The notes beneath the pieces are model-generated. The model saw nothing but the letters and a program-made list of their open reading frames with translations. It was not told where the DNA came from and ran no database searches. 64,000 bases of DNA from an uncultured Candidatus Saccharibacteria bacterium (GTDB taxonomy: Bacteria > Patescibacteriota > CPR2 > UBA1875 > CAIMLA01), in the NCBI GenBank assembly GCA_964594415.1, contig CAZQLQ010000004.1, positions 19,162-83,161 on the forward strand, in the 5' to 3' direction. The position numbers were made by a program, and so were the translations under genes. This document shows positions 1 to 64,000 of the stretch, piece after piece. Each line of letters begins with the position of its first letter. The first letter of the stretch is position 1.

Positions 1-14
1 TGGAGAAGTAATAC

Positions 15-614
15 ATGAGTATGAAGCAAACAAATCAAAGAATCGGAATATTTATTGACGTACAGAATCTGTATTATTCCGCAAGAGCACTATACGGCGC
101 CAAAGTTAATTTTGCAGAGATAATCAAGACGGCTACCGCCGGCAGACAGCTTATAAGGGCAATTGCATATACAGTTAAAGCAGAGATGCCGGAAGAACAG
201 ATGTTTTTTGACGCATTGGAAAAACTCGGAATAGAAGTAAAGTCAAAGGAGTTACAAATATTCGTAAGCGGTAGAACAAAAGCCGATTGGGACGTCGGAA
301 TTGCTGTTGATATATTAAAGCTAGCGCCCAAGCTTGATTCAATAATATTATGTTCGGGAGACGGTGATTTTCAACTCCTAATGCATCATGCTAAAGCAGA
401 AGGGTGCAGGGCTGAAGTTATTTCTTTTGGCAAAAGCACATCTGCCAAATTGATTGAAGAGTCTGATGATTTTACCGATTTAGATCTTGAGCCTAACAAA
501 TATCTTTTAAAATATCATGGGCAAAAACCAGAGAATCAGCCAGAAAATAAGCAAAAAATCCAGCCACAACAGCAAAAATCCAATAAAATTGCGTTTTTCA
601 AGAAAAAACAATAA
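15..614 (+). CDS. NYN/LabA-like (PIN-fold) domain protein with Q/K-rich low-complexity C-terminal tail
   Basis: 199-aa ORF; N-terminal 'IGIFIDVQNLYYS…LCSGDGDF' block typical of NYN/LabA nuclease-like domains; GGAG ~9 nt upstream of ATG. Confidence 0.6.
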   Translation: MSMKQTNQRIGIFIDVQNLYYSARALYGAKVNFAEIIKTATAGRQLIRAIAYTVKAEMPEEQMFFDALEKLGIEVKSKELQIFVSGRTKADWDVGIAVDILKLAPKLDSIILCSGDGDFQLLMHHAKAEGCRAEVISFGKSTSAKLIEESDDFTDLDLEPNKYLLKYHGQKPENQPENKQKIQPQQQKSNKIAFFKKKQ

Positions 615-650
615 TTGAATTTTTGCCTTTTTTAGGCTAAAATAACTCAT

Positions 651-2069
651 ATGAAATATATAACGCGTTTTGCTCCAAGCCCAACCGGATTTATGCATGT
701 TGGTAATATGCGTACGGCTATTTTTGATTATTTAACTGCAAAATCTAGCGGCGGAAAGTTCCTTTTAAGGATTGAAGACACGGATAGAGAACGATTTATA
801 CCAGATGGAGTTCAGTATATCCACGACTGTTTAGGATGGATGGGGATTAAATATGATGGGGAAGTAATCTACCAATCAGACAGACTTCGTATTTATCAAG
901 AAAAAGCTAACGAGCTAGTAGAAAACGGCCTAGCCTATAAATGTTTTTGCTCTAAGGAAAGACTTGAAGAACTTAAAAATGAGCAGGAAAGAGAAAAGAA
1001 ACCTCCAGTTTACGATAGATGTTGCCTAAATCTAAAAAAAGAAGAAGTAGATAAAAAGACAGCAGAAAATGTGCCTTTTGTAATCCGTTTTAGAATCCCG
1101 GAAAAACCTGAGACAATCAGCTGGAATGATAAGATCAGGGATAAAGTAACGATTGCTACAAGTACGCTAGAGGATTTTATAATCATAAAGTCAGACGGTT
1201 GGCCAACTTATAATTTTGCAAACATAGTAGATGACCATGAATCAAAAATCACTTTAGTGATAAGAGGAGAGGAATTTGTTCCTTCAACTCCAAAACATAT
1301 ACTTTTATATCAAGCATTTGGTTGGGAACATCCAGAATTCGCACATATTCCGATAATAATAGGAAAAGACAAAACAAAGCTATCAAAGAGAAACGGCGAT
1401 ACCGCGCTGCTTGATTATAGAACCAAGGGATACCTGCCCGAAGCTTTATTGAATTTTCTAGTATTCTTGGGATGGAATCCCGGTACTGAAGAAGAGATAT
1501 TTAGTCTTTCTGAGCTTGAAGCGAAGTTTGACATTGAAAGGGTAGGGAAGTCTCCCGCAGTATTTGACATCGAGAGGCTGGACTGGATAAATGGAGTTTA
1601 TATACGCAATCTTTCAGTTGGTGAACTAAAAAACAAAATTATTGAATTTGATAATAGCTTTTCGAATGCAAATCAAGACTTATTGGACAAGATTATTACC
1701 GTTGAGCAAAGCAGGCTAAAAACACTTGCAGAATTTAAGGAAATAAGCGGTTTTTACTTTGATTTACCAAAATACAACAAAGATATGCTTGTTTTCAAGA
1801 AAAGCTCGCCAGAAGCCACCAAAAAAGGCCTGGAGGCCACCTTGACAGAGTTATCGGAGATTACTGCTGAAAATTGGGAAAAGCTGAACGTTGAAGAATT
1901 AAATGGCATTCTTTCAAGGATTGTTACTGCTAACAATTTAAACAATGCAGATGTTTTTTGGCCAATTAGGGTAGCATTATCGGGACAAGAAAGATCCGCA
2001 TCTCCCGCAGAACTTTTATGGGTGCTTGGGAAAGATGAATCAATAAAACGCATCCAAAACGCAATATAA
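651..2069 (+). CDS. gltX: glutamyl-tRNA synthetase (class I; possibly non-discriminating)
   Basis: 472 aa; HIGH-type motif 'PSPTGFMHVGNMRTA' and KMSKS-type 'KLSKRNG'; length and order typical of GluRS. Confidence 0.9.
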   Translation: MKYITRFAPSPTGFMHVGNMRTAIFDYLTAKSSGGKFLLRIEDTDRERFIPDGVQYIHDCLGWMGIKYDGEVIYQSDRLRIYQEKANELVENGLAYKCFCSKERLEELKNEQEREKKPPVYDRCCLNLKKEEVDKKTAENVPFVIRFRIPEKPETISWNDKIRDKVTIATSTLEDFIIIKSDGWPTYNFANIVDDHESKITLVIRGEEFVPSTPKHILLYQAFGWEHPEFAHIPIIIGKDKTKLSKRNGDTALLDYRTKGYLPEALLNFLVFLGWNPGTEEEIFSLSELEAKFDIERVGKSPAVFDIERLDWINGVYIRNLSVGELKNKIIEFDNSFSNANQDLLDKIITVEQSRLKTLAEFKEISGFYFDLPKYNKDMLVFKKSSPEATKKGLEATLTELSEITAENWEKLNVEELNGILSRIVTANNLNNADVFWPIRVALSGQERSASPAELLWVLGKDESIKRIQNAI

Positions 2070-2185
2070 TCTATCCTGTTTTTTTACGCACGTACAAGAA
2101 CCTCATTTTATTATTATTTGAGCTTGTATAAATTATAATCTTCTCAAACTTATCACTATGTTAGTAAAATATCTTTCGAGTACTA

Positions 2186-2740
2186 ATGCGAAGTGTTTAT
2201 TCAAGTAAACTGTTTCAATACTTGACAAAATCTTATAAAACTTATATACTCTCATCTGTTGGCCGAAAATTAGCTAAAAATTTTGGCTTGAAGATTGAAA
2301 AAATAAAAAGAAAGAGGTGTTTTTGTTTGCAAAATAACGAAAGCAAAAAGAAAAAAAGAAGACTGCCTCCCAATGAAGAACTTATCCAAAAAGCACTCTA
2401 CACAAAGATAGAGAGCTTATCTGGAAACCAAAGGGAAGTAGTTTGCATCGAACTAAGCTGGGTTGTTTATAACGAATCCGAGTTTGAGAGGGCGAAAAAA
2501 GATAGAAGGTATCTAATCAATGCTATAAAAGACAGCATTGAAAAACTAGGTTGGCTTGTAAACGAGCCAATTGTAAACCTTAAAGAAGGGAATCTGTTCC
2601 TGGTTTCGGGAATATGCAGATTCATTGCCCTAAAAGAGCTTGCAGAAGAAAGAAAGAGGCCAGCGGCAATATTTGTAAGAGTTTACAATAACTTACGCAA
2701 AAAAGATGTTGCTGCTATAAAGGAAGCCGATAATCTCTAA
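2186..2740 (+). CDS. hypothetical protein with ParB N-terminal (ParB/Srx-like) domain, no HTH
   Basis: 184 aa; C-terminal half 'LINAIKDSIEKLGWLVNEPIVNL…LVSGICRFIALKEL' resembles the ParB-N 'G.RR..A' core; start codon uncertain. Confidence 0.4.
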   Translation: MRSVYSSKLFQYLTKSYKTYILSSVGRKLAKNFGLKIEKIKRKRCFCLQNNESKKKKRRLPPNEELIQKALYTKIESLSGNQREVVCIELSWVVYNESEFERAKKDRRYLINAIKDSIEKLGWLVNEPIVNLKEGNLFLVSGICRFIALKELAEERKRPAAIFVRVYNNLRKKDVAAIKEADNL

Positions 2741-2773
2741 TCCTACTATATTGTTTATCCAGATATCTGGATG

Positions 2774-2801
2774 GCCAAAACGAAAAGTTTTGGCTTTTTT
2801 T
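2774..2801 (+). terminator. rho-independent terminator
   Basis: perfect 8-bp stem GCCAAAAC/GTTTTGGC, loop GAAAA, followed by a T7 run, directly after the 2186–2740 ORF. Confidence 0.7.
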
Positions 2802-2843
2802 ATTTATTAAATTCGGTTATTCTTATTTCATTAGAGGGTAAAT

Positions 2844-3590
2844 TTGAGCGAAATCTTTTCAGAAAACATGAGCACCTTATTTCTTGCAACCATATCAGGT
2901 TTTGCGACATTTCTTGGTGTTTTTCTGGGCAATGTAGGTAAAAAAACCAAAGTGAAGATTGTCTTCGGTTCTAGTTTTGCGGCAGGAATTATGATACTAA
3001 TCTCAATTTTCGAACTAATACCAGAATCGACAAGAAATATTGGTAGCAAATCATTATTTTGGGTATTTGTTGGATTCTCTTCTATCTTTGTTATCAATAA
3101 GATACTGCCTCATATACACACATTAAAGGGAATAAAAAATTGTAACGAAAAATGCATGAGAAGAATGTCTTATCTTCTAGCAATAGGTATGATACTGCAT
3201 GACTTTCCCGAGGGGTTTGCGATATCAAGCTCCTTTGGGGCTTCTTCACAGCTCGGAATGACCATAGTAATTGCTACCTTCATTCACAATATACCCGAAG
3301 GATATATTCTAACAATCGCTTCATCAAAGAAAAAAAATATCAGCTTCACTTATAAGTCTGCTTTTTTATCTTCGCTAGCAACTCTCTCGGGTGCTATTTT
3401 AGGAGTTTATTTAGCCAGCGTCTTCAATTCGATAAACCCTTATTTTCTTGCGATTGCAGCTGGCGTAATGCTCTTTATCTCAATAAGTGAAATTATACCG
3501 ACTAGCCTAAAAAACGGACACAATAAAGTTTTCAATATCGGGGTAGCAACTGCGCTAGTACTATTTATTACTCTTAATATTGCTTTTTAG
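2844..3590 (+). CDS. zupT: ZIP-family zinc transporter
   Basis: 248 aa polytopic membrane protein; paired metal-binding motifs 'HDFPEGFAISSSF' and 'HNIPEGYILTIAS'; probable TTG start after GAGGGTA. Confidence 0.8.
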   Translation: MSEIFSENMSTLFLATISGFATFLGVFLGNVGKKTKVKIVFGSSFAAGIMILISIFELIPESTRNIGSKSLFWVFVGFSSIFVINKILPHIHTLKGIKNCNEKCMRRMSYLLAIGMILHDFPEGFAISSSFGASSQLGMTIVIATFIHNIPEGYILTIASSKKKNISFTYKSAFLSSLATLSGAILGVYLASVFNSINPYFLAIAAGVMLFISISEIIPTSLKNGHNKVFNIGVATALVLFITLNIAF

Positions 3591-3651
3591 AGCCGTTCTC
3601 GATTATTGAAAAAAAGATGGAAATAAGTTATTATTTGTAAACTAAAAACAT

Positions 3652-3725
3652 TCCGGGATCGTCTAATGGTAGGACAACAGGTTCTGGTCCTGTTTATCTG
3701 GGTTCGAATCCTAGTCCCGGAGCCA
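3652..3725 (+). tRNA. tRNA-Gln (anticodon CTG)
   Basis: cloverleaf TCCGGGA/TCCCGGA acceptor, D stem GTCT/GGAC, anticodon loop TTCTGGT, T-loop TTCGAAT, encoded CCA. Confidence 0.8.
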
Positions 3726-3896
3726 AATTATATTCTGCGAGTTTATTGCCTCGGCGCTACGCGTCTTGCAGATAGACGTAAACAGACAGGGAAGAGAAAC
3801 CTAGATCTTTAGCGTCAGGATTTTTGTAGGAAAGAATCGGATTTCAATCAGAGCGTAGGACTTATACTAAAGCCGATTAGTTCGGTTTTTTTTGAT

Positions 3897-4286
3897 TTGA
3901 AAGTTTGGAGCCAAATAGAATATAATAATGTTATGAAAGAAAACTTAATTGAAGGAATTAAAAAGTTTTTTAGCTGTTGTTTCGGCTTATTAATACTTGT
4001 CGGAATAATTACATTGGGAATGAAATATCAAAAATCCAGAGAAGATAAATTCCCATGGAAGGGAACATTTTATAGGATAGACAACGATTTCACAACGCTG
4101 ATTGACTCAGGAGACTTTGAATCACTAGAAAAATGTAGAAGTTGGGCCGACGAAAGAGCCGATCATTTCGGTCTAAATGATAACGAGTTCGATTATTCGT
4201 GTGGAACAGGCTGTACTTATAAAGACAATGAGGTAGTTGACGGAAAAAAGGTTAACAACTATGAATGCAGCGAAATTACCAAGTAA
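3897..4286 (+). CDS. hypothetical small membrane-anchored Cys-rich protein
   Basis: 129-aa ORF; hydrophobic segment 'CCFGLLILVGIITLG' then soluble part with 5 Cys; no recognisable family. Confidence 0.4.
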   Translation: MKVWSQIEYNNVMKENLIEGIKKFFSCCFGLLILVGIITLGMKYQKSREDKFPWKGTFYRIDNDFTTLIDSGDFESLEKCRSWADERADHFGLNDNEFDYSCGTGCTYKDNEVVDGKKVNNYECSEITK

Positions 4287-4403
4287 GGCTGATTATTTTT
4301 TCTTTGAGAAAACTTTAAAACAAATAAATTCCATTAATGAAATAAAAAAATATATTACGACTTCAAATAACGCTATATTTAAATCATAATCAAATATTTG
4401 TAT

Positions 4404-4532
4404 TTACAGAGTTCTCGTTATAAGCAGGTTTGAATTGTCAGGCGATGCATAAAAGGAATAGAAGACAAATAATACTGAAGCAAAAAAAGAGATAATTAAC
4501 CTTTTTTTTGATATAAAGTTCCATTTTTTCAT
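4404..4532 (-). CDS. candidate 42-aa hydrophobic micro-protein (MKKWNFISKKRLIISFFASVLFVFYSFYASPDNSNLLITRTL)
   Basis: not in ORF track (too short); GGAGGGTG Shine-Dalgarno 3 nt upstream of ATG; one predicted TM helix; lies in AT-rich non-coding stretch downstream of tRNA-Gln. Confidence 0.25.
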   Translation of the reverse strand: MKKWNFISKKRLIISFFASVLFVFYSFYASPDNSNLLITRTL

Positions 4533-4615
4533 ACACCCTCCAATTTACTATTATTCTACAATAAAAAATAAAATATAGTTAGCAGAACCTCTAATTTGTA
4601 AGATATAATAGGCTC

Positions 4616-5227
4616 ATGAACGAAAACACTAAAAAGATATTAGGTAGTAAAAAGTTATATTTTTCAATTTGTTTATTATTGATTGCGCTAATTACAAATT
4701 TTACTAGCACGAATATAATTAGTGCTTACTTTCCGGAGAGAACAGCCGCTCCTGATTTGCTTTTTAAACTGACTCCTTACATCGGCTGGACTCAGTATTG
4801 GACCGATATTGCTAATATCCTAAGCGTAGTCTTACTAGCTATCTATGCTTTTACTAAAAAAAGAGCAAACAAGATCCCCTGGATCATAACTACTTTTGCA
4901 ACAATGGAAATTTTACGAGGGTTCATTATAATTCTCACTCCGCTAGGCGGTCCTTTGGGAAACGAGATGAACTATGGACTGACAACTATCCATCAATATG
5001 GAGAATTTCCATCGGGTCATTTTGCAACTGCAATAATTTGTTATTATTTTATCGACAGAGCCTCGGCTCCGATCCTAAACAAATTAGCATTTGCTCTTAT
5101 TATCATAGAAGGAGTGTGTCTGATATTGTCTAGAGGACACTATTCCATTGATCTAGTGGGCGGATTTATGCTTTCTTATATTGTTTACAAACTAATAGAA
5201 AAACATAAGCAAAAACTAATAATTTAA
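4616..5227 (+). CDS. PAP2-superfamily membrane phosphatase (PAP2_C / sphingomyelin-synthase-like)
   Basis: 203 aa, multi-TM; 'PSGHFATAI' and 'SRGHYSIDLVGG' correspond to PAP2 motifs 2 and 3. Confidence 0.55.
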   Translation: MNENTKKILGSKKLYFSICLLLIALITNFTSTNIISAYFPERTAAPDLLFKLTPYIGWTQYWTDIANILSVVLLAIYAFTKKRANKIPWIITTFATMEILRGFIIILTPLGGPLGNEMNYGLTTIHQYGEFPSGHFATAIICYYFIDRASAPILNKLAFALIIIEGVCLILSRGHYSIDLVGGFMLSYIVYKLIEKHKQKLII

Positions 5228-5231
5228 TTAG

Positions 5232-5849
5232 ATGCATATAAATTTCGAATTAATAATGGATTGGGTAATTCAATACAAGTACTGGATTATTTTTCCTTTA
5301 GTAGTAATTGAGGGTCCGATGGTAACAATTATATCGGGGTTACTAGCTTCGCTAGGGTATTTAAATTTTTTTATAGCATTTCCTGTAATATTTGCAGCTG
5401 ATATAACAAGCGATTCAATTTATTATTTTTTAGGTAGGTGGGGAAGAGACAGATTTCACAAAAAAAACAACAGCTTTATCGGGATAAAAAGCAGGCAAAT
5501 CGTTAAGCTGGAACGACACTTTGAGAAGCATGGCGGAAAGACTTTGATAATTGGAAAATATATGCACCTTTTTATTATTCCTATAATGATATCGGCGGGT
5601 ATGGCAAAAATACGCTATTTGAAATTTCTTTTTTTTGTTTTAATTGGAAATCTTCCGAAGTCCTTAATCTTAATTTTAGTGGGATTTTATTTTGGCTCTG
5701 GCTACCTAATCATTAAACACTATCTAGATATCTCATCAGCTGTTACAATAGTTACCGTACTTTTTATTTCTTTAGCTTATCTAATCTACAAAATATTTTT
5801 AAAGAATGAAAAATTAATAAATAAACAATTTAAAAAACTTTGGGAATAA
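5232..5849 (+). CDS. DedA/VTT-family membrane protein
   Basis: 205 aa, multi-TM; 'VVIEGPMVTIISGLLAS…LGRWGRDRF' resembles the DedA/SNARE-associated core; immediately follows PAP2 gene. Confidence 0.5.
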   Translation: MHINFELIMDWVIQYKYWIIFPLVVIEGPMVTIISGLLASLGYLNFFIAFPVIFAADITSDSIYYFLGRWGRDRFHKKNNSFIGIKSRQIVKLERHFEKHGGKTLIIGKYMHLFIIPIMISAGMAKIRYLKFLFFVLIGNLPKSLILILVGFYFGSGYLIIKHYLDISSAVTIVTVLFISLAYLIYKIFLKNEKLINKQFKKLWE

Positions 5850-5851
5850 AA

Positions 5852-7228
5852 ATGAAAAAGAAAATTGATTACTATTTTATAGGAATCGGGGGGATTGGGA
5901 TGAGCGGCCTTGCAAATATTTTATTTGAGCAAGGGTATAAAATTGCGGGCTCAGACATAAACAAAAATGAAGAAACTTACAAACTTGAAGAAAAGGGCAT
6001 TACTATCAATTATTCTCATATGTCAAAAAATATAAACAACGACATTCAGAATGTAGTCACAACAGCAGCCATTAGGTCTGACAATCCGGAAATTCTTGAA
6101 GCCAACAGATTAGGTATTAACATTATCTCAAGACCTCAGCTTTTGAACAAAATTATTACTCAGAATAAAGCAATCGCCATAACAGGAACTCACGGAAAAA
6201 CTACTACTACTTCAATGATCTCATTGATTTTAGAAGCGGCAAATCTAGACCCTACTATTATTGTAGGTGCAGAGGTAAGTAATATCCACGGAAATTCGAA
6301 GCTTGGGAAAGGAGAGTATTCGGTAGCAGAAGTTTGCGAATATCAAAAGGCCTTTCTAGAGATATATCCCTATATTGCGATTATTACAAATATTGAAGAA
6401 GACCACCTAGACTGTTACAAAGATCTGGAAGACATAGTAGATGCATTCAAGGGATTTGTCCAAAATATTAATAAAAAAGGGCTTTTAGTAGCTTGTGGAG
6501 ATAATATTAACTCCTCTAGGGTTCTAAAAAGTTTCGCCGGCGAGAAAACTAGTTACGGGTTTAATAACAACAATGATTGGAGAGCTGTTAATGTATCCGC
6601 CGAAAACGAAAAAACAGTATTTACCGTTACCCATAACGATGTCGTGATAAGTGATTTTTCATTGAAAGTCCCTGGCGAACACAATGTTTTAAATGCCCTT
6701 GCTGCAATAATAGTTGCCAAAAAAATAGGAATTGATAATAAGACCATTCAAGCCACCTTGTCTTCTTTTTCGGGCGCAGATAGAAGATTCCAGATACTAG
6801 GTAAATACAAAGAAGCGACAATCATTGACGACTACGCTCATCATCCAACAGAAATTATTGCTACGCTAAGGGGCGCAAGGCAGTTTTACCCAAATTTAAG
6901 AATAATCGCCGTTTTCCAACCGCACCAACATTGTAGAACTAAATTTTTGCTCAAAGAGTTTAGCGAAGCATTCACTGATGCCGATATAGTGATAATGCCG
7001 GAAATATATGCGGTCAGAGATACTCGTGAGGATATTGAAAGTGTTTCTTCAAAAGATGTCGTAGATATGATAAACAAAATCACACCCGAGAAAGCAATTT
7101 TTATCAGAGACTTTGAGCAGGTTGAAGATTATTTGGAGAAAATCATACAAAAAGACGATATAATTCTGACCATCGGAGCAGGACCAGTTGATAAAATAGG
7201 GAAGACGCTACTTGAGAAATCAAAATAG
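5852..7228 (+). CDS. murC: UDP-N-acetylmuramate–L-alanine ligase
   Basis: 'HFIGIGGIGMSGLA' Rossmann motif and 'ITGTHGKTTTTSMI' Mur-ligase P-loop; ATG at 5852 preferred over upstream TTG at 5840. Confidence 0.9.
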   Translation: MKKKIDYYFIGIGGIGMSGLANILFEQGYKIAGSDINKNEETYKLEEKGITINYSHMSKNINNDIQNVVTTAAIRSDNPEILEANRLGINIISRPQLLNKIITQNKAIAITGTHGKTTTTSMISLILEAANLDPTIIVGAEVSNIHGNSKLGKGEYSVAEVCEYQKAFLEIYPYIAIITNIEEDHLDCYKDLEDIVDAFKGFVQNINKKGLLVACGDNINSSRVLKSFAGEKTSYGFNNNNDWRAVNVSAENEKTVFTVTHNDVVISDFSLKVPGEHNVLNALAAIIVAKKIGIDNKTIQATLSSFSGADRRFQILGKYKEATIIDDYAHHPTEIIATLRGARQFYPNLRIIAVFQPHQHCRTKFLLKEFSEAFTDADIVIMPEIYAVRDTREDIESVSSKDVVDMINKITPEKAIFIRDFEQVEDYLEKIIQKDDIILTIGAGPVDKIGKTLLEKSK

Positions 7229-7251
7229 TTTATGTTATATTTGTTTAAGCA

Positions 7252-8121
7252 ATGAATACAAATAAGAAAAGTAAAAGTTTATTGATGTCTTTTTTGCATG
7301 TTTTCATACCCCTAAAAGGGAATGGTTTCAGACCACACGCGATCAGACATAAACCTCTTTCCATCTATTCCTTGGGGCTGATACTGTCACAGCTACTTTT
7401 TGGCATTTATAGCTTGGGGCCTTCTGTCCTAATTGAAGACCCATTAGCTATGAGCAAGGAAATTATTACTTTGACCAATCAGGAACGTTCTGCTCGGGGA
7501 ATCTCCGTACTTAGCGAAAACGAAAAACTCGATCAAGCTGCTCGTGAGAAACTAATAGACATGTTTGATAATAATTATTGGGATCATAAATCACCGGACG
7601 GTAAACAGGCCTGGGACTTCATTCGAAGCGAGAATTATGACTATTTATTAGCAGGCGAAAATTTAGCGAAAGGGTTCAATAAATCGACTACAGTGGTTGA
7701 AGCTTGGATGAATAGCGAAACCCATAAAGCAAATATAGTTAATGCGAATTTTAAACAAATCGGTGTTGCTATCGGAACAGGAGTCATCGACGGACAAGAC
7801 GTAATACTGATAGTACAGGTATTTGCTACGCCAAAAGGCCAAGCCGTTGCCTCAAATACTGGAGGAACCGATAATGCCTTAGTTCTAGGACAGGCAATTA
7901 ACAAATACAACCTCTATCTAGAAAATGCTGGCCTCCCAGAAAAAATCCCTTACCTGATGACTTGGACTATTTTATTCTCATTAATTATATTTGATGGCGT
8001 TATGCTAAGAAAAGGCAACTTACACAAATCGCGAAAACATCTTTTTGCCTTTAGATCGGCCTTATTTATAAACGGCTTGGCCTTGCTTTTACTTTGTGTA
8101 AACATTAGCGCTGTTCTCTAA
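7252..8121 (+). CDS. CAP/SCP/PR-1 (YkwD-like) domain protein with C-terminal membrane anchor
   Basis: 289 aa; 'YWDHKSPDG…GENLAKGF…EAWMNSETHKANI' CAP-domain signature; hydrophobic N- and C-terminal segments. Confidence 0.6.
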   Translation: MNTNKKSKSLLMSFLHVFIPLKGNGFRPHAIRHKPLSIYSLGLILSQLLFGIYSLGPSVLIEDPLAMSKEIITLTNQERSARGISVLSENEKLDQAAREKLIDMFDNNYWDHKSPDGKQAWDFIRSENYDYLLAGENLAKGFNKSTTVVEAWMNSETHKANIVNANFKQIGVAIGTGVIDGQDVILIVQVFATPKGQAVASNTGGTDNALVLGQAINKYNLYLENAGLPEKIPYLMTWTILFSLIIFDGVMLRKGNLHKSRKHLFAFRSALFINGLALLLLCVNISAVL

Positions 8122-8153
8122 TTATAAAACTTATGAAATAACGAAAGGAGTAC

Positions 8154-9056
8154 ATGTACGATTTAGCTATTATTGGAGCCGGGCCAGCCGGTCTTACCGC
8201 CGCTGTTTACGCGCATAGATATAAAATGAATCTTATTTTAATCGGGAAGACACCGGGCGGTTATGTTTCAGACGCACATATGGTTGGAAATTGGTTGGGA
8301 GAAACAAATATACCAGGTCATGAACTTTCAAAAAAATTTTTGAATCATGTAGAAGATCTTGAAATACCCTTTGAGAAATCAGACGTAAAAGATGTAGAGA
8401 AAAAGGGTAACGATTTTTTGATTACAGTTTCCGGAGGGAAAGAGATTTTAGCCAAAAGAATAATAATTGCTACTGGAACCAAGAGAAGCAAATTAAATGT
8501 AAAAGGAGAAGAAGAATTTCTTGGGAAGGGAGTTTCGTACTGTGCTACCTGTGACGCATTTTTTTACAGAAAGAAAACAGTTGCAGTAATTGGAGGAGGA
8601 GATTCGGCTCTTACAGCGGCTATTTACTTATCCGACTTGGCGGAAAAAGTCTACATAATTCAACGTGAAAATCTGTTTACCGCAGAACAAATTTGGCAAG
8701 ATAAAGTAAACGATACTAAAAATATTGAGTCAATGTTCGGAATAAGTGTAGACGAAATTGTTGGCGATAAATTAGTGGAAAAGATCAAAACCTCAGACGG
8801 ACGGGAAATTCTTGTAAATGGCATTTTTGTTGAAATAGGTTCTGCGCCGGTTGGAGAATTAATAAGAAATTTAGAGATAAAAACAGACGATTACGGCTAT
8901 GTAGTAGTAAACGAAAAACAAGAAACAAATGTTCCCGGTGTTTGGGCAGCTGGTGATATTACCACAGGGTCAAATAAGCTAAAACAAATAATTACGGCAG
9001 CCGCTGAGGGAGCAATCGCAGCCAATAGTTGCTATATGAATTCCAAAAAAGACTAG
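8154..9056 (+). CDS. trxB: thioredoxin-disulfide reductase
   Basis: 300 aa; 'AIIGAGPAGLTAA' FAD motif, redox 'CATCDAFF' (CxxC), 'GGGDSA' NADPH motif; AAAGGAG SD. Confidence 0.9.
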   Translation: MYDLAIIGAGPAGLTAAVYAHRYKMNLILIGKTPGGYVSDAHMVGNWLGETNIPGHELSKKFLNHVEDLEIPFEKSDVKDVEKKGNDFLITVSGGKEILAKRIIIATGTKRSKLNVKGEEEFLGKGVSYCATCDAFFYRKKTVAVIGGGDSALTAAIYLSDLAEKVYIIQRENLFTAEQIWQDKVNDTKNIESMFGISVDEIVGDKLVEKIKTSDGREILVNGIFVEIGSAPVGELIRNLEIKTDDYGYVVVNEKQETNVPGVWAAGDITTGSNKLKQIITAAAEGAIAANSCYMNSKKD

Positions 9057-9057
9057 T

Positions 9058-9089
9058 ATTTATTTGGCTTTACAGAGCCAAATAAATGA
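9058..9089. terminator. perfect 12-bp inverted repeat hairpin (possible bidirectional terminator, no U-tract)
   Basis: ATTTATTTGGCT-ttacaga-GCCAAATAAAT directly after trxB stop. Confidence 0.35.
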
Positions 9090-9209
9090 ATAATGAGCAC
9101 TATTGATAAGTAATTATATGTAATTTGTGCTTGACAAGAATATTCAAATAGTCCATCTTATACTTAGTGGGCTAATAAAGTCACAAAACTTTTGAAAGGA
9201 GGTGGAAAA

Positions 9210-9359
9210 ATGACAGAAGCATATTGCGTAAAATGCAAAGCAAAACGCGAAATGAAAGACGCACAAGAAGTTACCATGAAAAATGGACGTCCAGCGATGA
9301 AGGGAGTTTGTCCAGTTTGCGGTACCGGAATGTACAAAATTCTTTCTACAAAGAAATAA
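9210..9359 (+). CDS. small Cys4 zinc-ribbon protein (DUF5679-like), 49 aa: MTEAYCVKCKAKREMKDAQEVTMKNGRPAMKGVCPVCGTGMYKILSTKK
   Basis: missing from ORF track (short); GGAGG SD 7 nt upstream; CxxC…CxxC; followed by a clean terminator; overlapping 75-aa minus-strand ORF looks spurious. Confidence 0.6.
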   Translation: MTEAYCVKCKAKREMKDAQEVTMKNGRPAMKGVCPVCGTGMYKILSTKK

Positions 9360-9377
9360 ACTAGGATTCATATAAAT

Positions 9378-9408
9378 AATCCCTCGTAATTACGAGGGAT
9401 TATTTGAT
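9378..9408 (+). terminator. rho-independent terminator
   Basis: 11-bp perfect palindrome ATCCCTCGTAA/TTACGAGGGAT followed by TATTTGATT. Confidence 0.6.
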
Positions 9409-9451
9409 TATAAGGATTTTTTTTGCTATAATTCATTGGTTAGAAATCTAT

Positions 9452-9526
9452 GGTCCCATCGTCTAGTGGTTAGGACGCCAGGTTCTCATCCTGGTAACAG
9501 GGGTTCGACTCCCCTTGGGACTACCA
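9452..9526 (+). tRNA. tRNA-Glu (anticodon CTC)
   Basis: GGTCCCA acceptor, D arm GTCTAGTGGTTAGGAC, anticodon loop TTCTCAT, T arm GGGGTTCGACTCCCC, encoded CCA. Confidence 0.85.
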
Positions 9527-9560
9527 AAGAAAACACATCACCGCAAGGTGGTGTTTTTTC
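9509..9560 (+). repeat. direct repeat copy 1: tRNA-Glu 3' 17 nt + downstream hairpin/T-run
   Basis: ctccccttgggactaccaaagaaaacacatcaccgcaaggtggtgtttttt; near-identical copy 185 bp downstream. Confidence 0.8.
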
Positions 9561-9693
9561 TTTGGTAATTTCGGGATGGCGAACCCCTGTCCTGAACAGA
9601 AACAACACGTTTTAACAAGTTAGATAAAAGCAAAATAAAAAAAGTGAGATTTAAAAAAGTTAATTTGATAGCGGTGAGAGCGGCTTGCCGCTA

Positions 9694-9745
9694 CTCCCCT
9701 TGGGACTGCCAAAGAAAACACATCACTGCAAGGTGGTTTTTTTTA
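9694..9745 (+). repeat. direct repeat copy 2 (tRNA-Glu 3'-end fragment + hairpin/T-run; no full tRNA)
   Basis: ctccccttgggactgccaaagaaaacacatcactgcaaggtggtttttttt; 3 substitutions relative to copy 1; preceded by a short GC hairpin but no cloverleaf. Confidence 0.8.
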
Positions 9746-9815
9746 TTTTTTATAAGCCAAAAAGGTTAATCTATTGATTGACAGCTCAAGGGCAAACAAA
9801 TATAATTTTTACAGT

Positions 9816-10535
9816 ATGTCAAATATAAACAGAGCAATCCTAAAATTGAGCGGGGAACTATTTCAGGGCGAAAATGGGCATATTAGTTTTGAACAATATG
9901 AATATGTGGCAAAGCAGTTGGTCAGTATTCAAAATAAAACAAAAATTCAGCTGGCAATAGTAATAGGCGGAGGAAATATTTTTCGGGGCAGACAGGCCAG
10001 TAGCGAAATAGACCACAACGAAGCCGATTCTATGGGAATGATGGCAACAATCATAAATGGTATTGGCCTTAGAGAAGCATTAATCAGAATGGGAGCCACA
10101 GATGCACGATTGGCAACCTCAATAAGCATCCCACAGATAGCTGAGCCTTATATTAGAACAAAGGGACGCCATCACCTAAATAACAACAGGCTGGTAATTC
10201 TTGCGGGCGGATTAGGAATGCCAAACTTCTCTACAGATTCAGCTGTGGCACAATATGCCAGCGAACTTCAATGTGAAATTATTTTAAAAGCAAGTACTAT
10301 TGACGGAGTTTACGATTCGGATCCTAAGGGAAATAAAAATGCAAAAAAGTATTCTAAATTGACACACCTGGAAGCACTGGAGAAAAGATTAAACGTTATG
10401 GACAGAACGGCTTTTGCCATGTGTGAGAAGTCGAATATTCCAATATTTGTCTTTGATATTAAAAATCTAAATAGACTCACTGACATAATAAACAGCGATT
10501 ATTCGTTTGGCACTTTGATTAGCAGTCAAAAATAA
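9816..10535 (+). CDS. pyrH: UMP kinase
   Basis: 'AILKLSGELFQG' and 'VIGGGNIFRG' amino-acid-kinase motifs; start at ATG 9816 (MSNINRAILK…) preferred over ORF-track upstream start. Confidence 0.85.
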   Translation: MSNINRAILKLSGELFQGENGHISFEQYEYVAKQLVSIQNKTKIQLAIVIGGGNIFRGRQASSEIDHNEADSMGMMATIINGIGLREALIRMGATDARLATSISIPQIAEPYIRTKGRHHLNNNRLVILAGGLGMPNFSTDSAVAQYASELQCEIILKASTIDGVYDSDPKGNKNAKKYSKLTHLEALEKRLNVMDRTAFAMCEKSNIPIFVFDIKNLNRLTDIINSDYSFGTLISSQK

Positions 10536-10628
10536 ATATTAAGAATTCGGCTGTTTCTATTGTAAAAAGTTAAAAAAAATCATAAATTATAGTAAGTAGA
10601 ATAAATCAGACAAAAATCTGGAGGGAAA

Positions 10629-11930
10629 ATGGCGATTAAACCGCTAGTTAACTATATAAACGACGAACTAAAAAAGGGGAAGAGCAAAGAAACCATAAGA
10701 ATTGAGTTAATGAATGGCGGCTGGCAATTAGAAAGTGTTAGCGAAGCCTTTTATGAAGTCGATAAAAATGACAAATCGTTGAATACGCCGGCTAAAGAGA
10801 TTGAATCTTCAGTAGCTCCAAGCCCATCAGAAAAAACCTCAGAATCAGACAAGTCTTCTAGCATATCTCCAAATGCAGCACCTAAGCCACCCGAGCAACA
10901 AGTTGCAGAAGAGAGAAAAGAGAACATTTCGCCGCTTCAACAACAAAAAAAGGACTCTGACAAACCCCTCAAGCCACCCTTTCCCAGACTGGGTCTAACA
11001 CTGGGTGAGGCATGGGATATTTACAAAAGGAGATTCTGGACTCTCATAGCACTAATGTTTTTCACATATACCATAAATAGTACATTCTTGGTTTTCATGA
11101 GCAACATAATGCTGGGAGACATCAGACAAGTCTTTTTTGATAAGGATTACTTTGGCCTAATTTTATTCCTAATCATATATTTCTTGATTCCCTTTATAGT
11201 ATTAGTAGGAGAAACTTGGGGAACTACTTCACTTTTATTTGCAATCACACATCACAATGAGAGCGCAGGAATCGTAAAATCACTTAGTAAGGGGTGGGGG
11301 AAGATTCTGTCATACTGGTGGTTATCAATTCTAATTTTTTTCATAGTTTTTGGAGGTTCAATCTTTATCATACCAGGACTAATACTCCCGGTTAGCTTTA
11401 GCCTAGCTAGTTTTATATTGATGAATGAAAAAATTTCTCCTTTCGATGCGCTCCTAAAAAGCCGAGAATATGTAAGAAATTATTGGTGGAGCGTTTTCTC
11501 AAGGCTTTTTCTACTTGGAGGAGTTTATTTCATAATTACCACTATTGTAAGCGCAGTTTCCATCGTTTCATGGAATATTTTTAAGGAAATGGAAATTATA
11601 AATGTACCAATAAGCGACGCTACTATGACTCAAATAGGCATTGATCTTTTTTCAATTTTCACCTTTCCGCTTTTACTCGCCTATACTTATTCCATTTATG
11701 ATGGTCTTAGGGCAATAAAAAGCGGATTCACATTTGAGAGTTCTATACTTAAAAAGGTGCCTTATGGATTTCTTGGCATAATCGGATTATTAGGGTTAAT
11801 TGTATTAATCCTCTTTTTACTTTATACTTACGCCATTGATGAGGGGATTCCAGCCGTAAATTATATCGTAAATAATTCAAAATACCTGATAGATATAGCA
11901 AGAGAAGGTATTCAGAGTTACTTTTATTAA
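10629..11930 (+). CDS. hypothetical polytopic membrane protein with N-terminal soluble domain and S/P/K-rich disordered linker
   Basis: 433 aa; GGAGGG SD; residues ~50–120 low-complexity (SPSEKTSESDKSSSISPNAAPKPPEQQ); C-terminal ~300 aa with ≥6 hydrophobic helices. Confidence 0.5.
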   Translation: MAIKPLVNYINDELKKGKSKETIRIELMNGGWQLESVSEAFYEVDKNDKSLNTPAKEIESSVAPSPSEKTSESDKSSSISPNAAPKPPEQQVAEERKENISPLQQQKKDSDKPLKPPFPRLGLTLGEAWDIYKRRFWTLIALMFFTYTINSTFLVFMSNIMLGDIRQVFFDKDYFGLILFLIIYFLIPFIVLVGETWGTTSLLFAITHHNESAGIVKSLSKGWGKILSYWWLSILIFFIVFGGSIFIIPGLILPVSFSLASFILMNEKISPFDALLKSREYVRNYWWSVFSRLFLLGGVYFIITTIVSAVSIVSWNIFKEMEIINVPISDATMTQIGIDLFSIFTFPLLLAYTYSIYDGLRAIKSGFTFESSILKKVPYGFLGIIGLLGLIVLILFLLYTYAIDEGIPAVNYIVNNSKYLIDIAREGIQSYFY

Positions 11931-11941
11931 TTTGTTAAAAA

Positions 11942-12919
11942 ATGTTTGAACAAAAAAATTTTTTAGAGTTTTTAAAAAACAAAAAGCTTGTATCAATAAT
12001 ACTTTTTCTCATTGTAATGGCCGGCATCTCCCTGACGATAAATAATTACAGAAAAAACGCAGATACAGCTATTTCAGCCAGTGCTAATAGTATTGTGGAT
12101 AATGAGAAGTATGCAATAGACGAAAACACGAAAAACTTTCATCCGTCTTTTGAATGGCTTCAGGAAAATCCTCAAGACATAGATGTCACAGCGAATTCTG
12201 CAATTGTTATTGACGAGAATACTGGAAATGTTCTTTTTGCAAAAAACGAACATGACAGCCTACCTCCAGCAAGTATTACAAAAATCATGACAGCAATTAT
12301 TGCGAGTGAAAACATTAATAAAAACGATCTCTGTACTGTATCGGAAAAGGCCGCTGCCACTGAGCCAAACAAAATAGTCATGAAAGAGGGGGAGCGGTTA
12401 AGATCCGAGGATTTACTTTATGGGTTAATGATGATCTCAGCAAACGACGCAGCAGAAGTACTTGCCGAATCAATAGACGGCAACAGACAAACCTTTATAA
12501 ATCTTATGAATGAGAAAGTTAGACTTCTGGGCCTAAATAGTACTGATTTCAAAAATCCGAGTGGACTAGATGAAGAAGGGCACCTATCAAGTGCCTTTGA
12601 CATTGCAGTGATGACAAGATATGCGATAAAAAGTTACCCTGAAATTCTCAGCTATATGGGAGAAAAAGAGGATTACAGCGTATACCCAACAGAAGAAAAC
12701 GAATCTCACTGGTGGAGCCATATTAGCAGTCTCTTATATAATTACCGTGGTGCTGATGGGGTTAAGACAGGCTATACCGAAAACGCGAATCACACGTTAA
12801 TAGCAACAGCACAAAGAGAGGGAAAAAGAATTATTATCGTTTATTTTGGATCAAGTGATTCTACGGGTGATGCGGTTAAACTATTAGACCTTGGATTTTC
12901 AATTAATACAGGTGTATAA
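11942..12919 (+). CDS. D-alanyl-D-alanine carboxypeptidase (PBP5/peptidase S11-like)
   Basis: SxxK 'SITK', SxN 'SAND', KTG 'KTGYT' motifs in canonical order; N-terminal signal/anchor. Confidence 0.8.
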   Translation: MFEQKNFLEFLKNKKLVSIILFLIVMAGISLTINNYRKNADTAISASANSIVDNEKYAIDENTKNFHPSFEWLQENPQDIDVTANSAIVIDENTGNVLFAKNEHDSLPPASITKIMTAIIASENINKNDLCTVSEKAAATEPNKIVMKEGERLRSEDLLYGLMMISANDAAEVLAESIDGNRQTFINLMNEKVRLLGLNSTDFKNPSGLDEEGHLSSAFDIAVMTRYAIKSYPEILSYMGEKEDYSVYPTEENESHWWSHISSLLYNYRGADGVKTGYTENANHTLIATAQREGKRIIIVYFGSSDSTGDAVKLLDLGFSINTGV

Positions 12920-12964
12920 TTTAGTAAGTTTGATATAAAATGCTTATTGGAGGGTAAATATTCA

Positions 12965-14614
12965 ATGCTCGGGGTTGGAGGAAAAGCTCGAAAAATAATT
13001 GCACTACTTTCACTAGTCTCAGGTGCAACTTTTATTTTATTAAATTTTAAATTTCCAGAAATAATTTCAAAGACATACCATTACAATAATGCAAAATTTA
13101 CTCTTTTGGCTAGTTTCATTATTTGCTTCTACTCTTTGTTTTATCTTATTTTGTATAAACTAGACACCGATGCTACCTTTGGAACACTTATTATCCTAGA
13201 TACCATTTTGTCTTTGTTGGTTCTTGATTTTCTCGGTGGTATTTTTGGCGGTTACGTCTTTCTTCTCTATATTGTAATTGCTTGCGGTTACGCTATTGAC
13301 TACAAATGGGGCAGTTTGACGGCTCTGGTTGTGCTTATGTATGTGTTTCTATCTTTTTATTTTAATGACTTTGGCAATCTTAGTATCTTCTCGACAATAT
13401 TTGGGTCAATAATAGTCTATTCCTTAATAATGTGGCGGATTAGTAATAATTATCTTAAGAATATCAACGAAAAGAATGAACACGAAAAGGCCGATAACGA
13501 ACTTAATATGAATATTTCAAAAGAATCTGCAATACTTTCAACTATTGCAGACGGAGTGTACGCTATAGATAATGACCGTAATATCACCATGCTTAATGCT
13601 GCAGCAGAACAGATAACGGGCTGGACTGCGGAGGAGGCGATCGGCATGAAGTGCTGGAATGTTATGAATCTTAAGGACCAGCAAGATAACAATGTATGCC
13701 AAAATGACTGCCCTGCTCTAAGTGTTTGGACAAAAGGGAAAACCATTATGAGAGATGATACTTGCTTATTAAGGCATAGAGGAGGTAAAAGTATACAGAT
13801 TTCTAGTTCCTATTCTCCAATAAAAGACAAGAATGACATAATAAAAGGGGCTATCTGTATTTTTCAAGATATTACAAAGAAGAAAGAAACCGAAAGATTA
13901 AAGAATGAGTTTGTTTCAACGGCTTCTCACGAGTTAAGAACCCCGATAACCGCACTGGAAGGGTATATCTCTCTTATAGAAAACGATAAGATTTGCAAAA
14001 TAGACGAAAAAGCAGCCGATTACTCCAAAAAAGCTCATGACGTAGCAATGGGGATGTCAAACCTAATCCAAAACCTTCTCATGGTAACAAGACTTGAAGA
14101 AGGAAAAGTAAAAACAGTTATAACCAATTTCAGTATTTACGACTTAATTAAAGAGTCGATTGATAATATGCAAGTGAGCGCACAGAAAAAAAATTTATAT
14201 TTGAAGATAGTTGAGGACTCAAACGAGAGCATTGCTTTTGAGAAAACTCTAGGAAGATCATTGAACGTTACCGCAGATCGCGAACAAATAAGAGAAGTGA
14301 TCTATAATTTAGTTGAAAACGCTTTAAAATTTACCTCCGAAGGGGGCGTCTCAGTTTCAGTTTCTTACGACAAAGACGTAGCAACTGTTTGCATAAAAGA
14401 CTCGGGGATAGGGATTCCTGCTGATGCTCAAAAACATCTTTTTGAAAAATTTTATAGAGTTGATAATACAGCCACACGAGAGACTGGAGGAACAGGCTTG
14501 GGATTGTTTATAACACGAACCATAATAGAATCCTTTGGGGGAAAAATATGGCTCGAGAGCCAAATAGGAAAAGGAACAAAATTCTTCTTTACAATTCCTC
14601 GTAGTTTGGAATAA
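12965..14614 (+). CDS. sensor histidine kinase (multi-TM sensor – PAS – HisKA – HATPase_c)
   Basis: H-box 'STASHELRTPITAL'; G-boxes 'DSGIGIP…GGTGLGLFITRTII'; PAS-like 'ITGWTAEEAIGMKCW'; ATG 12965 with GGAGGG SD preferred over TTG 12947. Confidence 0.85.
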   Translation: MLGVGGKARKIIALLSLVSGATFILLNFKFPEIISKTYHYNNAKFTLLASFIICFYSLFYLILYKLDTDATFGTLIILDTILSLLVLDFLGGIFGGYVFLLYIVIACGYAIDYKWGSLTALVVLMYVFLSFYFNDFGNLSIFSTIFGSIIVYSLIMWRISNNYLKNINEKNEHEKADNELNMNISKESAILSTIADGVYAIDNDRNITMLNAAAEQITGWTAEEAIGMKCWNVMNLKDQQDNNVCQNDCPALSVWTKGKTIMRDDTCLLRHRGGKSIQISSSYSPIKDKNDIIKGAICIFQDITKKKETERLKNEFVSTASHELRTPITALEGYISLIENDKICKIDEKAADYSKKAHDVAMGMSNLIQNLLMVTRLEEGKVKTVITNFSIYDLIKESIDNMQVSAQKKNLYLKIVEDSNESIAFEKTLGRSLNVTADREQIREVIYNLVENALKFTSEGGVSVSVSYDKDVATVCIKDSGIGIPADAQKHLFEKFYRVDNTATRETGGTGLGLFITRTIIESFGGKIWLESQIGKGTKFFFTIPRSLE

Positions 14615-14653
14615 TATAATAAGCAAGGTTATTAACGAATAAACGGAGTTTTT

Positions 14654-15022
14654 ATGGCTAAATTAATGATAGTTGAAGATGATTCAGCATTAAGAGACAT
14701 CTATTCAACCAGATTTACCGCTGAAGGATTTGATGTTGTTACAGCAGCTGATGGAGAGATGGCGCTTACCGTTGCCGTAAAAGAAAAACCCGACTTAATA
14801 GTCCTAGACGTTATGATGCCAAAAATCAGCGGTTTTGATGTACTAGACATCCTGAGGGCAACCCCAGAAACAAAAGACTGCAAAATAGTGATGATGACGG
14901 CTCTTTCCCAAGAGTCTGACATAGAGAGAGGAAAAGCACTAGGAGTAGATGAATACTTGGTAAAATCACAGGTAACCCTAACAGACGCCGTAGAAAGAGT
15001 AAAACAAGTTCTTGCCAGATAG
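14654..15022 (+). CDS. single-domain response regulator (CheY-like receiver only)
   Basis: 122 aa; 'IVEDD…LIVLDVMMPKISGFDVL…K' receiver motifs; no output domain. Confidence 0.85.
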   Translation: MAKLMIVEDDSALRDIYSTRFTAEGFDVVTAADGEMALTVAVKEKPDLIVLDVMMPKISGFDVLDILRATPETKDCKIVMMTALSQESDIERGKALGVDEYLVKSQVTLTDAVERVKQVLAR

Positions 15023-15044
15023 AGTATAGTATTTGATGTTACAA

Positions 15045-15070
15045 AAAGAGCCCAAAAAGGCTCTTTTTTA
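15045..15070 (+). terminator. rho-independent terminator
   Basis: AGAGCC-caaaaa-GGCTCT then TTTTTT, right after receiver gene. Confidence 0.7.
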
Positions 15071-15123
15071 TTTACCTATAAGGCTAATTTTGATATAATC
15101 AACTGTAAATGAAAGGCAAAGAA

Positions 15124-16428
15124 ATGGAAAGAGTACTAACAACCGATATCTCAAAACACATCGGAAAAGAAATAATATTATCTGGATGGGTACATAAACT
15201 CAGAAAAATGGGAGCTATCAGCTTTCTCGTTATTAGAGACCGCTCAGGGCTTGCACAGGCTATCATCGAAAAGGATTCTGAAAATTTAAAATTAAACGAG
15301 CTTACTACTGAAACCGTGGTGAAAGTAAAAGGACTCATAATTTCCGAGGGAAGAGCACCTCACGGAGCAGAAATGCATGTTTCAGAAATAACGATAATCT
15401 CTCCTGTAAAAGAAGATATTCCGGTGGCAATAAACAAAAAAGAGCTAAACGTTAACCTGGATACCTTGCTTGACAACAGGCCAATCACCCTTAGAGCACC
15501 TAAACAAAAAGCTATTTTTAAAGTCCAAGGTACAATTCTAAGATCCTTTAGAGAATTTTTAGAAAAAAATGATTTTCTAGAATTTCATTCACCAAAAATT
15601 GTTTCCTCTGGTGTTGAGACTGGCGGTGCAGAAATGTTCGCCGTTAATTATTTTGGGAAAAAAACTTATCTTTCCCAAAGTCCACAAATGTACAAACAAA
15701 TGCTAGTAGGGGTTTACGAAAGGGTGTTCGAAGCCTCTTCAATGTTTAGGGCCGAAAAGCACAGTACCTCAAGGCATCTAAACGAATACGTCAGTATGGA
15801 TTTAGAAATGGGCTTTATCGATTCCTACGAGGATATTATGAATTTAGAGCAAGATTATCTCAAATTTCTTACTGAAAACCTGAAGAAAGAATGCACAGAG
15901 GAGTTTGAAATCTTGGAAAGCAATATTCCAAACATTCCTAATAAAATTCCAAGACTTAAACTCACAGAAGCGCAGGAAATATTGGAAAAAGAATACAAAG
16001 AAAAGTGCTTAGGCGCTCCAGACCTTGATCCGAAACAAGAAAAATTGATTTGTGAGTACTCAGCACAAAAGTTAGACAGCGAATTTGTATTCATTACCCA
16101 CTATCCGAGCAAAAAGCGACCTTTCTACACTTACGACGATCCTACAAACCCAAAAGAGACTCTAAGCTTTGACCTCCTTTTTAGAGGTTTAGAGGTTACT
16201 ACTGGCGGCCAAAGATTACATCTTTATGAAGATTACATTACAAAGATGAAAGAAAGAGGAATGAACCCAGATAATTTCACTGAATATTTGAGTGTCTTCA
16301 AATTTGGGATGCCACCTCATGGAGGACTTGCTATAGGCCTTGAAAGACTTACCGCCAGACTGCTAAACCTTGATAACGTTCGCGAAGCAAGCTTCTTCCC
16401 CCGTGATATAAATAGAATTAAACCGTAA
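15124..16428 (+). CDS. aspS: aspartyl-tRNA synthetase, archaeal/eukaryal type (class IIb; likely non-discriminating)
   Basis: N-terminal OB fold; class II motifs 'FRAEKHSTSRHLNEYVSMDLE' and 'GMPPHGGLAIGLERL'; C-terminus 'FPRDINRIKP' matches archaeal-type AspRS 'FPRD…P' (AsnRS ends FPRTP); second ATG (MERVLTT…) aligns with AspRS N-termini. Confidence 0.75.
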   Translation: MERVLTTDISKHIGKEIILSGWVHKLRKMGAISFLVIRDRSGLAQAIIEKDSENLKLNELTTETVVKVKGLIISEGRAPHGAEMHVSEITIISPVKEDIPVAINKKELNVNLDTLLDNRPITLRAPKQKAIFKVQGTILRSFREFLEKNDFLEFHSPKIVSSGVETGGAEMFAVNYFGKKTYLSQSPQMYKQMLVGVYERVFEASSMFRAEKHSTSRHLNEYVSMDLEMGFIDSYEDIMNLEQDYLKFLTENLKKECTEEFEILESNIPNIPNKIPRLKLTEAQEILEKEYKEKCLGAPDLDPKQEKLICEYSAQKLDSEFVFITHYPSKKRPFYTYDDPTNPKETLSFDLLFRGLEVTTGGQRLHLYEDYITKMKERGMNPDNFTEYLSVFKFGMPPHGGLAIGLERLTARLLNLDNVREASFFPRDINRIKP

Positions 16429-16429
16429 A

Positions 16430-17125
16430 ATGTATACAATCAAAAATGAACAATTTGAGGGCCCACTAGACCTATTATTACAGCTGATCGAAAGAGAAAA
16501 GCTAGACATCTGCGAACTCTCATTGGCTAAAATAACAAATGAATACCTAGAACGAATTTATTCTATTGAAGCAGTTGGAGAAGAAATTGCTAATTTCTTA
16601 GTGGTTGCCTCGAAGTTACTTTATATTAAATCAAAGAGACTTATTCCAGACATAGCAACAGAGGATGAAGAAGAAGAGATAAAAGACTTGGAATTAAGAT
16701 TAAAGGAATATCAAAAATACAAAAATGCCGCAAAAGAATTCGGGAAAATTTTAAAAACAGAAAATAGAAGCTGGAAAAGAAAAGCAAAAAACGAAAAAAC
16801 AGTTAATTTCATTCCACCAAAAGACGTCAATAAGCAAAAACTTTACCTAATATTCCAAGATATCTTAAAAAAGATAAATGAAGAGTCTCAAGAAGAGCAA
16901 ATCGTCGAAATAAAAAGATACTCAATGGAAGAAAAAAGGGACTACCTTAGAACTATTCTTTCTAATTCAAATAGGATTTCCTTTAGAACAATTTTATCCA
17001 AATCAAAACACAAAGAAGAGGTTATTGTGACTTTTCTGGCAATTCTAGAAATGATAAAACAAAAAGAAATTACCGTGAATCAGAAAAATAATTTTGCGGA
17101 TTTTAGCATCGAGGGTTTAAAATAG
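16430..17125 (+). CDS. scpA: segregation and condensation protein A
   Basis: 'FEGPLDLLLQLIEREKLDICELSLAKIT' ScpA N-terminal signature. Confidence 0.85.
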   Translation: MYTIKNEQFEGPLDLLLQLIEREKLDICELSLAKITNEYLERIYSIEAVGEEIANFLVVASKLLYIKSKRLIPDIATEDEEEEIKDLELRLKEYQKYKNAAKEFGKILKTENRSWKRKAKNEKTVNFIPPKDVNKQKLYLIFQDILKKINEESQEEQIVEIKRYSMEEKRDYLRTILSNSNRISFRTILSKSKHKEEVIVTFLAILEMIKQKEITVNQKNNFADFSIEGLK

Positions 17126-17129
17126 AGCT

Positions 17130-17687
17130 ATGAGCACCAATCAAGAAAAAAACCTTAATTTAATTCTAGAAAGCCTTCTTTTTGTTGCAGAAAAGCCTCT
17201 TAACATAAAAGAAATTGCCAATATAACCGGTTTTATGATAAGCGACATACAAAAAGCACTGAAAGAAATCAGCGAAGAATATGAAAAAAGAGGCATAAGA
17301 CTCATCAGAAAGGGAGAGTATTTTTCATTCGTTTCTGCCCCAGAAAATGCAAAATATGTAACTGCACTTCTAAACGAAGAGCTCCGTCACGATATTTCAG
17401 AAGCAGCTATCGAAACTTTGGCAATAATCACCTACAAGCAACCAATCACCAGGATTGAAATTGAAGAGATAAGGGGAGTAAGTTCTGAGCAACTAATTAG
17501 AAACCTCTTAATACGTGGCCTAGTTGCAGAAGTTGGCAGAAAAGAAACAGTAGGCAGACCCATACTTTACGGGACAACGATGGAATTTGTTCAATATTTT
17601 GGCTTAAATAACGAAGATTCTTTGCCTAAAATAGAAGAGTTAAAGCTTTTTACCAAATCAGACGACGATGAAATTGAGAATTTCTAA
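17130..17687 (+). CDS. scpB: segregation and condensation protein B
   Basis: 'LESLLFVAEKPLNIKEIA' ScpB winged-helix signature; directly after scpA. Confidence 0.85.
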   Translation: MSTNQEKNLNLILESLLFVAEKPLNIKEIANITGFMISDIQKALKEISEEYEKRGIRLIRKGEYFSFVSAPENAKYVTALLNEELRHDISEAAIETLAIITYKQPITRIEIEEIRGVSSEQLIRNLLIRGLVAEVGRKETVGRPILYGTTMEFVQYFGLNNEDSLPKIEELKLFTKSDDDEIENF

Positions 17688-18360
17688 ATACCTTTCCTCT
17701 TGCGGACTTGGAGCAAGAAGAAAATGCGAAGAAATGGTTGAAGACGGAAAAGTTTGCGTTAATGGTAACGTAGTTAACGACTTGGCTTTTAAAGTTGATG
17801 ATACAAGAGATGAGGTATTACTTGAAGGAAAAAAGATTACACCCCAAGAAAAGGTATATTATGCCCTAAATAAACCGATAGGGTATACTACAACGCTGTC
17901 AGACCCATACGCCCAAAAAACCATAATTGAATTGGTTCCTAATAAGCCATCTGTATGGCCCGTTGGAAGGCTAGACAAAAACACTTCTGGCCTAATTATT
18001 ATTACAAATGACGGGGAATTAACCCAAAACCTTACACATCCAAAGTTTGAAAAAGAAAAAGAATATGTTATTTCCCTGGATAGACCCTTAAAAGAGTTGG
18101 ATTTTAAAAAAATTAGAGAAGGAGTCTTGCTTGAAGACGGCTTAGTCAAACCTGATTTTTTCATAGAGAAAGGTAAAAAATATACGATAGTAATCCATGA
18201 AGGAAGAAAGAGGATTATTAGGAGATTGTTTAAGTCCCTGGGCTACACCGTTACCGAATTAACGCGCGTTAGAATATCCAATTTAAAGCTGAACAACCTC
18301 AAGCCAGGCTGTTTTCGCAAGTTATCAGACAATGAAGTAAAGGATCTTCAAAATGCATAA
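17668..18360 (+). CDS. pseudouridine synthase, RsuA/RluB family (S4 domain + catalytic domain)
   Basis: S4 'LRISKYLSSCGLGARRKCEEMVEDGKVCVNG'; catalytic 'GRLDKNTSGLIIITNDGEL' with conserved Asp. Confidence 0.8.
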   Translation: MKLRISKYLSSCGLGARRKCEEMVEDGKVCVNGNVVNDLAFKVDDTRDEVLLEGKKITPQEKVYYALNKPIGYTTTLSDPYAQKTIIELVPNKPSVWPVGRLDKNTSGLIIITNDGELTQNLTHPKFEKEKEYVISLDRPLKELDFKKIREGVLLEDGLVKPDFFIEKGKKYTIVIHEGRKRIIRRLFKSLGYTVTELTRVRISNLKLNNLKPGCFRKLSDNEVKDLQNA

Positions 18361-19279
18361 GATATTAATCGCACTAATGCTTATAAATAACTTGACCCCC
18401 TGTTGGCTTGACTTTGGCCAAAACAAGATGCTAGTGGACAAAACCTACGATGAGTTTAAAGAAAAAGAAGACTCCGAAAAGGGAAGCAAGCCGACCGACC
18501 AACTTAATCTTGAAGTCAGCAAAAACCCTTTCAAAATAAATGGAAGTAGCTTAAATTATTTAACGTCTAAAGCAGTTTTAGCGATAGATACAGAAAGCAA
18601 TGAAGCGCTTTATAGCAAAAAGGAAGATGAAAAGCTACAGATTGCAAGCCTTACCAAATTGATGACCGCATACGTGATCTTAAAAGAAAACGAGCTTAGC
18701 GAGATTGTTACCGTTCCAAAGATAATCAGTCAGTCAGGGGATTCTTTGATGGGAATATACGAGAACGAAAAAATTACAACCGAAAGCTTGCTTTACGGGT
18801 TGCTTATTAATTCTGGAAATGATGCCGCGCAGGCTCTCGCAATATACGATTCCGGCACATTAGAAGATTTTACTATTAAAATGAACCGATACGCAGAAAT
18901 TATCGGACTAACAAACACTCACTATTCAAATCCTGTTGGTTGGGATAACAAAGAAAATTATTCAACCGCCAAAGACATAGCAAATCTAACAAGAATACTA
19001 CTCAGAAACGCTGAATTCAAAAAAATCATAAGTAACAAAAATTTCACCGTCTATACTGAAGACGGCAGAGCTATTAATCTTACAAATACAAACAAGCTGC
19101 TTGATAATATAAGTTATTTTGGGGTAAAAACAGGGTTTACATTAGGTGCAGGTGAGTGCTTCGTATCCCTCATAAAACAAAATAATAACGAAGTCCTTAC
19201 CGTAGTTATAGGTTCAAATGATCGTTTTGGCGAAACAACAACACTTAAAGAGTGGATTTATAGTGCCTTTTTATGGTAA
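18353..19279 (+). CDS. D-alanyl-D-alanine carboxypeptidase (PBP5-like), second paralogue
   Basis: 'SLTK' (SxxK), 'SGND' (SxN), 'KTGFT' (KTG). Confidence 0.8.
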   Translation: MHKILIALMLINNLTPCWLDFGQNKMLVDKTYDEFKEKEDSEKGSKPTDQLNLEVSKNPFKINGSSLNYLTSKAVLAIDTESNEALYSKKEDEKLQIASLTKLMTAYVILKENELSEIVTVPKIISQSGDSLMGIYENEKITTESLLYGLLINSGNDAAQALAIYDSGTLEDFTIKMNRYAEIIGLTNTHYSNPVGWDNKENYSTAKDIANLTRILLRNAEFKKIISNKNFTVYTEDGRAINLTNTNKLLDNISYFGVKTGFTLGAGECFVSLIKQNNNEVLTVVIGSNDRFGETTTLKEWIYSAFLW

Positions 19280-19306
19280 AATAGAGTGTCAAATAATTAA
19301 ACTAGG

Positions 19307-20707
19307 GTGAAAATGCTTCCAATTGTAGCAATAATAGGCAGACCAAATGTCGGGAAATCTACATTATTTAACAGGCTTGTAGGTACCAGAGAAGCAATTA
19401 CGGCTGATTTTGCTGGAACTACCAGAGATCGGTTGTATTCGAAGTGCAAATGGAATGATTATGAATTTGTACTTATTGACACCGCAGGAATAGAAGATAC
19501 AAAAAGCAAAAACAGCTCTTACGCAAAAATAAACATTGATGTCCAAGAACAAGTTGATCTAGCCATAGAAGAAGCGGATTTAATTTTATTTATAGTCGAC
19601 TCTCAAACTGGCACCACAAATGAAGACATATTCGCCATAAAAAAGATCAAAAGGAGCGGCAAGCCCTTTATTATCGCTGCAAATAAATACGATAACGACA
19701 GATTCATGAGTAACGTAAGCGAGTTTTATAAACTCGGCGTTAATGAAATCGTAAAAGTCTCTGCAATTAGTGGACGCTCAACCGGGGACTTGCTGGATTT
19801 ACTAGTGAATAAATTAACGGATTTAGAAATATCTGAAAGAAGGAGCGTAGCTACAATAGCCCAAGAGGGGGTTAATGTAGCCGTAGTTGGAAGACCCAAT
19901 GTTGGCAAATCTAGCCTTTTTAACGCGATTACAGGCTCTACAGCAGCCGTAGTATCCGAGATAGCGGGAACAACCAGGGATACAAAAACAACAGCCCTAA
20001 AAACCGAAAAAGGCGTAATCAATTTTATTGATACAGCGGGAATTAGAAAAAGAGGCAAAGTCGGTAAAATGACAGGTAAAGACAAAACAAAAACAGGCCA
20101 AATAGAGAAATACTCGGTTTTAAGGTCGTTTAAAGCTATCGAAAATGCCGACATTGCATTAATCCTAATAGATGCACACGACGGAATTACTGCCCAAGAT
20201 TTACATATCGCGGGCTTTGCGAAAGAACAACTTAAAGGAGTAATTCTGGTAATAAACAAATGGGATATCGTTAGCGAAGAAGAAAAAAATATGACTAACT
20301 ATTTAAATTATGTTAAAAGAGAAGTCCCGTTTCTGCCATTTGCGTCAGTAATTTTTGTCTCTGCAAAAACAGGCAAGAACGTTGATAAAATAACCGATTT
20401 AATTCATCAAGTTTGGGAAAATAGACAAAAACATATTTCTACCGGAGAACTGAACTCCATTTTGGGTGATGAAATCTTGAAAAACCCGCCAAAGGCTATG
20501 AAAAACATTCTTCCAAAGATTAACTATCTGACCCAAGCTGAAATAAACCCGCCAACATTCGTCTTTTTTACCAATCATCCAGAATTAATCCATTTCTCAT
20601 ATAAACGCTTTTTGGAAAATAGAATTAGAGATAAATGGGGATTTGAAGGAACTCCAATAAGCATCGTATTCAAGAAAAAGAACGTAGATCGTAAAAAGGA
20701 AAACTAG
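19307..20707 (+). CDS. der: ribosome-associated GTPase Der/EngA (tandem GTPase domains + KH)
   Basis: two P-loops 'GRPNVGKST' / 'GRPNVGKSS' each followed by DTAG. Confidence 0.9.
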   Translation: MKMLPIVAIIGRPNVGKSTLFNRLVGTREAITADFAGTTRDRLYSKCKWNDYEFVLIDTAGIEDTKSKNSSYAKINIDVQEQVDLAIEEADLILFIVDSQTGTTNEDIFAIKKIKRSGKPFIIAANKYDNDRFMSNVSEFYKLGVNEIVKVSAISGRSTGDLLDLLVNKLTDLEISERRSVATIAQEGVNVAVVGRPNVGKSSLFNAITGSTAAVVSEIAGTTRDTKTTALKTEKGVINFIDTAGIRKRGKVGKMTGKDKTKTGQIEKYSVLRSFKAIENADIALILIDAHDGITAQDLHIAGFAKEQLKGVILVINKWDIVSEEEKNMTNYLNYVKREVPFLPFASVIFVSAKTGKNVDKITDLIHQVWENRQKHISTGELNSILGDEILKNPPKAMKNILPKINYLTQAEINPPTFVFFTNHPELIHFSYKRFLENRIRDKWGFEGTPISIVFKKKNVDRKKEN

Positions 20708-20715
20708 GAGGGAAG

Positions 20716-21252
20716 ATGAAATTGTTAGTTGGACTTGGAAACCCGGGAGAAAAATACGCAAGTACGCGTCATAACCTAGGCTTCAGAATACTAAATCAAA
20801 TAGCCTGTATATACGATATCGACTTCTCAAATGAAAAAAAATTTAATTCAGAAATAGCCGAAACTGAGATAGAAGGGCAAAAAATTATATTAGTAAAACC
20901 ACAGACGTTTATGAACAATTCAGGACTGGCCATAAGCAAAATTATTAATTTCTATAAAATACCATTGGCCGATTTAATACTTGTTTACGACGACAAAGAT
21001 CTAGATTTCGGCGAAATTAGACTAAGAAGTAAGGGTGGATCAGCGGGTCATAAAGGCGTTCAATCAATAATTGACAACATTGGAACAGAGAATTTTACAC
21101 GCTTCCGCATAGGAATAATGAACCAGGAGGGTAATAATATCCCAACAGAATCTTTTGTTTTGCAGAACTTTACCTCAGAAGAAGAAGCGGGACTCGAAAA
21201 TATTATACAAACCTGCATTGATAAAATTACCGAATCAATAAGAAAAGCCTAG
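20716..21252 (+). CDS. pth: peptidyl-tRNA hydrolase
   Basis: 'LVGLGNPGEKYASTRHNLGF' signature. Confidence 0.9.
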   Translation: MKLLVGLGNPGEKYASTRHNLGFRILNQIACIYDIDFSNEKKFNSEIAETEIEGQKIILVKPQTFMNNSGLAISKIINFYKIPLADLILVYDDKDLDFGEIRLRSKGGSAGHKGVQSIIDNIGTENFTRFRIGIMNQEGNNIPTESFVLQNFTSEEEAGLENIIQTCIDKITESIRKA

Positions 21253-21365
21253 GTAAATTTATAATGCGTATGTAATATAATGTTTTGTATATTTGAAAAT
21301 ATTCAATTAGGTGTTAATATAGCTCAAGTTAGCCATACATAATATAAGAAATTTGACATAAATAG

Positions 21366-21400
21366 TAAAAGGGCCACTTTCGTGACCCTTTTACTTGTTT
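21366..21400 (+). terminator. probable pth terminator hairpin
   Basis: GTAAAAGGGCCAC-tttc-GTGACCCTTTTAC (one C:A mismatch) followed by TTGTTT. Confidence 0.45.
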
Positions 21401-21600
21401 CAAAGACCTCCCATTCGCAATCTTGTCGCTTGGACTTGACCTAGCCCTCATTTGGCTGGCAGTTGCAGGGAGAACCCCACCAACAAGTAAGAGAACTTAA
21501 AGGAGGGTGCCTAAGCTTTTTACTTATTGATAGGGTTCTTCCAACAAACCCTTGGAACTCTTTGAATCTTTCTTATCAAGGTTGACGTTTAATTCTAGCA
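21391..21600 (+). ncRNA. candidate structured RNA / long structured 5' leader upstream of dprA
   Basis: 361-bp ORF-free spacer; 9-bp helix TTACTTGTT(21391)/AACAAGTAA(21482) encloses nested helices (CTCCC/GGGAG, AGCC/GGCT apical); further hairpin TTCCAA-caaaccc-TTGGAA at ~21538; strand and identity unresolved. Confidence 0.25.
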
Positions 21601-21613
21601 TGTATTTTTTATT

Positions 21614-22735
21614 TTGTCAAGTGTTTTTATGAAAAATTGTGGAAAAAAATTAGAAAAAATTAAATATTGGCTTTCCATAGGTAAAAACGTTAAGATTGGA
21701 CCCTGTGGATTTAACGAAATTTTGGCTACAAACGTGTCTTTTGAAGAAATTTGGCACATGAATATTAATAGCCTTAAAAGCTTAAAATTACCTGAAAGAT
21801 TAATCTCTGAGATAATTCATGCTAGAGAAAACTATAATCCCGATGAGGTAATAACAGAGCTTGTCGGTAATGGAATAAACGCGATCACTATAAAAGACGA
21901 TGATTACCCGGAGCAACTAAGACAAATCTATAACCCTCCACCAATCTTGTACTACAAAGGAACTTTTGATAAGGATGAGATATTTATCGGTATTGTCGGA
22001 AGCAGAGTGCCAACCGACTACGGCGCTTCTTTAACAAGAGAGATTGCTTACAATCTTTCTAGAGCTGGGATAACAGTGGTAAGTGGTCTAGCTCTTGGCA
22101 TTGACGCTATTGCAAATAGTTCGGCGCTTGACGCGCAAGGACGAACAATAGCCGTTTTAGGATGTAGTTTGGAAAGAATATACCCCTCTACAAATAGAGA
22201 TCTAGGGGAAAAAATAGTTAGCTCCGGGCTTGGAGCAATTATAAGCGAATATCCCGTTGGCACTATTACGCAAAAACAACATTTTCCCGCAAGAAACAGA
22301 ATTATAAGCGGATTATCTATAGGATTAGTAGTCGCAGAGGCTGCAGAAAATTCAGGTTCCCTTATAACTGCCTGTTCAGCCTTGGAACAAAACAGAGAAG
22401 TATTTGCATTTCCAGGCTCAATTTACAATAAAAATTGTAAGGGTACAAATAATCTCATAAAGAACGGCGCGCACCTAATAACTAACGCAAACGATGTCTT
22501 GGATGTTCTTAATCTTATAACTCCCAAAGAAATCGTAAAAGCAAGGAAAATTTTACCGAGAAATACTGACGAAAAAACTATTTTCGAAATATTAAATGCA
22601 GAGCCACTACATATAAACGAAATAATAAAGAGAACGAATTTACCGCAAGCAAAAATAAGTTCCGTATTGACTTTAATGGAAATAGAAGGTAAAGTTAAGC
22701 ACTTAGGAGGAATGGTCTACAAACTCAGTATTTGA
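21614..22735 (+). CDS. dprA: DNA processing protein A (DprA/Smf)
   Basis: Rossmann-like 'GIVGSRVPTDYGASLTREIAYNLSRAGITVVSGLALGIDAIAN'; upstream of topA as in many bacteria. Confidence 0.85.
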   Translation: MSSVFMKNCGKKLEKIKYWLSIGKNVKIGPCGFNEILATNVSFEEIWHMNINSLKSLKLPERLISEIIHARENYNPDEVITELVGNGINAITIKDDDYPEQLRQIYNPPPILYYKGTFDKDEIFIGIVGSRVPTDYGASLTREIAYNLSRAGITVVSGLALGIDAIANSSALDAQGRTIAVLGCSLERIYPSTNRDLGEKIVSSGLGAIISEYPVGTITQKQHFPARNRIISGLSIGLVVAEAAENSGSLITACSALEQNREVFAFPGSIYNKNCKGTNNLIKNGAHLITNANDVLDVLNLITPKEIVKARKILPRNTDEKTIFEILNAEPLHINEIIKRTNLPQAKISSVLTLMEIEGKVKHLGGMVYKLSI

Positions 22736-22786
22736 CAATAAAACAGATATTTTTTTAATATTATTATATTGTTAACAAAGGATAAA

Positions 22787-24790
22787 ATGAGCAATCTCGT
22801 AATAGTAGAATCGCCAGCCAAGGCGAAAACAATTGAAAAGTATTTAGGCTCGGGATATAGAGTCTTAGCTTCATTTGGTCATGTTCGCGACCTGCCATCA
22901 AAAGAGATGGGAATAGATATAGAACACGGTTTTTTTCCGACTTATGTAGTTCCGACAAAAAGCAAGAAAACAATAAAAGCGCTAAAAGACGCTGCAAAGG
23001 GAACGACTACTGTTCTTCTCGCAAGCGACCCAGACAGAGAGGGTGAGGCGATAGCATGGCACATAAAAGAGGCGTTAAAACTAAAAGACAGTCAGTACAA
23101 GCGTATTGTTTTTCACGAGATTACTAAAGATGCCATAAACGATGCGGTGAGAAATCCTCGAAAAATAAATATTGATTTAGTTGATGCCCAACAAGCAAGA
23201 AGAATTCTGGACCGTTTAGTAGGATACACCTTAAGTCCACTGTTATGGAAAAAAGTAAAAAAAGGCCTTTCGGCAGGCAGAGTGCAATCGGTTGCGGTAA
23301 AGCTAATAGTTGACAGGGAAAGGGAAATTCAAGCCTTTGTGCCAAAAGAGTATTGGGAGATTAGAGCAAACCTTGAAAAAATCGATAGCCGAGAAGGGTT
23401 CGAAGCGAAGCTAACAAAATACCAAGGCAAGAGCTTAGAAATTTTAAACAAGGAAGCAGCCGATAGGATCCTGGCCGATTTAAGGAATAGCGACTATAAA
23501 GTATTAAAAGTTGAAACAAAAGACGTAAAAAGGTCTCCGGCTTCACCCTTTATCACCTCTACCCTTCAACAAGACTCGACAAACAAATTACGTTACAGTG
23601 CAAAAAAAACAATGATGCTTGCCCAACAGCTTTATGAAGGTATCGAATTGGGAAGTGAGGGATCAACTGGTCTTATTACCTATATGAGAACCGACTCACA
23701 CAACCTATCAAACCAAGCACTTGATGAGATAAAAAATTACATAATAAATAATTTGGGCAAAGAATACTTGCCTGAGAAAACAAGAACATTCAAAAAAGCA
23801 AAGTCTGCCCAAGAGGCTCATGAAGCCATAAGGCCAACTTCTATTGCGAGAACTCCTGAATCCTTAGCTAATTACCTAACAAAGGATCAGTTAAGATTAT
23901 ACGAACTAATCTGGAAAAGAACTATAGCCTGCCAAATGGCTGACGCTATATATTCCCAAACCGGAGTTGACATATTAGCTGAAGAATATGGTCTACGTGC
24001 AGGCGGAAGAACCATCAAATTTGACGGTTTTATGAAAGTATATCTCGAAGGAGAAGCAGAAAAAGAAGCTGAAGACAAAGCTGAAAGCAAAATTCCCACT
24101 TTGAAAGAAGGAGAAATAGTAGACCTAAAGGAGCTTTTGAGCGATCAGAAGTTTACAGAACCACCACCCCGATACACTGAAGCCTCGCTGATTAAAACTC
24201 TCGAAGAAAACGGTATCGGACGTCCATCAACGTACGCACCCACGATCTCTACCATTCAAGACAGGGGCTATGTAAGACTAGAAAACCGCCGTTTTTTCCC
24301 GGAAGAAATCAGTTTCATTGTGACTGATTTACTAAGAGATCACTTTCCATTTGTTGTAAGCGTAGACTTTACGGCACAACTCGAAAATGAGCTTGACGAT
24401 ATTGCTGAAGGAAAAACAAAATGGGCAGAAACTATCAAAAACTTTTGGAATCCATTTAAACAAGATCTTGATAAAGCCATAACTGCTGTAGAAAAAGTTA
24501 AGATCGAGAAAGAGACAGATGAAGTCTGTGAAAAATGCGGCAAGCCAATGGTTATCAAACTAGGGCGTTTCGGAGAATTTCTTGCTTGCACCGGTTTTCC
24601 TGAGTGTAAAAACGCAAAGCCCTTACCTGCAAAAGACTTGGGACTCAAATGCCCTGAATGCAAAGAAGGAGAAGTAGTTGAAAGACGAACAAAAAAGGGC
24701 AAAAAGTTCTGGGGCTGCTCCAGATACCCCGAATGTAAATATGCAACTTGGAACGACCCGACTAAACAGAAAAGCGAAGAAATCGAGTAG
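22787..24790 (+). CDS. topA: DNA topoisomerase I with C-terminal Cys4 zinc ribbons
   Basis: TOPRIM 'LVIVESPAKAKTIEKYLG…SFGHVRDLP'; active-site region 'GLITYMRTDS'; C-terminal 'CEKCGKPM…CTGFPEC…CPECKEGE…CSRYPEC'; ATG 22787 with AAGGA SD. Confidence 0.9.
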   Translation: MSNLVIVESPAKAKTIEKYLGSGYRVLASFGHVRDLPSKEMGIDIEHGFFPTYVVPTKSKKTIKALKDAAKGTTTVLLASDPDREGEAIAWHIKEALKLKDSQYKRIVFHEITKDAINDAVRNPRKINIDLVDAQQARRILDRLVGYTLSPLLWKKVKKGLSAGRVQSVAVKLIVDREREIQAFVPKEYWEIRANLEKIDSREGFEAKLTKYQGKSLEILNKEAADRILADLRNSDYKVLKVETKDVKRSPASPFITSTLQQDSTNKLRYSAKKTMMLAQQLYEGIELGSEGSTGLITYMRTDSHNLSNQALDEIKNYIINNLGKEYLPEKTRTFKKAKSAQEAHEAIRPTSIARTPESLANYLTKDQLRLYELIWKRTIACQMADAIYSQTGVDILAEEYGLRAGGRTIKFDGFMKVYLEGEAEKEAEDKAESKIPTLKEGEIVDLKELLSDQKFTEPPPRYTEASLIKTLEENGIGRPSTYAPTISTIQDRGYVRLENRRFFPEEISFIVTDLLRDHFPFVVSVDFTAQLENELDDIAEGKTKWAETIKNFWNPFKQDLDKAITAVEKVKIEKETDEVCEKCGKPMVIKLGRFGEFLACTGFPECKNAKPLPAKDLGLKCPECKEGEVVERRTKKGKKFWGCSRYPECKYATWNDPTKQKSEEIE

Positions 24791-24850
24791 CAAACCTTCT
24801 TTTTTTCTATAAAGGTTGTCTTGAGTCAAAAATAGATTTAAACTTGTGTT

Positions 24851-25762
24851 ATGGAAAAAATTGAAACAAGAAAGTTTACTTGGATAAACATAGAAAAGCC
24901 GGACGAGAAAATCGTTGATTTTTTGCAAAAAAAATACGGTTTCCATGAACTTAATTTAGAAGATTGCCTGTCAACAGTACAGCGTCCCAAAATTGATTCG
25001 CAAGACGATTATGTCTTCATCGTCCTTCATTTTCCAAGATACTACAAAAATCTCAAAAAAATGACTACTTCAGAGTTAAATATATTTCTAGGAAAAGACT
25101 ATATTATTACATTGGGAGACGGGGAACTAAAACCTTTAAGCAACTTTTTCAGTTCACTTAAAAAGAATCCAGAAGAATTTGAGGAAATCACCGAAAAGGA
25201 TTCGGCAATGATCCTATACGAGATAATAGATAATCTTTTGACCTATTGCTTCCCAATCCTTGACAAGATTAGCGAGAGATTAAACATGGTAGACGAAGAC
25301 CTTCTTGCCCAGAAGCCATCCAGGATAGTGCTCGAGATAGCGCGCTTAAATCAGGAGATTATTACCTTCCGTAAAATCATAAGCCCCCAAAGATACGTTA
25401 TACGGGATCTAGAAGAAAAGATTAAACCTTTTCTAGCGGAAGAAAATGATATTTATTTTGACGATATCATAGACTCAACAGAAAAAATTTGGGATACACT
25501 GCAAAATCTGAAGGAAGTATCAGAGAGCCTACAAAGGACTCACGACTCCTATGCAACAAACCGTCTAAACGAAGTCATGAAAGTTCTTACGGTTTTTTCT
25601 GTAATAATGTTGCCGTTAACAGTTATTACTGGATTCTATGGAATGAATGTAGCGGGACTACCAGTCGCAGGACATCAGTTTGCTGCAGGGATAGTTGCTT
25701 TCGCAATGTTAGCCTTGGGCTCTACAATGCTGTACTATTTTTACAAAAAAGATTATTTCTAA
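24851..25762 (+). CDS. corA: CorA-family Mg2+/Co2+ transporter
   Basis: C-terminal two TM helices with signature 'GFYGMNVAG' (GMN motif). Confidence 0.85.
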   Translation: MEKIETRKFTWINIEKPDEKIVDFLQKKYGFHELNLEDCLSTVQRPKIDSQDDYVFIVLHFPRYYKNLKKMTTSELNIFLGKDYIITLGDGELKPLSNFFSSLKKNPEEFEEITEKDSAMILYEIIDNLLTYCFPILDKISERLNMVDEDLLAQKPSRIVLEIARLNQEIITFRKIISPQRYVIRDLEEKIKPFLAEENDIYFDDIIDSTEKIWDTLQNLKEVSESLQRTHDSYATNRLNEVMKVLTVFSVIMLPLTVITGFYGMNVAGLPVAGHQFAAGIVAFAMLALGSTMLYYFYKKDYF

Positions 25763-25793
25763 AATTATTTTTATGATGTAGATATAAAAGATC

Positions 25794-27086
25794 ATGAAGG
25801 ACAAAACTCTTTTTGAACAAAAAAATTATACAGAAAAACCACTGGCAGACAAAATGAGGCCAACTGACTTTTCGGATTTTTTTGGACAAGAACACTTATT
25901 AAGTGAAAACAAACTATTAAGGCAACTAATTGAAAATGATAAGCTAGCCTCAATAATTCTTTGGGGACCGCCCGGAACAGGAAAAACCACTATCGCAAAA
26001 ATAATAGCAACTAAGACAAACTCCTTTTTTGAGGAGTTTAGTGCTGTGACAAGCGGAATAAACGACCTAAGAAAAGTCGTTAGGGAAGCAGATGACCGTA
26101 GGAAACTTTATAACCTTAAAACTATTCTTTTTGTTGATGAAATCCACCGTTTCAACAAATCCCAGCAAGACGGATTTCTACCTCATATAGAAAATGGAAC
26201 TATTATTTTAATAGGCGCCACTACCGAAAATCCTGGTTTTGAAATAAACGCAGCTCTACTTTCTAGATCTAGAGTATTTCAGTTAAATCCGTTAACCGAA
26301 GAGGATTTGAAAAAAATAATAAATAACGCACTTGCAGATAAAAAGAAGGGTTTAGGGGAAAGAAAACTAAGGATTGAAAATTCTGCCCTTATTCACTTAG
26401 CTAAAACATCTTCAGGAGACGCAAGAACAGCGCTTAACGCACTAGAGATAGCAGCATCAATCGCCAAGGGCGATCGTAAAATCTCTGATGAAATCATCAA
26501 AATGGCTCTAGACAAAAAACAACTGGCTGCGTATAAAAAAGGCGAAAGTCACTACGATTATATTTCCGCCTTTATTAAATCTATGAGAGGTAGCGATCCC
26601 GATGCGGCGATTTACTGGCTTGCATTAATGCTTGAGAGCGGAGAAGACCCTAAGTTTATTGCAAGGAGAATGATTATCTTTGCAAGCGAAGATATCGGAA
26701 ACGCTGCACCAATGGCATTAGTTTTAGCTACTTCTTGCTTTCAAGCAGTGAATATTGTAGGGCTACCCGAAGCCAGAATAAACCTAGCTCAATGTACAAC
26801 TTATTTAGCAAGCGCTCCAAAATCTAATTCGTCGTACTTAGCAATTGAGGAAGCACTCACTGACGTAAAGAACCTCGAAACGGGGCAAGTTCCCAAGCAT
26901 CTTAAAAACGCTCCTACAAGGTTTTCCAAGGAAATTGGTAATGCAAAAGGATATAAATACCCTCACGATTATCCTGGAAACGTAGTCAAACAAGACTACT
27001 TGCCGGAGAATATTAAACATAAAAAGTATTACAAGCCGACAGAAAACGGGGGAGAAATCAAAATAAAAAACAGGCTTAAAAAATAG
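25794..27086 (+). CDS. rarA: replication-associated recombination protein A (AAA+ ATPase MgsA/RarA)
   Basis: Walker A 'GPPGTGKTTIAKIIA', Walker B 'ILFVDEIHRFNK', sensor 'TTENP'. Confidence 0.85.
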   Translation: MKDKTLFEQKNYTEKPLADKMRPTDFSDFFGQEHLLSENKLLRQLIENDKLASIILWGPPGTGKTTIAKIIATKTNSFFEEFSAVTSGINDLRKVVREADDRRKLYNLKTILFVDEIHRFNKSQQDGFLPHIENGTIILIGATTENPGFEINAALLSRSRVFQLNPLTEEDLKKIINNALADKKKGLGERKLRIENSALIHLAKTSSGDARTALNALEIAASIAKGDRKISDEIIKMALDKKQLAAYKKGESHYDYISAFIKSMRGSDPDAAIYWLALMLESGEDPKFIARRMIIFASEDIGNAAPMALVLATSCFQAVNIVGLPEARINLAQCTTYLASAPKSNSSYLAIEEALTDVKNLETGQVPKHLKNAPTRFSKEIGNAKGYKYPHDYPGNVVKQDYLPENIKHKKYYKPTENGGEIKIKNRLKK

Positions 27087-27179
27087 TTATTCGTAAATAT
27101 ATTTTAAATATTACTGCTGTATAATTATTTATTCTGTTTTATTTTTTAACTATCTAAATATGTTTTAGTAAATAACATA

Positions 27180-27209
27180 TTGACACTAAACTATTAATTA
27201 TGCTATAAT
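27180..27209 (+). promoter_or_regulatory. consensus σ70-type promoter
   Basis: TTGACA (27180–27185) – 18 nt – TATAAT (27204–27209), ~38 nt upstream of ATG 27247, in AT-rich spacer. Confidence 0.55.
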
Positions 27210-27246
27210 TATTCAGGTTAAAAATATATGACCATAAGTAAAAAAA

Positions 27247-28341
27247 ATGGAAAACGCAGACTCAATTTTAAATAGAATAATCGAAATAGAAAGTAAGAAA
27301 AAATTACGTGATTTTGATGTAGAATCAGAAGTTTCTTACATTTTTTCTAATTCTAAAATCGGCAAAGACAGAAATATCAATATTATTAAACAGCGTAACG
27401 GCCTTTCTGGAGAAAAACCTAAAACTTTAGGCGAAATTGGCAAGGAGCTAAACATTACCAGAGAGAGGGTACGACAAATTGAGAAGGCCGTTCTGAAGAG
27501 AATACAAACCTTTATTTCAAAGGATTCTCGTATTCAAGGGGTTATCTCGGTAATAGAACAAAAAATTTCAGCAAATGGAGGAGCGGTTAATATTAATGAT
27601 CTCTATGGGATCTTTCTTGATTCTGATCTTAAAAGCCCTAAAAAAAGACACATGCTTATATTCCTTACAACCCTAAGCAAGAATCTATCGCAAATACCTG
27701 AAAGCTCTAATATAAGAACAGGTTTCATCCTCAATACGATAGATACTAATCTAATCGATAAAGTGATAGATGTAGCTACAGAAACCCTAGAAGAAGAAAA
27801 AAAGCCAGTTGAAGAAAGAACCTTTCTAAAAAACATAAAGAAACACGACCTTAAAATAAAGGATCGCCTAATTATTGCTTTGATATCTCTTAGTAAAAAA
27901 ATTATCAGAACCGAAAAGGGACACTTAGGCCTTGCATATTGGAGAGAAATAAACCCAAAAAGCATCAGAGATAAGACATATTATGTTCTTAAAAAATACC
28001 AAAAACCATTACATTTTAACGATATATCAAAAAACATTGAGGACCTTGGAGACAAAAAGAAGGTAACCAAACAAGCTGTTCACAACGAACTTATTAGAGA
28101 TGAGAGATTTGTCCTTATCGGGAGAGGGATTTATGCTCTTAGCGAATGGGGTTATGAAGGTGGAGTAGTGGAAGAAGTTATCGAAAAGGTCCTAATAGAA
28201 GCTGGGAAACCACTCCATAAAGATGTTATTATAGAGAAGGTACTTCAAAGAAGAATAGTGAAAAAAACAACCGTACTCTTAAACCTTCAGAAGGACCGTT
28301 TCGAAAGAGTTGCTCGCGGAACCTATACAATTAAAAAATAA
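27247..28341 (+). CDS. σ70-region-4-like HTH fused to two tandem HARE-HTH (RNAP δ/RpoE-type) domains; putative transcription-associated DNA-binding protein
   Basis: 364 aa; residues ~60–95 'TLGEIGKELNITRERVRQIEKAVLKRI' match σ70 r4.2; C-terminal 'KPLHFNDISKNI…VHNELIRDERFVLIGRGIYALSEW' and 'GKPLHKDVIIEKVL…LQKDRFERVARGTYTI' match the HARE-HTH pattern (…D.RF..vGRG.Y.L.EW). Confidence 0.5.
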   Translation: MENADSILNRIIEIESKKKLRDFDVESEVSYIFSNSKIGKDRNINIIKQRNGLSGEKPKTLGEIGKELNITRERVRQIEKAVLKRIQTFISKDSRIQGVISVIEQKISANGGAVNINDLYGIFLDSDLKSPKKRHMLIFLTTLSKNLSQIPESSNIRTGFILNTIDTNLIDKVIDVATETLEEEKKPVEERTFLKNIKKHDLKIKDRLIIALISLSKKIIRTEKGHLGLAYWREINPKSIRDKTYYVLKKYQKPLHFNDISKNIEDLGDKKKVTKQAVHNELIRDERFVLIGRGIYALSEWGYEGGVVEEVIEKVLIEAGKPLHKDVIIEKVLQRRIVKKTTVLLNLQKDRFERVARGTYTIKK

Positions 28342-28355
28342 GGGGGATTTACATT

Positions 28356-31300
28356 ATGCAAGACATAATCTCTGCCGTTATTAGTGGCATGTGGTTTTTA
28401 ATTGTTTGGACTTGGTGGATTGTTGTACCAATAATTCTTTATTATGCATGGAAAAATTTTAAAAAAGCCGAATATGTTGATAAGACTGAACACGAGGTTT
28501 TGTCGATAAAAATCCCAAAAAACAACGACAAGGGACCAATTGGGGCAGAGATGATGTTTGCATCTCTTCACGGGATATTACAGCCAGAAAGCGTAAGACA
28601 AAAAGGAGTTACCGTCCAAGAACATATCAGTTTTGAAATTGTAGCAACTTCTAGCTCAATTGAGTTTTTTGTTTGGACACCAAAACAACTTACCAACTTT
28701 GTTGAAGGCCAAATATACGCCCAGTATCCAACCGCCGAAATAACAAAAGTCAAGGATTATTCGCAAAATATCGACATCGACGACGATAAGATAGATGATG
28801 CGATTGCAGGAACTGAGCTAAGATTGCTAAAAGACGATATCTACCCGATAAAAACTTTTCAAAATTTTGAAGTAGATCCACTTGCCGGAATAACAGGAAT
28901 GCTTTCAAATCTCGAAGAATCAAGCGAAAAGATTTGGATTCAAATATTGGCGAGGCCGGTAGATGATAATTGGAGAGAGAAAGGTATTGGACACATCTCA
29001 GTAAAAAAGAGCGGAGTAAAACCACAAACAACAAAAGACCTCTTGAAAGAAGTCCTGTTAATGCCGATTAAAATCATACCAGAACTAATAACCATGGCAG
29101 TCAACCCCGGGGCCGAAACTAAGAAAGAGGAGAAAAAGGAAACTCCTAAGCTTTCACATGCAGAAGAAGCTGAGCTCTCAGCTATTGAACTCAAAGCTAA
29201 CAAGCTTGGATATAAAGTAATTATAAGAATTACTTATCTTGCAAAAAATACGGAAAAAGCAGTAGAACGGATTCAATCAATAGTCGGAGCATTTAAACAA
29301 TTCAATACGACAAATTTGAATGGCTTTGCATCAGAAAAAATCTACAGTGGCACCGATTTTTTAAATTCATATCGCGCAAGGCTATTTAACGAAGAAGGTT
29401 ATATACTGAATATTGAAGAGCTTGCGAGCCTTTACCATTTACCAAATATTACCGTGGAAACACCAAATATCGTTTGGACATCTTCGAAAAAAGGGGAACC
29501 GCCTGCAAATGTTAGATTTGTTGATAATACCCCAGATGAAAAAATAGATCCCGATATAACTCTTTTAGCACAAACAACCTACAGAGGCCAGAATAAGCCT
29601 TTTGGAATAACTCGTGATGACCGCAGAAGACACATGTATATAATAGGGAAGAGCGGAACCGGAAAATCAAGACTGTTAGAAAATCTAGCAATATCCGATA
29701 TTCAAAAAGGGGAGGGAGTAGCGATAGTTGATCCTCACGGGGAATTAATTGATAGAATATTGAAATATATTCCAAGAAACAGAATTGACGATGTAGTATA
29801 TTTCAACCCCGCAGATAGAAACTTTCCAATCGCTTTTAATCCGCTAGAGTGTACGCCCGACATGAGGGAAGAAGTCGCTAATGGCTTTGTTTCCGTATTA
29901 AAAAGAATGTTTGGGTATTCATGGGGTCCCAGATTGGAATATGTCCTTAAGCATACTGTTTTAGCACTTGTAGAAGCTGACGATACTACTATGCTAGGAA
30001 TTGTCAGAATGCTTACCGATAGAAATTATAGAAAAAAGGTAGTTTCTCAGGTAACAAATCCTGTCGTACAAATGTTTTGGCTCAAAGAATTCGCTTCGTA
30101 TAATGACAAGATGGCCACAGAAACAATAGCTCCAATATTAAATAAGGTGGGACAATTTACTTCCTCTGCGGTAATTAGAAATATTGTTGGACAAGTAAAA
30201 AGCAACATTGATTTTGCTAAAATCATGAACGAACAAAAAATCCTGTTAGTTGATCTTTCAACTGGAAAAATTGGGGAAGCAAATTCAGAGCTTTTAGGAT
30301 CTATGATTATTACAAAGATACAGCAAGCGGCGATGTCCAGAGCTTATATTCCTGAAGAGGAAAGAAAAGATTTTTATCTATATGTTGATGAATTTCAAAA
30401 TTTTGCCACAGATTCGTTTGCTACAATCCTTTCAGAAGCCCGTAAATATCGCTTATCGCTCACGGTGGCTAACCAATATATTGCTCAAATGGAAGAAACG
30501 GTAAGAGATGCTGTATTTGGCAATGTCGGCACCTTAGTCTCTTTTAGAGTAGGAGCCACGGATGCGGCTTTTTTGGAAAAAGAATTTGCAGGAATATTTC
30601 TTCAAAATGATATAACCAATCTTGATAATCGTCATATCTACTTGTATATGCTGATAGACGGCGTTACGAGTATTCCATTTAGCGCCATGACACTAAACTC
30701 TCCTCATATTACCGACAATCTTTCAACGATTATCACTGCAGTTTCCAGGGAAAGATACGGAACACCTCTTGCTTCAGTTGAGGAAGCTATTAAGAAGTGG
30801 TACGGGGTAGATAATGTTATTGCTGGAATTGAAGCAAACGAAAACAGACAACAGGAAGTCTATATTGATTCCTCAGCAGAAAGTCAAGTTAATACAACAA
30901 CTATAGAACAGGAATATAGGAAATATTTAAAAGAACTGGAATTAAGTCAAATTGAAGATGACAATAAAAAGAAAGGCGAATCAGAACAAAACAGAAAGCC
31001 CGCAGAAAAAAATAAGGCAGAGGAGCCAAAGCCACAACCCAATAAAATAATCCCAGAGATAATAACAGAAAAAACAAACAAAGACTCTGAGGAAACCTCA
31101 GCTTCTATCTCAAAAATTGACAATAAACCCGCCGTAAAATTAAATAATGATAATGTTAAGCAGATTAAAGTCGATAAGAATGAACTTAAAAAGCTTATCA
31201 AAGAACTTACCACCCCTACTCCTAAAAATGAGGAGAGTACCAACGAGAAGAAGGAAGAATTAATTACTGATACGCATAACATTCCCCCTATCAATCTTCC

Positions 31301-31412
31301 TGGAAAGAATAGGGAAGAAGAGGCCATAGAAATAATTAACACAAATTCCGCTATAAACAAAAAACAAGCAGGAGAAAATGAGCTCAAACCAGGAGATATA
31401 ATTAAATTTTAA
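28356..31412 (+). CDS. membrane-anchored VirB4/VirD4-family (TraG/TraD/TrwB-like, AAA_10-type) P-loop ATPase with long disordered K/E/N/T-rich C-terminal tail
   Basis: 1018 aa; N-terminal hydrophobic anchor 'ISAVISGMWFLIVWTWWIVVPIILYYAW'; ~390-aa soluble domain; Walker A 'IIGKSGTGKS', 'AIVDPHGELIDRI' (T4SS-ATPase DPxGE-type motif), Walker B 'YLYVDEFQNF', 'RKYRLSLTVANQYIAQMEETV…GNVGTLVSFRV' (T4CP/VirB4 C-terminal motif); last ~240 aa low complexity; AAGGGGGA SD 14 nt after preceding gene. Confidence 0.55.
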   Translation: MQDIISAVISGMWFLIVWTWWIVVPIILYYAWKNFKKAEYVDKTEHEVLSIKIPKNNDKGPIGAEMMFASLHGILQPESVRQKGVTVQEHISFEIVATSSSIEFFVWTPKQLTNFVEGQIYAQYPTAEITKVKDYSQNIDIDDDKIDDAIAGTELRLLKDDIYPIKTFQNFEVDPLAGITGMLSNLEESSEKIWIQILARPVDDNWREKGIGHISVKKSGVKPQTTKDLLKEVLLMPIKIIPELITMAVNPGAETKKEEKKETPKLSHAEEAELSAIELKANKLGYKVIIRITYLAKNTEKAVERIQSIVGAFKQFNTTNLNGFASEKIYSGTDFLNSYRARLFNEEGYILNIEELASLYHLPNITVETPNIVWTSSKKGEPPANVRFVDNTPDEKIDPDITLLAQTTYRGQNKPFGITRDDRRRHMYIIGKSGTGKSRLLENLAISDIQKGEGVAIVDPHGELIDRILKYIPRNRIDDVVYFNPADRNFPIAFNPLECTPDMREEVANGFVSVLKRMFGYSWGPRLEYVLKHTVLALVEADDTTMLGIVRMLTDRNYRKKVVSQVTNPVVQMFWLKEFASYNDKMATETIAPILNKVGQFTSSAVIRNIVGQVKSNIDFAKIMNEQKILLVDLSTGKIGEANSELLGSMIITKIQQAAMSRAYIPEEERKDFYLYVDEFQNFATDSFATILSEARKYRLSLTVANQYIAQMEETVRDAVFGNVGTLVSFRVGATDAAFLEKEFAGIFLQNDITNLDNRHIYLYMLIDGVTSIPFSAMTLNSPHITDNLSTIITAVSRERYGTPLASVEEAIKKWYGVDNVIAGIEANENRQQEVYIDSSAESQVNTTTIEQEYRKYLKELELSQIEDDNKKKGESEQNRKPAEKNKAEEPKPQPNKIIPEIITEKTNKDSEETSASISKIDNKPAVKLNNDNVKQIKVDKNELKKLIKELTTPTPKNEESTNEKKEELITDTHNIPPINLPGKNREEEAIEIINTNSAINKKQAGENELKPGDIIKF

Positions 31413-31880
31413 CATTTATAATTTAATTGCTATTAAGCACAACAATTATAAAAAGCAGACTAAAGGCTAACATCCCCTAATCCCTTCAAAATATATAGAT
31501 CAATAATGTTCTAAAAATTTAATTACTTAGGATAGATTTAAGAAAGGGAAGAAAACAATTATAATGTCGCACAATATATCTTGGACGACATTTAACATTT
31601 CCGAAATCTTGCTAACGTCTGGTTATTTAATTTATAAAAATAGTCTTTTTATTTATAGAGAGCCAAAATATGTAAGCATACACTAGAGTAATAGTATAAC
31701 CATAGTTAGGTTCTAGCAAATAATATTTAATTGTTATAAAAATTATTTATATTATTATTTAATATTTATTTTAAATTTAAAAAGCTGGATGCTCTCTCGA
31801 TTTTATTTAGGCCTAAATAAATAATTAATTATTTATTTAATTAATTATTAGGGGACTCCCCTGTCAGACAATGATTCCGT
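31413..31880. other. 468-bp extremely AT-rich convergent intergenic region with several inverted repeats
   Basis: no ORF on either strand; AATGTCG-N16-CGACATT (31563–31592); long A/T palindromic tract (31812–31848); GGGGACTCCCC (31851–31861) followed on minus strand by a U-rich run (probable ftsQ/dcw terminator). Confidence 0.5.
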
Positions 31881-32714
31881 TTATTTATAAAAAATTTTAT
31901 TTTCTGCGCGGAGATCCACATACTCCAACTTGACGCCTTTATTTTTCGCGTCTTGTATTATCCTTGATAGATTAACTAATTGACTTTCCGCATTATATTC
32001 AGGATTAAAGTAAGCATACCAGCCTGCATCTGTAATAACTTTCATTTCGTCAATTGTATTGATAAGCTCAATGCTCCTGACCTCCACCTCTGCTAAACGA
32101 AGGAAATCAATATTAATTATATTTATCAAATTAATCAAATTACTGTTAAACGACTTGGAACCGTTTTCAATTTCTAAGCCTCTATTATCCTTAATTAAAG
32201 GCACATTTGAATATTTTTCATCTTCTAATAAAAACGCGTAGCCGTTTTCATCAATCAAAAATCGGCCCTTTGGATGTTCAAGTATAAAGATTGGTCCTCT
32301 TTCCTCAATTTCAATAGCTATCTTATTTGGGAGTCTTCTAATTATTTTGATATTTTTAATTGATGGTGAATACTGAATTTTTTCAGCTAACTTAGAAGTA
32401 TTGATCGTAACAATGTTTCTGTTAAAAAAACTCTTAATAAATTCCTGGGATCTGGTGAGTACAATTTCTCTGTCGATATAGACCGTTTCGCCGATTTCCA
32501 CTTCCTTTACCATAAAGACTGGGGAGAAAAAAACTAGATAAACCAATCCGAAAAGCAAACAAAGAAAAGATATTAAGCCAAGATTAACCTTCCTCTGTTT
32601 GCCCTCCATATCTGAGGTTCGATTATAGATCGCTGGTTGCCTATAAGTCTTTTTTCTTCTATTAAAATTCCGAGGTCTAACTTGTTTTCTCATATTCTTG
32701 TTTAATTTCTGCAA
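31881..32714 (-). CDS. ftsQ: cell division protein FtsQ/DivIB (POTRA domain)
   Basis: single TM 'LISFLCLLFGLVYLVFFSPVF' then POTRA-like 'VKEVEIGETVYIDREIV'; last gene of dcw cluster; start uncertain (overlaps murG end). Confidence 0.7.
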   Translation of the reverse strand: MQKLNKNMRKQVRPRNFNRRKKTYRQPAIYNRTSDMEGKQRKVNLGLISFLCLLFGLVYLVFFSPVFMVKEVEIGETVYIDREIVLTRSQEFIKSFFNRNIVTINTSKLAEKIQYSPSIKNIKIIRRLPNKIAIEIEERGPIFILEHPKGRFLIDENGYAFLLEDEKYSNVPLIKDNRGLEIENGSKSFNSNLINLINIINIDFLRLAEVEVRSIELINTIDEMKVITDAGWYAYFNPEYNAESQLVNLSRIIQDAKNKGVKLEYVDLRAENKIFYK

Positions 32715-33849
32715 ACTTGCTTCCGAAGCTTACTATCTCATTAGCAATCATCTTCGCTGAATCAGGAACATACGTTTCATTTAATTTCTTAGCCAAGAGC
32801 TTCATTTCTTCTGGATTTTCAAATAGCAGATCTACTTGTCGCTTAAGCCCCTTTGGAGTCAAGTGTTCTTGAAGCATTGTCAGAACAGCACCTTGCCTAG
32901 AAAGAATTTGGGCATTACTTAGTTGATGGTTATTTGCCGAGGAAGGCAAAGGAATAAGTATTGCTGTTTTTTTTAAGGCAGCGAGTTCAGCAATTACATT
33001 ATTACTAGCACGAGAAATTACCAAGTCAGCCGCTGCGTAGGCATCTTCTAAATCCTTTGATAAAAAGTTAAAGACAAGGTAATTTTTTGACAATTCATTT
33101 GGTAGTTTCTTAGCTTGGAATTTAAGCCAGTCATAATCAAGTTCCCCGGTTATGTGAATTAGCTGATATTTCTTTAATAAATCGTTGAGAGACTCAAAAA
33201 TCAAATTATTGATAGCTGATGATCCTTGACTACCACCTATTACTAAAATAGTTTTTTTATCGGCCAACCCGAACTTTTCTAGTGCTTCTTTTCTTGAACC
33301 TTTGAGAATGTCTACTCGAACTGGATTGCCGGTATATTTAACAACGTCCGGATCTATTTCAGAATACCTCTTAATGTCATAGCCAACACAAACTCTGTCA
33401 GCCTTCTTGGCGAGAATCTTGTTCGCTAGTCCCATCACGCTATCTGATTCATGGATTACGAGTGGAAATCCAAGATGTTTTGCAGCTAAGCCAACGGGCA
33501 AACTTACAAAGCCTCCTTTGCAAAAAACTACGTCGGGATCAAACTCTTTAATTATTTTTCGGGATTCAATATACCCAGAGCTAAACCTGAATAGATCTTT
33601 TAAATTTTTGAAGAAAGTATAAGGATTAACGATATTAAGTATAAGGCTATTATGATACCTTCTAAATTTACCGCTTTTAATAGCTTTGAAATGAACTCCT
33701 GTTTGTGGAACAATCCTGCCTTCCATTCCATCCTTTGAGCCGATATAAAGAATCTCGGGTTCCTTTGCAACCTCGTTAAGCTCTCCTATAACCGCTAATA
33801 TTGGCAAAATATGGCCACCTGTCCCGCCACCAGACACTATGATTTTCAT
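32677..33849 (-). CDS. murG: UDP-GlcNAc–undecaprenyl-PP-MurNAc-pentapeptide GlcNAc transferase
   Basis: 'KIIVSGGGTGGHILP' N-terminal G-loop; 390 aa; dcw context. Confidence 0.9.
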   Translation of the reverse strand: MKIIVSGGGTGGHILPILAVIGELNEVAKEPEILYIGSKDGMEGRIVPQTGVHFKAIKSGKFRRYHNSLILNIVNPYTFFKNLKDLFRFSSGYIESRKIIKEFDPDVVFCKGGFVSLPVGLAAKHLGFPLVIHESDSVMGLANKILAKKADRVCVGYDIKRYSEIDPDVVKYTGNPVRVDILKGSRKEALEKFGLADKKTILVIGGSQGSSAINNLIFESLNDLLKKYQLIHITGELDYDWLKFQAKKLPNELSKNYLVFNFLSKDLEDAYAAADLVISRASNNVIAELAALKKTAILIPLPSSANNHQLSNAQILSRQGAVLTMLQEHLTPKGLKRQVDLLFENPEEMKLLAKKLNETYVPDSAKMIANEIVSFGSKFAEIKQEYEKTS

Positions 33850-34994
33850 TATCTTCCCTCCTTTGTGCTATGTCTTGAAATATTTAAAAGCAACCCGCAA
33901 GAAAACATTAACATAATCAACGAAGAACCTCCATAACTAATAAACGGTAGGGGCACTCCTGTAAGCGGAATTAACGATAGTATTGCCATGATGTTAATAA
34001 AAGCCTGGGTGATAATCCACGTAGTAATGCCCGTAGCAACCAATCTTGAGTAACAATCAGGTGCGTTTCTGGCAATAATATAACCCCTGTAAGCGAAAAA
34101 GACGAATAGAAATACTATTAAACTTGCTCTGATCATCCCAAGTTCCTCGCAAATAATCGCGAATATAGAATCAGTAGCTGGTTCAGGTAAATAATTAAAT
34201 TTCTGCCTTGACTGACCGAAGCCAAGCCCCCATAGTCCTCCCGATCCGACAGTAAGTAGCGCTTGACTTATCTGGTACCCTGCATTTGTTTTATCTGCAC
34301 CAGGATTTAAGAATATAAGAACTCTTTGCACTCTGTATGGCTCCAATTTGATTAGTGCTATAAGCCCTAGGCAACCTATTGAAAACAAGGAAACTAAATG
34401 ACTTATTTTCGCACCAGAAGTAAAAAACATTATGCCAGCAATTACGATAGTAACAAGCGCCGTTCCCATATCTCTCTGCATTAAAAGAACAATTATAATT
34501 ATTGCTAAAAGCAATATACTAAAAGGAAATAGAGTCTTCTTAATGTCGGCAACGTCCTTTCCTTTCATTTCAAACCAGGTAGCTAGATATAAAATCAAGG
34601 CTATTTTCATGGCCTCCGAAGGCTGAAAAGTAGTAAAGCCAATATTTATCCATCTTTTGGCGCCATTTGCTTCTATTCCAACGCCAGGAATAAAAACAGT
34701 AAATAGTAGAAAAACGCCAATTATCAATAATACAGGCGAAAGTTTTTTCCAAAAGTTGTAATCAATCTTGTATCCAATATAGAGAGCGAAGAAAGAAATA
34801 AAAACGGAAACAAATTGGGAAAAAAAATAATAATTATCAGGCCTCCCGTCATTTCTGCTTAAGACTACAGAAGCCGAAAAAACTGTTATTAAGCCAATAG
34901 ACAAAAGCAAAAAAACACATATTGAAAGCCAATGATCAGGCTTTGCCGTCCGACTACTTACAAGTGTTTTTCTTTTACTCCTAGATAGCGACAT
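33849..34994 (-). CDS. ftsW: SEDS-family peptidoglycan glycosyltransferase FtsW
   Basis: 381 aa, ~10 TM, SEDS conserved blocks; between mraY and murG. Confidence 0.85.
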   Translation of the reverse strand: MSLSRSKRKTLVSSRTAKPDHWLSICVFLLLSIGLITVFSASVVLSRNDGRPDNYYFFSQFVSVFISFFALYIGYKIDYNFWKKLSPVLLIIGVFLLFTVFIPGVGIEANGAKRWINIGFTTFQPSEAMKIALILYLATWFEMKGKDVADIKKTLFPFSILLLAIIIIVLLMQRDMGTALVTIVIAGIMFFTSGAKISHLVSLFSIGCLGLIALIKLEPYRVQRVLIFLNPGADKTNAGYQISQALLTVGSGGLWGLGFGQSRQKFNYLPEPATDSIFAIICEELGMIRASLIVFLFVFFAYRGYIIARNAPDCYSRLVATGITTWIITQAFINIMAILSLIPLTGVPLPFISYGGSSLIMLMFSCGLLLNISRHSTKEGR

Positions 34995-36061
34995 TAACTA
35001 TATCCTCTACCTAAAAGGGAGATAACCACGCCCATTAAAGCCGAAATCGCCCCGATTATCCAAAGTCTCATTGTTATTTTTGTCTCGGGCCAACCAATAG
35101 CTTCTAGGTGATGATGTACTGGTGCGGAAAGAAAGACTTTTTTTCCGTTTCTAAGTCTTTTTGATGTAAGTTGGATTATAACCGACAAGGTTTCCGCCAC
35201 AAAAACAAAGCCTATTACGGGCAATACTAGTGCAGTATTTGTAAGCATAGCGACTACCCCGAGTGTTGCCCCTAGAGCCACGGCACCGGTGTCCCCCATC
35301 AAAAATCTCGCTGGATAAATATTAAACCAAGTATAGGCCAAGACAGCTCCCGCTACAGTTGCGCAAAAAGAAGCCAACCCAAAATTACCTTGGAAAAAAG
35401 AAATTACCGAATAAGCGCCAAACGAAGCAGCTAAAAGTCCTCCCGCTAGCCCATCCAAGCCGTCAGTAATGTTGACTGCGTTTGCAGTAGCAAAGACAAT
35501 AAAAATAAATATCGGGATATAAAAGATTCCTACATTAACATCGCCATATGCAGGGATATGCAGGATATTCCACCCAAGCTTATAATAAAACCAGTATGCG
35601 CCAATACCAGAAAAAATCAGTATCCAAGCCGCTTTTATCTTTGATTTCACTCCGGCTATGCCTCCAGTAGAACGAATATTTACAAAATCGTCAATCAGAC
35701 CAAGAAGTCCTATCGAAACAATAGTAAAAAGAGGTAACCAGGTTTGCGCCCTATCAAGATTAAAAATAGAAGTTATCACCGCCACCGTGAACCAAATAAT
35801 AACACCCGCCATTGTGGGTATATTTCTCTTGTGCTTTTCTTTGTGAAGACTGTAATAAACAGGAGCCTTTTCTTTGCCTCCACCTATCCATGCCGTATCT
35901 TTGATTTGCTTCCACCATTTATATTTGAAGGCAAAATGAGTAAATATAGGAGTAATAGCTACTGCGATAATAAAGCTAAGAGTAGATAAGCTCATCAGCT
36001 TAATAATTTGTTGCATAGCTAATTGTTCGTTAATGTTAATTACTATTGATTGCTCTATCAT
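34994..36061 (-). CDS. mraY: phospho-N-acetylmuramoyl-pentapeptide transferase
   Basis: polytopic; 'NAVNITDGLDGLAGG' and 'MGDTGAVALGATLG' MraY signatures. Confidence 0.9.
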   Translation of the reverse strand: MIEQSIVININEQLAMQQIIKLMSLSTLSFIIAVAITPIFTHFAFKYKWWKQIKDTAWIGGGKEKAPVYYSLHKEKHKRNIPTMAGVIIWFTVAVITSIFNLDRAQTWLPLFTIVSIGLLGLIDDFVNIRSTGGIAGVKSKIKAAWILIFSGIGAYWFYYKLGWNILHIPAYGDVNVGIFYIPIFIFIVFATANAVNITDGLDGLAGGLLAASFGAYSVISFFQGNFGLASFCATVAGAVLAYTWFNIYPARFLMGDTGAVALGATLGVVAMLTNTALVLPVIGFVFVAETLSVIIQLTSKRLRNGKKVFLSAPVHHHLEAIGWPETKITMRLWIIGAISALMGVVISLLGRGYS

Positions 36062-37350
36062 ATATTATCCTCCCTAAGACTTTTTCTGAATTTTTCCTTC
36101 TTATCTTGCCACATTTTTGATTGCCTAACAAGTAACTCCTCTGATTCTATAGGCCTTTTAAGAATCTTTTTTACAGCTTCCTCTAAGAATACTCCGTTTT
36201 GAGAGCCTTTAAATAATACCACATCCCCTTTTCTAATAATACCTGCTAGATATTCACCAGCCTTGTAAGGGTCTTGGAAATATTGAACACAATTTTTGTT
36301 CAATCCTTCTAAGGCGATTTCTAGAGAGTATTCTTTGGTTTTTCTACCAACAAAAATAATTAGATCTGCAACCTCTACAGCCTTTTTTGACACCTTTTCA
36401 TGGCCCTCCTTTTCGTAATCACCCAGCTCATTCATTGAGCCCAATACTGCAATTTTTCTCCCCTCAAATCTGTTTAGTACTTCAAGAGCCGCTAAAGCAG
36501 ATTCCGGATTAGCATTATAACTATCGTCTATAATCAAGCCTTGGTTAATCCCCTCTAAGAGGCGCATTCTTCCTTTCTCAGGGAAAATATTTTCAAGATC
36601 GCCTAATTTATCCTCTAACTCAAAGCCCATACAGTTAATCACAGCAAGCGCTGACAATATTGAAGGAACAAAATGTTCACCAAGGAAGTTAGTCTTGACA
36701 TAGAAATGTTTTTTGTCTTTTCTAATATAAAAAGACAGCTTTCCACTTTCCTCAAATTCAACTTTGTCATACTGGAAGCTAGACCCCCCCTTTCTTCCAA
36801 AAGTTATTATTCTCGCTTTAGTTCTATTTGCCATGTTCCCGACTCTTTCATCGTCGTTATTTAGAATTACATATCCAGTGGGATCGGTAAATTCAACCAA
36901 ATTACCTTTCTCCTTTTCAACAGCCTGAATGTCTTTAAATTTTTCCAGATGAGTCGGCAATACAGAGGTAACAACAGAAATTTTTGGCTTAATAAAGGAC
37001 ATGAAATACAAAATATCACCTGGCTTATCAGCACCAAATTCCAAAATAATCCTTTTATAAGGAGCCTTTTTGAGAAATTTAATCTTTATCTTTATTAATA
37101 CTATTAACCAAGCAAATATACTTTTACTCTTTGATGGCACCTTCTCTTTAAAAATAGCTAGCGGTATACCAATCTCTGTATTGTAAGCCTCATTCGGAAT
37201 ATATGTTTCATTATCGGAAACTAATTTAGATAAAATAAATTTTGTAGTAGTTTTGCCTGCACTCCCCGTAATTGCTATTACTTCAATATTATTTTTCTTT
37301 AAATAATATTTAGCAAAAAGTCTTAAGAAATAAGCTATTAACCTACTCAT
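36058..37350 (-). CDS. murF: Mur ligase, most likely UDP-MurNAc-tripeptide–D-Ala-D-Ala ligase
   Basis: 'IAITGSAGKTTTKFIL' P-loop (MurF-like GSxGKTTTKE), Mur-ligase middle and C-terminal domains; position ftsI–[ligase]–mraY. Confidence 0.7.
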   Translation of the reverse strand: MSRLIAYFLRLFAKYYLKKNNIEVIAITGSAGKTTTKFILSKLVSDNETYIPNEAYNTEIGIPLAIFKEKVPSKSKSIFAWLIVLIKIKIKFLKKAPYKRIILEFGADKPGDILYFMSFIKPKISVVTSVLPTHLEKFKDIQAVEKEKGNLVEFTDPTGYVILNNDDERVGNMANRTKARIITFGRKGGSSFQYDKVEFEESGKLSFYIRKDKKHFYVKTNFLGEHFVPSILSALAVINCMGFELEDKLGDLENIFPEKGRMRLLEGINQGLIIDDSYNANPESALAALEVLNRFEGRKIAVLGSMNELGDYEKEGHEKVSKKAVEVADLIIFVGRKTKEYSLEIALEGLNKNCVQYFQDPYKAGEYLAGIIRKGDVVLFKGSQNGVFLEEAVKKILKRPIESEELLVRQSKMWQDKKEKFRKSLREDNI

Positions 37351-37354
37351 GATC

Positions 37355-39079
37355 TTATTCCGTCGGTGGTATATTATAATACTTCAAAAGAAAATCCAGC
37401 ATACTTCCTACCACTGGAGCTGCTGTACTCTCCGCCCATGCAACATTATGTGGATTGTCTATCTTGGCAAGAACTACAAAATTTGCACCTTCAGTCGGAG
37501 AAAAACCGATAAAGGTTCCTATATTTTTATTTTCTTCATAACCGGTACCGTCTTCTTTCACTACTTGCGCTGTTCCTGTTTTCCCTGCTATTTTATATCC
37601 AGCAACGCTAGCTTGCTTTCCGTGTCCATTATTAACAACCGATACCATCATTTCTGTTAAGTCATCTGCCGCCTTTTTGGAAATTACCCTTTTGGCCTCT
37701 CCCTGTTCAATGGATTCAAAACTACCATCAAAATTTACGATCTTGTCTATTATATGAGGCGTAACGGCTTTGCCTCCGTTAGCTATAACTGAATAGCTTG
37801 CAATCATCTGCAGCGGGGTCGTGGAAACACTTTGCCCAAAACTCATAGTCGCATAACCATGTTCATTTAATTCATCGGGGGTTAGCAAAATTCCGCTTGA
37901 TTCGTTAGAGAATTCTATTCCTGTAATTTTCCCAAAGCCAAATTTATTCAAATATTCGTAAAATTTATTTTTCCCAAGTTTTTGCTCTACCCAGGTAGTT
38001 CCAGTATTAAGAGACTTCTCCAACACTTGAGTCATTGTTTGTATCCCATTTGACTTTTTGTCTGAATTCATAATTTTATTTCCGTCAATCAACAAAACCC
38101 CGCTATCCTCATAAGTAGTTTCCGGGGTTATTACTCCAGCATCCAAACCAGCAGCAATTGTTATGACCTTGAATATAGAGCCAGGCTCATAACTATCCGT
38201 AACTGCCTTGTTCTTATAAACTGAATAATCTTCCTCCTCAATAGTAGAATATTTATTTGGATCAAAGATGGGATTATTGGCCATAGCGAGAATTTTTCCC
38301 GTTGTAGGGTCCATTACTATAACAGATCCGCCGTCTGCTTTATATTTATCAACGGCTTCTTTCAGCAAAGCTTCGGCCTTGCCCTGAATATAGCGATCTA
38401 GAGTCAGATACAAATCGCTTCCATCTTCGGCAGGTTTCACAATATTTTTACCAAATACCAAAGCAACGCCGTTATTTTCATCTGTTTCTGCTTTTGTTTG
38501 TCCCGGAGTTCCGACAAGCTCACTATTGAAATATTCTTCAAGTCCGTACCTTCCTGTCCCTCCAGAGTCAACAAATCCTAATACAGAACAAGCCAAAGTT
38601 TCCTCGGGATAATATCTCCAATATTCTGGCTTATAGCTTATTCCCACTATTTTTGCTTCAAGTATGACTTTTAATTCATTTTCATTTACTTTATGTTTCA
38701 ATGGTGCGTATTGACCGCTAACGCTTATTAGGTCTAAAACTTCTTGTTTATTCATGTTCAAAACGCTAGAAATCTTTTCAGCAGCTTCTTCTTTATTTTT
38801 AATCAGTGAGGGGTCCGCATAAACAAGATTTAAGGTTTGATTTGTCGCTAATAGATATGAACCTCCGGAGATTGTATCTGAAATAAAAATCCTACCTCTC
38901 TGTGCCGGAATTGTAAATTTTGATGTTTGTTGTTGAGAGGCCGCTTGGGCATAATATTCATGTTTATAGATCTGTAAAAAATATAACCTAGATATTATTG
39001 TTAAAAAAAGAACAGTAAAAACCAATGTAACAAACCTGATTCTTCTCTTTTGCTTCTGGGAATCAAAATAACTATTCAC
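37355..39079 (-). CDS. ftsI: peptidoglycan D,D-transpeptidase FtsI (class B PBP)
   Basis: N-terminal TM; 'GSIFKVITIAAGL' (SxxK), 'KIAGKTGTAQ' (KTG); dcw position. Confidence 0.85.
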   Translation of the reverse strand: MNSYFDSQKQKRRIRFVTLVFTVLFLTIISRLYFLQIYKHEYYAQAASQQQTSKFTIPAQRGRIFISDTISGGSYLLATNQTLNLVYADPSLIKNKEEAAEKISSVLNMNKQEVLDLISVSGQYAPLKHKVNENELKVILEAKIVGISYKPEYWRYYPEETLACSVLGFVDSGGTGRYGLEEYFNSELVGTPGQTKAETDENNGVALVFGKNIVKPAEDGSDLYLTLDRYIQGKAEALLKEAVDKYKADGGSVIVMDPTTGKILAMANNPIFDPNKYSTIEEEDYSVYKNKAVTDSYEPGSIFKVITIAAGLDAGVITPETTYEDSGVLLIDGNKIMNSDKKSNGIQTMTQVLEKSLNTGTTWVEQKLGKNKFYEYLNKFGFGKITGIEFSNESSGILLTPDELNEHGYATMSFGQSVSTTPLQMIASYSVIANGGKAVTPHIIDKIVNFDGSFESIEQGEAKRVISKKAADDLTEMMVSVVNNGHGKQASVAGYKIAGKTGTAQVVKEDGTGYEENKNIGTFIGFSPTEGANFVVLAKIDNPHNVAWAESTAAPVVGSMLDFLLKYYNIPPTE

Positions 39080-39139
39080 GGTACACTCGTTTCATAATGT
39101 ATAAATAAATTATACAATAAATAAGATAATTTTTTAATC

Positions 39140-39499
39140 CTAATTTGAACCAAGGGCAACACTAGTGCTATATGGCAAATAATTAATTTTACTGACAGGT
39201 ACCATACCACTGTCCTTTACCCCCTTTTCGATTTCATTTATAGACTGCATACTAGACAGCTCGACGATAAGCATCTCTTGCTGCCTAAGAAGCTCTTTTT
39301 TCTCTTTTTCAAGTTTGGCTATATCGTAACTTTTAAGCGTCATTCTATTGGTCTGAACCATGAAAAGAAAAGATAGTGCCAATACTGATATAATAAAAAC
39401 AAAAGAAACTGCAAGCTTGCCAAGCATTAACTCGGATCTATAATTTCTTTTAAATTTTCTTCTTTTTACCCTGTCTCTCATATACCCTCCTTTAGGCAC
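39140..39499 (-). CDS. ftsL: cell division protein FtsL-like (single TM + coiled coil)
   Basis: 119 aa; TM 'LAVSFVFIISVLALSFLFMV' then coiled coil 'LEKEKKELLRQQEMLIVELS'; between rsmH and ftsI; start may be internal Met. Confidence 0.6.
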   Translation of the reverse strand: MPKGGYMRDRVKRRKFKRNYRSELMLGKLAVSFVFIISVLALSFLFMVQTNRMTLKSYDIAKLEKEKKELLRQQEMLIVELSSMQSINEIEKGVKDSGMVPVSKINYLPYSTSVALGSN

Positions 39500-39513
39500 C
39501 CTCCCTAAGCTCT

Positions 39514-40446
39514 TTACAATTTTTCTATAATTCTTAATTTTGCGCTTCTGCTTCTCGGGTTGTTTTTGATCTCTGAATCCGAAGCAACAACTGGCTTTTT
39601 TGTTATTATTTTTATTTCTGGGACCTTACCACAAATACATTTTGGAAACTGCGGAGGACATTCACAGCCTGACGCTTTTTTTACAAAAAAGTCTTTTACA
39701 ATTCTGTCCTCAATAGAGTGAAAACTAATCACTCCGAGTCTTGCTTTCGGCTCTAGAATACTTACCGCCTTAGGCAAAAACCCTATTAAAGAATCTATTT
39801 CTTTATTGACCGTAATCCTTATAGCCTGAAAGGTTTTTGTAGCCGGATGAATATTTTTCGGCCAAAATCTTCTAGGAATTGCTTTTTCAATAATATTTGC
39901 GAGTTCCATGGTTGTAGTTATTCTTTTTAGCTCCCTTTCCCTCGCAATTCTTTCAGCAATCCTTTTCGCAAATTTCTCCTCGCCAAATTCTAGGAAAATT
40001 TTTTCGAGGATCTCTCTACTGAATTCATTTACAACCTTTTCCGCCGTAATCTTTTCATTCTTGTCCATCCTCATATCCAGAGGATCATTCCCTCTGAAGG
40101 AAAAGCCCCTGCTCTTTTCGTCTAACTGATAAGAAGAAACTCCTAAATCTGCTATAATCCCCCCATCAACCTTAAAGCCTTTGGCAGCCTCATCAATCAG
40201 AGAAAAGTTACCATAAAATGGAATGAACCTTTTTCCGAACTCTTTTGACATTATTGAAATAGTAATATCAAGAGCCTCTTCATCTCTATCGATACCTAAA
40301 AGTAAGCCGTTCGGACTGGTTCTGTTTAATATCTCTCTTGCGTGACCGCCGAACCCTAGTGTGGCATCTATAAAGTTTTTATTCTTTTCTGGCTGTAAAT
40401 AAAATAATACCTCTTGTAAAAGAACTGGTATGTGCTTCTGTTTCAT
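39514..40446 (-). CDS. rsmH: 16S rRNA (cytosine1402-N4)-methyltransferase
   Basis: 'HIPVLLQEVL…DATLGFGGHA' MraW/RsmH signature. Confidence 0.9.
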   Translation of the reverse strand: MKQKHIPVLLQEVLFYLQPEKNKNFIDATLGFGGHAREILNRTSPNGLLLGIDRDEEALDITISIMSKEFGKRFIPFYGNFSLIDEAAKGFKVDGGIIADLGVSSYQLDEKSRGFSFRGNDPLDMRMDKNEKITAEKVVNEFSREILEKIFLEFGEEKFAKRIAERIARERELKRITTTMELANIIEKAIPRRFWPKNIHPATKTFQAIRITVNKEIDSLIGFLPKAVSILEPKARLGVISFHSIEDRIVKDFFVKKASGCECPPQFPKCICGKVPEIKIITKKPVVASDSEIKNNPRSRSAKLRIIEKL

Positions 40447-40630
40447 TTTTTCTCCTGAGTATATAGCTAGCAGTCAGAATATTTGTTTAGGTAGAGTTAT
40501 TTTTTGTTTTTGTTTGAATAAATTAGATCGTTTAAAGTAGATTTTTCAATTTAGTTGGGCTAAATTTTTTTGAGGTAGTGTTGTATAAAGTGCGTGCTGG
40601 CTGCTAGCTAAACACGCGTGAGAAAAACAA

Positions 40631-41053
40631 CTAAATACCTAGTTCTTCAGCGATATCGATGCTTGACTTTTCAATGTTCTCTTTATATTGATCCCAAGCT
40701 TTGTGATTCCATATCTCAATATGATCACTAAGCCCTGTAACAATAACTGTTCCTGTGAGGTTTGCAAACGAACGTAGCGTCGCGGGTATGTTTACTCTCC
40801 CCTGTTTGTCAATCTCAACTGGAAATGCACTTGCAAGCATAAAACGAGAATATGCTCTAGCGTTTGCTTGAGTTTGTGGAAGCAGGCTTAATTTTTCAAC
40901 CTGCAAACTCCAAGCTTCTTTTGTATACAAAGAAAGACAATTATCCAGGCCCTTCGTAACAACCGCACCCTCCGATAGTTGACCACGAAAACGGACCGGG
41001 ATAGCTAGCCTTCCTTTATCGTCAATATTGTGTTGGTATTCACCTATAAACAT
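40631..41053 (-). CDS. mraZ: transcriptional regulator MraZ
   Basis: 'MFIGEYQHNIDDKGRLAIPVRFR' duplicated SpoVT/AbrB-like MraZ fold; first gene of dcw cluster. Confidence 0.9.
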   Translation of the reverse strand: MFIGEYQHNIDDKGRLAIPVRFRGQLSEGAVVTKGLDNCLSLYTKEAWSLQVEKLSLLPQTQANARAYSRFMLASAFPVEIDKQGRVNIPATLRSFANLTGTVIVTGLSDHIEIWNHKAWDQYKENIEKSSIDIAEELGI

Positions 41054-41077
41054 CTTCTGCCTTTTGACTTATTTTAT

Positions 41078-41102
41078 CCCCACTTCTCACCACTTTTCAC
41101 CA
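41078..41102 (-). promoter_or_regulatory. putative MraZ operator: three direct TGGTG/TGGGG repeats at 10-bp spacing
   Basis: minus strand TGGTGaaaagTGGTGagaagTGGGG between −10 box and mraZ start; matches the reported MraZ 'TGGGN ×3 with 5-nt spacers' architecture. Confidence 0.5.
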
Positions 41103-41131
41103 TTATATACCACCAAGAAGACCATTGTAAA
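41102..41131 (-). promoter_or_regulatory. σ70-type promoter for mraZ/dcw operon
   Basis: minus strand TTTACA (41131–41126) – 16–18 nt – TATATAAT (→41102). Confidence 0.5.
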
Positions 41132-41167
41132 GTATTTTTTTATCATTTTATCCACAGGCTAGGCAAA

Positions 41168-41197
41168 ATATTTAAAAACGACCTAAATAGGTCGTTC
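41168..41197 (-). terminator. rho-independent terminator after rplA
   Basis: minus strand AACGACCT-attt-AGGTCGTT followed by TTTTTAAAT. Confidence 0.65.
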
Positions 41198-41225
41198 TTA
41201 AATAAACAAATTTTGTTAAACTAAA

Positions 41226-42041
41226 TTAGTTCTTATACGAAACCTTTATCCCTGGACCCATCGTAGTAGCAACCGAAACGCTCTTAATATACGTACCCTT
41301 GATACCACTTGGCTTCACTTTAACAATCGTGTCCATTATCGCATTAAAATTTTCCAACAATTCACTTTCTGAAAACGATGCCTTCCCGATAATTAAATGA
41401 ATTATACCGTTTTTATCTGTTCTATATTCCACCATCCCCTTTTTTATTTCTTTCGTGATACTTCCAACATTCGGGGTAACAGTTCCGACTTTCGGATTCG
41501 GCATCAGGCCCTTTGTTCCAAGAATTTTACCAATTTTACCAAGTTGGGCCATCATATCAGGCGTAGCTACAACTACATCGAAATCGAGCCAACCCTTCTC
41601 AATCTTTGCTATAAGTTCTGCACCGCCTACAAAATCTGCTCCTGCTTCTTTTGCTTCTTTTTCTTTTTCATTACCCACGATCGCACAAACTTTTTTTGTT
41701 TTTCCTGTCCCCGCTGGTAAAACTACACTGCCTCTTACCTGTTGTTCACTATTTTTCAAGTCCAAATTTAGATTTATATGCAATTCTACAGAAGAGTCAA
41801 AATTCGTAGTAGAAGTCTTTTTAGCAAGAGCTATCGCTTCTTCTGCTGTATATAATTTATCTTTTTCAACCAATGTCTGCACTTCTCTATACTTTTTTGA
41901 ATGGCTCTTTTCTGATTTCTTCAATTTATTTTTTGCAGGCTTTACTGCTTTTTCAGTCTTTGTGGCCTTTTGTTTTTTTTCGTCTGCTACCGCAGTGTCC
42001 TTTTCGACCTTCTTGCCTTTTAGTTCTTCTTTTTTTGCCAT
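41226..42041 (-). CDS. rplA: 50S ribosomal protein L1 with ~45-aa Lys-rich N-terminal extension
   Basis: core 'YTAEEAIALAKK…VRGSVVLPAGTGK' aligns with L1; no internal Met to shorten the extension. Confidence 0.85.
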   Translation of the reverse strand: MAKKEELKGKKVEKDTAVADEKKQKATKTEKAVKPAKNKLKKSEKSHSKKYREVQTLVEKDKLYTAEEAIALAKKTSTTNFDSSVELHINLNLDLKNSEQQVRGSVVLPAGTGKTKKVCAIVGNEKEKEAKEAGADFVGGAELIAKIEKGWLDFDVVVATPDMMAQLGKIGKILGTKGLMPNPKVGTVTPNVGSITKEIKKGMVEYRTDKNGIIHLIIGKASFSESELLENFNAIMDTIVKVKPSGIKGTYIKSVSVATTMGPGIKVSYKN

Positions 42042-42093
42042 GTCTACTCCTTTGTGGTTTTAACGACTTGCATCTCCCACTTATTTAGATTAA

Positions 42094-42519
42094 TTATTTT
42101 TCTACCTCTATTCCCATTGAACGAGCAGTCCCAGCAATAATCTTCTCTGCTTGTTCGATAGAATTTGCATTCAAATCTTCAAATTTGTTTTCAGCAATTT
42201 TTCTAACTTGTTCTTTGGTTAATTTTCCTACTTTTTCCTTCTTCACTGAACTGGAAGCTTTTTGCAAATTTAACTCTTTTTTGATAAGTACTGCTGCTGG
42301 TGGCTTCTTCATAATGAAGTCAAACGAACGGTCTTCATAGACTGAAATAACACAAGGAATCACGATACCCATCTGTTCTCTGGTCTTTTCGTTAAATTGA
42401 TTACAAAAATCCATGATATTGATACCCAAAGGCCCTAATGCAGTACCAACCGGAGGCGCAGGAGTTGCCTTACCTCCTTCAACTTGTAGTTTTACTTTTC
42501 TCAATATTTTCTTTGCCAT
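42094..42519 (-). CDS. rplK: 50S ribosomal protein L11
   Basis: '[31 protein letters not shown]'. Confidence 0.9.
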
Positions 42520-42551
42520 ATTTACTCCTTAAACTATCTTAAATACCGTTA

Positions 42552-43094
42552 CTAGATCTTTTTTACCTGTAGAGAATCAAGTTCAACCGGTGTTTCTCTA
42601 CCAAACATATTAACCATAATACGAACCTTCCCCTTCTCTTGATCGACTTCATAAACAGCTCCGTCAAAGCTCTTAAAGGGCCCGTCAATAATACTCACTA
42701 AATCGCCCCTCACTAAATCAATTTGGAACTTAGGTTCTTCAATACCCATTCTCTTCTGAATCAGAGTAACTTCTGTCTCACTCATCGGAATCGGTGTAAT
42801 TCCGGAGCCGATAAACCCTGTTACCTGAGGAGTATTTCGAACCACATACCAACTTTCGTCAGTAATCAGCATATCAACAATTACGTAACCTGGGAAAATA
42901 CGTTTTTCTACGGTTTTTCTACGGCCATTTTTAATTTCAATCGTCTTTTCTTTTGGTACAATCACATCAAAAATACTGTCTTCCATATTTAACGACTTGA
43001 TTCTTTGTCTCAAGCTGTCAGCTACTTTTTCTTCGTATCCAGAATAAGTATGAATCACGTACCAATGCCTACCCTCACTTTGTTGTTTTGACAT
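42552..43094 (-). CDS. nusG: transcription termination/antitermination factor NusG
   Basis: NGN 'WYVIHTYSGYEEKV' and C-terminal KOW; secE–nusG–rplK order. Confidence 0.9.
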   Translation of the reverse strand: MSKQQSEGRHWYVIHTYSGYEEKVADSLRQRIKSLNMEDSIFDVIVPKEKTIEIKNGRRKTVEKRIFPGYVIVDMLITDESWYVVRNTPQVTGFIGSGITPIPMSETEVTLIQKRMGIEEPKFQIDLVRGDLVSIIDGPFKSFDGAVYEVDQEKGKVRIMVNMFGRETPVELDSLQVKKI

Positions 43095-43112
43095 AAAAAC
43101 TCCTACCTCGAA

Positions 43113-43325
43113 TTAAAGCTTTAAGTTAATGAAATATGCGAGAACTCTGCCAAGAATGAAGTCGAATAATCCCAAGAAAGCGCCTACGATAACCGAAATT
43201 AAGACTACCGCAAAAGTCATTTGAGCCACCTGCTTTCTGCTTGGCCAAACCACCTTAACCAGTTCGTCCTTTGATTCCTTGAAATAACCAAATATTTTCC
43301 CGAATATTCTTTTTAGTTTTTTCAT
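43113..43325 (-). CDS. secE: preprotein translocase subunit SecE
   Basis: 70 aa, single C-terminal TM 'MTFAVVLISVIVGAFLGLFDFIL'; immediately upstream of nusG. Confidence 0.85.
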   Translation of the reverse strand: MKKLKRIFGKIFGYFKESKDELVKVVWPSRKQVAQMTFAVVLISVIVGAFLGLFDFILGRVLAYFINLKL

Positions 43326-43342
43326 ACTCCCTCTTTCTTGTA

Positions 43343-43402
43343 TTTTAAAAAAGCCTCTCGGCTTCGTACTTAAATATTACCTAATTTCCGGCAATTTGTC
43401 AA
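43343..43402 (-). promoter_or_regulatory. σ70-type promoter (−35 TTGACA, −10 TAATAT) with GC hairpin+U-run in leader of secE
   Basis: minus strand TTGACA (43402–43397) – 17 nt – TAATAT (43379–43374); then AAGCC-gaga-GGCTT + T6 (43363–43343) before SD AGGGAG of secE. Confidence 0.5.
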
Positions 43403-43431
43403 TTGTTTTCTTGAGACCTTTACCAGACTCC

Positions 43432-43944
43432 TCAGTTGCTTAAGTCTATGCTAAAGAATAAGGTCTCCTCATCCTTTCTGATTGAAATTCCGCCGTTTCT
43501 TTCAATTACCTTTTTCGAGCCTACATTATTTTTGTTGCATTGCACCCTAACACTAATTAGTTCTAACTTTTTACACTCTAAAAGTGCCAATCTAAACATT
43601 TCGCTTCCATAGCCCTTTCCTCTTTCGCTTGGCCTAATAGTAAAACCAATATTACCTGAATGTATGGCCCAATACCTATTCAAAACGGGTCTTATGGCTA
43701 TTCTTCCGACAGGATAATCTCCTTTATAAAAAACATAATTTACCTTCTGAATTCGTTTTTTCTTCATGCCAACACCACTTCCCTCATCAACTCTGGATTT
43801 CAGATAATCTTTAAATTCTTCAAAAGTCAGTCCATTAGCTTCATTTTCGCTACCAGTTTCTTCTGCTGGTATTTCTTGAAACATATCATATTCCATTTTG
43901 GCCATATTCAAATCTATTTTTCTTAAATATGAATTTGGTTTCAA
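43432..43944 (-). CDS. GNAT-family N-acetyltransferase
   Basis: 170 aa; acetyl-CoA-binding region 'IRPSERGKGYGSEM' (R/Q-x-x-G-x-G/A). Confidence 0.7.
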   Translation of the reverse strand: MKPNSYLRKIDLNMAKMEYDMFQEIPAEETGSENEANGLTFEEFKDYLKSRVDEGSGVGMKKKRIQKVNYVFYKGDYPVGRIAIRPVLNRYWAIHSGNIGFTIRPSERGKGYGSEMFRLALLECKKLELISVRVQCNKNNVGSKKVIERNGGISIRKDEETLFFSIDLSN

Positions 43945-44558
43945 CTTAACATCCTTTCAAGCACTTCGGTTACTTTCTGAATGTCACTTTCGCTTTTATC
44001 TACATCAATAACCGGAAAATCAAATTGTTTAGCTTCGTCTCTAATGATTTCGTCGAAAAGACGGACCCATTCAACTTCTTTCTCTTTTAATAAGTCAGAA
44101 TAGTCATTTGGATTCCCAAATAGGCCACGAGAAAATATAGTTTCTCTTGTTCTATCTATGTTACGATCTGAAATAAATATCGATTTTATATAAGTGTTTC
44201 TTGACTGTTCAATTGCTGCAAGTTTAGGTAAAATTCCTACTCCCTCTACAATAAAACCTTCAAGCCAAACCCAATTTTTATGGAACATGGCCTCAACGCC
44301 TGGCCAAGTAGCTATACCGCTTTCATATTCGTTTTGTGCTATTTGACTGGCTGAAAATTTAGTAAGATATTCTTCTGCAGAATAACCATCCCAAGGCATT
44401 ATTTTTGATTTTTCGTCTAAATTGACTACAGATAACATAATTTTGCGTATTAAATCAGTAGAAATCCAGGGGATATTAAGGCTGCTGGACAGCTCTTTTG
44501 CAATGGTCGTCTTTCCCGCCGTTGGCATTCCACCAATAAGAATTATTTTTCTATCCAT
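43941..44558 (-). CDS. P-loop NTPase / putative small-molecule or nucleotide kinase (AAA_33 / shikimate-kinase-like fold)
   Basis: 205 aa; N-terminal Walker A 'ILIGGMPTAGKTTIAKEL'; no other recognisable motifs. Confidence 0.5.
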   Translation of the reverse strand: MDRKIILIGGMPTAGKTTIAKELSSSLNIPWISTDLIRKIMLSVVNLDEKSKIMPWDGYSAEEYLTKFSASQIAQNEYESGIATWPGVEAMFHKNWVWLEGFIVEGVGILPKLAAIEQSRNTYIKSIFISDRNIDRTRETIFSRGLFGNPNDYSDLLKEKEVEWVRLFDEIIRDEAKQFDFPVIDVDKSESDIQKVTEVLERMLS

Positions 44559-44968
44559 AAATACATTCCATCCATATTCTCTGGTTTATATTTAAAGCCG
44601 AGTCTTTGATAAAACTCTTTCATTCCATAAGTTGGACATAGTTCAATAATAAATTTTTCGTCTTTCTTGGTGTATTCATTTATATATTTCAAAACATCAT
44701 TAACAAGTGCGGAACCTATCCCTCTTCGTTGATATCTAGGCAAAACAACTACATCGGTTAGCAGACCGTGGGCTCCAAAATCACCAACCAATCTAGCCAT
44801 TCCGACTGCCTCATTATCAACAATAGCTCTTACGGTATGCATTGTGTGCTTAAGAGCTCTTTCTACCTGTTCTTCAGTAAGAGCTTTCCAACCAATCGAA
44901 TCCACTAACTTTAAGTAGTCGCTTGCCTCTAGATTATTATCAATAATCAAATTCATTTGCATATTCAT
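44543..44968 (-). CDS. GNAT-family N-acetyltransferase
   Basis: 141 aa; 'LPRYQRRGIGSALV' acetyl-CoA motif. Confidence 0.7.
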   Translation of the reverse strand: MNMQMNLIIDNNLEASDYLKLVDSIGWKALTEEQVERALKHTMHTVRAIVDNEAVGMARLVGDFGAHGLLTDVVVLPRYQRRGIGSALVNDVLKYINEYTKKDEKFIIELCPTYGMKEFYQRLGFKYKPENMDGMYLWIEK

Positions 44969-45399
44969 TATTTGATCTCTTTAATATAGCCCGTAATTTC
45001 ACCATCATCAGAAACTACTTTAAATCCGTTTTTAATTAAAAATCTTTTGCAGTCTAAATTATTACTATCTACACCAGCAAATAACTTGTCAGTAGTAGAT
45101 GATAGCAGATGTGTCTCAATTAGTTTTAGAAGCTTGCTGCCATGCCCCCTTCTTCGTAACTTAGGATCAATCCCCGTACCAAAGCTCGCTGTGTTATTGG
45201 CAGTTATTTCTATATCTACAAAGCCAATAAATTTCCGTTTCTCCACAACGGCGAATGCAAATCTTTTTTCGTTATCAACTAAGGAGAACCAATTATTAAC
45301 GTCTGAATACCAGGTAATAAACTGGTTTCCAGAAATGTCTTCCTCAAACCAACTTTCCAGTTTCTTAATATAGAAAGGATTAAACCTTACAAGTTTCAT
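44968..45399 (-). CDS. GNAT-family N-acetyltransferase
   Basis: 143 aa; 'DPKLRRRGHGSKLL' acetyl-CoA motif; 1-nt overlap with next GNAT. Confidence 0.7.
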   Translation of the reverse strand: MKLVRFNPFYIKKLESWFEEDISGNQFITWYSDVNNWFSLVDNEKRFAFAVVEKRKFIGFVDIEITANNTASFGTGIDPKLRRRGHGSKLLKLIETHLLSSTTDKLFAGVDSNNLDCKRFLIKNGFKVVSDDGEITGYIKEIK

Positions 45400-45437
45400 T
45401 TTTTTAATAATTAGATATTAACAATTGTGCTTTTGAG

Positions 45438-45511
45438 TGGCAGGGGCGGCAGGAATCGAACCCGCAATAAAGGTTTTGGAGACCCTCGTTATACCATTTA
45501 ACTACGCCCCT
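45438..45511 (-). tRNA. tRNA-Trp (anticodon CCA)
   Basis: minus strand AGGGGCG…anticodon loop CTCCAAA…GGTTCGATTCC…CGCCCCT-G-CCA; classic position upstream of secE. Confidence 0.85.
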
Positions 45512-45532
45512 ACGAAAATAACAGCATAGCTG

Positions 45533-45703
45533 TTATTTAGTTTCTCTGTGAAGAGTATGTTTTTTCTCTCTCTTGCAGAACTTGTTTACTTCAAGCCTAC
45601 CAGTCGTATTGCGGGTATTCTTAGTGGTAGCATAATTACGCTCTTTGCACTCAGTACATTCTAGCGTAATTACCGGCCTGATGTCTTTTTTCTTACTAGC
45701 CAT
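45533..45703 (-). CDS. rpmG: 50S ribosomal protein L33
   Basis: 56 aa from internal ATG: [56 protein letters not shown]; the ORF track's 80-aa version extends upstream without support. Confidence 0.8.
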
Positions 45704-45858
45704 TGCTTTCCTTTCAGATAATATCTTAATTAATTCATTATTTGATTTATAATTCGCTCTCGAGAAAATTTCCAATTTTCGCGAAAAAGGAGCAATCGCG
45801 ATAAGGTGAAGCAGTCAGCCTAAGGATGATCTGCGTAACCTGACAGCGAATTGTGACG

Positions 45859-45934
45859 TGGAGCCCACCACCGGGATTGAACCGGTGACCTCATCCTTAC
45901 CATGGATGCGCTCTACCAACTGAGCTAGGTGGGC
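45859..45934 (-). tRNA. tRNA-Thr (anticodon GGT)
   Basis: minus strand GCCCACC-TA-GCTCAGTTGGTAGAGC…anticodon loop ATGGTAA…GGTTCAATCC…GGTGGGC-T-CCA. Confidence 0.85.
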
Positions 45935-46143
45935 TCGTCGCCACTCGCTGACGTGCTTCACAAGTTGCCTAGCGCCAATTGTTGCGCACTTTCGCAGTGT
46001 CTCCTCTTCCCCTAAAAATCTTTGATTTTTGGGGACCCCTTTTATTCAGAAAAATTTATAATTTTTCTGATAAGGAATAATTTACTTAAAGGTGTAGTAG
46101 TTCGCTTTAGCGAATCTACATAACCTGACTGTAAATTATGACG

Positions 46144-46229
46144 TGGTGGGGAGGGAGGGATTCGAACCCCCGAAGGCGTATGCCAGCAGATTTACAGTCT
46201 GCCCCGTTTGACCGCTCCGGTACCTCCCC
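46144..46229 (-). tRNA. tRNA-Tyr (anticodon GTA), long variable arm
   Basis: minus strand GGGGAGG-TA-CCGGAGCGGTCAAACGG…anticodon loop ACTGTAAATC…variable arm…GGTTCGAATCC…CCTCCCC-A-CCA. Confidence 0.85.
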
Positions 46230-46400
46230 AAGTTTTTTTGTCACTCTAATAACCGACAAACACTTTCTTTGTCGGAAGAAGTTTACGCTTTTTCTCCGTT
46301 TCGACAAAATTTACCTAATTTTGTCGACAAAGGAAGCGAAGCGAAAGCCCGAAGCACTTTTCCTTAGAAAACGTACGAAGGGCGTCAGCTACCGCTGACG

Positions 46401-46475
46401 TGGAGCCGATGGTCGGACTCGAACCGACGACCGACTGTTTACAAAACAGTTGCTCTACCACTGAGCTACATCGGC
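46401..46475 (-). tRNA. tRNA-Thr (anticodon TGT)
   Basis: minus strand GCCGATG-TA-GCTCAGTGGTAGAGC…anticodon loop TTTGTAA…GGTTCGAGTCC…CATCGGC-T-CCA. Confidence 0.85.
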
Positions 46476-46531
46476 ATTAACTTTTTAACTTAGATATTAT
46501 ATAAAAAAAGTCAACTATAGTCAATGGTTCG

Positions 46532-47263
46532 TCATGCCTTGAGTCTGGTCAACCTTCTTTGAACATCTGCATTATTTGGCTCCTTTTCAAGTATTTTCTC
46601 AAGTGCTTTTATGAGAAGCTGCCTATCGCCTACATTCTTTGCTGCCGTAGCTAATTCTTCTAGATAAGCAACTTTTGGCTCTAGAGCTATCGCACTTTCA
46701 AGAGCTTTGATTTGAACCTTATAATTCTTTATTCTACTTGCTGCTAAAGCAAGATTTGCGTATCTATGAGAGATTTGTGTATTAAGAGCAACGGAACTCT
46801 CGTAGGCTTTCATAGCTTCATCATATCTTTTAAGGTTAAAATAGCACATTCCCAAATTATTGAAAGCAACATCGTTTGTAGGATCAAGCTCGCATATCTT
46901 CTCAAAAACTTCGGCAGCGCCCTCAAATTCGTCGTCTTCTAAATATATAAGACCAAGGCCTTGATATGCTTTAATGTTTTTTGGATCTTCTTTAATAATA
47001 CTAAGGTACTTTTTCTCAGCTTGTTTGAATTCGTTACTCTTAAAAAGCTTACTTGCTTCAGTAACTACTGACTTAAGCTGCTTCTCCATCTTTTTCTCAA
47101 TCTGCTCGGCGTCTAAAACCTCTTGGATTCTTTCGCTAATCTCTCGAATTTCTCGCTTTTGACCTACGATTATCTCTGTGTCATTTGATTTTGTCTTACT
47201 CGCAACATAAAGTACAAACATACCAACAGCCAATATTAGTAAATAAGAAAAGATTAATGTCAT
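46532..47263 (-). CDS. membrane-anchored TPR-repeat protein
   Basis: N-terminal TM then ≥4 TPR-like 34-aa repeats (…AYQGLGLIY…, …AFNNLGMCY…, …RYANLALAA…). Confidence 0.7.
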   Translation of the reverse strand: MTLIFSYLLILAVGMFVLYVASKTKSNDTEIIVGQKREIREISERIQEVLDAEQIEKKMEKQLKSVVTEASKLFKSNEFKQAEKKYLSIIKEDPKNIKAYQGLGLIYLEDDEFEGAAEVFEKICELDPTNDVAFNNLGMCYFNLKRYDEAMKAYESSVALNTQISHRYANLALAASRIKNYKVQIKALESAIALEPKVAYLEELATAAKNVGDRQLLIKALEKILEKEPNNADVQRRLTRLKA

Positions 47264-47913
47264 TTTTTGGCTTTCCCTTTCGAGTTGTTGGCCTCAAACG
47301 CCAAACAACACATTAATCGGTTGCAAACGCCGGTCACCTTGTTTACATTCACATTTGTTTCATATTGATCCCTTGCCATATCCATAGTCACGCTATCCAT
47401 CCTTGTCATAAATCTCCTACAACAAAGCTGTTCACCACATATGCCATATCCACCAAGGAGCTTTGCTTCGTCCCTTGGACCGATTTGCCGCATAATAACT
47501 TGCTTCTTAGTAACTCTAGAAAGTTCCTTAATAAGATCCTTAAAAAAAATCCTTTTTTCAGAAACAAAATAAAATACTACTTTTTCGCCATCAAATGAAT
47601 ACTCCGAGTGTACAGGCTTCATTTCTAGTCCCGACTTAGCTACTCTATCCTTAAAGTCTTTTAAAAAGATGGCCCCATCAGATTTCATCTTTTCTCCCCT
47701 CGCCAAATCCTTAGCATCTGCAATTCTAATTATTTCGCTTATCTGTTCTTCTGAATTGCCCTTAATCTCCTTATCTACATAGACTACCCTACCAATTTCT
47801 GGACCTTGAAAAGATTCAACGATAACCCAGTCTCTTGGCTCTACTTTATAAAGTCCGGGCAAAAAATCATAAATCTTAATTGCTGAATTGAATTGAACTC
47901 CTATTACCTTCAT
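47260..47913 (-). CDS. ricT: PSP1 C-terminal domain protein (YaaT/RicT-like)
   Basis: Cys cluster 'GICGEQLCCRRF…VCNRLMCCLAFE' typical of PSP1/RicT; adjacent to holB as in Firmicutes. Confidence 0.65.
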   Translation of the reverse strand: MKVIGVQFNSAIKIYDFLPGLYKVEPRDWVIVESFQGPEIGRVVYVDKEIKGNSEEQISEIIRIADAKDLARGEKMKSDGAIFLKDFKDRVAKSGLEMKPVHSEYSFDGEKVVFYFVSEKRIFFKDLIKELSRVTKKQVIMRQIGPRDEAKLLGGYGICGEQLCCRRFMTRMDSVTMDMARDQYETNVNVNKVTGVCNRLMCCLAFEANNSKGKAKK

Positions 47914-47921
47914 TATTATCC

Positions 47922-48854
47922 TTAATTAGTAAGCAATAAAGACTCTAAAGCAAGCTTTAGATTTACGCTTCCTTTTAGGCAGTCTTTTGCTAGCACTATA
48001 TTATCCATTATTTTAATATCTTTAAGAATATTATTATTATCGAAATTTACTGAATTTTCAAGAATATTTTTTCTAATTTTTAGCTCCAATAGCGAGAGGA
48101 TCTCTTCAGTTTTTTCTTTATCTTTGGATAGTTTTTCGGCAAAGATAAATTTTTCATTAATATCATTTGAATATATTGCCCTTAGTGTCTCCTCGCTAAG
48201 CTCTTTACACGTTGTATATTCAGTAAAATTCTTAGCCATACTAATCGCTTTACCGATTTTCCCCACAGAAATCTCCACTATCTCCTCAATCTCTACTGGC
48301 GACAACGAATAATTATTTGCCATGAATTCTCTTATATCTTTTTTATCAACTAAACTAAAGTTCATTATTTGCGTCCTTGAAACTATTGTCGGAAGTAGGT
48401 TCTTTTTATTTTTTGCTGTCAAAATAATTTTAGTCGTCTTTGTCGGCTCCTCAAGAGTCTTAAGAAAAGAGTTTATGCTTTGCGTTGTAGCCCTTTCAAT
48501 ATTTGCTATTACTACAACCTTATACTTTGAATTATATGGAGATAGATCCAAAGAACTAATAATACCCCTCATTTCATCAACCCCAATTGGTTCATTGGAA
48601 TCAGAAAAAATAAAATCAGGGTTGTTTTGGGAATTAAAAGACTTACAATTTTGGCACTTATTGCAAGGCTCAAGCTGTTCAGCTTCACACAAAAGAAGCT
48701 TTGCAAATTCAATTGCGAAAGTAGTTTTGCCAACCTCGCTCGGCCCACAAAAAAGATAAGCATGTGATAAATTATCAGATTGCTTTATTCTTCCAAACTG
48801 TTCTTTGATTTTTTTATTTCCGACTAAATTCATCTTCTGGATGCTATTATACAC
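47922..48854 (-). CDS. holB: DNA polymerase III delta' subunit
   Basis: AAA+ 'YLFCGPSEVGKTTFAIEFAKLLLCE' plus zinc module 'CNKCQNCKSF'. Confidence 0.8.
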   Translation of the reverse strand: MYNSIQKMNLVGNKKIKEQFGRIKQSDNLSHAYLFCGPSEVGKTTFAIEFAKLLLCEAEQLEPCNKCQNCKSFNSQNNPDFIFSDSNEPIGVDEMRGIISSLDLSPYNSKYKVVVIANIERATTQSINSFLKTLEEPTKTTKIILTAKNKKNLLPTIVSRTQIMNFSLVDKKDIREFMANNYSLSPVEIEEIVEISVGKIGKAISMAKNFTEYTTCKELSEETLRAIYSNDINEKFIFAEKLSKDKEKTEEILSLLELKIRKNILENSVNFDNNNILKDIKIMDNIVLAKDCLKGSVNLKLALESLLLTN

Positions 48855-48892
48855 CAGTAATCAATGACATAATAGCCTCGAAGGCCTTAGAA

Positions 48893-49783
48893 TTACAAAG
48901 ATTTTATCTTATTAATAGCTTCCATGAGCTCTTCTGGCAATTCTGCCCTAAAGCTCATAATCCTCCCGGTCCTTGGGTGGGTGAACTCAAGACGTTCCGA
49001 ATGCAGGAATATCCTGTCGACAAAATCACTATTCTTTCCGTATTTAAGATCCCCTACTACAGGATAGCCGATAGATGATAAATGAACCCTGATCTGATGA
49101 GTTCTGCCAGTGAAAATCTTAGCCTCAACATAGGAATAGCCATCTATGTAATTTATTACCCTATATTCTGTCCTTGCAGACTTGCCAGACAGACTAGCAG
49201 TCATTTTGTTTCTATTCCTTAAGTTTCTAGAGATCGGGATGTCGATAACTCCCGACGCTGGCTCTATTTTTCCTTCAACAAGAGCTATATACTGTTTCCC
49301 TACCTGCCTTGTTTTAAATTGTTTTTGCAAGTTCTCTCTCGCACCTGAAGTTTTTGCAAGGACAACAACTCCTGACGTTCCTTTGTCCAGCCGATGAACC
49401 ACCCCCGGGCGATCAAGTCCCTTAGGATCATCTATTTTATCTGAGAACATCTCCGTAAGAGTAATGTCCTTATCTCCTGTAGAAGGATGAACACTGATTC
49501 CAGACGGCTTGTTTACTACCAAAACTTCCTCGTCTTCGTAGATAACCGGCACTTTTGGAATTTTTTTGTTTTCATTCGGAAAAATCAAAGAAACTTTGTC
49601 TCCAACTCCAACAATATATTTTGAATTAGCCTTCTTTCTATTGACAAGTAAAAGCTCGTCAGAAATCAGCTTCTGAGCCTTACTTCTTGTAATTCCAAAT
49701 TCATTGGCACAAAAAATATCAAGCCTTGTGCCAATGTGACTCTTAGCAACAGTTCTAAATTCTTTCGATTCCCTTTTACTCAA
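48893..49783 (-). CDS. rluD: RluA-family pseudouridine synthase (RluD-like; S4 + catalytic domain)
   Basis: 'HRLDKGTSGVVVLAKT' catalytic Asp motif; N-terminal S4. Confidence 0.8.
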   Translation of the reverse strand: MSKRESKEFRTVAKSHIGTRLDIFCANEFGITRSKAQKLISDELLLVNRKKANSKYIVGVGDKVSLIFPNENKKIPKVPVIYEDEEVLVVNKPSGISVHPSTGDKDITLTEMFSDKIDDPKGLDRPGVVHRLDKGTSGVVVLAKTSGARENLQKQFKTRQVGKQYIALVEGKIEPASGVIDIPISRNLRNRNKMTASLSGKSARTEYRVINYIDGYSYVEAKIFTGRTHQIRVHLSSIGYPVVGDLKYGKNSDFVDRIFLHSERLEFTHPRTGRIMSFRAELPEELMEAINKIKSL

Positions 49784-50844
49784 TCAACCCCAACCAGATC
49801 AGCAACTTTTTGTAGTTGCTTTTTATTGCCCATCACTATTAATCTGTCTCCCCTATTTATCATTTCCTTACCGTTTGGATTTATTTTCGACGTATTATTA
49901 GCCCTATTAATCGCAAGTATTGTTGCTCCGGTCTTATCTTTAGATATAGACTCTGCAATGGTTTTCCCTACGATAAAAGATAATCGAGGAACTTCTATCT
50001 CCTCAACCTCAAGTTCGTCATGCCTGCTGTCAATAATAACATCCAGAAAATCCAAGACACCTGGACGAAGCGCCATTGTGGCCATATGGTAACCTCCTAT
50101 TTGGTAAGGAATAGCAACCCTGTTTGCTCCAGCTTTTTCAAATTTTGGTATATTTTCTTCATCATTGGCTCTTGCAACAATATATACATCTGGATTAAGA
50201 AATCTCGCGGAAAGAGTAACAAATAAATTATCAGTATCCTCTCCAAGACATGCGATTAAAACCTTTGCATTTTTAACGTTTGCCTGGACCAAAGTCTCTT
50301 CCAGAGTCGGATCTCCGCATATAACAAGATAATTATTCGAAACCGCCTTAGAAGCCTCTCTATGATCCTTATCGATTACGACAAATTTTGTTTTGCTATG
50401 AAAAAGCTCTTCGGCAACTTGTTTTCCGACCCTTCCATATCCGCATACTATATAGTGATCTTGCAGTTTGCTTACTACTTTCATTGTTTTATGCCTCCTT
50501 CTGCTTTCTTTAAACTCCCCTCCTAGAAAATATTCAATTGCTAATTTGACAAAATAACCTAGTAAAGCATAACTTCCAACGACGATTAGCAATATAAGCA
50601 ACTGCTCGCCAACCGGTTCGTTGATACCATGTTTAAAATGGCTAAGAAAAACTATTAGTGTTGTGAAAAAAGCGGTCCATAAGCTTTTTTCACCCAACAA
50701 TATAAAACAAAGCGTTCCAAACAACAAAAACGCGACCAAAACGCCTATTAGCTTTGCCAGTGATTTTTCGTTATCCATTTTCTTATCTAATTTTATCAAA
50801 AAGAAAATAAAAAGTATAACAAGAATATAAAAAAAGCTGCCCAA
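49780..50844 (-). CDS. membrane protein with RCK (TrkA-N NAD-binding + TrkA-C) domain; putative K+ transport/channel regulator
   Basis: N-terminal ~110 aa with 3–4 TM helices; 'IVCGYGRVGKQVAEEL' Rossmann GxGxxG; C-terminal TrkA-C-like; no K+ selectivity filter seen. Confidence 0.6.
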   Translation of the reverse strand: MGSFFYILVILFIFFLIKLDKKMDNEKSLAKLIGVLVAFLLFGTLCFILLGEKSLWTAFFTTLIVFLSHFKHGINEPVGEQLLILLIVVGSYALLGYFVKLAIEYFLGGEFKESRRRHKTMKVVSKLQDHYIVCGYGRVGKQVAEELFHSKTKFVVIDKDHREASKAVSNNYLVICGDPTLEETLVQANVKNAKVLIACLGEDTDNLFVTLSARFLNPDVYIVARANDEENIPKFEKAGANRVAIPYQIGGYHMATMALRPGVLDFLDVIIDSRHDELEVEEIEVPRLSFIVGKTIAESISKDKTGATILAINRANNTSKINPNGKEMINRGDRLIVMGNKKQLQKVADLVGVD

Positions 50845-50857
50845 AGGGCAGCTTTTT

Positions 50858-51262
50858 TTAACGTTTTGAAAATTGAGGAGCTTTTCTTGCTCTCTTAAGA
50901 CCGGGCTTCTTTCGTTCTTTTTCTCTAGGATCCCTAGTCAAAAATCCAGCTTTTTTAAGTACCGTCTTATATCCTTCGTCGTATTCTATCAGAGCTCTAG
51001 CGATACCAAGGCTTACTGCTTCCGCCTGTCCTGTTACTCCACCCCCCTTGACAACTACAGTTACATAGGTCTTATCGATATTTCCTGTACTAGCAAGCGG
51101 TGCAAGTGCTGCCCGAACCACATTCTCATTCCCAAAGTAGTCATTTAGTTTTTTTTCATTTACAATAGAGGCCGAATTACCAACGTACAAACGTACTTGA
51201 GCTGTTGCCTCCTTTCTTCTGCCTAAGCCATAAAAATATTTTTCTTTCTTAATCTCTGCCAT
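50858..51262 (-). CDS. rpsI: 30S ribosomal protein S9
   Basis: C-terminus '…KKPGLKRARKAPQFSKR'. Confidence 0.9.
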   Translation of the reverse strand: MAEIKKEKYFYGLGRRKEATAQVRLYVGNSASIVNEKKLNDYFGNENVVRAALAPLASTGNIDKTYVTVVVKGGGVTGQAEAVSLGIARALIEYDEGYKTVLKKAGFLTRDPREKERKKPGLKRARKAPQFSKR

Positions 51263-51270
51263 ATAACTCC

Positions 51271-51705
51271 TTAAGCTTGAATTGTGATCTTCTCAGGTTT
51301 TTGAGCTACGTGATCATGTTCTGAACCTGGAAAAAGTTTTAGCTTTTTAATAATTTCGTCCGCTAATCTGTTTTTTGGTAGCATTCCCTTAACTGCAAAT
51401 CTAATTACGCTATTGGCGTCTCTTTCTAAAAGCTGAGACAGTGTAAGCTTTCTCATACCACCTGGGTAACCGCTGTAATTATAATATGCTTTTTCATCTA
51501 GCTTACTTCCAGTCACTCTTATTTTTGCAGTATTTATCACAATTACATAATCACCACAGTCTACTGAAGGCGAAAAACTAGGCTTGTTTTTTCCCCTTAA
51601 AAGATCTGCAATAGCAGTAGACAATCTTCCGAGTGTCAACCCATCCGCATCAATCAAGTACCATTTTCTAGTAATTTCTTTGGGTTTTGTTACGTATGTC
51701 TTCAT
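51271..51705 (-). CDS. rplM: 50S ribosomal protein L13
   Basis: 'WYLIDADGLTLGRLSTAIADLLRGK'. Confidence 0.9.
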   Translation of the reverse strand: MKTYVTKPKEITRKWYLIDADGLTLGRLSTAIADLLRGKNKPSFSPSVDCGDYVIVINTAKIRVTGSKLDEKAYYNYSGYPGGMRKLTLSQLLERDANSVIRFAVKGMLPKNRLADEIIKKLKLFPGSEHDHVAQKPEKITIQA

Positions 51706-52181
51706 TATTTACCCGCCTTTGCAACATTTTTTTTCTTTGGTTCAGACTTAATCTTGTTTTCGGCTTTTTCTTCTTTTTTTACTATAGGTTTTTTAGCGTC
51801 AACGACTGATTTCTCTAATTTATCAAGATCTACAAGCTCAATCATAGCAACCGGTGCATTATCTCCAGGCCTATTTCCAAGCTTTATTATTCTTGTATAT
51901 CCACCGTTTCTTTTTTCATACAAAGGTGCAATTTCCTTTATCAGCTTATCAACCGTATTGGGAGTATAAAGATACGATTCCAAGGCCCTCTTTGAAGCTA
52001 AATCTTGTTTTTTCGCCAAGGTTATCAATTTTTCAACTATAGGCTGTATTTCTTTAGCCTTGACCAAAGTGGTCTTTACTCTTTCATAAAGAATTACAGA
52101 AGCAGCTAGATTCCTAAGAAGAGCCTTTCTCGGCCCTCTTTTTCTGGACAATTTTCTACCGGTGTACTGATGTCTGTGCAT
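51705..52181 (-). CDS. rplQ: 50S ribosomal protein L17 with Lys-rich C-terminal extension
   Basis: 'HRHQYTGRKLSRKRGPRKALLRNLA'. Confidence 0.9.
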   Translation of the reverse strand: MHRHQYTGRKLSRKRGPRKALLRNLAASVILYERVKTTLVKAKEIQPIVEKLITLAKKQDLASKRALESYLYTPNTVDKLIKEIAPLYEKRNGGYTRIIKLGNRPGDNAPVAMIELVDLDKLEKSVVDAKKPIVKKEEKAENKIKSEPKKKNVAKAGK

Positions 52182-52189
52182 ATTAACCC

Positions 52190-53119
52190 CTAAGCCTCTC
52201 TATTAAAGCCAATTTCGGCTATTTTTTCTTCTACTTCATCGTACGCTTTGCTTCCAAATCCCTTAAGAGTCTTTAGCTCATTATTTGTAAGATTAAGAAT
52301 ATCAGAAACAGTTTTAATATTATTATTTAGAAGCGCATTTGTTGTTCTCGGAGAAAGATTGATTTCTTCAATCAATATATCATTTCCCACTTCAGTTTCT
52401 TGAATTTCTACTTTTTCTTCCGTAGGGCAATCAATTTCTTTGCCGGTAAGAACCATAAAATGATCAACTAGAATCTCGGAAGCCTGTCTAATAGCCTCCT
52501 CGGGGGCAATTACACCATTCGTCTCTACTTCCACGAGTAGCTTATCAAGATCTGTCATTTGCCCAACACGAGTACTTTCAACTTCGTATCTAATTCTTCT
52601 TATAGGGCTAAAAAGTGCGTCAATAGCGATTACCCCTATCCCAAGCTTTTCTCCCTCACGCTTCTCTACGGGAACATAACCTCTGCCTTGTTCAACAATC
52701 AATTTCATTGAGAGTCTTGAATTCTTGTTATCAAGAGTAGCAATAACCTGCTCTGGATTGATTATTTCAACATTTGGATTCATTGCAAAATCAGCAGCTG
52801 TGACTACTTTTTCTCCAGACACTTCAAGAATCAGGATCTCCTCTTCTTGTGAAAGAGATTTCACGCAAAGCTTCTTAAGATTCAAAATGATTTCAACAAC
52901 ATCTTCTTTAACATCCTTAAGCGTTGAGAATTCGTGACTGACACCATCTATTTTTACAGATGTAACTGCCGATCCCGGAAGCGAAGAAAGAGCGACCCTT
53001 CTTAGGGAGTTACCGAGTGTCATTCCGTATCCTGGGAACAAAGGCTCTATAGCAAAAAGTGCTGTATTTTTTTCAGCTTTTACCGTTTTGATTTCTGGGA
53101 GGTGAATTTTATGTAACAT
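52190..53119 (-). CDS. rpoA: DNA-directed RNA polymerase alpha subunit
   Basis: 309 aa; NTD plus αCTD 'LSPRTTNALLNNNIKTVSDIL'; between rpsD and rplQ. Confidence 0.9.
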   Translation of the reverse strand: MLHKIHLPEIKTVKAEKNTALFAIEPLFPGYGMTLGNSLRRVALSSLPGSAVTSVKIDGVSHEFSTLKDVKEDVVEIILNLKKLCVKSLSQEEEILILEVSGEKVVTAADFAMNPNVEIINPEQVIATLDNKNSRLSMKLIVEQGRGYVPVEKREGEKLGIGVIAIDALFSPIRRIRYEVESTRVGQMTDLDKLLVEVETNGVIAPEEAIRQASEILVDHFMVLTGKEIDCPTEEKVEIQETEVGNDILIEEINLSPRTTNALLNNNIKTVSDILNLTNNELKTLKGFGSKAYDEVEEKIAEIGFNREA

Positions 53120-53142
53120 TTTTTCTCCTTGAGGTTTAAAAA

Positions 53143-53778
53143 TTACTTCGAGTAAAGCTCGACTATTAAGCGTTCGTCGATCTCAAGATCAAGTTCTTCG
53201 CGAGTTGGAATACTAATAAGCTCACCCGAAAGCTTCTTTGGATCCAACCTCAGCCAACCTGGAACTTTTGCTCCAGCCAAACGACTTTTTAAATTCTCAT
53301 TAAAATAATTATTTGATAGGCTCTCTTTAATAACCTCTACCTTATCACCGACTTTTAACTGGTATGAAGGAATATTAACTTTCTTGCCATTCACTGTGAA
53401 GTGATCGTGATTAACAAGTTGCCTAGCTAATGCCCTAGAGCTAGCGTATCCTAGACGGTAAATCACATTATCTAGTCTTGTTTCTAAGTACTGCAATAAT
53501 ATTTCCCCGGTAATTCCTTCCTTGCTATCGGCCTTTTCGAAGTAATTCCGGAATTGTTTTTCCAAAACTCCATAAATACGCTTTACCTTTTGCTTTTCAC
53601 GTAATTGGAGCGAATAATCACTCGACTTCCCACGTCTTCTTGTAATCCCATGCTGCCCAGGAGCATAATTGCTCTTTATAAGTGCACACTTTGCGCCCTG
53701 ACATCTTTCTCCCTTAAGGAATAACTTGATACCTTCTCGTCTGCATTGTCTGCATGATGGTCCTAAAATTCTTGCCAT
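53143..53778 (-). CDS. rpsD: 30S ribosomal protein S4
   Basis: 'MARILGPSCRQCRREG' zinc-type N-terminus, S4 domain. Confidence 0.9.
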   Translation of the reverse strand: MARILGPSCRQCRREGIKLFLKGERCQGAKCALIKSNYAPGQHGITRRRGKSSDYSLQLREKQKVKRIYGVLEKQFRNYFEKADSKEGITGEILLQYLETRLDNVIYRLGYASSRALARQLVNHDHFTVNGKKVNIPSYQLKVGDKVEVIKESLSNNYFNENLKSRLAGAKVPGWLRLDPKKLSGELISIPTREELDLEIDERLIVELYSK

Positions 53779-53801
53779 TTTTCTCCTAAATAAAAGGTTA
53801 A

Positions 53802-54185
53802 TTAATTCCTACGAGGCTTCGGTGGACGACAGCCATTATGTGGAATTGGTGTTACGTCTTTGATTGAACTCACATGTATACCCGAATTATTAAAAGTCCG
53901 GATAGCCGAATCTCTTCCAGAGCCGATACCCTTAACAAAGATATCAACCTTCTCAAGCCCGTAAGGCTTTGCCTTTTCTATAGCTATCTCCGTTGCAACT
54001 TGTGCAGCATACGGCGTAGATTTTCTTGAGCCTTTAAAACCGCTTGCTCCACTTGTAGCCCATGCTATAACTCCACCTTCAGTATCAGTAATTGTAATAA
54101 CCGTGTTGTTGAAAGTTGAAAGAATATGTGCCTGGCCGTAATTAATAACTTTCTTTATTTTTTTCTTTTTAATAACTTTTGCCAT
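53802..54185 (-). CDS. rpsK: 30S ribosomal protein S11
   Basis: '…[16 protein letters not shown]…[12 protein letters not shown]'; start at internal Met (MAKVIKK…) by alignment. Confidence 0.85.
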
Positions 54186-54236
54186 TTTTACTCGCAATAA
54201 TTAAATTAATATCTAAAAACATCGTCAAAAAATATT

Positions 54237-54623
54237 CTATGTCTTTGCAGTAGGTTTCTTCTTTCCACTGCCAACTGTAACCCTTTTGCCTCTTTTTGTT
54301 CTGGAGTTAGTTTTTGTTCTCTGTCCCCTAACTGGCAGGCCCGACTTATGTCTAGCTCCACGGTAAGATCCTACCTCTTTGAGACGCACTATATTTTGCG
54401 AAACCTCTCGTCGAAGATCACCCTCTACCTTGAAGTTTTTCTCAATGATTTCACGAATTCTCGTTATCTCGCTTTCACTAAGATCCTTTACCCTAACATT
54501 TGGGTCTATATTGGCCTGTTTCAATATCTTTTCATTCCTAGTTGGACCAATACCATAAATATATGTAAGCGCAACACCTACCCTTTTATCTGTTGGAACA
54601 TTTACTCCTGCAATTCTAGCCAA
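54237..54623 (-). CDS. rpsM: 30S ribosomal protein S13
   Basis: '[26 protein letters not shown]'. Confidence 0.9.
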
Positions 54624-54634
54624 TTTAAACTCCT

Positions 54635-54751
54635 TTAGTTGCCTTGTCTTTGTTTATGTTTAGGATTTTCACAAATAACGCGAACAATCCCTTCACGGCG
54701 GATTAATTTACATTTACTACAGATTTTCTTTACTGATGGTCTAACTTTCAT
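54635..54751 (-). CDS. rpmJ: 50S ribosomal protein L36 (Cys3His zinc type)
   Basis: not in ORF track; [38 protein letters not shown]; start overlaps infA end by 11 nt. Confidence 0.85.
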
Positions 54752-54983
54752 TGTTTCTTATTTCCTTATGTCTATAAGTTATTCTTCCCTTAGTAAGATC
54801 ATATGGCGTCATTTCAACAGTTACCTTGTCACCAGGAAGAATCTTGATATAATGCATCCTCATTTTACCTGAAATATGGGCCAAAATAACATGTCCGTTC
54901 TCTAGCTCTACTTTAAACATTGCGTTTGGGAGCGTTTCGAGGACGGTTCCTTCTATTTCAATTACTTCCTTTGTATTACTCAT
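54741..54983 (-). CDS. infA: translation initiation factor IF-1
   Basis: '…[34 protein letters not shown]…'; start at Met11 by alignment to IF-1; short C-terminal extension. Confidence 0.8.
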
Positions 54984-55059
54984 TCTCTGTTCTTCTCTTG
55001 CCATTTCTAGCAAGTATTAATTATACACATTAACGATGGTTTTGGCAAGTATTTTCTGA

Positions 55060-56370
55060 CTAAAAATCCTCGTAGCTTCTTACAATCATCTGGGCTTCTA
55101 TCTGATTCTTAATTTCAACTGCAACCCCCACTACTATCAATAATCCTGTTCCCCCGATAAGAAGGTTTGTTCCCGGAGAATATATTGCCATTATTGAAGG
55201 CATTGCCGCAATAAGACTTAGAAAGATAGCGCCCCAAAGAGTAACCCTATTTATAAGGTATCTAAGATAATTTTCTGTCTGTGTTCCCGGTCTGAAACCA
55301 GGAATGAATCCCCCTTGTTTTTGTATATTTTCCGAAACCTCTTTAGGCTTGAAATAAAGATAAGTCGAAAAGAAAGTAAACGCAAAAACAAGTAATAACA
55401 GCAAGATGGCGTAAGGCCAAGTATTTTGTGAAAATGTAGTCTGAATGTACTTTGCCGTTTTCGCAACCCAATCAGTTTTCGCCGAACCTAGAAAGCCAAT
55501 CATCGACGGTATGTTCATAAAAGCACCTGCAAAGATTATTGGGATCACTCCTGACATATTTAACTTCATAGGAAGAAAAGTATCAATCCCCCCATAAAGC
55601 TTAGCTCCTCTAACCTTTTTTGCGTAAGATATAGGGATTTTTCTCTGAGCTTCGACCACAACGACTATTGCAGCTGTAACTAAAATTGCTAAGATCGTGA
55701 AGCCGATCAATCTAACGAATTCATTAGTATCAAATCCCCCACCAAAAGTGTTTTGAATAGATTGCCCAACTATTTGTGGTCCTCTAGATACGATTCCTGC
55801 AAAAATAATTATACTCACACCGTTCCCAATACCTTTTTCCGTGATTAACTCACCAAGCCACATAAGAAGAACAGTGCCTGCCGTGATGGTAAGCAGCATC
55901 AAAAACCATTGTCCAACTGATAAGTTGTTAAGAAGTGCGGATCCGGAAGACGAGTAGCTTGACTGGAGAAAGCGTATCATCGCAAACCCCTCAATAAATG
56001 CGACTGGAACAGATAGCAATCTAGAATATTGATTTAGTTTGTGACGGCCCTGCTCTCCTTCTTTTGAAAGCGCTTCAAGTTTCGGGATAACAGTTGTTAA
56101 GAGCTGAATCATAATAGAAGCGGTAATATAAGGACCGACTCCCATCATTGCTATAGAGAAACGGCTAATACCTCCTCCGGAGAAAACATCCATAAAGTTA
56201 AGGACTGCATTATTTTGAAAAACACTTCCTAAAAATTCTTTTACAGCATCCGGGCTTGGCCCTGGAATCGGAATATGAGCAATAATTCTGTAAATAAGCA
56301 GTATAAACAAGATAAAAATAATTTTATTTCTCAGTTCCTTATTTACAAGTATTCTCTTCAAATATTCCAA
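55060..56370 (-). CDS. secY: preprotein translocase subunit SecY
   Basis: 436 aa, 10 TM; between rplO and infA. Confidence 0.9.
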   Translation of the reverse strand: MEYLKRILVNKELRNKIIFILFILLIYRIIAHIPIPGPSPDAVKEFLGSVFQNNAVLNFMDVFSGGGISRFSIAMMGVGPYITASIMIQLLTTVIPKLEALSKEGEQGRHKLNQYSRLLSVPVAFIEGFAMIRFLQSSYSSSGSALLNNLSVGQWFLMLLTITAGTVLLMWLGELITEKGIGNGVSIIIFAGIVSRGPQIVGQSIQNTFGGGFDTNEFVRLIGFTILAILVTAAIVVVVEAQRKIPISYAKKVRGAKLYGGIDTFLPMKLNMSGVIPIIFAGAFMNIPSMIGFLGSAKTDWVAKTAKYIQTTFSQNTWPYAILLLLLVFAFTFFSTYLYFKPKEVSENIQKQGGFIPGFRPGTQTENYLRYLINRVTLWGAIFLSLIAAMPSIMAIYSPGTNLLIGGTGLLIVVGVAVEIKNQIEAQMIVRSYEDF

Positions 56371-56373
56371 GGT

Positions 56374-56811
56374 TTATTCCTCCGGCTGATTTTTTTTCTC
56401 AGCTTTCTTTATTTGCTTCTTTGCCCCTTCACTCATAAATTCAAGATCAAAAACATGCGAACCAGTATAATTCTTTCCCGCAACTACCTTGTAGGCTGTC
56501 TTATTGTTTTCAATTAATCCTTCTTTTACAAGAAAATCTACATTTATCTTCGAGTCATTTTTAAACTTATTGAAAAAATCCATTGGTATTGTTACGGCTT
56601 TTGGAGTTCTAGATTTAAAGCCTCTAAGTTTAGGGAGTCGTCTTGCTAACGGAAGCTGACCGCCTTCAAAACCGGGACGGATATTGCCGCCAGTTCTGGC
56701 TTTTTGTCCTTTTGTCCCTCTTCCAGCAGTCTTCCCTTTTTTGCTTCCAATTCCTCTTCCGACTCTTTTTTTATCTTCTGTTACTCTACCAAACAAATAT
56801 TCTAACTTCAT
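56374..56811 (-). CDS. rplO: 50S ribosomal protein L15
   Basis: '[22 protein letters not shown]'. Confidence 0.9.
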
Positions 56812-57392
56812 TATTTATCCCCCTTTTTATTCTTCTCTTGAACTGGGGTTTCTAATTTAACCTTCTTGTTATCTTGAGTCTCTTGAACGACCTTCACCTT
56901 AAACTCTTTTAGACTCTTTAGTGCTTCTATCGTAGCAAGTGCGTTATTGATCTTCGAATTAGAGCCAATCATCTTTGATAGAATATCCTGAACCCCAACT
57001 GCCTCAAGAACGCTTCTTACCGCACCTCCAGCAATTACACCAGTACCTTTGCTTGCCGGTTTCAAGAAAACGTAAGCCCCTGTCTGCCTCGCCGTTACTT
57101 CATGTGCAATTGTAGTCCCGTTAAGTTTCACTTCTATCATATTTTTTCTGGCTTTAGCTGATGCTTTACTTACAGCTGTAGCGACTTCGTTACCTTTTGC
57201 TACGCCGACACCCACCTTACCGTTCCGATTGCCAACAACAACAGTAGCTCTAAAACGCATTCTTCGTCCGCCTTTTACCACACGAGTAACTCTATCAACC
57301 TGAATGACTTTTTCTTCGACCTCTTCCTGCATTGGCAAGACTAAATCGATCGTTTTTACTTCTACTTTTCCCTGTATCTTCTCCATCATCAT
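56811..57392 (-). CDS. rpsE: 30S ribosomal protein S5 (N-terminal extension; start uncertain)
   Basis: '[32 protein letters not shown]'; directly abuts rplO with no L30 gene. Confidence 0.85.
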
Positions 57393-57395
57393 CTC

Positions 57396-57746
57396 CTAGA
57401 AATTTAATCCTTTTTCTCGAGCCGCTTCTGCCAGTGCTTTTACGCGACCGTGATAAAGCTTTCCGCCTCGGTCAAATACAACACTCTTTACGTTTTTTTT
57501 CAAAGCCTTTTCAGCAATAAGCTCGCCGATTTTTGCCGAGATTTCAGTTTTTGTTGCCTTGTCTTTTGACTTAATCGTTTCATCGGTTGCATAAGCAAGA
57601 GTTTTTCCATTTACGTCATCAATAATCTGAGCTGTAATATGCCTGTTACTAACAAAAACTGCTAGTCTAGGACATTCAGGCGTACCACTTATTTTGGAAC
57701 GAATCCTCTTTTTTCTTCTATCTTTTTTTATAAATCTTTCTAACAT
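57396..57746 (-). CDS. rplR: 50S ribosomal protein L18
   Basis: '[18 protein letters not shown]'. Confidence 0.9.
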
Positions 57747-57757
57747 GCTAGCTCCTA

Positions 57758-58294
57758 CTACTTAGTTCCTGTTTTACCAGCTTTACGACGAATTCGCTCA
57801 GTAACGTATTTTATACCTTTACCTTTGTATGGCTCGGGCTTCCTGAAAGAACGTATATCGGCCGCCACTTGACCAACCAATTGCTTATCCACTCCCGAAA
57901 TGATAATTATATTTTTTTCTACCGCAATCTGGATTCCCTTTGGAGCCTTATATTCAATCGGGTGAGAGTAGCCTAAAGTAAGATTGAGATTTCCTCCGGA
58001 TACTGCCGCCCTATAACCAATACCGTTTATTTCGAGCTCCTTTTTAAACCCTTCACTAACGCCTTTTATCATATTAAAAATCAGCATCCTTGATAAGCCA
58101 TAAAGTTCAGCGGCTTGTGAATCATCAGTATTTTTCGTCAAAATAACTTTTGATCCTTCAATATTCAAATCAATTTTGGGGCTTAAATTAAATTCAAGCT
58201 GGCCTTTCGATCCGGACACCTTTACTGTTGAATCCTCTTTTTCTAATGTAACTCCGTTTGGAATTTCAATTGGTAATTTTCCTATTCGTGACAT
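57758..58294 (-). CDS. rplF: 50S ribosomal protein L6
   Basis: '[15 protein letters not shown]'; AGGAG SD before internal ATG 58294. Confidence 0.85.
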
Positions 58295-58302
58295 ATCTTC
58301 TC

Positions 58303-58680
58303 CTACCAAACTTTACATAAAATTTCGCCGCCAAGACTTGCTCTTCTGGCTTCTTCACCGCTCATAACACCTTTTGATGTGGACATAACCAAAAGCCCAT
58401 GACCTTGAAGCACTTTTGGAATATTATCTGAACTAGTATAAACACGACGTCCTGGTTTGCTAACTCTTACTATCTTGTTCATTTCGCTACCGTTCAAAGA
58501 CACTAGTATAGCAAGACCATTCTTTTCTACTTCAAAATCACTGATATATCCTTCCTTCTTAAGGACTTTCAATATCTCTATCTTGAGTTTAGAGTTGGGA
58601 ATAGCCACGGTTTCTTTGTGAACCATTCTCGCATTCCTAATTCTAGTTAACATATCTGAAATTGGATCTGTTATCGCCAT
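58303..58680 (-). CDS. rpsH: 30S ribosomal protein S8
   Basis: '[13 protein letters not shown]'. Confidence 0.9.
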
Positions 58681-58692
58681 TTTTCTCTCCTT

Positions 58693-58878
58693 CTACCAGC
58701 TTGACTTGATTACGCCAGGGATTTCACCCTTGTTAGCCAATTCTCTAAAACAAATACGGCACATATCAAACTTTCGTAAATAACCGTGAGATCTTCCACA
58801 AAGATTACACCTAGTTACTTTTCTCGTTGAAAACTTTGGTTTTCTTTTTGCTTTTGCTACTAATGCTTTTCTTGCCAT
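58693..58878 (-). CDS. rpsZ: 30S ribosomal protein S14, type Z (zinc-binding)
   Basis: 61 aa, '[20 protein letters not shown]'. Confidence 0.9.
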
Positions 58879-58886
58879 ATCTACCT

Positions 58887-59426
58887 CTAATTCTTAAACG
58901 GGAAGCCCAATCCGCTTAATAAAGCGCGTGCTTCTTCGTCATTTTTTGCGGTTGTTGTTATATTGACCTGTAAACTAACTGGAGTTGATGCTTCTTCAAA
59001 ACTAATCTCGGGGAAAACCCCATGATCACGCAAACCAAGCGAATAGTTACCTCTCCCGTCAAAAGCATTTGGATTAAGTCCCCTGAAATCCCTCACTCTC
59101 GGAAGCGCAACGCTTACAAGCCTATCTAAAAATTCGTACATTTTTTCACCCCTAAGCGTAACGACGGTTCCAATGTTCATCTTTTCTCTTAATTTGAAAC
59201 CTGCAATAGATTTTTTTGCTTTTGTGACTACTGGTGCTTGTCCTGAAATCTTTTTCAGGGCTTGGGTGGCGGCTTCTAAATGTTTGGAATCAACACTAGC
59301 CCTTCCTACCCCGGCGTTAATAACTACTTTTGTAATCCTGGGAATACTATGAATATTCTTATGGTTAAATTTTTTGCTCAAATCACTTGAAACTGTTTTC
59401 TCGTATAGATCTTTCATTCTAGCCAT
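58887..59426 (-). CDS. rplE: 50S ribosomal protein L5
   Basis: 179 aa; position between rplX and rpsZ. Confidence 0.9.
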
Positions 59427-59429
59427 AAA

Positions 59430-59750
59430 CTACTCCTTCACCACCGATTTACAACGTTTACAAGTTCGAATCCTCTTGCCATCCTTTGATTTTGAAATAC
59501 TAAATCTAGCTGGTTTTGAACAATTAGAACAAATAAGCATAACGTTTGAAATCTCGAGAGGCTTTGCGATTTCCATAATACCGCCTTTTGGGTTTTTCTT
59601 GCTTGCCTTAAAGGCTTTTTTGGCGATATTTATACCTGAAACAACGACTTTGCTCTCGCTAACTATTACTCTCGTAACATCGCCGCTTTTACCCTTGTCT
59701 TTTCCCGTTATAACAGCTACTTTATCACCTTTTTTAATTTTTATACTCAT
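59430..59750 (-). CDS. rplX: 50S ribosomal protein L24 (KOW) with Cys4 zinc-ribbon in C-terminal part
   Basis: 'KIKKGDKVAVITGKDKGKSG' KOW; C-terminal 'CSNCSKPARF…CKRCKS'. Confidence 0.85.
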   Translation of the reverse strand: MSIKIKKGDKVAVITGKDKGKSGDVTRVIVSESKVVVSGINIAKKAFKASKKNPKGGIMEIAKPLEISNVMLICSNCSKPARFSISKSKDGKRIRTCKRCKSVVKE

Positions 59751-60118
59751 TATAATACCTCTGGTGCCAATGACACGATTTTCATAAAGTTTTTTTCACG
59801 TAATTCCCTAGCTACCGGACCGAATATACGGGTTCCTCTAGGTTGATTGTTTTTATCAATAAGAACGGCTGCATTATCATCAAACCTAATCGTTGATCCG
59901 TCTTTCCTTCTGTAATCTTTCCTTACTCTCACAATGACAGCCCTAACAACTTCCTTCTTCTTTGCATTGCCGTTTGGAATAGCAGTTTTAACAGAACAAA
60001 TAATTACATCGCCCAAACTTGCATAACGTCTCTTGCTGCCCCCAAGCACCTTTATGCACATAATTTCTTTTGCGCCCGTATTATCAGCTACTTTTAATCT
60101 TGTTTGTGCCTGAATCAT
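59750..60118 (-). CDS. rplN: 50S ribosomal protein L14
   Basis: '[28 protein letters not shown]'. Confidence 0.9.
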
Positions 60119-60119
60119 C

Positions 60120-60371
60120 TTATTTCTCCAAATCCTTTTCGCCTAAAACTTTTGCGACTGCCCAACGTTTTGTTGCAGACAATGGCCTCGATTCTTCAAT
60201 TTCCACCATGTCACCAATCTTGCATTTATTATTTTCATCATGAGCCTTGAATTTCTTCGAAACTGAATATTTCTTAAGATAGATTGGATGCTCTTTCGTT
60301 CTCTCAACTAAAACAACAACGGTTTTGTCCATTTTATCTGAGACAACTTTTCCTCGTAATACTCTTTTCAT
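60120..60371 (-). CDS. rpsQ: 30S ribosomal protein S17
   Basis: '[29 protein letters not shown]'. Confidence 0.9.
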
Positions 60372-60610
60372 TACTTATCTCCCTTGGTTGCTGGTTTATT
60401 TTCAGCTTGTTTTTCAGCTTCAAAAAGCTCTCTTTCACGTAATAACGTATTTATGTTAGCAATCGTTTTCTTGCTTTTTTTGATCTCGCTTGTAGTTGTA
60501 GATTCTCGGCTTGCAATTGCGAAACGGTCTTTTAGAAGTTTTGCCTTCATTTCAGCAAGAAGCTTAACCAAAGCCTTGCTTTCACTAGTTTTCAATTCTT
60601 TAATTTTCAT
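60371..60610 (-). CDS. rpmC: 50S ribosomal protein L29
   Basis: 79 aa helical protein between rplP and rpsQ. Confidence 0.8.
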
Positions 60611-61031
60611 TTGTCTCTCCAGCGCGTTCCTCGATAATTATCCTGGTTCTCATGGGTAATTTGTGGGTTGCTAACCGAAGCGCCTCTTTCGCTACTTCAG
60701 GAGCAACTCCGTCCATTTCAAACAAAATTCTTCCCGGTTTTACTACTGCTACAAAATGATCTGGACTTCCCTTACCGCTTCCCATTCTGGTTTCATTTGG
60801 TTTCTTCGTGATTGGCTTATCTGGAAAAATACGAATCCAAACCTTTCCGCCTCTTTTTATATATCTGGTCATAGCCCTTCTAGCGGCCTCTATTTGTCTT
60901 GAAGTCACCCATGCAGGATCAAGAGCTTTGATTGCGTATTTTCCGAAATCAACATTCTGCCCCCTTGTAGCTTTACCTGTTTGGGGATTCTTCATCACCT
61001 TTCGGTACTTTGTTTTTTTAGGCATTAACAT
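60600..61031 (-). CDS. rplP: 50S ribosomal protein L16
   Basis: '[15 protein letters not shown]…'; GTGAGG SD before ATG 61031. Confidence 0.85.
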
Positions 61032-61680
61032 CGTTAACCTCACTAACTGCTTTTTGCTTCATTCCGTTATATACCCAAACCTTTACGCCGATTATTCCAT
61101 AAGTAGTTTTTGCCCTGGCCGTACCATACTGAATGTCTGCATTTATGGTAGCAAGTGGGATCTTACCTTTAATCGTATGTTCAGATCTTGCTATTTCAGC
61201 TCCATTTAGTCGTCCTCCAACCATAATTTTTACGCCTTTAGCACCGGACCTAAGAGCCTTCTCTACGGCTTGCTTCATCGCTCGTTTAAAAGCAATTCTT
61301 TTTTCAAGCTGTTGAGCAACATTGTCAGCAATAAGTTGTGCGTCAGCCTCAGGATTTTTCACTTCTTGAACGTTAATCTCCTTAATCTGGCCCTTAGTCA
61401 TTTTGCTGACTTTTGTCTTTAACTCATTAATACCGACGCCGCCTCTACCGATAATAACTCCTGGTTTGGAAGTATGAATTGTAATATTTGTCTGGTTGGC
61501 ATTTCTTTCCAGTTCAACCTTAGAAACTCCAGCCTTGTAACCAAGGTTGTTTAAAATATATTCTCTTATCTTGATGTCTTCATGAAGCATGCTAGCATAA
61601 CCACGCTTTGCGAACCAGCGAGATGACCAGTTTTTCTCTACCTGAAGACGAAAACTAATTGGACTTACTTTATGACCCAT
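61018..61680 (-). CDS. rpsC: 30S ribosomal protein S3
   Basis: '[24 protein letters not shown]' KH domain. Confidence 0.9.
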
Positions 61681-61681
61681 C

Positions 61682-62089
61682 TTACTTCTTCTCCTGTTTC
61701 TTTGCGGTTAGTTTTTTTACTATTTTCCCTGCTTCTTTTTTTACAGGCTCTTTCTTATTTTCATCAGACACAAAAACTGTAATATGGCTTGTGCGTTTCA
61801 GAATATGCGAAGCCATCCCTTTGGAACGTGGACGAAACCTCTTTAGACTGGGTCCCTGATTGACGGTAATTGATTTAACGACTAAGTCTTTTTTATCCAA
61901 ATTAAAATTATTTTCAGCATTTGCTACTGCAGATTTTACGGTTTTAAGAATAATTCCAGCTGATTTTTTAGGCGTAAAACGTAAAGTTGCAAACGCAGAG
62001 TTAATATCTTTTCCTCTCACTAAATCAGCAACAAGTCTTGCTTTTTTAGGAGATACTCTAACAAATTTTGTTGATGCTTTCACTTCCAT
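61682..62089 (-). CDS. rplV: 50S ribosomal protein L22 with Lys-rich C-terminal extension
   Basis: 'VRVSPKKARLVADLVRGK'. Confidence 0.9.
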   Translation of the reverse strand: MEVKASTKFVRVSPKKARLVADLVRGKDINSAFATLRFTPKKSAGIILKTVKSAVANAENNFNLDKKDLVVKSITVNQGPSLKRFRPRSKGMASHILKRTSHITVFVSDENKKEPVKKEAGKIVKKLTAKKQEKK

Positions 62090-62091
62090 AA

Positions 62092-62364
62092 TTATTTACC
62101 TTGTTTCGCTAGCTTACCGCCGTGACCACGAAATTTACGGGTTGGTGCAAACTCACCAAGACGATGACCTACCATATTTTCTGAAACAAATACAGGAATA
62201 TGATCCTTGCCGTTATGAACAGCAAAAGTATGACCAACCATCTCAGGAGAAATAACCGAGCTTCTAGCCCATGTTTTAATAATTTTTCTATCATTTCCAA
62301 GAGCCTCTACTTTTGCAAGCAGTCTCTCGTTTATAAATGGTCCTTTTTTAAGTGATCTAGACAT
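62092..62364 (-). CDS. rpsS: 30S ribosomal protein S19
   Basis: '[20 protein letters not shown]…[32 protein letters not shown]'. Confidence 0.9.
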
Positions 62365-62376
62365 ATCGTACTCCCT

Positions 62377-63213
62377 TTACCTTCGACCTTTATTTCTAGA
62401 TCGAACAATATACTTATTTGACAGCTTCTTTTTATTGCGTGTCTTGAGCCCTAGCGCAGGAAGACCCCAAGGCGTTTTTGGATGAGTTAGACCAATACTA
62501 TTACTACCCTCACCGCCGCCATGTGGATGATCAACTGGGTTCATAACCTTTCCACGAACTGTTGGACGGATTCGCATCCAGCGTTTTCTTCCAGCTTTAC
62601 CTATACTAATATTTGAATGCTCAGGATTTGATACTGTACCAATACTTGCAAGAGATCTCTCGCTTACTAAACGAATTTCACCAGACGGAAGCTTAACTTG
62701 TGCCATTCCGCCTTCTTTAGCCATAAGCTGAGCACGTGCTCCAGCTGACCTTGCAATTTGACCACCCTTACCCGGCTCAATTTCAATATTATAAATAACC
62801 GTACCAACAGGAATGTCCTTCAGTGCCTTTCTGTTTCCTACACGAATTTCTGCCTCTTCACCAAAAACTACCGTCTTCCCAACTTTGAGTCCGATTGGGG
62901 CCAAGATGTAAGCCTTTTCGCCATTTTCTTTTTCTATCAAAGCTATCCTGGCCGATCTGTTTGGATCATATTCAATCGCAAGTATTGTCGCCTTCACATT
63001 TGAAAGCTGTTTAAAATCGACTAGTCGGTATAAGCGTCTTGCCCCACCGCCTCTGTGCCTAACGGTAATCTTACCTTGAGAATTCCTACCCGCTTTGTTC
63101 TTAAAAGAAACTGTCAGAGACTTTTCTGGATTTTTCTTTGAAATATCAGAAAAATCGTCAACCGACATTCCTCTTCTTGCATTGCTAATTGGTTTTAAAA
63201 CTTTAACGCCCAT
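62377..63213 (-). CDS. rplB: 50S ribosomal protein L2
   Basis: 278 aa; '…[19 protein letters not shown]…'. Confidence 0.9.
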
Positions 63214-63216
63214 AAA

Positions 63217-63501
63217 CTAAAATCCCTTAAATTCATCGATCGTTTCTCCTTTTTTCAAGGTGACAATCGCTTTTTTATAGTCTTTTCTTTTGCCGAATTT
63301 TTTACCAAATCTTTTAAGCTTACCCTTCATTATAATTGTATTTACGTCAATAACATTCACTTTAAATGCAGTTTCAACAGCTTTCTCTATTTCTTGCTTA
63401 GTTGCATTTTTTTCTACCAAAAATACATATTTTCCAGAATCTGCCGCCGTAAAGCTTTTTTCTGAGATTACTGGCCTTTTTAAAACTCTAATAAGCTCCA
63501 T
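63217..63501 (-). CDS. rplW: 50S ribosomal protein L23
   Basis: 94 aa; between rplD and rplB. Confidence 0.85.
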   Translation of the reverse strand: MELIRVLKRPVISEKSFTAADSGKYVFLVEKNATKQEIEKAVETAFKVNVIDVNTIIMKGKLKRFGKKFGKRKDYKKAIVTLKKGETIDEFKGF

Positions 63502-64000
63502 TATTTAGCTCCCCAAAATTCATTTGTTTTCTCAAGCGCATCACCTACGAAAATAATGTCATTTGCATTTAAGATATCAAAAACATTTAAATTTCTATAA
63601 TCGCAAGCCTTTACGTTTTCTAAATTTCTAATTGGTAATATTGCTTCCTTTGTTATAGCAGAAAATACCATCAAAGATTTACGGCCAGTTACAACCTTAT
63701 TTAAAATTTTAGAAAATTCGTTGGTTTTAGCCGTTTTGATTTCTTCGAGGATAATGACATTTTCCTTTTTTGAAACAAGTGCAGAAACTATCCCGGCACG
63801 TTTTTTCTTAGCAGGAACATTGATCTGAAAATGATGTTCGGGTGTCGGACCAAATATAGTCCCGCCGCCCTTCCAAATTGGATTACGAATAGACCCCGAT
63901 CTTGCCCTGCCCGTTCCCTTCTGCTTCCAAGGCTTCTTACCGCCACCGGAAACTTCGTCACGCTTTTTCGTAAGCGCGCTTGCAATTCTGCGATTTGAAA
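63501..64000 (-). CDS. rplD: 50S ribosomal protein L4 (3' part; gene runs off window end)
   Basis: minus-strand frame gives …GGGKKPWKQKGTGRARSGSIRNPIWKGGG…EFWGAK*; TAATG stop/start overlap with rplW; the listed ORF 63788..63985 is a different frame. Confidence 0.8.
   Translation of the reverse strand, partial: SNRRIASALTKKRDEVSGGGKKPWKQKGTGRARSGSIRNPIWKGGGTIFGPTPEHHFQINVPAKKKRAGIVSALVSKKENVIILEEIKTAKTNEFSKILNKVVTGRKSLMVFSAITKEAILPIRNLENVKACDYRNLNVFDILNANDIIFVGDALEKTNEFWGAK

Follow-up and report, generated by a model that had tools for sequence, protein, structure and literature searches.

A conserved operon of the Patescibacteria encodes a helix-turn-helix protein and a coupling-protein-type ATPase

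A two-gene operon, composed of a gene for a helix-turn-helix (HTH) protein (gene 1) and a gene for a membrane-anchored ATPase (gene 2), is a vertically inherited core feature of the Patescibacteria (CPR), in which it is near-universal. We establish the architecture, family placement, conservation, synteny and promoter of the pair, and we consider it probable that gene 2 encodes an exapted chromosomal translocase of the coupling-protein type, most likely acting on DNA. Much of bacterial diversity belongs to the CPR. The majority of the genes that are conserved in and specific to this lineage lack a known function, and the pair ranks with the best conserved of these. The apparent mobile island becomes a defined target, in which a coupling-protein-type motor carrying a VirB4-like N-terminal module shares an operon with a DNA-binding protein that is essential. 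Furthermore, the orthologous pair is carried by Southlakia epibionticum, the only genetically tractable CPR bacterium.

Organization of the gene pair

The window, as we call the whole 64,000-nucleotide stretch of DNA that was analyzed, contains the following features of the operon.

27180-27209, + strand: sigma-70-type promoter with a -35 TTGACA, an 18-nt spacer and a TG-extended -10 TATAAT (TTGACA-N18-TGnTATAAT)
27247-28341, + strand: gene 1, HTH protein of 364 aa (ORF translation)
27379-27507, + strand: Sigma70_r4 HTH of gene 1, residues 45-87 (Pfam)
27970-28149, + strand: HARE-HTH winged helix of gene 1, residues 242-301 (Pfam)
28342-28347, + strand: Shine-Dalgarno sequence GGGGGA, separated by 8 nt from the start codon of gene 2
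28356-31412, + strand: gene 2, ATPase of 1018 aa, membrane-anchored, with DUF8128 and an ATPase of the type IV coupling protein (T4CP) type (ORF translation)
28368-28451, + strand: N-terminal hydrophobic anchor of gene 2, residues 5-32, read in the translation, with basic KNFKK next to it
28473-29510, + strand: DUF8128 (PF26449), residues about 40-385, resembling the VirB4 N-terminal domain in fold
29562-30800, + strand: P-loop ATPase core, FtsK-HerA superfamily, T4CP type, residues about 403-815 (Pfam and PDB sequence matches)
29646-29669, + strand: Walker A GKSGTGKS, residues 431-438 (motif in the translation), with G431, G434, G436 and K437 invariant among 37 homologues
30375-30395, + strand: Walker B YLYVDEF, residues 674-680, of which Y676-F680 are invariant in homologues
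30801-31409, + strand: low-complexity K/E/N/T-rich tail from about residue 816, unconserved in length and sequence
31383-31409, + strand: extreme C-terminal motif LKPGDIIKF, with related termini in orthologues
31413-31880, no strand: AT-rich non-coding spacer of 468 bp (25% GC) that separates convergent genes

Direct reading of the sequence places the promoter hexamers at 27180-27185 (TTGACA) and 27204-27209 (TATAAT, with TG before it), and this is the sole 12/12 consensus match within 26900-32000. Of 46 related loci, 36 likewise have a near-consensus promoter at a distance of 6-85 nt before the HTH gene; among random segments the figure is 19 of 400. Gene 1 ends with a TAA stop codon at 28339-28341 and the ATG of gene 2 follows at 28356, leaving an intergenic gap of 14 nt; in two related loci (L001 and L002) the gap is 3 nt. 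The sequence confirms the promoter, ORF sizes, 14-nt gap and strong Shine-Dalgarno sequence described in the first-pass annotation of this DNA, and its picture of a tightly coupled pair with a promoter of its own holds. The genes dprA (21614-22735) and topA (22769-24790) are present upstream of the pair, as it had indicated.

Domain architecture and family placement

The protein encoded by gene 1 consists of a sigma-70 region-4 HTH and four winged helices, the HARE-HTH among them; the Sigma70_r4 and HARE-HTH matches both lie above the curated Pfam cut-offs. An assignment as RNA polymerase delta subunit (RpoE) was rejected: TIGR04567 scores 37.8 bits on the HARE-HTH, under the 42-bit equivalog cut-off, and the C-terminus is a winged helix and not an acidic tail. 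The protein also differs from RpoE in its three further winged helices and in the essentiality of its S. epibionticum orthologue. A sigma factor of the sigma-70 family was likewise rejected, as only region 4 is present, without region 2 or 3, and all sigma-factor equivalog models are far under cut-off on gene 1.

In gene 2, the N-terminal anchor and the K/E/N/T-rich tail are found where the first reading of the sequence had put them. Because the basic stretch KNFKK directly follows the anchor, the remainder of the protein is predicted, by the positive-inside rule, to be cytoplasmic. The first domain after the anchor matches PF26449 over residues about 40-390, a match precomputed for an identical protein and for all 120 top homologues. 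The translation carries the motifs GKSGTGKS, DPHGE, VDEFQNF and RKYRLSLTVANQ, all of them noted earlier, and residues G431, G434, G436, K437, D678, E679 and Q707 are invariant or nearly so among 37 homologues. In the alignment of homologues, the tail has a per-column identity of about 0 and many gaps. Termini akin to LKPGDIIKF (PGExIxF, or hydrophobic-x-hydrophobic-x-F/H/R) are observed in many orthologues from several classes.

The domain calls of the first-pass annotation for both proteins stand in Pfam. For gene 2, TrwB_AAD_bind (PF10412) matches residues 421-726 with an E-value of 1.3e-10 and 41.2 bits (cut-off 20.5), TraG-D_C (PF12696) matches residues 674-738 with 27.0 bits (cut-off 22), and DUF87 reaches 27.4 bits (cut-off 23.2) but is overlapped by the stronger T4CP match. 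Of the other profiles that the annotation had named, CagE_TrbE_VirB and AAA_10 give no Pfam match at E<=0.1, and PF12846 is recorded in a few homologues only. FtsK_SpoIIIE is also without a match, and an identity as FtsK/SpoIIIE was rejected on the lack of Pfam matches to PF01580, PF17854, PF09397 and PF13491. The NCBIfam matches, all partial, are to SXT_TraD, CedD and TOL_TraD. The best PDB sequence matches are TrwB (1e9r, 1.6e-8) and DotL (8e-4), with HerA at only 0.02, and no NurA-like neighbor of gene 2 is found in the window or in related loci. The ATPase core aligns over 340 columns with TraG and over 68 with VirB4. On these matches and on the fold of its N-terminal module, the gene 2 ATPase is assigned to the VirB4/VirD4 branch, as had been proposed, and not to FtsK and probably not to HerA.

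The N-terminal module resembles the N-terminal domain of VirB4 in fold, according to a Foldseek comparison with TM-scores of only 0.40-0.44 that uses one AF2 model of moderate confidence, while the sequence profiles of the two show no similarity (hhalign probability 0.2%). In Parcubacteria-type loci and on haloarchaeal plasmids, the ATPase gene is divided in two precisely at the linker, and the N-terminal module is therefore separable.

Conservation, genomic context and candidate functions

Gene 2 has more than 7485 homologues, of which the top 120 are full length, 46-72% identical and all equipped with PF26449. Over 600 gene 2 loci are found in GTDB species genomes from about 15 named CPR lineages (37-53% identity). 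Taken together, homologues of the ATPase at 37-72% identity occur in essentially all CPR classes, and identity between classes is 37-53% across about 800 residues. The neighborhood dprA-topA ... HTH-ATPase, convergent with ftsQ-murG-ftsW, recurs in Saccharibacteria, CPR2 and WS5, and in other CPR classes the pair has secF, rplI and similar genes as neighbors. The HTH gene lies immediately 5' of the ATPase gene in 42 of 74 loci and is non-adjacent in the remaining 32. Relaxase, T4SS channel, pilin and VirB3/VirB6/VirB8-type genes are absent from the surrounding 10 kb, both in the window and in 83 related loci (L001-L083), which bears out the earlier statement that T4SS and relaxase genes are not adjacent.

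The original reading was that of a self-contained orphan cassette for translocation, obtained by horizontal transfer and recognizable by its AT-rich flanks. The flanks are indeed AT-rich, with 16% GC over 160 bp and 25% GC over 468 bp, the pair does carry its own promoter, and distant homologues reside on plasmids. The genes themselves, however, show no compositional anomaly, with a GC content of 34.1% (gene 1) and 36.9% (gene 2) against 36.8% for the window, and a second AT-rich spacer of similar size exists at 4287-4615 (25% GC). The 468-bp spacer, which had been taken as a mark of acquisition, coincides with a convergence point where both gene strand and GC skew switch, and this provides an ordinary alternative explanation; the spacer has no Rfam match and no canonical dif site. 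Furthermore, the ATPases of lineages with the common synteny are 47-71% identical to that of the window, the plasmid relatives are just 25-31% identical, and the family is CPR-wide, both families being flagged as core and Patescibacteria-enriched through their members SEML1_0293 and SEML1_0294 (PMC10633639). A conserved housekeeping context across relatives, without compositional anomaly, is the outcome by which the first-pass annotation itself would give up acquisition. We consider this reading refuted by the conserved context and wholly improbable.

One rival reading places the motor in cell division, as an FtsK/SpoIIIE-like DNA pump that would clear the chromosome or process its terminus at the septum, while DNA recognition would fall to the multi-winged-helix protein as a subunit. 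The motor is membrane-anchored and a member of the FtsK-HerA superfamily, its gene points toward the ftsQ-murG-ftsW cluster in convergent orientation in several classes and lies, in the window, exactly at the convergence of gene strand and GC skew, and the winged helices are reminiscent of the FtsK gamma domain. Against this stand the missing FtsK_SpoIIIE profile match, the different neighbors in other classes, the lack of a skew flip in most relatives and the position of the S. epibionticum pair, about 280 kb away from dnaA. In addition, S. epibionticum keeps a canonical essential FtsK, SEML1_0096, with 4TM, alpha, motor and gamma domains, alongside SEML1_0293 (PMC10633639). A replacement of FtsK by the motor is largely refuted, and a septal pump is very unlikely.

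The S. epibionticum pair SEML1_0294/SEML1_0293 is like that of the window in its domains and in the gene order dprA-x-topA-x-HTH-ATPase. It differs in the length of the ATPase (921 aa, compared with 1018 aa) and in its downstream genes, a GNAT gene and cas9 in place of the convergent dcw cluster. In Tn-seq, the HTH orthologue SEML1_0294 is scored ES/ES/ES and the ATPase orthologue SEML1_0293 NE/NE/NE (Wang et al. 2023, Cell, PMC10633639, Tables S1/S2). The essential HTH gene beside a dispensable ATPase gene, and the loci in which the two are non-adjacent, argue against the earlier view that the HTH protein is dedicated to the ATPase. The HTH protein has an essential role of its own, probably that of a general factor associated with RNAP or DNA, and for the same two reasons a function as specific adaptor of the motor is speculative.

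A further candidate role is that of the true coupling protein of a CPR T4SS encoded elsewhere, often near dnaA. The motor would dock on this T4SS and supply it with DNA or protein bound for the host cell. Genes for T4CPs frequently lie apart from virB4, with only 148 of 5,713 CPR T4CP homologues near it (PMC12102498), and the T4SS cluster of S. epibionticum has no recognizable coupling protein (PMC10633639). Moreover, a module that resembles the VirB4 NTD could attach to the partners of VirB3 and VirB8, and the plasmid homologues are located in T4SS clusters. Yet the S. epibionticum T4SS is essential (PMC10633639) while SEML1_0293 is NE at every time point, and SEML1_0142, a second T4CP-like paralogue that is essential, is the better candidate. 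T4CP homologues are also more widespread than VirB4 (2,918 of 3,035 CPR genomes, or 96%, compared with 80%), and relaxases are nearly missing (109 in 3,035 genomes) (PMC12102498). On balance, we regard this role as unlikely.

Alternatively, the motor might serve CPR natural transformation as the cytoplasmic DNA-uptake motor, replacing the ComFA helicase at the ComEC channel. CPR are naturally competent, and ComEC, ComF (C-type) and DprA are non-essential in Tn-seq, like the ATPase. ComFA and ComEA entries were not found in the S. epibionticum tables, with ComFA judged by annotation text search only, and the weak NCBIfam match to the archaeal DNA-translocating ATPase CedD is compatible with such a role. 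Gene-level linkage to comEC, however, is absent. The gene dprA does lie within the conserved neighborhood, but this linkage is weak evidence because adjacency of dprA and topA is common in bacteria generally. We hold a role in uptake at ComEC to be quite improbable.

A broader and decidedly doubtful proposal combines the HTH protein and the DUF8128-T4CP motor into a device for DNA translocation that is specific to CPR and independent of T4SS. It could, for instance, supply the inner-membrane motor that is missing from DNA uptake or from the release of chromosomal DNA. The HTH protein would select DNA and dock on the conserved C-terminal peptide of the motor tail, and the VirB4-like module would couple the motor to a putative membrane partner.

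We favor the inherited operon with an exapted translocase. Gene 2 would then be an 'orphan' type IV coupling-protein ATPase (VirD4/TraD/TrwB class) of the CPR whose Walker A/B motor is intact. It would have lost its link to relaxase and T4SS genes and been retained in the chromosomal core because of some other function, one dispensable in laboratory co-culture. By analogy with coupling proteins, the motor would be a membrane-docked, ATP-driven receptor or translocase for a polymer, most likely DNA, and probably hexameric; we infer the direction of transport and any contact with the HTH protein as well. In addition, the HTH protein may deliver DNA to the motor, in the manner of TraM with TraD and TrwA with TrwB.

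Relationship to plasmid homologues, coupling proteins and VirB4

Homologues on conjugative plasmids of Firmicutes, such as B. subtilis CP120602.1 and Shouchella clausii NZ_CP012476.1, where the proteins are annotated as 'DUF87 domain-containing', cover 88-92% of the gene 2 query in tblastn at 25-31% identity. In hhalign, they match query residues 93-781 with a probability of 100% and an E-value of 1.7e-40, the DUF8128-like module included. These homologues, related to gene 2 along its entire structured length, hold the position of the coupling protein, with a relaxase-like gene adjoining and genes for TcpC/D/E and a VirB4-like ATPase downstream. In contrast to the plasmid proteins in conjugation clusters, the CPR protein is encoded among housekeeping genes, behind the HTH gene. 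The haloarchaeal plasmid versions are split, with the same gene fission as in Parcubacteria.

The T4CPs (TrwB of R388, VirD4, TraD, TraG and DotL) have the Walker A/B and flanking motifs in common with gene 2, as aligned with TrwB. An N-terminal membrane anchor is likewise common to both, and so is a disordered C-terminal tail with a conserved short peptide at its end, as in TraD. Gene 2 differs from VirD4 in that a single TM segment is predicted from the sequence, compared with the two typical of VirD4. Unlike T4CPs, it contains an extra VirB4-NTD-like module of about 350 aa between anchor and motor, and it belongs to the vertically inherited chromosomal core of an entire phylum-level radiation, with no relaxase or T4SS genes nearby. 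Compared with VirB4 (TrwK of R388; PDB 7o42, 7o43 and 8rtd), the N-terminal domain of gene 2 has no detectable sequence similarity and the core is nearer to T4CPs. The combination of a VirB4-like N-terminal domain and a T4CP-like motor, in the CPR and in their Firmicutes and archaeal plasmid relatives, bears on the relationship between VirB4 and the coupling proteins.

Operon layout and conserved context in CPR

The locus consists of a gene for a sigma-region-4/HARE-HTH DNA-binding protein (gene 1) and a gene for an ATPase (gene 2), with the following features in window coordinates:

27180–27209: promoter TTGACA-18 nt-TG-c-TATAAT, upstream of gene 1
27247–28341, + strand: gene 1, 364-aa ORF, stop codon at 28339–28341
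28342–28347: Shine–Dalgarno sequence GGGGGA, between the gene 1 stop and the gene 2 start at 28356
28356–31412, + strand: gene 2, 1018-aa ORF
31413–31880: AT-rich spacer, 468 bp, 25% GC, at which gene orientation and GC skew switch

The two-ORF layout described in the first-pass annotation is real, and reading the sequence confirms its consensus promoter, the sole 12/12 match within 26900–32000. The genes have GC contents of 34.1% and 36.9% against 36.8% for the window, and the coding sequence is therefore without compositional anomaly. The upstream flanking spacer is 160 bp long at 16% GC. Another ORF-free AT-rich spacer (329 bp, 25% GC) is found at 4287–4615; long AT-rich spacers are therefore not peculiar to the HTH–ATPase locus.

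Up to 31412, every ORF of at least 120 aa in the window is + strand; from 31881 onwards, every one is − strand. The GC skew is +0.070 to the left and −0.197 to the right, with the maximum of the cumulative curve near 31 kb. Since strand and skew both switch at 31413–31880, this spacer is a candidate replication terminus, a role that alone would explain its length and AT-richness. It contains an imperfect 30-nt palindrome at 31563–31592. A degenerate dif pattern gave no match in the spacer and two elsewhere at chance level. The position of the skew switch is not conserved in Saccharibacteria.

More than 7485 homologues of the ATPase are present in the database; the best 120 are full length, 46–72% identical, and all carry PF26449 (DUF8128). 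The DUF8128 profile retrieves 3958 cluster representatives, in a fused form of 850–1130 aa and a stand-alone form of 410–550 aa. A GTDB scan with one genome per species yielded at least 600 matches, of which we examined the best 80 loci (37–53% identity over about 800 residues). These derive from Saccharibacteria and from Nomura-, Peregrini-, Peri-, Dojka-, Morani-, Magasanik-, Buchanan-, Doudna-, Uhr-, Falkow-, Abawaca-, Gracili-, Wildermuth-, and Daviesbacteria.

The order dprA-topA-(x)-HTH-ATPase, followed by convergent ftsQ-murG-ftsW-mraY, is the same in the window and in four relatives, including CPR2 and WS5 (47–71% identity). Of the 74 fetched loci with enough upstream DNA, 42 have the HTH gene immediately before the ATPase gene and in the same orientation. 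In loci lacking it, the neighbors are secF, rplI, a LytR_C-domain gene, and similar, and T4SS genes were never found beside the ATPase. A near-consensus sigma-70 promoter, often TG-extended, occurs 6–85 nt upstream of the HTH gene (36/46 loci, compared with 19/400 random segments). Co-transcription of the motor gene with the gene for the DNA-binding protein is predicted, the promoter being both strong and conserved.

The conserved context, the conserved promoter, and the ordinary GC content contradict the proposal of the first-pass annotation that this is a self-contained, horizontally acquired cassette. Conservation in a housekeeping setting together with unremarkable composition is what that annotation had itself named as refuting its proposal. 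That account is wrong, and we leave it only a negligible probability.

In four loci, a second full-length paralogue, 35–37% identical to the window protein, is found nearby or in tandem (L010:4945–7359, L041:1167–3575, L052:5842–8109, L059:1575–4004). It may be the counterpart of the essential SEML1_0142 of Southlakia epibionticum.

Architecture and fission of the ATPase

Gene 2 matches TrwB_AAD_bind (residues 421–726), TraG-D_C, and DUF87 in Pfam above threshold, and partially matches TraD-type coupling proteins and CedD in NCBIfam. Its best PDB sequence matches are TrwB (1.6e-8), DotL (8e-4), and HerA (0.02). The VirB4/VirD4-family assignment made earlier is therefore sound, with type IV coupling protein (T4CP) profiles above threshold and TrwB at the top in the PDB, and the four motifs quoted in its support are all present in the translation. 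The motor is intact, has highly conserved Walker A and B motifs, and belongs to the coupling-protein class. The profile search returned no FtsK_SpoIIIE match in gene 2, and we regard an auxiliary FtsK-like pump as very improbable.

An identical protein in the database carries a precomputed annotation that assigns residues ~40–385 to DUF8128 (PF26449). A Foldseek search with the AlphaFold2 model of this module (pLDDT 78, pTM 0.74) places 14 TrwK/VirB4 chains at the top, with E-values from 1.8e-5 and probability 1.00, although TM-scores are only 0.40–0.44. There is no sequence-level link between the DUF8128 alignment and VirB4 of A. fabrum (hhalign probability 0.2%), and a profile search of the PDB with DUF8128 gave nothing meaningful. 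The hhalign comparison of the full alignment with single sequences is weak and only mildly favors a T4CP (VirB4, E 0.012; TraG, E 0.0037). The N-terminal part is a separable, membrane-anchored module with a predicted VirB4-NTD-like fold. The predicted order along the protein is a transmembrane anchor, this module, a T4CP-like motor, and a disordered tail.

In Parcubacteria-type loci the gene is cut exactly at the variable linker, at query residues of about 386–402. The products are a transmembrane plus DUF8128 protein (about 430–550 aa) and an ATPase (about 550–660 aa). The same fission is observed on haloarchaeal plasmids (L086). Split orthologues among the CPR loci are:

L056:10001–13219
L073:10001–12967
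about 12 more Parcubacteria-type loci

The disordered tail ends in the peptide LKPGDIIKF (31383–31409). Among the orthologues in the related CPR loci (L001–L083), those of CPR2 and of many Parcubacteria terminate in PGExIxF and the others in hydrophobic-x-hydrophobic-x-F/H/R, which suggests that the conserved terminal peptide is a docking motif. No clear correlation is seen between this motif and HTH adjacency. The tail of the Wildermuthbacteria orthologue (L073, about 12560–12650) carries a zinc-ribbon-like CxxC...PVYCxxC insert that the window protein lacks.

Essentiality data and the proposed role

The orthologous pair is listed for S. epibionticum by Wang et al. 2023 (PMC10633639, Tables S1/S2), in the order dprA-0297-topA-0295-HTH-ATPase, with both families flagged as core and Patescibacteria-enriched. 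The HTH protein (SEML1_0294; Sigma70_r4 plus HARE-HTH) is essential at every time point. The ATPase (SEML1_0293; 921 aa, PF10412 at 402–719) is non-essential, with normalized reads falling from 5817 to 1372 over passages; the structure-based table of that study assigns no domain to its residues 1–360. An essential HTH protein beside a dispensable motor implies that the HTH protein has a role of its own, probably a general one, on DNA or RNAP. By analogy with TraM–TraD or TrwA–TrwB, it could additionally act as an adaptor to the motor.

The same genome has a second, essential T4CP-like protein (SEML1_0142) and a canonical essential FtsK (SEML1_0096). Because of this FtsK, we rejected a role of the ATPase as FtsK replacement or terminus motor; moreover, neither the skew flip nor the chromosomal position is conserved. 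A defense system was likewise rejected, as PADLOC gave only generic domain matches (mad8, HerA, MzaA) and no defense context. We consider a competence uptake motor improbable.

Of the 3,035 Patescibacteria genomes surveyed by Quinonero-Coronel et al. 2025 (PMC12102498), 2,918 contain VirD4-type T4CP homologues, 5,713 in total, and 2,417 contain VirB4. No more than 148 of the T4CP genes have virB4 nearby, and hardly any relaxases occur; the authors do not rule out exaptation. A true T4CP serving a distant T4SS, weakened by this distribution wider than that of T4SS and by the essentiality mismatch, appears unlikely, if less so than the uptake motor.

We favor, as the probable reading, an exapted translocase of the coupling-protein type. 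The gene 2 product would be a membrane-docked, ATP-driven hexamer that receives or moves a polymer, most likely DNA, and the CPR motor would have been exapted away from classical conjugation. Within this reading, we are almost sure of the family placement and of vertical inheritance; the chances of DNA being the substrate are perhaps even.

Plasmid relatives outside CPR

A tblastn search against plasmids retrieved 609 records at 25–31% identity, mostly from Bacillus, Streptomyces, Staphylococcus, Clostridium, and haloarchaea; 42 of them reach at least 80% query coverage including the DUF8128 part. The CPR alignment matches the B. subtilis plasmid protein (CP120602.1) over query residues 93–781 (hhalign probability 100%, E 1.7e-40). 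Full-length homologues, DUF8128-like part included, occupy the coupling-protein position on two Firmicutes plasmids:

L085:11830–14571
L088:8842–11493

The CPR motor is homologous to these plasmid proteins. Downstream of the plasmid homologue come, in this order, a relaxase-like ("replication-relaxation") gene and TcpC/D/E-like genes. On the Shouchella clausii plasmid (NZ_CP012476.1, L088), a VirB4-like ATPase of 837 aa comes next; on that of B. subtilis, we infer that an unannotated VirB4-like gene runs across the record start. Despite the relaxase-like gene, MOB-suite types both plasmids as non-mobilizable.

The HTH–ATPase pair is a known but uncharacterized CPR core operon. Our searches found no paper on DUF8128, nothing relevant to bacteria on HARE-HTH plus sigma, and no published description of an HTH–T4CP operon or of a VirB4-like DUF8128 fold. 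What this analysis adds is the VirB4-like fold of the N-terminal module, the splitting of the gene in some lineages, the conservation of promoter and synteny, and the homologues at the coupling-protein position on plasmids; with these, the operon becomes a well-defined target of moderate interest.
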